Shown: positions 1 through 12,227 of the stretch, piece after piece | How the letters are laid out: every line of letters starts with the position of its first letter | Position numbering within the stretch: the first letter of the stretch is position 1 | Source of the DNA: a virus | Lineage: Duplodnaviria > Heunggongvirae > Uroviricota > Caudoviricetes | Length of the DNA stretch: 12,227 nucleotides | Direction: 5' to 3' (one strand) | IMG/VR virus record: IMGVR_UViG_3300045971_000195 | Span: 64,001 to 76,227 of that record | Translations under genes and position numbers: made by a program | The notes under the pieces: generated by a model | Database searches by the model: none | What the model saw: the letters and a program-made list of their open reading frames with translations, nothing else | Told to the model about the DNA's origin: nothing

Positions 1-1
1 T

Positions 2-643
2 AGTATGGACGGAGACAAGGGAGTGATATCGGAGGTATGTGAGATTGCCCGTATGCACGGAGCAATGGTCTATGTTGACGAAGTTCACGCAGTTGGGTTA
101 TATGGAAGTCGTGGCGCAGGCATTGCTGAAGAACAGAAATGTGTCGACGGAGTGGATGTTATCCAAGGTACCCTTGCTAAAGGATTTGGAGTGCAAGGTG
201 GGTACGTTGCAGGCAGCAGAGATCTAATTGATATGATCCGGTCCTATGCACAAGGGTTTATCTTTTCCACAAGTATGAGTCCAGTATTGTGCGCAGGTGC
301 TCTTGCAAGTGTTAAGTATGTACAAGATCATCCAAGCTTAAGAGAAAAGATTTTTCAAGTTGCTCAATCGACAAGAGAGCATCTAACAGCAGCAGGATTG
401 GAAGTAAATCCGTTAAGCATCGGCGGACACATCGTTCCTGTTATGGTGCGCGATGCTAAAAAGTGTAAATCAATAAGCGATTGGTTGTTAGAAGAAAAAG
501 CAATATATGCCCAACCTATTAATTATCCAACAGTGGGTTGGGGTGACGAACGGCTTCGACTATGTCCTACGCCCAATCATTCAGAAGCAGATATAGATTA
601 TCTTACAAAAAGCCTTAAGGAGGCATTCAATGGACAAAATTAA
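2..643 (+). CDS. hemA: 5-aminolevulinate synthase (PLP-dependent, Shemin/C4 pathway), 5'-truncated by the window edge
   Basis: Frame is open from position 2 (agt atg gac gga gac = SMDGD). Motifs DEVHAVGLYG, GTLAK (PLP lysine), IRSYAxGFIFSTS, HIVPV, QPINYPTV and ERLRxxPTPxH fit ALA synthase better than BioF/Kbl. Confidence 0.9.
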   Translation, partial: SMDGDKGVISEVCEIARMHGAMVYVDEVHAVGLYGSRGAGIAEEQKCVDGVDVIQGTLAKGFGVQGGYVAGSRDLIDMIRSYAQGFIFSTSMSPVLCAGALASVKYVQDHPSLREKIFQVAQSTREHLTAAGLEVNPLSIGGHIVPVMVRDAKKCKSISDWLLEEKAIYAQPINYPTVGWGDERLRLCPTPNHSEADIDYLTKSLKEAFNGQN

Positions 644-1058
644 AAAAGCAATTTGGTTTACATTTGGAATTATTTTTCTAGGTGTTGCATACTTAGGTAC
701 ATTTGTTCCAGGACTTCCTTGGAGTACTCCTGCACTGTTAGCAACATGGTGCTTCAGTAAGAGTAGCAAGAAGTTCCACGACTATATGCTTAACCATAAA
801 CTGTTCGGTCCGTTTATTAAGAACTGGGGAGAAGGTCGTGTATTTCCCACACTAGCAAAGTGGTTTATGTTTCTAAGTATGGACTTTAGTCTTATACTAA
901 TTTATTGGAGAACAGGTAACTGGAAACTATGTTTAGGTTTAAGTATTTTCTTTGCGTTAACTTTACTATGGGCAAGCAGATTGCCGGGCAACAAAGAAGA
1001 AGCCGAACGCAGAAAAGCGTCCGGCGAAAAGTTAGGTTGGTTTAATAACTACTTTTAA
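630..1058 (+). CDS. ybaN: YbaN/DUF454 family inner-membrane protein
   Basis: N-terminal TM helix, then GxFVPGLPWSTPxLLxxWCFSKSS, HDYMLNHKLFGPFIKNW and two more hydrophobic helices. Perfect SD AAGGAGG at 617-623; overlaps hemA by 14 nt. Confidence 0.85.
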   Translation: MDKIKKAIWFTFGIIFLGVAYLGTFVPGLPWSTPALLATWCFSKSSKKFHDYMLNHKLFGPFIKNWGEGRVFPTLAKWFMFLSMDFSLILIYWRTGNWKLCLGLSIFFALTLLWASRLPGNKEEAERRKASGEKLGWFNNYF

Positions 1059-1594
1059 ACTGACTCTCGCAGTTCACGCAGCTTGCGATAAACGTTTTGC
1101 ACACCAATTGCTTGACGTTTAGCGTCGGCTAGCGCATTGTGCAATTCACCTTTTGGCATGTCTGGAGTAAACCCAATATCAAACAAAGTTCTTGTATCAC
1201 GGATTCTCCAAAACTCACCCCACGGTGCAGTCTTGTTAAGCTGACGATATAGATCATCTAGCATGCCAATATCGAAGATTGAGCCATGTGACCAAAATGC
1301 TGAACATCCCCACGCAAACTTATGAAATGCATCTACTCCGTCCTCGACACTAATGCGTCCATCGGGTGAAAATGCTTCTTCCATAATTTTAGGATCTTGC
1401 TTGGACCACCAGTCGAGTGTGTTGTTGTCAACTTCTCGACCTAGTGTATCTTGTCCGTCGATATCCATCCTAAAATAGAGATCATCAAAAATCTCATCAG
1501 TCTGCGGATCAAATGTAACAGCACCCAATGTTAGGATCACTGATCGCGGAGTTACCGCCATCGTTTCCAAATCGACCATTAGGTGCTTTGCCAT
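1055..1594 (-). CDS. DEDDh 3'-5' exonuclease (phage DUF5051 / RNase AS / exonuclease VIII-like), 179 aa
   Basis: HLMVDLETM (ExoI), WSHGSIFDIGML (ExoII), RDTRTL and HNALADA (ExoIII). Start moved from the track's 1705 to ATG 1594, 1 nt after the rIIB stop, with AAGGGA upstream. Confidence 0.85.
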   Translation of the reverse strand: MAKHLMVDLETMAVTPRSVILTLGAVTFDPQTDEIFDDLYFRMDIDGQDTLGREVDNNTLDWWSKQDPKIMEEAFSPDGRISVEDGVDAFHKFAWGCSAFWSHGSIFDIGMLDDLYRQLNKTAPWGEFWRIRDTRTLFDIGFTPDMPKGELHNALADAKRQAIGVQNVYRKLRELRESV

Positions 1595-1595
1595 T

Positions 1596-2591
1596 TTAGA
1601 ATCCCTTAGGAGTAGGCCAACTTGTGCCGCTATTCCAACCAGCTGGGGTATATTGTGCCTGCGAAGCAGCCTTTGCAGCACGAGCCTTTCGCTTACGGAT
1701 AGCATCCTTGGTCATGGACAACGGATTACCCCAATGATCGTATTCTTGAGGAATACTTGTATCAATAGTTTGCCCCGAACGAGTGTACTGCACAGGTTCG
1801 TCGGCAGCAGTCGGAAATGGCCAAGCACTTTGCGGAGTCAATCCGTTTCCGTTACTTTGCACAGATTCTGTAAACGCCTTTTCGGGCGCACGTACTGTTT
1901 CTGAGTCCAACTCGCCGATAACTTCATAACGGCATGCACGACCCTTTGCATCGTTGTAATCACTTGGAATGGACACAACGTCACGCGGGTTAATTTTAAC
2001 AATCACAATACGATCGCCACCGAAGCTATTCAAGTAGCTTTGTGAGCAGAAGTGCAGACCTGCGGAGCAAGTACGATCTTTATCGTCATCAACACCGTTA
2101 CGTTCCATCTCAACAACCTTACCAACGGTGTTATCCATTGTACCCGAATGCACGTCGAAATAGTTTTGGCGTACTTTCTTGTAAGCAAGGAAGTGTCCGT
2201 CTGGAGTAATAGGCATACTGCCCTTTTCCAAGAAATTATACAGTTCGTCCACAGACCGCTTTGATGGGTTTGACATCAAGTTAGTCATGAAGTTTACCAT
2301 TGGCTCAATTGGAAAGCCTTCTTGCAACATAGTGATCATCTTAGTAGCAAGGTATCCGTTGAACGGAGCGCCCTTCCAGAACAGTTGTTCACCTTCAATA
2401 GTTACATTGCCAGCACCGTACTGGAGTACAACCTTCTTGGGTTCGATGAAGTCCTTCACTGCGTCCCAATCGCCCGCTTTAATAGCGGTTAGCACCTTGT
2501 CATAGGTGATATGTGTTTTGGAAATAGTGTGTGACTTATTTCCGATTACGACAACAATGTTGTTGCCTTGGATAAGATATGGATATGCCAT
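1596..2591 (-). CDS. rIIB: RIIB-like protein with a C-terminal low-complexity extension
   Basis: NPSKRSVDELYNFL, ITPDGHFLAYKKV, CSAGLHFCSQSY and VKINPRDVVSIPSDYNDAKGRACRYEV match the conserved T4 RIIB core; lies directly downstream of rIIA. Confidence 0.92.
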   Translation of the reverse strand: MAYPYLIQGNNIVVVIGNKSHTISKTHITYDKVLTAIKAGDWDAVKDFIEPKKVVLQYGAGNVTIEGEQLFWKGAPFNGYLATKMITMLQEGFPIEPMVNFMTNLMSNPSKRSVDELYNFLEKGSMPITPDGHFLAYKKVRQNYFDVHSGTMDNTVGKVVEMERNGVDDDKDRTCSAGLHFCSQSYLNSFGGDRIVIVKINPRDVVSIPSDYNDAKGRACRYEVIGELDSETVRAPEKAFTESVQSNGNGLTPQSAWPFPTAADEPVQYTRSGQTIDTSIPQEYDHWGNPLSMTKDAIRKRKARAAKAASQAQYTPAGWNSGTSWPTPKGF

Positions 2592-2628
2592 GATTAAATT
2601 GCCTTTCAGTTAAAAGTTATATATGTAT

Positions 2629-2657
2629 ATTATATACGAATATTTATTGCTTGTCTA
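2629..2657 (-). promoter_or_regulatory. sigma70-type promoter for rIIB (TAGACA-17-TATAAT); the -35 lies within the 3' end of rIIA
   Basis: Minus strand reads TAGACA agcaataaatattcgta TATAAT. Confidence 0.65.
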
Positions 2658-4833
2658 CTACAGAATCAACCATATTGATGTAATCTGCAAGGATGTCTGC
2701 ATCCACTCGATATGAAGTCAAGCAGTTTAGCAGTGGATAACGCTTGTTTATAGCGTGGAGTTCAGCTTGATATTTTGCTACCAGTACGTCCGGGCTGAAT
2801 GCAGTAGTTGGAGCAAACAACTTGAACAGATGCTCCACGTTATACATACTACCGTTAAACTTGGTAACTTTACCAAACGTTTCAACTACCGTTTTATATG
2901 GGCTAGTTGCAGTAATCTTCGAAAGCACCTGAACGGGCAGTTCAAACACAGTTGCATGGTTCAGCTTTGTCTTTACTACGCTCATCATAAACTTAGAGAT
3001 ATCTTTGGTCTTCAATGTTTCCGCAATATGCTCTTCAAAGTTCTTCCAGTTCGGACGCTTCTTGATGTCATCAATATCTGCTTTTCGTACACCGTAGATT
3101 TCACCATTAAACAGGCCAGGCAGGCTCTTAACATCCTCGTACATTTGCTTACCCGAGGTATAGCCTTTAGTACTCAGCATCGAGAATCCACTTAGCGGAA
3201 CATAATAAAACGTAGCAGTCTTGTCGAAAGCATCAGCCTTGCCTGCATCGCGCCAAACCATATCGTCGTCTTGCTGACTATACCGGCGACCACTGTTACC
3301 ACGCTTTTGCAGTGACAGGATAGTTACATTCTTACCAACACCTGCAACCCGATCCTTTTGCTTCAGCGTAGAAGCATTGAAGATCAACTTTTCCGGAGGG
3401 CTTTGAATTGCCAGGAAGAACGCTTTAATATTCATGTTCTTCGTCTTGTCAGCCTTTTCCAGAACATACACATTACGGTGATACACATCCATTGGAGTTT
3501 CACGATAGTGATGTTTTACACGTTCCAATGCACCAGTCTTCAAGTCATTAATCACAAAGTGGTTGTCGAGTGATACACCGAATGTCCGAGATTGCCATGT
3601 AATGTAGTTGCCGTTAGCATCCTTTGCATGCCCTGGAGCATACTGAGTCTCGCCCTTCAATGTTTGCATTGCTGAGTATCCGCGACCTTTGCCTACCGCT
3701 TTAATTACAATGTTATAATCCTTTGCAAGGTCTGCTTCCTTAAACTGCCATTGGCGCAGACGATGGTGATTTACACTGTCCCAAGTTGATAGCTTTGTAT
3801 CGACTGCATACTTGTAAACAGCAGCATTCCATAGTGGATGGTCTTTCTTCTTAAACAGAAAGACTGCACGTTCCCACAAATTTGTGATTGCATCTGCTTC
3901 CTTAGCCAACACAATTGTCAGCGCCGCATTCAATGCTTCCAGCTTAACGCGAATAGCGTCGATAGTTTGCGGAATGTATGATAGCCCTTCACGTGAAGCT
4001 TGGAAGTCCAATTCACCGATGCCAAAGTGCATCTCTAGATTACAGTTCAACAAACTTGCTACGCCACCCAATGCAGCATTAGATGCAGCAGGCACATTAA
4101 TTGGATAAGCAATATTGCCCATCACTGCCGTGCTTGACATACGGCCACCACCGCGCAACGTATGCACACCAGGAACAATATCCTTGCTTTCGTATTCCAG
4201 ATTATAGAATTCAAATCCGTGAGCGCCGAGCACCTTTGGGCGCAGTGCAAAGTGGGTATACACTGTGCGAGCTTCGTCGGTAAAGCGACTATAATCGTAG
4301 CGATCGTTTACGCTAAATTTAACTTCAACACCATTTTCTTCGTCGGTGTCATAATCGGTCATTAATGCAATCGACGGTACACCAGTATCGTTAATGAACG
4401 CAGTGTAGATTCGCTTGGAACCGTCCTTAATTGCAGTAACCGTAAAATTGTCAGTGTACGCAAACGGAGATTTAGAACCAAGCCCTAGCGCGCCGATGAA
4501 CTCGTTAGATGCAGTTTTTGTTGATTCAAAGTATGTGGTGTAGATTTGGGTAACTTGATCATGCGACAGACCAGTACCGAAGTCACGGATAGAAAAGTGC
4601 GGTTCCAGTGAGTTTGGAAGATGTACTTCAAACGGCACATTCTTCTTACCTGCGGCAGCATGCGAGTCCACAGCATTACAACTCAGTTCACGAATGATAG
4701 CACGTACTTTATTTGCATACAAGCCCGAGGACAGGATAGAGAAAGCTTTTGCACTATTGCGAATACGGAATTCGCCAATTTGGCCTACGTTACTCAAAAC
4801 AGCTTCGTTTTGGGGAGTAGAATTAAGAATCAT
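2644..4833 (-). CDS. rIIA: RIIA-like protein with an N-terminal GHKL (HSP90-like) ATPase domain
   Basis: AFSILSSGLYANKVRAIIRELSCNAVDSH, IRDFGTGL, GALGLGSKS and ELDFQASREGLSY; 729 aa; upstream of rIIB. Confidence 0.92.
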   Translation of the reverse strand: MILNSTPQNEAVLSNVGQIGEFRIRNSAKAFSILSSGLYANKVRAIIRELSCNAVDSHAAAGKKNVPFEVHLPNSLEPHFSIRDFGTGLSHDQVTQIYTTYFESTKTASNEFIGALGLGSKSPFAYTDNFTVTAIKDGSKRIYTAFINDTGVPSIALMTDYDTDEENGVEVKFSVNDRYDYSRFTDEARTVYTHFALRPKVLGAHGFEFYNLEYESKDIVPGVHTLRGGGRMSSTAVMGNIAYPINVPAASNAALGGVASLLNCNLEMHFGIGELDFQASREGLSYIPQTIDAIRVKLEALNAALTIVLAKEADAITNLWERAVFLFKKKDHPLWNAAVYKYAVDTKLSTWDSVNHHRLRQWQFKEADLAKDYNIVIKAVGKGRGYSAMQTLKGETQYAPGHAKDANGNYITWQSRTFGVSLDNHFVINDLKTGALERVKHHYRETPMDVYHRNVYVLEKADKTKNMNIKAFFLAIQSPPEKLIFNASTLKQKDRVAGVGKNVTILSLQKRGNSGRRYSQQDDDMVWRDAGKADAFDKTATFYYVPLSGFSMLSTKGYTSGKQMYEDVKSLPGLFNGEIYGVRKADIDDIKKRPNWKNFEEHIAETLKTKDISKFMMSVVKTKLNHATVFELPVQVLSKITATSPYKTVVETFGKVTKFNGSMYNVEHLFKLFAPTTAFSPDVLVAKYQAELHAINKRYPLLNCLTSYRVDADILADYINMVDSVVDKQ

Positions 4834-4868
4834 TTATTACCTTTCAGTGTGTTAGTGTCTATATGTTA

Positions 4869-4897
4869 ATTATACACAGGTTTTACCTGCTTGTCAA
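4869..4897 (-). promoter_or_regulatory. Perfect sigma70 consensus promoter for rIIA, with inverted repeat CAGGT-AAA-ACCTG in the spacer
   Basis: Minus strand reads TTGACA agcaggtaaaacctgtg TATAAT (17-bp spacer). Confidence 0.9.
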
Positions 4898-5343
4898 CCT
4901 GCTTTTCGCCAATCTTCATTTAAAATTGTTTTATCTGCATTGCACATTAAGCACAGTGATTGAACATTTTCCTCAGAATCATCTCCGCCGTCTGCACGGC
5001 GAATAATGTGATCCCCGATCATTCGATTACGGCACAGTCGATTAAACAGTTCGGGACTTGTTTCTTCTAACGTTGGATACAGTGTCCGAACTTGCTCACT
5101 TACATCATTGTTGCACTTGACACACACGTACTTCCTGTGAAAGGTGTGTGGACGGTTAAGTTTTCCTAGCCCGTTATACTCAACCTGCCCTAACTGATGC
5201 TTTCTGCACAATGAGTTCGACCCTGGCCCCTCGTATAAACTAAGGGGCGCGCCGCAACCGTCCAACGAACAGACTAATTGGTTTTTAATCTGTTGCTTGA
5301 GGATTGCCGGCGACTTCTTTTGGTCGTCGATTGCGAATCTCAC
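4894..5343 (-). CDS. HNH endonuclease with an extra N-terminal Cys/His (putative zinc) module, about 149 aa
   Basis: CxxC ... GDHIIRRADGGDDSEENVQSLCLMCNADK (HNH core) plus upstream CX4C...CxxH. Probable start is GTG 5343: AAGGA 6 nt upstream and a GTGA overlap with the upstream stop. The track used GTG 5370. Confidence 0.8.
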   Translation of the reverse strand: MRFAIDDQKKSPAILKQQIKNQLVCSLDGCGAPLSLYEGPGSNSLCRKHQLGQVEYNGLGKLNRPHTFHRKYVCVKCNNDVSEQVRTLYPTLEETSPELFNRLCRNRMIGDHIIRRADGGDDSEENVQSLCLMCNADKTILNEDWRKAG

Positions 5344-6494
5344 ATCAAGTCCTTTGCAGGAACTGGCCACAACGGATTTCCAGTTGGCACAACTCCGCTA
5401 AAGTTTTTGGCAATTTGCTTTGTCAAGAACGTCAACCCCATTCTGTATTCAGGGTAAGAAATTCCGCGCAGTGTTCCGTCAAAGCTTCGGTTTGTATCAA
5501 GCCACCATTGTTGATAGCTTGTTTTTGCTTTTGCAGCAAGCACAATGCTGTTGAAGTCACCGTTAAATGCAGTGCGCAAACTCCTTGCAATTCCGCGAAT
5601 ATATGCATCATCAACTACAATTCCTTCGTTCTGACACATTTTAAAATATTCGTACAGCATCCAACATTCTTTTGGTTGAACAGGTCGACCGCTTTGACAT
5701 ATTGCTACAAAGTATTTGCAGAAGTGTTGTGTGATGCTCAGATCGTAATTCTTGACGTCCATCAGTTCGTCAAGTCTTGTTAGTGCGCCTGGCTGATCAC
5801 CATCACCGAATTTTGTATGTGTGGCAAACATCTTTGCTGATTCGAGCGCCTTTTGCTTTGCTTCGACTAGCACCCAACTTGCATTGGTACTGTTGTCAGT
5901 TCTAACACCGAATACCATTTGATGGAAGTAATCAATTAAATCCAACGGCAATTTTGCATTGCCGTTCAATTCCATGAAGTTCTCACGCATTTCGCTCTTT
6001 TGGCTGCTTTCGTAAATTACGATAGGAACCTCGCACTTTGCAATATCAAGTCCTAAAGTTTGGGCAGCAATCATATACAGAACGATTGCAGTATGTTGTC
6101 CATCCCAGCATACATATTTTCCGGGGGCAAGCGGGTCTTGATACACTGAGATAGGCATGACGCGGATCTGTTTAAACTTATCCATAATCCGGGTTGCGTG
6201 AATCAAGTTCAACATGCGTTGGAGTGTGATGTCGATCACAATCTTATCAAGGGTAGTTGTTCCACTTTGACAAAATTTGAAATCTACCCAATCAGACAAT
6301 TTTGGGTTTCTAACTTTGAATTCTTCAATTGAAGCTTCGACCAATTGCTGGCGGAATGAGTCATTGCTAACAGTATGTGCTAACCGCGATGCTAAATCAA
6401 CGTACTGGCTTTTACTTTTGTAAAATTGTTGATTTACTGTATCGGCATAAACAAGAACAGTTGCAGTTTGCATAGGAGCGGCCATAAGTTGCAT
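5340..6494 (-). CDS. ParB/Srx-fold (DndB/DGQHR-like) domain protein, 384 aa
   Basis: LQR ... YVCWDGQHT ... VPIVIY ... FMELNGNAK is the motif order of ParB-like / DGQHR N-terminal domains. C-terminal half not recognised; exact start Met uncertain. Confidence 0.65.
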   Translation of the reverse strand: MQLMAAPMQTATVLVYADTVNQQFYKSKSQYVDLASRLAHTVSNDSFRQQLVEASIEEFKVRNPKLSDWVDFKFCQSGTTTLDKIVIDITLQRMLNLIHATRIMDKFKQIRVMPISVYQDPLAPGKYVCWDGQHTAIVLYMIAAQTLGLDIAKCEVPIVIYESSQKSEMRENFMELNGNAKLPLDLIDYFHQMVFGVRTDNSTNASWVLVEAKQKALESAKMFATHTKFGDGDQPGALTRLDELMDVKNYDLSITQHFCKYFVAICQSGRPVQPKECWMLYEYFKMCQNEGIVVDDAYIRGIARSLRTAFNGDFNSIVLAAKAKTSYQQWWLDTNRSFDGTLRGISYPEYRMGLTFLTKQIAKNFSGVVPTGNPLWPVPAKDLM

Positions 6495-6527
6495 AAAATG
6501 TTATCCCAAGTTGTTTAATATGTATTA

Positions 6528-6556
6528 ATTATAGCAGGTTTTACCAGTACTGTCAA
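6528..6556 (-). promoter_or_regulatory. Perfect sigma70 consensus promoter for the ParB-like/HNH pair
   Basis: Minus strand reads TTGACA gtactggtaaaacctgc TATAAT (17-bp spacer). Confidence 0.9.
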
Positions 6557-6581
6557 ATAAAATAGGCTCCGGAGAGCCTAT
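6555..6581 (-). terminator. Intrinsic terminator after the AAA ATPase gene
   Basis: Minus strand ATAGGCTC-TCCG-GAGCCTAT-TTTATTT: perfect 8-bp stem with a c(UCCG)g UNCG tetraloop and a U-rich tail. Confidence 0.85.
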
Positions 6582-6599
6582 CATTTGTCCAAAAACTAC

Positions 6600-7682
6600 T
6601 TAAAACGCTTTCCAGTAGTCGGAATACTTTTCTTCAACCTTTGTCAATGTCAACTTTTGGCCATCGCTATTCTCAAAGATGTAACGAGTTCCGCCGTTAT
6701 CGATAACCTTTAGGTCCTTTTGACCAAAGTATACAGAAGTCCAAGACCATTCGGAATCTTCTGGATCATCCTTGTTGTCTTTTTCCTTGTAGGAAATTTC
6801 GATATTTTCTCTGGACAATGGGTTTCCTTGCCAGTCGTCATCACCGATATCTTCCTTAGAAAGATCAATTCCGGCAACAGATAGCAGCGCCTTGAACTTT
6901 AGTGCACCACTAAATTCTGGCTTTGCATTTAGCATAGTTAGCGACTCTTGAGGAGATTCTTTGAATCTGTTCATTTCTTCAACCAATGCTTTTAACATGT
7001 CGAAGTTAAACTGATCAAACAATTGAGCAATCTTACAAATTTGATCAATGTGTTTCTTTTGTTCCAAATTGTCATCGCAGTATTCACGGATAAATGCTTC
7101 GTCCAATCCGCGGAAGTCTAACATGTAAAAGATTCGACCAGGCCGATTTCGCATGTGAGCATCCACACGCCACTTATCGTTACAAGTAAGAATAAACAGC
7201 TTCTTGGAAGGAAACACCCCGTCTAGGAGTGTTAGGATAGATTCCTGTTCTTCCTTATCATACACTTTTTCGAACTCGTCAAACAGTATGATACAAGGTT
7301 GCTCGATCATTTGGATGAACGAGTTAAACTTATCACCGCACCATGGAGCATTAATCACAATAGTAGGGATGCCTACCTTTGCAGCCTCAACCGCAATGTT
7401 CTTTGCCAACAAGGTCTTACCCGAACCTTTTTCGCCGTTCAACATAACACCTGTTGATGGGCCACGCAACTCAAAGGTCTTTAGAATACGACCGGTGTGC
7501 CGTGTTGTATCACCGTAAAGTTTACCAGAGATGTTGAATGATTCAATAGTCTCGAGGTACAGTTGTCCAGACATTTCGTCCTTCTTAATAACATAGTTAC
7601 CTGCGGGCAACTTCTCGTGCAAGTCCATTGCATCTTTAGTAGTTACTTTGAAGGTGTTACCGTTTCTCAAAAAATATGACAT
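6600..7682 (-). CDS. AAA+ ATPase (phage type), 360 aa
   Basis: Walker A GEKGSGKT, Walker B ILFDEFEK, sensor LFILTCN and arginine finger RPGR. Confidence 0.9.
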   Translation of the reverse strand: MSYFLRNGNTFKVTTKDAMDLHEKLPAGNYVIKKDEMSGQLYLETIESFNISGKLYGDTTRHTGRILKTFELRGPSTGVMLNGEKGSGKTLLAKNIAVEAAKVGIPTIVINAPWCGDKFNSFIQMIEQPCIILFDEFEKVYDKEEQESILTLLDGVFPSKKLFILTCNDKWRVDAHMRNRPGRIFYMLDFRGLDEAFIREYCDDNLEQKKHIDQICKIAQLFDQFNFDMLKALVEEMNRFKESPQESLTMLNAKPEFSGALKFKALLSVAGIDLSKEDIGDDDWQGNPLSRENIEISYKEKDNKDDPEDSEWSWTSVYFGQKDLKVIDNGGTRYIFENSDGQKLTLTKVEEKYSDYWKAF

Positions 7683-7717
7683 TTAAAATCTCTTTCGTTG
7701 TTTGCTAATCTAAGTTA

Positions 7718-7746
7718 ATTATACCTTATTACACTATCTTTGTCAA
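7718..7746 (-). promoter_or_regulatory. Perfect sigma70 consensus promoter for the AAA ATPase gene
   Basis: Minus strand reads TTGACA aagatagtgtaataagg TATAAT (17-bp spacer). Confidence 0.9.
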
Positions 7747-7904
7747 TACTGTGATGTCTACTATTTTGCCAAATATATTTCTTTAAGTGAGGCAACACAC
7801 ATACTTAAATGTCTTATTGTATTATACTGATGTACATCCTGTACTTTACTTGTAGTGAAGATTTGGATACTGTGCGTAAGTATTATAAACATCCGGAGAC
7901 CCCA

Positions 7905-8576
7905 ATGTTATCACAAAAAACAATTGCCTATGTAAGTCCGAACAAGGATACTACTATAGAAGTAGTATTCGGTATAAAAGTTTCGAACCATGATTCGATT
8001 CAAGAAATTTTACCGTTATTGAGTACGTTAAAGTTTAACACAGATTTAATTCTGATTGACATTGAGAAATTTTCCGAGTTTAGTGGATCGGATGTTTATG
8101 ATATCGTGAACTCTTTGGCAACATTAATAAACTGCACTGTATGCAGAATCGAACCAGGTAAACCAGTTCGAAGACGAGCATTTATTGCAGTTGCAGTTGA
8201 TACTGACACAGATGTAACTATAATGAAGCAAGCCCTTAGTTCCAATATCGTTGGGCTGTATCCAAGGGGGTTAGGATTTACACTTGATGAAAAGAAATGT
8301 GCAATTACTAAGTTGCTCTCCGGTGAATCTCATATACCCGAGAAAATTTCCGAATTAATTAAACCTAAAAAGAAAACAAAGCAAAACAAAGGTATCGAGT
8401 TAACTATCAGACAGGAACAAATTCTCACTCTAATTAAGGAACGTGGATCAAGCAATAAGATGATTGCTCGAACTCTTGATATTTCCGAAAGTACTGTTAA
8501 ACTCCATGTATCGTTGATCTTTAAAAAGTTCGGTGTTAAAAACAGAACACAACTTGCAGTGTTTTCAAAAATCTAA
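7905..8576 (+). CDS. NarL/FixJ-type response regulator (degenerate receiver + LuxR HTH), about 223 aa
   Basis: C-terminal LTIRQEQILTLI...SNKMIARTLDISESTVKLHVSLIFKKFGVKNRTQL is a classic LuxR HTH. DLILIDI and KQALSSNIVGLYPR resemble receiver beta3 and alpha4-beta5. ATG 7905 has GGAG 6 nt upstream and gives typical NarL length; the track's 7809 start lacks an SD. Confidence 0.85.
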   Translation: MLSQKTIAYVSPNKDTTIEVVFGIKVSNHDSIQEILPLLSTLKFNTDLILIDIEKFSEFSGSDVYDIVNSLATLINCTVCRIEPGKPVRRRAFIAVAVDTDTDVTIMKQALSSNIVGLYPRGLGFTLDEKKCAITKLLSGESHIPEKISELIKPKKKTKQNKGIELTIRQEQILTLIKERGSSNKMIARTLDISESTVKLHVSLIFKKFGVKNRTQLAVFSKI

Positions 8577-8585
8577 CGGAAGTAC

Positions 8586-8612
8586 AGCCTCTGCAATAGT
8601 GTAGGTTTTTTT
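8586..8612 (+). terminator. Possible weak intrinsic terminator after the LuxR-type gene
   Basis: Imperfect hairpin agcctctgc-aata-gtgtaggtt (G-U pairs, one mismatch) running into T7. Confidence 0.45.
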
Positions 8613-8651
8613 ACCTCTTAAAGTTTTAAGTAATAGTGAGAGGAAGGAAAT

Positions 8652-8723
8652 ATGCATACATCAAATTCGGTATGTATAACAGCAACAACTGTTGCAATAC
8701 AACCGAACCTTTCACAACTTTAA
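8652..8723 (+). CDS. Putative 23-aa small ORF (MHTSNSVCITATTVAIQPNLSQL), absent from the ORF track
   Basis: ATG 8652 follows purine-rich GAGAGGAAGGAAAT; TAA at 8721-8723 lies 4 nt before the next gene's SD. Confidence 0.35.
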   Translation: MHTSNSVCITATTVAIQPNLSQL

Positions 8724-8739
8724 TCTCAGGAGATATAAA

Positions 8740-9513
8740 ATGGCAGATATTGTAACCGGCACTGTAACAGGCCAAGTAGACAACACAGCGTTATTACAAG
8801 ATAACGCAGACATTCGTCGTGAAAACGCACAGTATAGTTCAGACATTCGTCGTGAAACCGCTAAAGAAGCAAACGACTTGCAATTAGAAAATATGAAGGG
8901 ATTTGACCGTGTTAATGCCGACGTATTGAGATCAGGATGGGCAAACACAGATGCAACTAAAGACGCACGTTTTGAAATTGCAGATCGCATCGCGCAAACA
9001 TCCGCTATGGACTCAGCTCAAGGAACAGCTTTCTACATTTCAGCTCAAAAGAACGCAACAGATGCTGCAACAGCTCTTGCCGGCCTTACAGCACTGCAAG
9101 CCGCTAACACAGCAGCGATCCAACGCGAAGTAGCATCTAATGGCGATCGTGTCGCAGCAGCAAATGCGTTAGAAGCAGCTAAGAACGCAGCAGCAACAAT
9201 TGTAGGTCAATTACAACTTACTGGTGTTGTTCGTGATGAAGGCGATAGAACTCGTGCTTTGATTAACGATCTAAAATATCACGATCTAAGTCGTGCACTT
9301 GTAGAACGCAATGCAGAGTTGGTAGAAGAACGCGAAGGTCGTCGTCACTGGAGAGACTCTGCTGGCCAAAATCAATTTGGTGCACAGTTTGCTCAACTAC
9401 AAAGTATGATGCAAAATTTCAACAGTCAACTATCTGACACCCGTCAGGGCATGGTTAACCTAGGAACAATGACCGGTACTACTCAGTCCGCATCATCTAC
9501 AAACGTCAAGTAA
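8740..9513 (+). CDS. Ala/Gln/Asn-rich helical protein of unknown function, 257 aa, with 11-residue periodicity and a conserved-looking C-terminal QxxxNxGxM motif
   Basis: SD AGGAG at 8728-8732 and ATG 8740 (the track's TTG 8692 is unlikely). DIRRE repeated 11 aa apart; EGDRTRALIN segment; no TM helix or enzyme motif. Confidence 0.85.
   Translation: MADIVTGTVTGQVDNTALLQDNADIRRENAQYSSDIRRETAKEANDLQLENMKGFDRVNADVLRSGWANTDATKDARFEIADRIAQTSAMDSAQGTAFYISAQKNATDAATALAGLTALQAANTAAIQREVASNGDRVAAANALEAAKNAAATIVGQLQLTGVVRDEGDRTRALINDLKYHDLSRALVERNAELVEEREGRRHWRDSAGQNQFGAQFAQLQSMMQNFNSQLSDTRQGMVNLGTMTGTTQSASSTNVK
8807..8857 (+). repeat. 18-bp direct repeat (cagacattcgtcgtgaaa) at a 33-bp period
   Basis: Identical copies at 8807-8824 and 8840-8857, both covering the DIRRE codons. 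Confidence 0.95.
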
Positions 9514-9538
9514 TTAGTTCGCTTTGTGAGTAACAACT

Positions 9539-9571
9539 AAGGGCGGGTTCCAAAAGAGCTCGCCCTTTTTT
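9539..9571 (+). terminator. Strong intrinsic terminator between the 257-aa gene and the collagen-like gene
   Basis: GGGCGGGTTC-CAAAA-GAGCTCGCCC followed by T6 (10-bp stem including G-U pairs). Confidence 0.9.
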
Positions 9572-9584
9572 ACAAGGAATTAAA

Positions 9585-10103
9585 ATGAATGCGTTAGAAT
9601 CGAGACTGATACAGTTAAACGATGCGTTGCTGCGGATATCAAGGAGGGAGCCAATTGAGCTTGAATTGATTCAACAAGCAACACAGGCATTATTTGGAAC
9701 TGAGCAGCGTTTCCCAGCATTTGATACTGGACCTGGTAACGATACTGTAGTAATAAACGAAACACAACCAGGACCACCCGGGCCTCCAGGCCCAGTCGGG
9801 CCTCCAGGCCCAGTCGGTGTTTGTACTTTCACTTATCAATCAATTTTAGTAACCCAGGATTATATAGCCGTTGTAAGTGATTACTATATCGGAGTGAACA
9901 GCACCTCGACCGTTACGATAATTTTGCCTCCAAATTGTGAAAGCGGCAGCAAAATAGTAGTAAAAGCTGAAATGGGATTTCCGGATATAATAATTTCAAC
10001 AAGCGACGGAAGCACAATTGATGGAGCAGCCAACTCTATTATAGAACTACCTTGGCAATCAAAGCAACTATTTTGCCAAGGTGGCAACTGGTTTATAATT
10101 TAA
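9585..10103 (+). CDS. Short collagen-like protein with a C-terminal beta-rich domain, 172 aa
   Basis: GPP GPP GPV GPP GPV G triplets, then a C-terminal domain ending STIDG...ELPWQSKQLFCQGGNWFII, a pattern recalled from phage fibre/adhesin-associated domains. SD AAGGAA at 9574-9579. Confidence 0.8.
   Translation: MNALESRLIQLNDALLRISRREPIELELIQQATQALFGTEQRFPAFDTGPGNDTVVINETQPGPPGPPGPVGPPGPVGVCTFTYQSILVTQDYIAVVSDYYIGVNSTSTVTIILPPNCESGSKIVVKAEMGFPDIIISTSDGSTIDGAANSIIELPWQSKQLFCQGGNWFII
9780..9815 (+). repeat. Perfect tandem 18-bp duplication (gggcctccaggcccagtc x2) encoding GPPGPV x2
   Basis: Identical adjacent copies at 9780-9797 and 9798-9815. Confidence 0.95.
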
Positions 10104-10119
10104 ATTTTAGGAGTTAATC

Positions 10120-10320
10120 ATGTACTACGATCATATGCATCCATATTCACGTTATCCATATCCGTATTATCCAACACGTTCGTACTCGTACCCGTACGGT
10201 GGGTATTATCCACCGTACGATTTTGGCGGAGACATTGCGTTACATCAGTCTATTATCAATTCTGGATATATGAATAGTGTTTACCAAAATGCGCTCGTCA
10301 ACAACTTATATCGTTATTAA
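10120..10320 (+). CDS. Tyr/Pro-rich small protein, 66 aa
   Basis: SD AGGAG upstream; 17 Tyr in 66 aa (13 in the first 33); C-terminal QSIINSGYMNSVYQNALVNNL motif. Confidence 0.8.
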   Translation: MYYDHMHPYSRYPYPYYPTRSYSYPYGGYYPPYDFGGDIALHQSIINSGYMNSVYQNALVNNLYRY

Positions 10321-10329
10321 AGGAATATC

Positions 10330-10767
10330 ATGTACAAAAAAACAACTACTACAGTTGAGGAATACTTCGATGCTGCATCTCAAATTGCACCGCAAATTGC
10401 ACCTCAAGTTATGCCACCGTTTCCCTTCCCAGAAAAACCGCTGTCGGGGCCGTATGCACACCCTTTCTCCCCGCTCGCACTTCATCCAAGTGCCCGCCCA
10501 ATAGTTCCGTTAGCGATTGATCCTAAAGCATTTAAACTGATTCTTCGGTTAGATGTTCCACTAATGCTTAAATTGCTAGAATATGCTAAAGAAAGCGCAG
10601 TGTCAGATACCGCTCTTCATCAAATAGTAGAGAAGATGATCGATCTATGTGATTATGGTAAAGTGCTTGAGATGGAAGATTACAGTGCTATTATAGAGGC
10701 AACGGCACCCGTTGTTCCGCCTATTGAGCCGCCTGTCGAACCACCTGTTGTTCCTCCAACAGTGTAA
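10330..10767 (+). CDS. Hypothetical protein, 145 aa: helical core flanked by Pro-rich arms
   Basis: SD AAGGAA. Core LDVPLMLKLLEYAKE...LHQIVEKMI...LEMEDY, recalled as a recurring aquatic-phage hypothetical. QIAP repeats at the N-terminus and PVVPPIEPPVEPPVVPP tail. Confidence 0.8.
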   Translation: MYKKTTTTVEEYFDAASQIAPQIAPQVMPPFPFPEKPLSGPYAHPFSPLALHPSARPIVPLAIDPKAFKLILRLDVPLMLKLLEYAKESAVSDTALHQIVEKMIDLCDYGKVLEMEDYSAIIEATAPVVPPIEPPVEPPVVPPTV

Positions 10768-10798
10768 TCATGCGTTATCCGGCATATTATTTAATACT

Positions 10799-11248
10799 AT
10801 GGAAAATTCGATAGATCAGGCATTGTTGGAAATTTTGCGGATGGCCCGAGAGCTGACAATTAATGAATACAAAGATAGACGAGCTGAACTCCATAATCGA
10901 TGGCTTGCGGAGTCTGAACGGATGTGGCGAATGTCAAGGGCACGATTAGTGTACCCAACAATTCCGCCACATCCAACAGAGACTGAAATATTGGCCCGAG
11001 CAAAAATATTAATGAATTTTGTAGCAGTATCGGTGCCTGATACAGAACTAGTTCAGGTAGCGGAGCCGATAGTTGATGTTTTACCGACTATCGTGACGCC
11101 CCTTATGGTAGAAGTAGAACCGGAGTCACCACCAATAGTTACATCCGATCTTCCTTTGAAGACTACCCCTCCGGAGTCACTACCGCCAGGCGGAATTTTA
11201 CCGAGTGTGCGTAGACGGCTAGAAGAGATGAAAGCAGGATGGAAATAA
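10799..11248 (+). CDS. Hypothetical protein, about 149 aa, with a Pro/Glu/Val-rich C-terminal half
   Basis: First ATG after the upstream stop (no clear SD). LLEILRMAREL...EY...W...YP...PTETEILARAKILMNFV resembles a small hypothetical recalled from large phages. Confidence 0.7.
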   Translation: MENSIDQALLEILRMARELTINEYKDRRAELHNRWLAESERMWRMSRARLVYPTIPPHPTETEILARAKILMNFVAVSVPDTELVQVAEPIVDVLPTIVTPLMVEVEPESPPIVTSDLPLKTTPPESLPPGGILPSVRRRLEEMKAGWK

Positions 11249-11253
11249 TCTGC

Positions 11254-11715
11254 TTAGGTTAGCAGCTTTCTTACTTCGCCGACTAAATCATAGTAAGTAT
11301 TACACAATGGGATTTTAAATCGATCACAGATAATCTCAACGTTTCCTTTTCGCCAGAAGCCATCTGGACAACATACTATGACGGTTGAATCACTTGCTGC
11401 TGCAAGTCCTAATTCCATCAGTGTAATAGGAGACATTGTATTTGGGTCAAAATAGAATACAATAGCACTGGAGCAGGCCATTGCATCTAATTCCCAATTT
11501 ACTTGCTCTTTAAACTCCGGATTGTGAATCGATTGTACCCACGTTGGGTCCCAATTATCACGACGCGGGTTTAAGAGAACTCCGTCGTAATCAACAAGAT
11601 CGGCAACTAGGCGAGTTTGCCAATCTTCCGCGGCGCCCATCTCAATGGATCCACCTAGGAAGATTGACTTCAAGCCACCGAACGTTATATCAGCGGGCGA
11701 CTTGATCTCACGCAT
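11254..11715 (-). CDS. Nucleoside 2-deoxyribosyltransferase-like protein (Nuc_deoxyri_tr2 type), about 153 aa
   Basis: SIFLGGSI, WQ, LNPRR, QVNWELDAM, VFYFDPNTMSPITLMELG and VCCPDGFWRKGNV. ATG 11715 overlaps the upstream stop by 8 nt (ATGCGTGA); the track used TTG 11739. Confidence 0.85.
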   Translation of the reverse strand: MREIKSPADITFGGLKSIFLGGSIEMGAAEDWQTRLVADLVDYDGVLLNPRRDNWDPTWVQSIHNPEFKEQVNWELDAMACSSAIVFYFDPNTMSPITLMELGLAAASDSTVIVCCPDGFWRKGNVEIICDRFKIPLCNTYYDLVGEVRKLLT

Positions 11716-12226
11716 TGCTGTTAGCCCGAACTTCGTCAAAGGTTTGTGTAAACTTTACTTCACCATCTTCAAAGTATGTTTCCATTGCACTTACCCATTG
11801 GAAACCTTTATCAGTCCATCTGTGTGACGGAACAGTTGAAGTCTCATATTCACCACCGCAAGTGTAAAGTGATACACGACCCTTCTTAGATGCTTTTCCT
11901 GGGTCAGTTGCCGGGTCCTTGAACACATCGCGCCATACCAAAGCAGAATCCATCAGCGTTGATTCTTGTTGCTCTGTTGTGTATCGTTCACGTACACCAA
12001 CTGACGAGCACTTCATAGCAAACTTCAGTGTGTCACGGTCGCACTGTTGGAGTAATCCCCCACCCATTCCAAATGCTATGTTATCGGCAGACCAGCCAGC
12101 GACATCAACCACACAACGAAGTATGCTAGACAGAGACACAGAATTAATACCATCGCCCCAAATAACACGAACATTGTTGAGGACTTTATACCCCTTTTCA
12201 TTAGTAGTAAATCCAAACTTATCAGC
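11708..12226 (-). CDS. Nicotinamide phosphoribosyltransferase family (NAMPT/NadV or Namat-like), C-terminal part; 5' end beyond the window
   Basis: Frame is open to the window edge: FGFTTNEKGYKVLNNVRVIWGDGIN ... GWSADNIAFGMGGGLLQ ... RDTLKFAMKCS ... KDPATDPGKASKKGR ... FDEVRAN. Confidence 0.9.
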   Translation of the reverse strand, partial: ADKFGFTTNEKGYKVLNNVRVIWGDGINSVSLSSILRCVVDVAGWSADNIAFGMGGGLLQQCDRDTLKFAMKCSSVGVRERYTTEQQESTLMDSALVWRDVFKDPATDPGKASKKGRVSLYTCGGEYETSTVPSHRWTDKGFQWVSAMETYFEDGEVKFTQTFDEVRANSNA

Positions 12227-12227
12227 C

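Follow-up and report, generated by a model that had tools for sequence, protein, structure and literature searches.

We analysed a 12,227-nt stretch of viral DNA (IMGVR_UViG_3300045971_000195:64001-76227, here called the window), which is a fragment of a ca. 350-kb T4-like freshwater phage genome. As a preliminary description of the window had laid out, an island of six co-directional plus-strand genes is found between two minus-strand blocks. The genes encode a GerE/LuxR-type regulator, p257, col172, Y66, P145 and P148, and the locus contains the following features.

1055-7682 and 11254-12226, minus strand: flanking genes, from the gene layout of the window
7905-11248, plus strand: island of six genes
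7877-7886, plus strand: promoter-like TAAGTATTAT motif, 19 nt upstream of the regulator start codon
7905-8576, plus strand: LuxR/NarL-type regulator, 223 aa, with a degenerate receiver-like N-terminal half and a GerE helix-turn-helix
8588-8612, plus strand: weak hairpin with a T7 run, read from the sequence, likely the terminator of the regulator gene
8627-8632, plus strand: conserved TAAGTA motif before p257, a candidate -10-like element or regulator half-site
8633-8739, plus strand: predicted structured 5' leader of the p257 mRNA (RNAfold -26.3 kcal/mol, z -4.6)
8740-9513, plus strand: p257, 257 aa, putative major rod protein (AlphaFold2 helix and 11/3 periodicity of the family)
9409-9507, plus strand: C-terminal motif of p257, form SQ[LI]x4Q[GS][MI]xN[FL]GxM..., common to Y66
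9539-9571, plus strand: strong intrinsic terminator after p257, a GC-rich stem then T6
9585-10103, plus strand: col172, 172 aa, predicted trimeric-fibre type with G-X-Y triplets and a C-terminal knob
10120-10320, plus strand: Y66, 66 aa, Tyr/Pro-rich, with the p257-type C-terminal motif at 10210-10308
10330-10767, plus strand: P145, Pro-rich with a short helical core; its sole homologue among the loci is at the same position (L003/L019)
10799-11248, plus strand: P148, 149 aa, with an 85-aa N-domain, an acidic Pro-rich linker and a LEEMKxxW(K/R) C-terminal motif

Conservation of the cassette

The genes of the island form a genuine cassette, and it is conserved in giant T4-like phages from water. 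In a synteny search of 43 dereplicated viral contigs, the gene of the collagen protein was found behind p257 in 38, including complete genomes of 258 kb and 400 kb, and contigs of 697 kb and 352 kb showed the same cassette order. A LuxR gene is located upstream of p257 in ca. 19 of the 43 loci while ca. 22 carry a second knob paralogue. The phage origin is confirmed, and this synteny bears out the co-location of the genes as one unit that had been proposed from the window. Further, the core gene order is kept over 43 diverged loci with protein identities of 35-50%, and common motifs and regulatory signals are present. It is hardly credible that the genes are unrelated neighbours that happen to be on one strand, as the single homologue of P145 and an AAA ATPase beside the island, adjacent to the cassette only occasionally among relatives, might suggest; the synteny already contradicts this.

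Phages bearing the cassette encode a T4-type Gp23 capsid protein. The capsid gene is ca. 65 kb and ca. 237 kb away from the cassette in two complete genomes (G001 and G002, respectively), in agreement with the earlier proposal of a module apart from core virion genes, and the neighbouring genes are metabolic and nucleotide genes. As also noted before, the island proteins of the window show no match to a Pfam enzyme family and no transmembrane helix (highest 19-residue Kyte-Doolittle mean of 1.39). A scan of 185,579 bacterial and archaeal species, each represented by one genome, gave no homologue. Going by the literature searched, in which no description was found, the cassette has apparently not been described earlier.

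Regulator and expression signals

The island is indeed headed by a regulator, whose ATG at 7905 is preceded by a GGAG ribosome-binding site. Its C-terminus matches Pfam GerE (PF00196, 4.6e-16, 58.6 bits, cut-off 23.5), making it a member of the LuxR/FixJ/NarL superfamily. Comparison of the family profile with the PDB returned NarL (6.7e-17) and VpsT (9.6e-14), and also VraR and GerE. Profile alignments with VraR and DesR start at approximately receiver strand beta4 and run onward, while the acceptor Asp position varies among aligned homologues and the acidic pair is not conserved either. A quorum-sensing LuxR receptor was ruled out because the 11 Pfam families with matches at E up to 1 do not include the autoinducer-binding domain PF03472 and matches to CviR, RhlR, LasR and SdiA cover the helix-turn-helix region only. 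A two-component response regulator was ruled out as well, based on the lack of a Pfam Response_reg match and of a conserved acceptor Asp. No partner kinase or ligand motif was found for the regulator. With no autoinducer-binding domain and a degenerate receiver, the signal control initially proposed for the module is not supported.

Clear terminators follow the regulator gene at the same place in three relatives (L012, L030 and L062). Of 14 relatives, 9 have TAAGTA no more than 200 nt upstream of the LuxR gene, as does the window with the start at 7905, compared with a chance expectation of 0.08 per 260 nt. Before p257, the motif was found in 17 of ca. 19 loci with LuxR but only 1 of ca. 24 without it, while its genome-wide frequency is at chance level only. 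This promoter-like motif appears to differ from the T4 late promoter type. The stem of the p257 leader starts 3-5 nt past TAAGTA in almost all loci, formed by differing sequences (z -2 to -6.5). A possible small ORF proposed earlier (8636-8755) sits inside this leader, the stem of which is kept by differing sequences in relatives, and was not confirmed. Past the p257 stop codon, a GC-rich hairpin is present in nearly all of 39 loci examined, 26 of which pass a strict hairpin-plus-T-run rule, and the whole intergenic stretch of the window has a folding energy of -26.7 kcal/mol, confirming the strong terminator of the preliminary description. Because p257 is framed by the TAAGTA motif, the structured leader and the strong terminator, these expression signals suggest that it would be the abundant product of the cassette.

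The predicted p257 rod protein

Judged by its sequence, p257 represents a new family (clustering at 90% identity gives more than 1250 clusters and at 50% identity 199) for which no relatives were found in Pfam (E up to 1), PHROG or the PDB. It was found in none of the cultured phages. The protein has hendecad repeats in its N-terminal part, which are followed by a middle rich in Ala, an invariant C-terminal third and the end motif; of the 24 invariant columns, 21 fall in residues 171-256. AlphaFold2 modelled residues 16-237 as one continuous helix (mean pLDDT 81), predicting a straight rod with a length of ca. 33 nm. The 11-mer periodicity first reported for the window's p257 is not above shuffles for this single sequence but is borne out by the family profile (69 sequences), with a best period of 3.66 and a power of 75 (shuffle 95th percentile of 49.6). 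Heptad power in the same profile is 9.2 and thus background. Eight hendecads are in constant phase from residue 24 to 112. Membership in the T4 fibritin family was rejected given the lack of a Pfam match (Fibritin_C foldon) and the background heptad power. A resemblance to R-bodies (RebB) was also considered; the RebB profile (PF11747) did not match in genomes G000-G004 at E up to 10, and none of the control genomes matched either.

As 11/3 periodicity is also a hallmark of apolipoprotein-type helices, p257 could instead be an amphipathic 11-mer helix at a host membrane or lipid surface, with a role such as membrane remodelling, lysis timing or exclusion and the other genes being accessory. 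Several p257 homologues have a precomputed PF01442 match and distant relatives contain an N-terminal Gly-rich, Gly-zipper-like hydrophobic stretch right after the conserved MAD start. The p257 of the window has no hydrophobic segment (highest 19-residue Kyte-Doolittle mean of 1.19) and no PF01442 match, and its hydrophobic stripe is narrow (ca. 2-3 of every 11 positions) and resembles the core of a coiled coil more than a face that binds lipid. Membership in the Apolipoprotein A1/A4/E family (PF01442) was rejected on these grounds, with only the periodicity in common and no Pfam family assigned to the window's protein. A membrane function, taken as a whole, would also leave the collagen/knob partner unexplained, and we consider it improbable.

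The partner proteins

The col172 protein is composed of N-terminal helices (residues 3-37), a conserved TGPGNDTV(I/V)IN motif, five consecutive G-X-Y triplets, which substantiate the mini-collagen noted earlier, and a knob (residues 82-172). With uninterrupted Pro-rich G-X-Y triplets, numbering from 5 to more than 25 in homologues, it is a collagen-like triple-helix protein. Pfam Collagen yields an E-value of 0.03 for col172, which is below the cut-off, while homologues carry PF01391 and the family profile matches collagen chains at 4e-5. The AlphaFold2 model of the knob (pLDDT >90) aligned with TSP4 (Z 11.7), the Solidus tailspike (11.6), the KP1 baseplate (11.0) and the Pa223 capsid spike (10.5) over 82-89 residues at an rmsd of 1.6-2.5. 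Foldseek matches (E 1e-5 to 1e-4) included T4 gp10 and gp9, and more than 422 structural matches were obtained among viral proteins, some of which bear the names Gp9/Gp10, tail fibre, structural protein or collagen repeat. The modelled knob thus belongs to the T4 gp9/gp10-like and TNF-like knobs at the fold level only; Pfam T4_gp9_10 did not match col172. At the sequence level, the knob profile identified a knob within a 2236-aa PA5oct structural protein verified by MS and another in Atu_ph07, two genes from a tail fibre gene. Further, knob paralogues in relatives start with a tail-fibre-like N-terminal region. The preliminary description had expected the proteins not to map to known tail or baseplate parts, which failed in part, as the col172 knob has the fold of gp9/gp10, the TSP4 adaptor and the Pa223 spike. 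Going by this fold, ordinary virion appendages are more likely than a structure of a new kind. Phages of different hosts share a well-conserved knob, in line with a docking domain more than with a host-receptor tip.

Y66 is rich in Tyr (26%) and Pro (11%), as first described, and matches the HMM of a conserved Tyr/Pro/Arg-rich family present in ca. 20 of 43 loci. The C-terminal motif reported for two proteins is that of p257 and Y66, aligned in exact register (per-genome E-values of 2.9e-16 and 3.8e-13, respectively), and only p257 and Y66 proteins carry it in complete genomes. Such a long rod, whose invariant end motif is common only to a Tyr/Arg/Pro-rich low-complexity protein, may alternatively form a filament network, scaffold or condensate inside the infected cell, similar to intermediate-filament rods with small Tyr/Gly-rich matrix proteins, with the collagen/knob protein as connector. 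The signals of a very abundant product, the cassette's own regulator and location away from structural genes, and a p257 homologue labelled DivIVA-like by one source would all be in line with this. However, no homology between p257 and known cytoskeletal families was found, and the collagen-plus-knob build and fibre-like knob paralogues are typical of virion appendages. We regard an intracellular assembly as unlikely, if deserving of attention.

The remaining two proteins are Pro-rich as stated before (17% for P145, 11% for P148). P145, for which no family match was found, is a peripheral component. P148 is present in 12 of 43 loci, in the cassette every time, with its N-terminal domain and short C-terminal motif conserved. 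The N-domain resembles 90-aa viral proteins of unknown function (TM 0.8), while no relatives of P148 were found in the PDB or Pfam. A papain-like C1 peptidase is a cassette member in ca. 20 of 43 loci (L051 peptidase against PF00112: 4.4e-15, 56.8 bits, cut-off 20.7); the window, on a contig that stops 1 kb past the island, lacks it.

Together with the GerE-type regulator, the collagen-like knob protein and the Tyr-rich protein, this cysteine peptidase of the relatives makes up a spore-like cast, and a giant-virus protein named after the BclB C-terminal domain is among the knob fold matches. The preliminary description had proposed a coat or matrix around virions, by analogy with Bacillus exosporium and coat layers. 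While the same types of parts are found in both, the parallel goes no further than analogy: no relation to coat proteins could be found at the sequence level, the BclA match is confined to the collagen repeat (E 0.7) and the data do not set a coat apart from ordinary fibres. No precedent is known for occluded phages. An occlusion-like matrix around finished virions is very improbable, and what stands of the proposed self-assembling products is the putative coiled-coil rod and the collagen trimer with its knob.

A possible virion-fibre module

Based on the gene content, conservation, folds, periodicity, common motif and RNA and terminator signals of the cassette, we tentatively favour the reading that giant T4-like aquatic phages carry it as an accessory module for virion fibres with regulation of its own, which is plausible but far from assured. 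The fibrous appendages would most likely be whiskers, hairs or capsid fibres. Synteny, the knob fold, the knobs in cultured phages, the Pa223-like architecture and the fibre-like knob paralogues argue for virion fibres, as do the single 220-residue p257 helix with its hendecads, the expression signals and the T4-type Gp23. Conversely, the cassette is far from the capsid gene and next to metabolic and nucleotide genes, T4-type structural genes do not usually come with a dedicated regulator and the promoter-like motif presumably differs from the T4 late type. A very abundant rod would suit a matrix or scaffold equally, and the Gly-rich hydrophobic segment of distant p257 relatives hints at membrane contact.

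The regulation, stoichiometry, part-to-part binding and virion location that we infer for such fibres would be as follows. A LuxR/NarL-type activator with a non-phosphorylatable pseudo-receiver would act on the TAAGTA promoters of its own gene and of p257. Because of the hairpin near the predicted 5' end of its mRNA and the strong terminator at the 3' end, p257 would be made in large excess, while col172, Y66, P145 and P148 behind the terminator would be produced in smaller amounts by read-through. The invariant C-terminal third and end motif of the straight p257 rod may form its assembly end, and Y66, having the same end motif, could join or compete at this site. In the col172 trimer, a short collagen stalk would connect the N-terminal helices, which serve for attachment, to a gp9/gp10-type knob that is more likely used for docking than as a host-receptor tip, with P148 and P145 as putative linkers or assembly helpers. 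It is doubtful that the products would instead be a protein material new to phages, in which hendecad rods and Tyr/Arg/Pro-rich proteins are joined via the end motif, with collagen/knob connectors and a dedicated regulator, forming a lattice or condensate inside the cell, or an extra-virion matrix, instead of discrete virion fibres.

Many genes of giant aquatic phages have no known role, and a widespread multi-gene cassette with a clear internal logic is now defined: a probably abundant rod of a relative-less family, minor partners likely made by terminator read-through, an assembly motif in two proteins only, and a transcription factor and promoter-like motif of its own. Should the products be virion fibres, they would represent a new, testable particle decoration by T4-like phages, regulated apart from the late structural programme. 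If not, phages would build an undescribed structure of fibres, either inside the cell or around it. Being small and apparently soluble, the parts are suited to expression and structural work, and protein-materials research may also take an interest in the rod, the collagen-knob protein and the Tyr-rich peptide.

Comparison with known systems

The cassette regulator has the C-terminal GerE helix-turn-helix in common with NarL/VraR-type and atypical VpsT/CsgD-type regulators, with profile likeness extending into the receiver fold, but differs from them in having no Response_reg match, conserved acceptor Asp or acidic pair. Bacillus exosporium and coat layers similarly combine a GerE-family regulator, the collagen stalk and jelly-roll knob of BclA and a small Tyr-rich CotC-type protein. 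However, homology is limited to the collagen repeat and the generic GerE domain, and the Bacillus system belongs to a spore context which a lytic T4-like phage does not have. T4 gp9/gp10 and the N-terminal adaptor (XD) domains of CBA120 TSP4 have a small, trimeric beta-sandwich fold, which the modelled col172 knob resembles, and dock other fibres in T4 and CBA120. In contrast, the col172 knob is C-terminal and located on a collagen stalk in a 172-aa protein, and a docking role would follow by analogy. The whiskers of T4, formed by fibritin (wac), may be analogous to p257 as long coiled-coil rods of a T4-type phage that have a short conserved element at the C-terminus, whereas p257 has no sequence similarity to fibritin, hendecads instead of heptads, high-abundance signals and its own regulator. 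The Pa223 capsid spike (gp52, PDB 9ny6; bioRxiv 10.1101/2025.06.11.659172) is a homotrimer in which 41 N-terminal residues serve for attachment and are followed by the stalk and the knob. It follows the same plan as the predicted col172 trimer, i.e. ca. 40 residues of N-terminal attachment, a stalk and a C-terminal beta-sandwich knob. The gp52 knob aligns with col172 residues 84-172 (Z 10.5, rmsd 2.5, identity 11%), while its stalk is a triple beta-helix instead of collagen and, unlike gp52, col172 is accompanied by a rod protein, a Tyr-rich protein and a regulator.

Organization and conservation of the cassette

The ORF map and the sequence agree on a + strand island at 7905-11248, flanked by two - strand blocks. 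The regulator, terminator, mini-collagen, Tyr/Pro-rich peptide and two Pro-rich proteins named in the preliminary description were all found:

7905-8576, +, LuxR/NarL-type regulator, start after GGAG, GerE domain (4.6e-16)
8740-9513, +, p257, 257-aa helical rod protein, strong ribosome-binding site
9539-9571, strong terminator 3' of p257, GC-rich stem followed by a T6 run
9585-10103, +, col172, 172-aa mini-collagen (five G-X-Y triplets) with C-terminal knob
10120-10320, +, Y66, 66-aa Tyr/Pro-rich protein, Tyr 26%
10330-10767, +, P145, Pro-rich protein, Pro 17%
10799-11248, +, P148, Pro-rich protein, Pro 11%, start according to homologue alignments

The island proteins lack transmembrane-like segments and Pfam enzyme domains, in line with what had been noted for those downstream of the regulator. 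A possible sORF at 8636-8755 was dropped, as it lies inside a leader whose stem is kept by relatives with different sequences. The strand switches 6 nt past P148, 1 kb short of the contig end.

A first scan of IMG/VR for p257 yielded nine loci (36-46% identity), all nine with a collagen gene directly downstream, and a profile scan yielded 57. The window and two further contigs, taken from the protein collection, were added to these 57 loci; once those with p257 proteins at least 90% identical had been merged, a set of 43 loci remained, in which the island genes were again found together, as the preliminary description would lead one to expect.

Genes accompanying p257 in the set of 43 loci
Collagen/knob gene after p257: 38/43
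Another protein bearing this knob: about 22/43
Papain-family peptidase (Pfam 4.4e-15): about 20/43
Tyr-rich small protein: about 20/43
LuxR-type gene upstream: about 19/43
P148-type protein: 12/43

The window carries a short form of the cassette, without the peptidase and the second knob protein. Cassette order is identical in contigs of 697 kb and 352 kb, and P145 has one homologue only among the loci. That these genes form no system at all is hardly credible. Searches with the island, p257, col172 and a divergent p257 (blastn/tblastn) gave no match in 50,697 GenBank phage records, and no description of this cassette was found in the literature on collagen-like proteins in jumbo and huge phages.

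The rod protein p257

In an AlphaFold2 model based on 69 sequences, residues 16-237 of p257 form one unbroken helix (pLDDT 81) followed by a disordered tail (239-257), so that at 1.5 Å per residue the rod would be ca. 33 nm long. The 11-mer periodicity previously ascribed to p257 could not be detected by Fourier analysis of the single sequence but holds for the family profile, with a best period of 3.66 (power 75 vs. 49.6 for the 95th percentile of shuffles) and no heptad signal. Residues 24-112 comprise eight hendecads of constant phase. Across the family, the number of DIRRE-type hendecads in the N-terminal half varies, and 21 of the 24 invariant columns fall within residues 171-256. Hydrophobic positions number only ca. 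2-3 per 11 residues, a narrow pattern more in keeping with a straight coiled-coil core than with a face that binds lipid. This speaks against a membrane-associated role of the cassette, which would be favored by the Gly-rich hydrophobic segment inserted after the start in distant p257 relatives (MAD start and C-terminal motif retained) and which we consider improbable. In six of these distant relatives (P0222, P0226, P0233, P0243, P0249 and P0262), the hydrophobic stretch is Gly-zipper-like, 25-35 residues long and close to the N-terminus, with no collagen neighbor on the few short contigs available.

Among the candidates scored, the p257 family falls into >1250 clusters at 90% identity; exhaustive searching with HMMER gave 199 clusters at 50% identity, of which 103 have E up to 1e-10. 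The contigs are up to 697 kb long. Homologues are called hypothetical in all sources, except for one DivIVA label, and ESM Atlas gave unnamed viral clusters only. For p257 itself, no Pfam or PHROG relative and no meaningful match in PDB profile searches was found, and ten distant relatives likewise had no match in Pfam. The p257 profile had no match in phages PA5oct and Atu_ph07, and no p257 was found in 185,579 bacterial and archaeal species, each represented by a single genome. A match to RebB (R-body) was not found, the control genomes likewise giving none. The chief product of the cassette has no match in family libraries and is unlike any known virion protein, the latter tempering confidence in a virion appendage.

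The collagen-knob protein

An alignment of the col172 family (A2) revealed the following parts:

N-terminal helical region, conserved, RLIELNxALLKL
Conserved TGPGNDTV(I/V)IN motif
Collagen run of 5 to >25 triplets
C-terminal domain of 90 residues with many invariant positions, also present in paralogues

The C-terminal domain was modeled with a pLDDT above 90 and resembles residues 78-175 of CBA120 TSP4 (Z 11.7, rmsd 2.0), an Acinetobacter phage tailspike (Z 11.6), a baseplate protein of Klebsiella phage KP1 (Z 11.0) and the capsid-spike knob of Pa223 (Z 10.5); T4 gp10 and gp9 are also structural matches. Among predicted viral structures, >422 matches were obtained (E up to 1e-3), with names including Gp9/Gp10, tail fibre, minor tail, structural protein and collagen repeat. 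Further, the knob sequence profile has a match within a PA5oct structural protein of 2236 aa that was verified by MS, and another in an Atu_ph07 protein encoded two genes off a tail fibre gene. Pa223 gp52, which is located on the capsid three-fold axes, has a plan like that of col172, with stalk and knob behind an attachment part of 41 residues. Accessory virion fibres as the products of the cassette are suggested by the collagen-plus-knob protein, by knob paralogues that resemble fibres, by one major subunit being accompanied by several minor ones and by the T4-type phage background, a reading which we adopt tentatively and with slightly less than even confidence. Since the knob is well conserved across phages of probably different hosts (psbA vs. 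ALA synthase carriers), its docking partner would be phage-internal rather than a host receptor. Complex prediction for three copies of col172 with p257 residues 196-257 gave a score of 0.00 in a single run, which speaks neither for nor against binding.

In case of locus L021, two collagen-like proteins (94 and 399 aa) with the N-terminal helix specific to the cassette (LIELNxVLTR) are encoded ca. 1.0-2.5 kb downstream of the p257 start. The knob is absent as far as compared, and the collagen/knob HMM does not match; C-terminal domains may have been swapped here on a constant N-terminal part.

Tyr-rich and Pro-rich partners

An HMM built from the conserved Tyr/Pro/Arg-rich small proteins matches both Y66 and the p257 C-terminus, confirming the suggestion that two island proteins share a C-terminal motif. 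The two families align in register over S-Q-[LI]-x4-Q-[GS]-[MI]-x-N-[FY]-G-x-M-x2-V-x-Q, from which Y66 of the window deviates at the first positions; the remaining pairs of island proteins share no motif. In five genomes, two of them complete, a 33-residue motif profile hit p257 and, in those genomes that have one, the Tyr-rich protein, but nothing else (E 1e-13 to 1e-18); the motif is thus no general targeting signal but an element confined to this pair of proteins. The simplest reading of this sequence pattern is that p257 and the Tyr-rich protein co-assemble or compete at one site. In two loci without the collagen gene, the Tyr-rich protein lacks the motif. At L020, reading of the sequence by eye revealed a small Tyr/Arg/Pro-rich ORF between p257 and the collagen gene, i.e. 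5' rather than 3' of the latter, and Tyr-rich partners may thus exceed the HMM count.

P148 begins with a conserved 85-residue N-domain, continues with an acidic Pro-rich linker that varies, and ends in a short motif that is conserved. Its N-domain also occurs free-standing as 90-aa viral proteins (TM 0.8), and no relatives of P148 were found in Pfam or PDB. From its position and build, one might guess at a linker or assembly helper.

Expression signals and regulator

In almost every one of 39 loci examined, a GC-rich hairpin lies 3' of the p257 stop codon, and 26 of these loci satisfy a strict hairpin-plus-T-run rule. Upstream of p257, LuxR-bearing loci carry TAAGTA and, 3-5 nt further on, a stem-loop that varies in sequence and length (z -2 to -6.5). 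The motif was found 5' of p257 in 17 of ca. 19 LuxR loci vs. 1 of ca. 24 others, a count confounded by shared ancestry, and 5' of the LuxR gene in 9 of 14 relatives vs. 0.08 expected. The window's regulator gene is preceded by GTGCGTAAGTATTAT, with nearly the same sequence in the relative L019. TAAGTA was rejected as a general promoter of this phage, its genome-wide frequency being that of chance. We take the motif to be unlike the T4 late promoter type; its reverse complement TACTTA resembles the NarL half-site, for which we assume the consensus TACYYMT. TAAGTA may be a cassette-specific promoter or operator at which the regulator acts, the hairpin close to where the p257 mRNA is predicted to begin could be stabilizing, and genes downstream of p257 would be expressed at lower levels via terminator read-through. 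A regulator of its own and a promoter motif unlike the T4 late type count against the cassette encoding virion appendages.

The regulator family profile matches NarL (6.7e-17) and also VpsT, as well as VraR and DesR from receiver strand beta4 on, which points to a receiver-like N-terminal half. The module had been called signal-controlled, a term we abandon since the regulator showed neither an autoinducer-binding domain nor a match to Pfam Response_reg and since the residue at the expected acceptor position varies among homologues (alignment A4), Asp not being conserved. Judged by these comparisons, atypical pseudo-receiver LuxR-family regulator is the name that suits it best.

Two other small proteins were observed in loci without the LuxR gene. 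A psbA/psbD-bearing subclade (L051:7271-7624; L037, L040, L048, L060, L073) encodes a ca. 100-aa protein where LuxR would otherwise stand, small and basic, with a conserved KKPRGRGKPKYPN stretch (PRGRGKP) which we presume to be AT-hook-like. This would be a non-homologous DNA-binding head of the cassette, and a DNA-binding gene at this place may be the rule across differing families. A conserved 58-70-aa protein accompanies p257 where LuxR is absent (L018:9569-9760, L024:9403-9615 and relatives) and also lies 5' of p257 in L021 and L026; its motif is like LADNMAAAAxxFxAHGYDxFI, and no family match was found.

Genome setting

The window forms the 12.2-kb end of a viral contig from IMG/VR that is 76 kb long and 21% complete according to CheckV, which implies a full genome of roughly 350 kb. 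The genes flanking the island are of kinds typical of large T4-like aquatic phages:

2644-4833, -, rIIA-like HATPase protein, closest cultured relative PA5oct rIIA (32% identity)
4894-5370, -, HNH endonuclease (Pfam 2.1e-8)
5340-6494, -, 384-aa gene without family
6600-7682, -, AAA ATPase
Island surroundings: ALA synthase 3' end, DUF454, 3'-5' exoribonuclease, nucleoside deoxyribosyltransferase-like protein, nicotinamide phosphoribosyltransferase

ALA-synthase-bearing contigs of such kind have been placed among aquatic myophages (Wegner et al. 2024, PMC11480375). The complete cassette-bearing relatives encode a T4-type Gp23 capsid protein (PF07068, E 2.8e-150 and 1.1e-98). This capsid gene lies 65-237 kb away from the cassette, whose neighbors are non-structural, a setting that argues against a virion appendage. 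Of the alternatives, an intracellular filament, scaffold or condensate is unlikely, and the coat or matrix of the preliminary description very improbable.

The AAA ATPase was rejected as a cassette member, as it adjoins the cassette in only 3 loci. Lying between the rIIA-like and 384-aa genes and overlapping the latter by 31 nt, the HNH gene resembles a homing endonuclease inserted into the rII region. A 331-aa protein without Pfam family (1596-2591, -) has 54-56% identity to rIIA-adjoining proteins in L031 and L034 and may be a conserved rIIA-linked gene. Ca. 5 kb ahead of the window start (G000:C1:58083-59266), two short - strand ORFs (137 and 95 aa) resemble Gp23 parts, matching the T4 Gp23 profile at positions 3-58 (E 2.3e-10) and, separately, 170-196 (E 1e-3). 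A capsid-like gene that is split, decayed or interrupted by an intron could account for this.

Comparison with known systems

In conclusion, the cassette and the p257 family are without earlier description in the family libraries and literature searched. That the cassette is something categorically different from known kinds is nonetheless rather unlikely, and its parts are of familiar kinds: phage fibres, collagen-like stalks, gp9/gp10-type knobs and LuxR-family regulators.

What the first reader, a model, noticed from the sequence alone, without database searches (positions are those of the whole stretch)
9445..10320. Two unrelated island proteins end in the same motif, in exact register
Seen: QGMVNLGTMTGTTQSASSTNV (9445-9507, end of the 257-aa protein) aligns without gaps to QSIINSGYMNSVYQNALVNNL (10246-10308, end of the 66-aa protein). 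Seven of 21 positions are identical (Q,N,G,M,Q,A,N) with conserved hydrophobics, giving Q-x-h-h-N-x-G-x-M-x4-Q-x-A-x3-N-h, while the rest of the proteins share nothing. Known: Q/N/G ladders in register underlie curli CsgA/CsgB and Fap amyloid repeats, where major and nucleator subunits share a repeat. Inference: a co-polymerisation (beta-arch/cross-beta) tag or shared targeting signal that lets the Tyr-rich peptide decorate or nucleate the major protein's polymer.
Basis: partly seen in the sequence, partly recalled or inferred. Interest (0 to 1): 0.8.

Follow-up and report, generated by a model that had tools for sequence, protein, structure and literature searches.

The report
Shared tail module in phage proteins
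A long helical protein and a tiny tyrosine-rich protein of uncultured huge freshwater phages carry the same conserved 30-residue end piece. It is a real shared building block, probably used to assemble or dock both proteins in one fibre-like structure, and there is no sign that it is an amyloid.

Summary
In the window the two tails share 7 of 21 residues. That is the weakest pair among 21 related phage genomes, where the range is 7-15 of 29.

- A profile built only from the tail of the 257-aa family finds, apart from that family, only small same-strand ORFs 0.6-2.6 kb downstream. The reverse profile finds the last 30 residues of the 257-aa family.
- Profile-profile comparison gives E 1e-7.
- Q, N and G at spacing Q-x3-N-x-G are the only residues invariant in both families.
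- Among 1.84 billion representative proteins the module occurs only in these two families.

Both genes sit in a conserved cassette of huge phages. Its order is a GerE/LuxR regulator, the all-helical protein followed by a terminator, 1-4 collagen-stalk proteins with a phage-fibre knob fold (Z 11-12), then the Tyr/Arg/Pro-rich mini-protein.

The first half of the module has helical (heptad) periodicity, not strand periodicity. It is single-copy and lacks curli and amyloid-signalling signatures.

My best reading (about 0.45) is a homologous coiled-coil-end and tail module that oligomerises or docks both proteins at one site of a fibrous, probably virion-associated, assembly. The cross-beta reading is not excluded (about 0.1). 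Binding itself is untested.

The parts
7809..8576 (+). GerE/LuxR-type regulator that heads the cassette
   Evidence: Pfam GerE E 5.8e-16. A homologue lies directly upstream of the 257-aa family gene in 25 of 64 related loci by tblastn, and also in L066 and L067.
8740..9513 (+). 257-aa all-helical protein (P0001), a family of more than 540 metagenomic 'hypothetical proteins'
   Evidence: Homologues, alignment A1. AF2 gives one helix over residues 16-235 (pLDDT above 90 for most of 30-180) and a tail 236-257 below 50. No Pfam, PHROG or NCBIfam hit.
9406..9510 (+).
   Evidence: Among the best-conserved parts of the family: majority frequency 0.81 (as for residues 166-200) against 0.54 for residues 1-165. 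Q236, V239, N240 and G242 are invariant. Aligned to the small family by hhalign.
9539..9571 (+). Intrinsic-terminator-like hairpin plus T-run directly after the 257-aa gene
   Evidence: A 12-bp stem within a -26.7 kcal/mol fold of 9511-9584, z -4.2. A hairpin plus T-run lies within 110 nt downstream in 27 of 47 distinct related loci, with different stem sequences.
9585..10103 (+). Collagen-stalk protein: N-terminal helices, GPP triplets, C-terminal beta knob
   Evidence: GPPGPPGPVGPPGPVG is read directly from the sequence. Homologues carry Pfam Collagen. The AF2 knob has pLDDT above 90. The fold matches phage CBA120 TSP4 (Z 12.0), the Solidus tailspike (11.5), the KP1 baseplate (11.3) and the Pa223 capsid-spike knob (10.7). 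Present in 55 of 64 loci, often as 2-4 tandem paralogues.
10120..10320 (+). 66-aa Tyr/Pro-rich mini-protein (P0002), with AGGAG 8 nt upstream and 16 nt after the collagen-like gene's stop
   Evidence: Translation, sequence. A 75%-identical homologue keeps the C-terminal half almost unchanged. The profile finds 232 further small proteins.
10213..10311 (+).
   Evidence: The small-family HMM hits it at E 1.6e-8. Q43, N47, G49, V54 and Q56 are invariant in the small family.
10330..11248 (+). Two further same-strand cassette ORFs (145 aa Pro-rich; 154 aa), with no motif and no known family
   Evidence: The 154-aa protein has homologues in 12 related loci in the same position, the 145-aa protein in 1. 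No Pfam, PHROG or NCBIfam hit.

Best explanation
The two proteins share a homologous C-terminal module of about 30-35 residues: S-Q-[LI]-x2-[TV]-x-Q-[GS]-[MI]-x-N-[FY]-G-x-M-x2-V-x-Q-x-[SA]-x2-N.

In the long protein the module is the end of a roughly 220-residue helix that probably forms a coiled coil. It consists of two last heptads with L/I, T/V, M/I and F/Y in the core positions, a Gly cap, and a 15-residue polar tail. If this stretch is helical, the invariant S, Q and N lie on the face away from the core, as expected for a contact surface.

The mini-protein is a disordered Tyr/Arg/Pro-rich arm fused to a free copy of this module. I propose that the module oligomerises and/or docks. It would bring the mini-protein to the same site as the long helical protein, or into the same bundle end, within a fibrous assembly that also includes the neighbouring collagen-stalk/knob proteins. 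That assembly is most likely a virion appendage of these huge phages.

Shown: the homology, the conservation, the restriction to two families, the synteny, and the fibre fold of the neighbouring gene.

Inferred: the coiled-coil state, the exposed polar stripe, docking, and virion location.
For: 1. Homology of the module: one-way and reciprocal HMM hits with clean reversed controls, and hhalign E 1e-7. Q, N and G are the only columns invariant in a joint alignment. Intermediate forms exist, such as a 93-aa small protein whose tail is almost the long-family consensus.

2. Selection acts at the protein level. The two coding stretches are 27/63 identical as DNA, and 6/21 at third positions. The tail is among the best-conserved parts of the long protein (0.81 against 0.54).

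3. Specificity. In the window's 76-kb contig, in five related genomes (three of them 100% complete) and in 1.84 billion representative proteins, only these two families carry the module.

4. Helical character. Hydrophobic positions follow 3-4-3-4 spacing through M and F of the motif in both families, and the moment is highest at 100 degrees. S1, Q8 and N12 fall at f/f/c positions. AF2 predicts one long helix up to residue 235.

5. Fibre context. The gene between the two encodes a collagen stalk plus a knob whose best fold matches are all phage virion fibre, spike or baseplate proteins. The Pa223 authors call the matching knob a TNF fold (bioRxiv 10.1101/2025.06.11.659172). The mini-gene usually starts 12-20 nt after a collagen-like paralogue.

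6. A terminator after the long gene in 27 of 47 loci fits a subunit made in excess over the downstream genes.

7. From established knowledge: phage fibre proteins commonly share terminal anchor or trimerisation modules. Examples are the T4 fibritin foldon at the end of a coiled coil and the N-terminal anchors of tailspikes that bind gp10-like adaptor domains.
Against: - No direct evidence of binding or of oligomeric state.
- The tail itself is modelled as disordered (pLDDT below 50) in the monomer.
- No cultured phage carries either family, so virion location is unverified.
- The flanking genes (rIIA/B, AAA ATPase, NAMPT, RNR in relatives) are not a structural module.
- A dedicated LuxR-type regulator is unusual for virion genes.
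- About 60% of related loci have Tyr-rich mini-proteins without the module. The partnership is therefore optional, and the long protein's tail must have a function of its own.
- Same-genome tails are only marginally more alike than cross-genome tails (permutation P 0.01-0.04, not corrected for relatedness).
Confidence: 0.45

Rival explanations
1. Cross-beta (beta-arch, amyloid-like) co-polymerisation tag. The Q/N/G-rich tails stack in register, so that the mini-protein nucleates or decorates a polymer of the long protein, as with curli CsgB/CsgA or amyloid signalling motif pairs.
For: - The invariant residues are Q, N and G, and conservation alternates over Q-x-[MI]-x-N-x-G-x-M.
- The logic of 'a short motif shared by neighbouring, otherwise unrelated genes' is how BASS/HRAM amyloid signalling motifs were found (bioRxiv 10.1101/2020.01.06.895854).
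- The tail is not confidently folded in the monomer model, as expected for a segment that orders only on assembly.
Against: - The module is single-copy in each protein.
- The first half has helical, not strand, hydrophobic periodicity in both families, and it continues a predicted long helix.
- There is no Curlin repeat hit, and by inspection no signal peptide.
- No NLR/STAND partner carries the motif, and the G-phi-Q-phi-G core is absent.
- The long family keeps its tail where the mini-protein has none.
Confidence: 0.1
2. Common recognition element for a third factor that processes or folds both proteins, such as a protease, a modifying enzyme or an assembly chaperone, instead of a structural contact between them.
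For: - A papain-family (Peptidase_C1) gene lies inside the cassette in some lineages: L031 7329-8117 at E 1.6e-15, and L066.
- If the module is helical, the invariant polar residues would be surface-exposed.
- The module is near but not always at the C-terminus of the small proteins.
- From established knowledge, conserved C-terminal chaperone modules shared by unrelated phage fibres are known, for example the S74 intramolecular chaperone domains.
Against: - The peptidase is absent from the window and from most loci.
- No candidate reader protein co-occurs strictly with the module.
- The module is far smaller than known chaperone domains and matches none.
Confidence: 0.12
3. Competitive mimic. 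The mini-protein carries a free copy of the long protein's tail in order to occupy its binding site, acting as a cap, length or number regulator, or assembly chaperone. It is not a co-resident structural component.
For: - The free-standing copy of a fibre's terminal module sits in a small downstream gene. The same layout was noted by this scan for collagen-like side tail fibres of Stx prophages (e1-435942, not checked here).
- The mini-protein's tail evolves much faster than the nearly invariant long-protein tail.
- The terminator suggests lower expression of the downstream genes.
Against: - Nothing distinguishes this from co-docking with the tools available here.
- The Tyr-rich arm is conserved in composition across more than 230 proteins, which suggests it does more than act as a plug.
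Confidence: 0.12
4. Relic of a partial duplication or recombination. The small gene picked up the 3' end of the long gene, and each copy is now kept for unrelated reasons such as stability or solubility.
For: - Intermediate small proteins carry a near-consensus long-family tail, including upstream helix residues.
- Many lineages have lost or never had the module in the mini-protein.
Against: - The same three residues stay invariant in both families over deep divergence while third codon positions are randomised.
- That points to one shared constraint, most simply a shared partner or a shared fold.
Confidence: 0.08
5. Chance or compositional resemblance between two Q/N/S/T-rich ends.
For: - BLASTP does not report the alignment.
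- 7 identities in some 21-residue window occur in 4.4% of shuffles.
Against:: independent profiles, reversed controls, position-specific invariants, and recurrence in at least 19 distinct genomes.
Confidence: 0.01

Closest known systems
T4 fibritin (gp wac) C-terminal foldon
   Same: A short (about 27-30 residues) conserved element at the very C-terminus of a long coiled-coil phage fibre protein. In fibritin it nucleates trimerisation and sets the register.
   Different: No sequence similarity: the PDB profile search with the module found nothing at E up to 10. The foldon is a beta-hairpin propeller, whereas the first half of this module looks helical. No free-standing foldon mini-protein is known to me. 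The oligomeric state here is untested.
Shared anchor modules of phage tailspikes and fibres that dock on gp10-like adaptor domains (CBA120 TSP4, T4 gp10)
   Same: Otherwise unrelated fibre proteins carry a common short terminal module that docks them on one platform. The neighbouring gene's knob has the same fold as the matched domain of TSP4 (residues 78-175; Z 12.0, rmsd 1.9 A over 89 residues).
   Different: Known anchors are N-terminal folded domains. Here the module is C-terminal, about 30 residues long and partly helical. No docking on the knob has been shown.
Amyloid signalling motif pairs (BASS1-10, HRAM, PP/RHIM) in adjacent genes
   Same: A motif of about 20-25 residues rich in Q, N and G is shared by two neighbouring, otherwise unrelated proteins. 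This is the same discovery logic (bioRxiv 10.1101/2020.01.06.895854).
   Different: Those motifs sit at the C-terminus of an effector and the N-terminus of an NLR/STAND protein, and they act in cell-death signalling. Here both are C-terminal, no NLR carries the motif, G-phi-Q-phi-G is absent, and the periodicity is helical.
Curli CsgA/CsgB repeats
   Same: S, Q, G and N are conserved at fixed spacing, and there is a major plus a minor subunit.
   Different: Curli subunits have five tandem repeats, a Sec signal and csgEFG secretion partners. Here there is one copy, no signal peptide and no Curlin_rpt hit.
Collagen-like fibre followed by a mini-gene that encodes a free copy of the fibre's terminal domain (Stx-prophage side tail fibres; scan note e1-435942)
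   Same: A small downstream gene repeats the C-terminal module of a larger fibrous protein of the same operon.
   Different: There the copied part is a folded tip domain (PF06820) of the collagen-like fibre itself. Here it is the end of a different, coiled-coil protein, fused to a Tyr-rich low-complexity arm. I did not check that note.
BclA/C1q-type architecture (collagen stalk plus trimeric TNF-like knob)
   Same: This applies to the middle gene of the cassette, which has a GXY stalk followed by a compact beta knob. The Pa223 knob that it matches is described as a TNF fold.
   Different: This concerns the neighbour, not the motif. No sequence relation to BclA was found.

Membership tests
Curli (CsgA/CsgB) amyloid subunits | Several tandem repeats of S-x5-Q-x-G-x-G-N-x-A-x3-Q (Pfam Curlin_rpt) | tested here: not met
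   One copy per protein. No Pfam family at E up to 0.01 for either protein.
Curli (CsgA/CsgB) amyloid subunits | Sec signal peptide and export machinery genes nearby | tested here: not met
   The N-termini MADIVTGT... and MYYDH... have no hydrophobic signal (by inspection). No csgEFG-like gene appears in the window annotation.
Amyloid signalling motifs (BASS/HRAM/PP/RHIM) | Motif shared between the C-terminus of an effector and the N-terminus of an adjacent NLR/STAND NTPase | tested here: not met
   Both copies are C-terminal. The motif is absent from every other ORF of the 76-kb contig, including the AAA ATPase, and from five related genomes.
Amyloid signalling motifs (BASS/HRAM/PP/RHIM) | G-phi-Q-phi-G core (RHIM/PP/BASS3) | tested here: not met
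   The consensus of both families has Q-[GS]-[MI]-x-N-[FY]-G, with no G-phi-Q-phi-G. Other BASS families were not compared, because their logos are figures that are not held.
Amyloid signalling motifs (BASS/HRAM/PP/RHIM) | Forms cross-beta fibrils and cross-seeds | not testable with these tools
   Needs peptides and ThT, fibre diffraction or ssNMR.
Fibritin-type foldon (C-terminal trimerisation nucleus of a coiled-coil fibre) | A conserved element of about 30 residues at the extreme C-terminus, directly after a long coiled coil | tested here: met
   Helix 16-235, then a conserved tail to residue 257. In the long family the motif ends 0-3 residues from the C-terminus in 47 of the 50 long representatives listed, those in which the Q-x3-N-x-G core was found.
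Fibritin-type foldon (C-terminal trimerisation nucleus of a coiled-coil fibre) | Sequence or fold relation to the T4 foldon | tested here: inconclusive
   The profile of the module against all PDB chain sequences gives no hit at E up to 10. The tail is not confidently modelled, so no fold comparison was possible.
Fibritin-type foldon (C-terminal trimerisation nucleus of a coiled-coil fibre) | Drives trimer formation | not testable with these tools
   Needs SEC-MALS, AUC or a structure.
Terminal targeting peptides shared by many cargo proteins (encapsulin cargo-loading peptide, T4 capsid targeting sequence) | The same short terminal peptide on several unrelated proteins of one genome, next to the shell or capsid genes | tested here: not met
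   At most two proteins per genome carry it, including three 100%-complete genomes of 250-400 kb. Only two families carry it among 1.84 billion representatives. In the mini-proteins it can be followed by up to 65 residues.
Phage virion fibre/spike knob domain (gp10-like/TNF-like); applies to the middle gene 9585-10103 | Compact beta domain superposable on the knob or adaptor domains of solved phage fibre, spike and baseplate proteins | tested here: met
   VIA-align Z 12.0, 11.5, 11.3 and 10.7, with rmsd 1.8-3.0 A over 84-91 residues. The next unrelated rows fall to Z 8 or lower. Foldseek E 7e-6 to 1e-4.

The most novel reading that the evidence does not exclude
The module is a self-templating polar-zipper or cross-beta assembly tag. 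Under this reading, the cassette builds a previously unknown phage-made fibrous or condensate-like matrix: coiled-coil rods, collagen-knob fibres and Tyr/Arg-rich mini-proteins that could be cross-linked through tyrosine. The matrix would be switched on by the cassette's own LuxR-type regulator and would not be part of the virion.
Probability: 0.1. Interest if true: 0.8.

Novelty: new variant of a known kind. Interest (0 to 1): 0.5.

Why it matters
Huge phages carry many conserved genes with no known role. This work defines one widespread cassette and links its members through a shared module. The long family has more than 540 protein clusters at 90% identity and the small family more than 230, and all are annotated as hypothetical.

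That gives a concrete, cheap experiment: express the last 70 residues of the long protein with and without the mini-protein. The result would assign a first function to two large orphan families. A 30-residue module that may act as a portable oligomerisation or docking tag, like the fibritin foldon, could also be useful as a protein-engineering part. If the minority cross-beta reading were right, it would be the first amyloid-type co-assembly motif pair in a phage.

Tried and rejected
- Complex prediction of two copies of the long protein's residues 190-257 plus the 66-aa protein, both with alignments, gave no verdict (score 0.00, controls not run). It says nothing either way.
- tblastn of both proteins and of the collagen-like knob against 50,697 GenBank phage records gave no match. 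Megablast of the whole window also gave none.
- Pfam, PHROGs and NCBIfam gave nothing for either motif protein.
- PDB sequence searches with the module profile and with the long-family profile gave nothing meaningful.
- The ESM Atlas lists only unnamed viral clusters for the long protein.
- The search for sequencing runs returned two pond-metagenome DNA holders, probably the source samples, and no RNA holder was listed. Expression could therefore not be examined, and read laying was not used.
- Co-variation of the two tails within genomes shows a small excess (P 0.01-0.04). The long-protein tail is almost invariant and the genomes are related, so I draw no conclusion from it.
- I tested whether tail variants track presence of the adjacent collagen-like gene. 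The variant tail (QGTVNFGTMSGNAG...) is commoner in loci without it but also occurs with it, so this is probably clade structure.
- The contig carrying an intermediate small protein (P0316) was too short to show its long-family partner.
- The sigma-70 promoter scan gave nothing usable.
- A literature search for tyrosine-rich or collagen-like proteins in huge phages found nothing relevant.
Full report
WHAT THE WINDOW IS

The window is the last 12.2 kb of a 76-kb IMG/VR viral contig that CheckV rates 21% complete. It carries rIIA and rIIB (PHROG E 1e-126 and 5e-79), a phage AAA ATPase, an HNH endonuclease, a nucleoside deoxyribosyltransferase-like gene and a NAMPT fragment. Relatives of the gene in question lie on contigs of 250-400 kb with terminal repeats. 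One lies on a 328-kb NCBI metagenome-assembled record. The source is a pond metagenome. The organism is therefore an uncultured huge freshwater phage.

THE OBSERVATION

The coordinates and residues are exact.
- The ungapped 21-residue alignment has 7 identities and BLOSUM62 score 33. It is the best such window between the two proteins.
- Whole-protein shuffles reach that score in 0.15% of trials. Shuffles confined to the two C-termini reach it in at most 0.005%.
The window alone is therefore only suggestive.

FAMILY EVIDENCE

The 257-aa protein has more than 540 homologues in metagenomes, all 'hypothetical'. In an alignment of 58 of them the last 30 residues, together with residues 166-200, are the best-conserved part. 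The majority-residue frequency there is 0.81, against 0.54 for residues 1-165. The consensus is SQLQETRQGMVNFGTMAGVGQ(T/S)STSNNVR.

I fetched 64 related loci, 47 of them distinct, from IMG/VR.
- An HMM built only from that tail was run against all 16,277 stop-to-stop ORF segments of these loci. Besides the homologues themselves, it found only small ORFs. All are on the same strand and 0.6-2.6 kb downstream, with E from 1.6e-5 to about 1e-2 and weaker ones in the same position.
- Reversed sequences gave nothing better than E 1.1.
- These small ORFs encode 60-110-aa proteins. Each has a Tyr/Arg/Pro-rich N-terminal arm (Tyr 15-53% in the IMG/VR loci), followed by SQ[IL]..[VI].Q[SN][IM].N[FY]G.M..V.Q.
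- The reciprocal HMM, built from the small proteins, hits the last 30 residues of almost every long homologue, with E down to 8.6e-10. It hits the window's 66-aa protein at 1.6e-8 and the window's 257-aa protein at 7.6e-6. That model was seeded by the first search, so it is not fully independent.
- In a joint alignment the only invariant columns are Q, N and G at Q-x3-N-x-G.
- The window's pair is the most diverged of 21 genome pairs, at 7 of 29 identities against 8-15 elsewhere.
- The two coding stretches are 43% identical as DNA and 6/21 at third positions. The likeness is therefore old and maintained on the protein, not a recent conversion.

HOW SPECIFIC THE MODULE IS

- In the window's own 76-kb contig only these two ORFs carry it.
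- In five related genomes, three of them 100% complete, there are one or two carriers. These are the long protein and, where present, the mini-protein.
- An exhaustive HMMER search of 1.84 billion representative proteins found 152 hits at E up to 0.001.
- The hits fall into two classes. One is proteins of about 200-450 aa, plus fragments of them, with the module 0-3 residues from the C-terminus.
- The other is proteins of 43-130 aa, mostly Tyr-rich, with the module followed by 0-65 residues.
- Some small proteins have a tail almost identical to the long-family consensus, including helix residues upstream of it. This shows common descent.
- The module is thus a two-family affair. It is not a general targeting peptide, and it does not need a free C-terminus.

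THE CASSETTE

Synteny is conserved. The gene order is:
- a GerE/LuxR-type regulator (25 of 64 loci by tblastn, plus L066 and L067);
- the long protein (all loci);
- a collagen-like protein (55 of 64 loci, often 2-4 tandem paralogues);
- the mini-protein, usually starting 12-20 nt after a collagen-like paralogue;
- sometimes a papain-family peptidase, and a 154-aa protein.

Nineteen of 47 distinct loci have a mini-protein with the module. Many others have Tyr-rich, sometimes Cys-rich, mini-proteins without it. One of these is a complete 400-kb genome in which the long protein keeps its tail.

A strong hairpin plus T-run follows the long gene in the window and in 27 of 47 distinct loci, with unrelated stem sequences. 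This fits a subunit made in excess over the downstream genes.

STRUCTURES

AF2 with the family alignment models the long protein as one helix over residues 16-235, with pLDDT above 90 for much of it. The last 22 residues are of low confidence.

The collagen-like protein is modelled with two N-terminal helices, an extended GXY stretch and a C-terminal beta domain with pLDDT above 90. That domain superposes on the following solved structures:
- phage CBA120 tailspike 4, residues 78-175: Z 12.0, 1.9 A over 89 residues;
- the Acinetobacter phage Solidus tailspike: Z 11.5;
- a Klebsiella phage KP1 baseplate protein: Z 11.3;
- the C-terminal knob of the Pseudomonas phage Pa223 capsid spike: Z 10.7;
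- with lower Foldseek scores, T4 gp10 and gp9.

The Pa223 authors describe that knob as a TNF fold on a trimeric spike (bioRxiv 10.1101/2025.06.11.659172). The middle gene is therefore a trimeric fibre of the kind phages put on virions. That is the main reason I place the cassette in a fibre assembly.

WHAT THE MODULE LOOKS LIKE

In both families the hydrophobic positions before and inside the first half of the module follow 3-4-3-4 spacing. The hydrophobic moment peaks at 100 degrees (0.23-0.27) and not at 170-180 degrees (0.01-0.14). With L/I as position a, the core is L/I, T/V, M/I, F/Y. The conserved S, Q and N then fall at f, f and c, on the outward face. A Gly follows, and then a polar stretch with conserved M, V and Q and no clear periodicity.

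This suggests the last two heptads of a coiled coil, a cap and a short tail. It is inference, because the monomer model is not confident here.

INTERPRETATION

The most economical reading is a homologous oligomerisation and/or docking module. It would work like the fibritin foldon or the shared anchors of tailspikes. It would bring the Tyr-rich mini-protein to the same place as the long helical protein in a fibrous assembly. I give this about 0.45.

Close variants are a mimic that competes for the tail's site (0.12) and a common handle for a processing or folding factor such as the papain-like peptidase seen in some cassettes (0.12).

It lacks the defining features that I could test. A relic without a shared function gets 0.08, and chance 0.01.

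LIMITS

- Nothing here shows binding, oligomeric state, expression or virion location.
- The one complex-prediction job gave no verdict.
- No cultured relative exists in the phage collection.

This scan's earlier notes on the same stretch (hendecad periodicity of the long protein, the Tyr-rich arm, the LuxR-headed island) are compatible with what I found. A note on another genome describes a comparable layout in Stx prophages, a fibre followed by a mini-gene with a free copy of its end. I did not check that note.

Noticed in passing
window 9539-9571: Strong intrinsic-terminator-like hairpin plus T-run right after the 257-aa gene. The simple terminator scan missed it. A hairpin plus T-run, with unrelated stem sequences, is found at the same place in 27 of 47 distinct related loci.
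   Followed up: yes
window 9585-10103; L041 1724-2913; L049 6742-9336: The collagen-like gene has a C-terminal knob with a phage fibre/spike fold (Z 11-12). Related phages carry 2-4 tandem paralogues of it, which suggests a variable set of fibres.
   Followed up: partly
L031 7329-8117; L066 12473-13225: A papain-family cysteine peptidase (Pfam Peptidase_C1) sits inside the cassette in some lineages, between the collagen-like gene and the Tyr-rich mini-gene. It is absent from the window.
   Followed up: partly
L038 7369-7623; L059 2236-2445; L023 7374-7577; L016 7888-8289; L050 8524-9086: Other lineages have Tyr-rich mini-proteins at the same position without the shared module. Some are also Cys-rich or Trp/Asp-rich, and L050 has two in tandem, one of them with a decayed module.
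   Followed up: partly
window 8740-8900: The N-terminus of the long protein (MADIVTGT...) and the DIRRE-type 11-residue repeats are also conserved across the family. Many database homologues have variable N-terminal extensions of 30-90 residues, which may be mis-called starts or real additions.
   Followed up: no
L067 13146-14747: In one relative a 533-aa pectate-lyase-fold protein (tailspike-like; Pfam Pect-lyase_RHGA_epim, faint Mtd_N) lies three genes after the collagen-like gene, directly followed by ribonucleotide reductase genes.
   Followed up: no
L066 11576-11710 and the N-termini of P0311, P0319 and P0346: Odd Ile/Thr/Val/Asp-rich short ORFs or N-terminal extensions lie upstream of some mini-genes. 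They may be wrong-frame readings of Tyr-codon-rich DNA and not real peptides.
   Followed up: no
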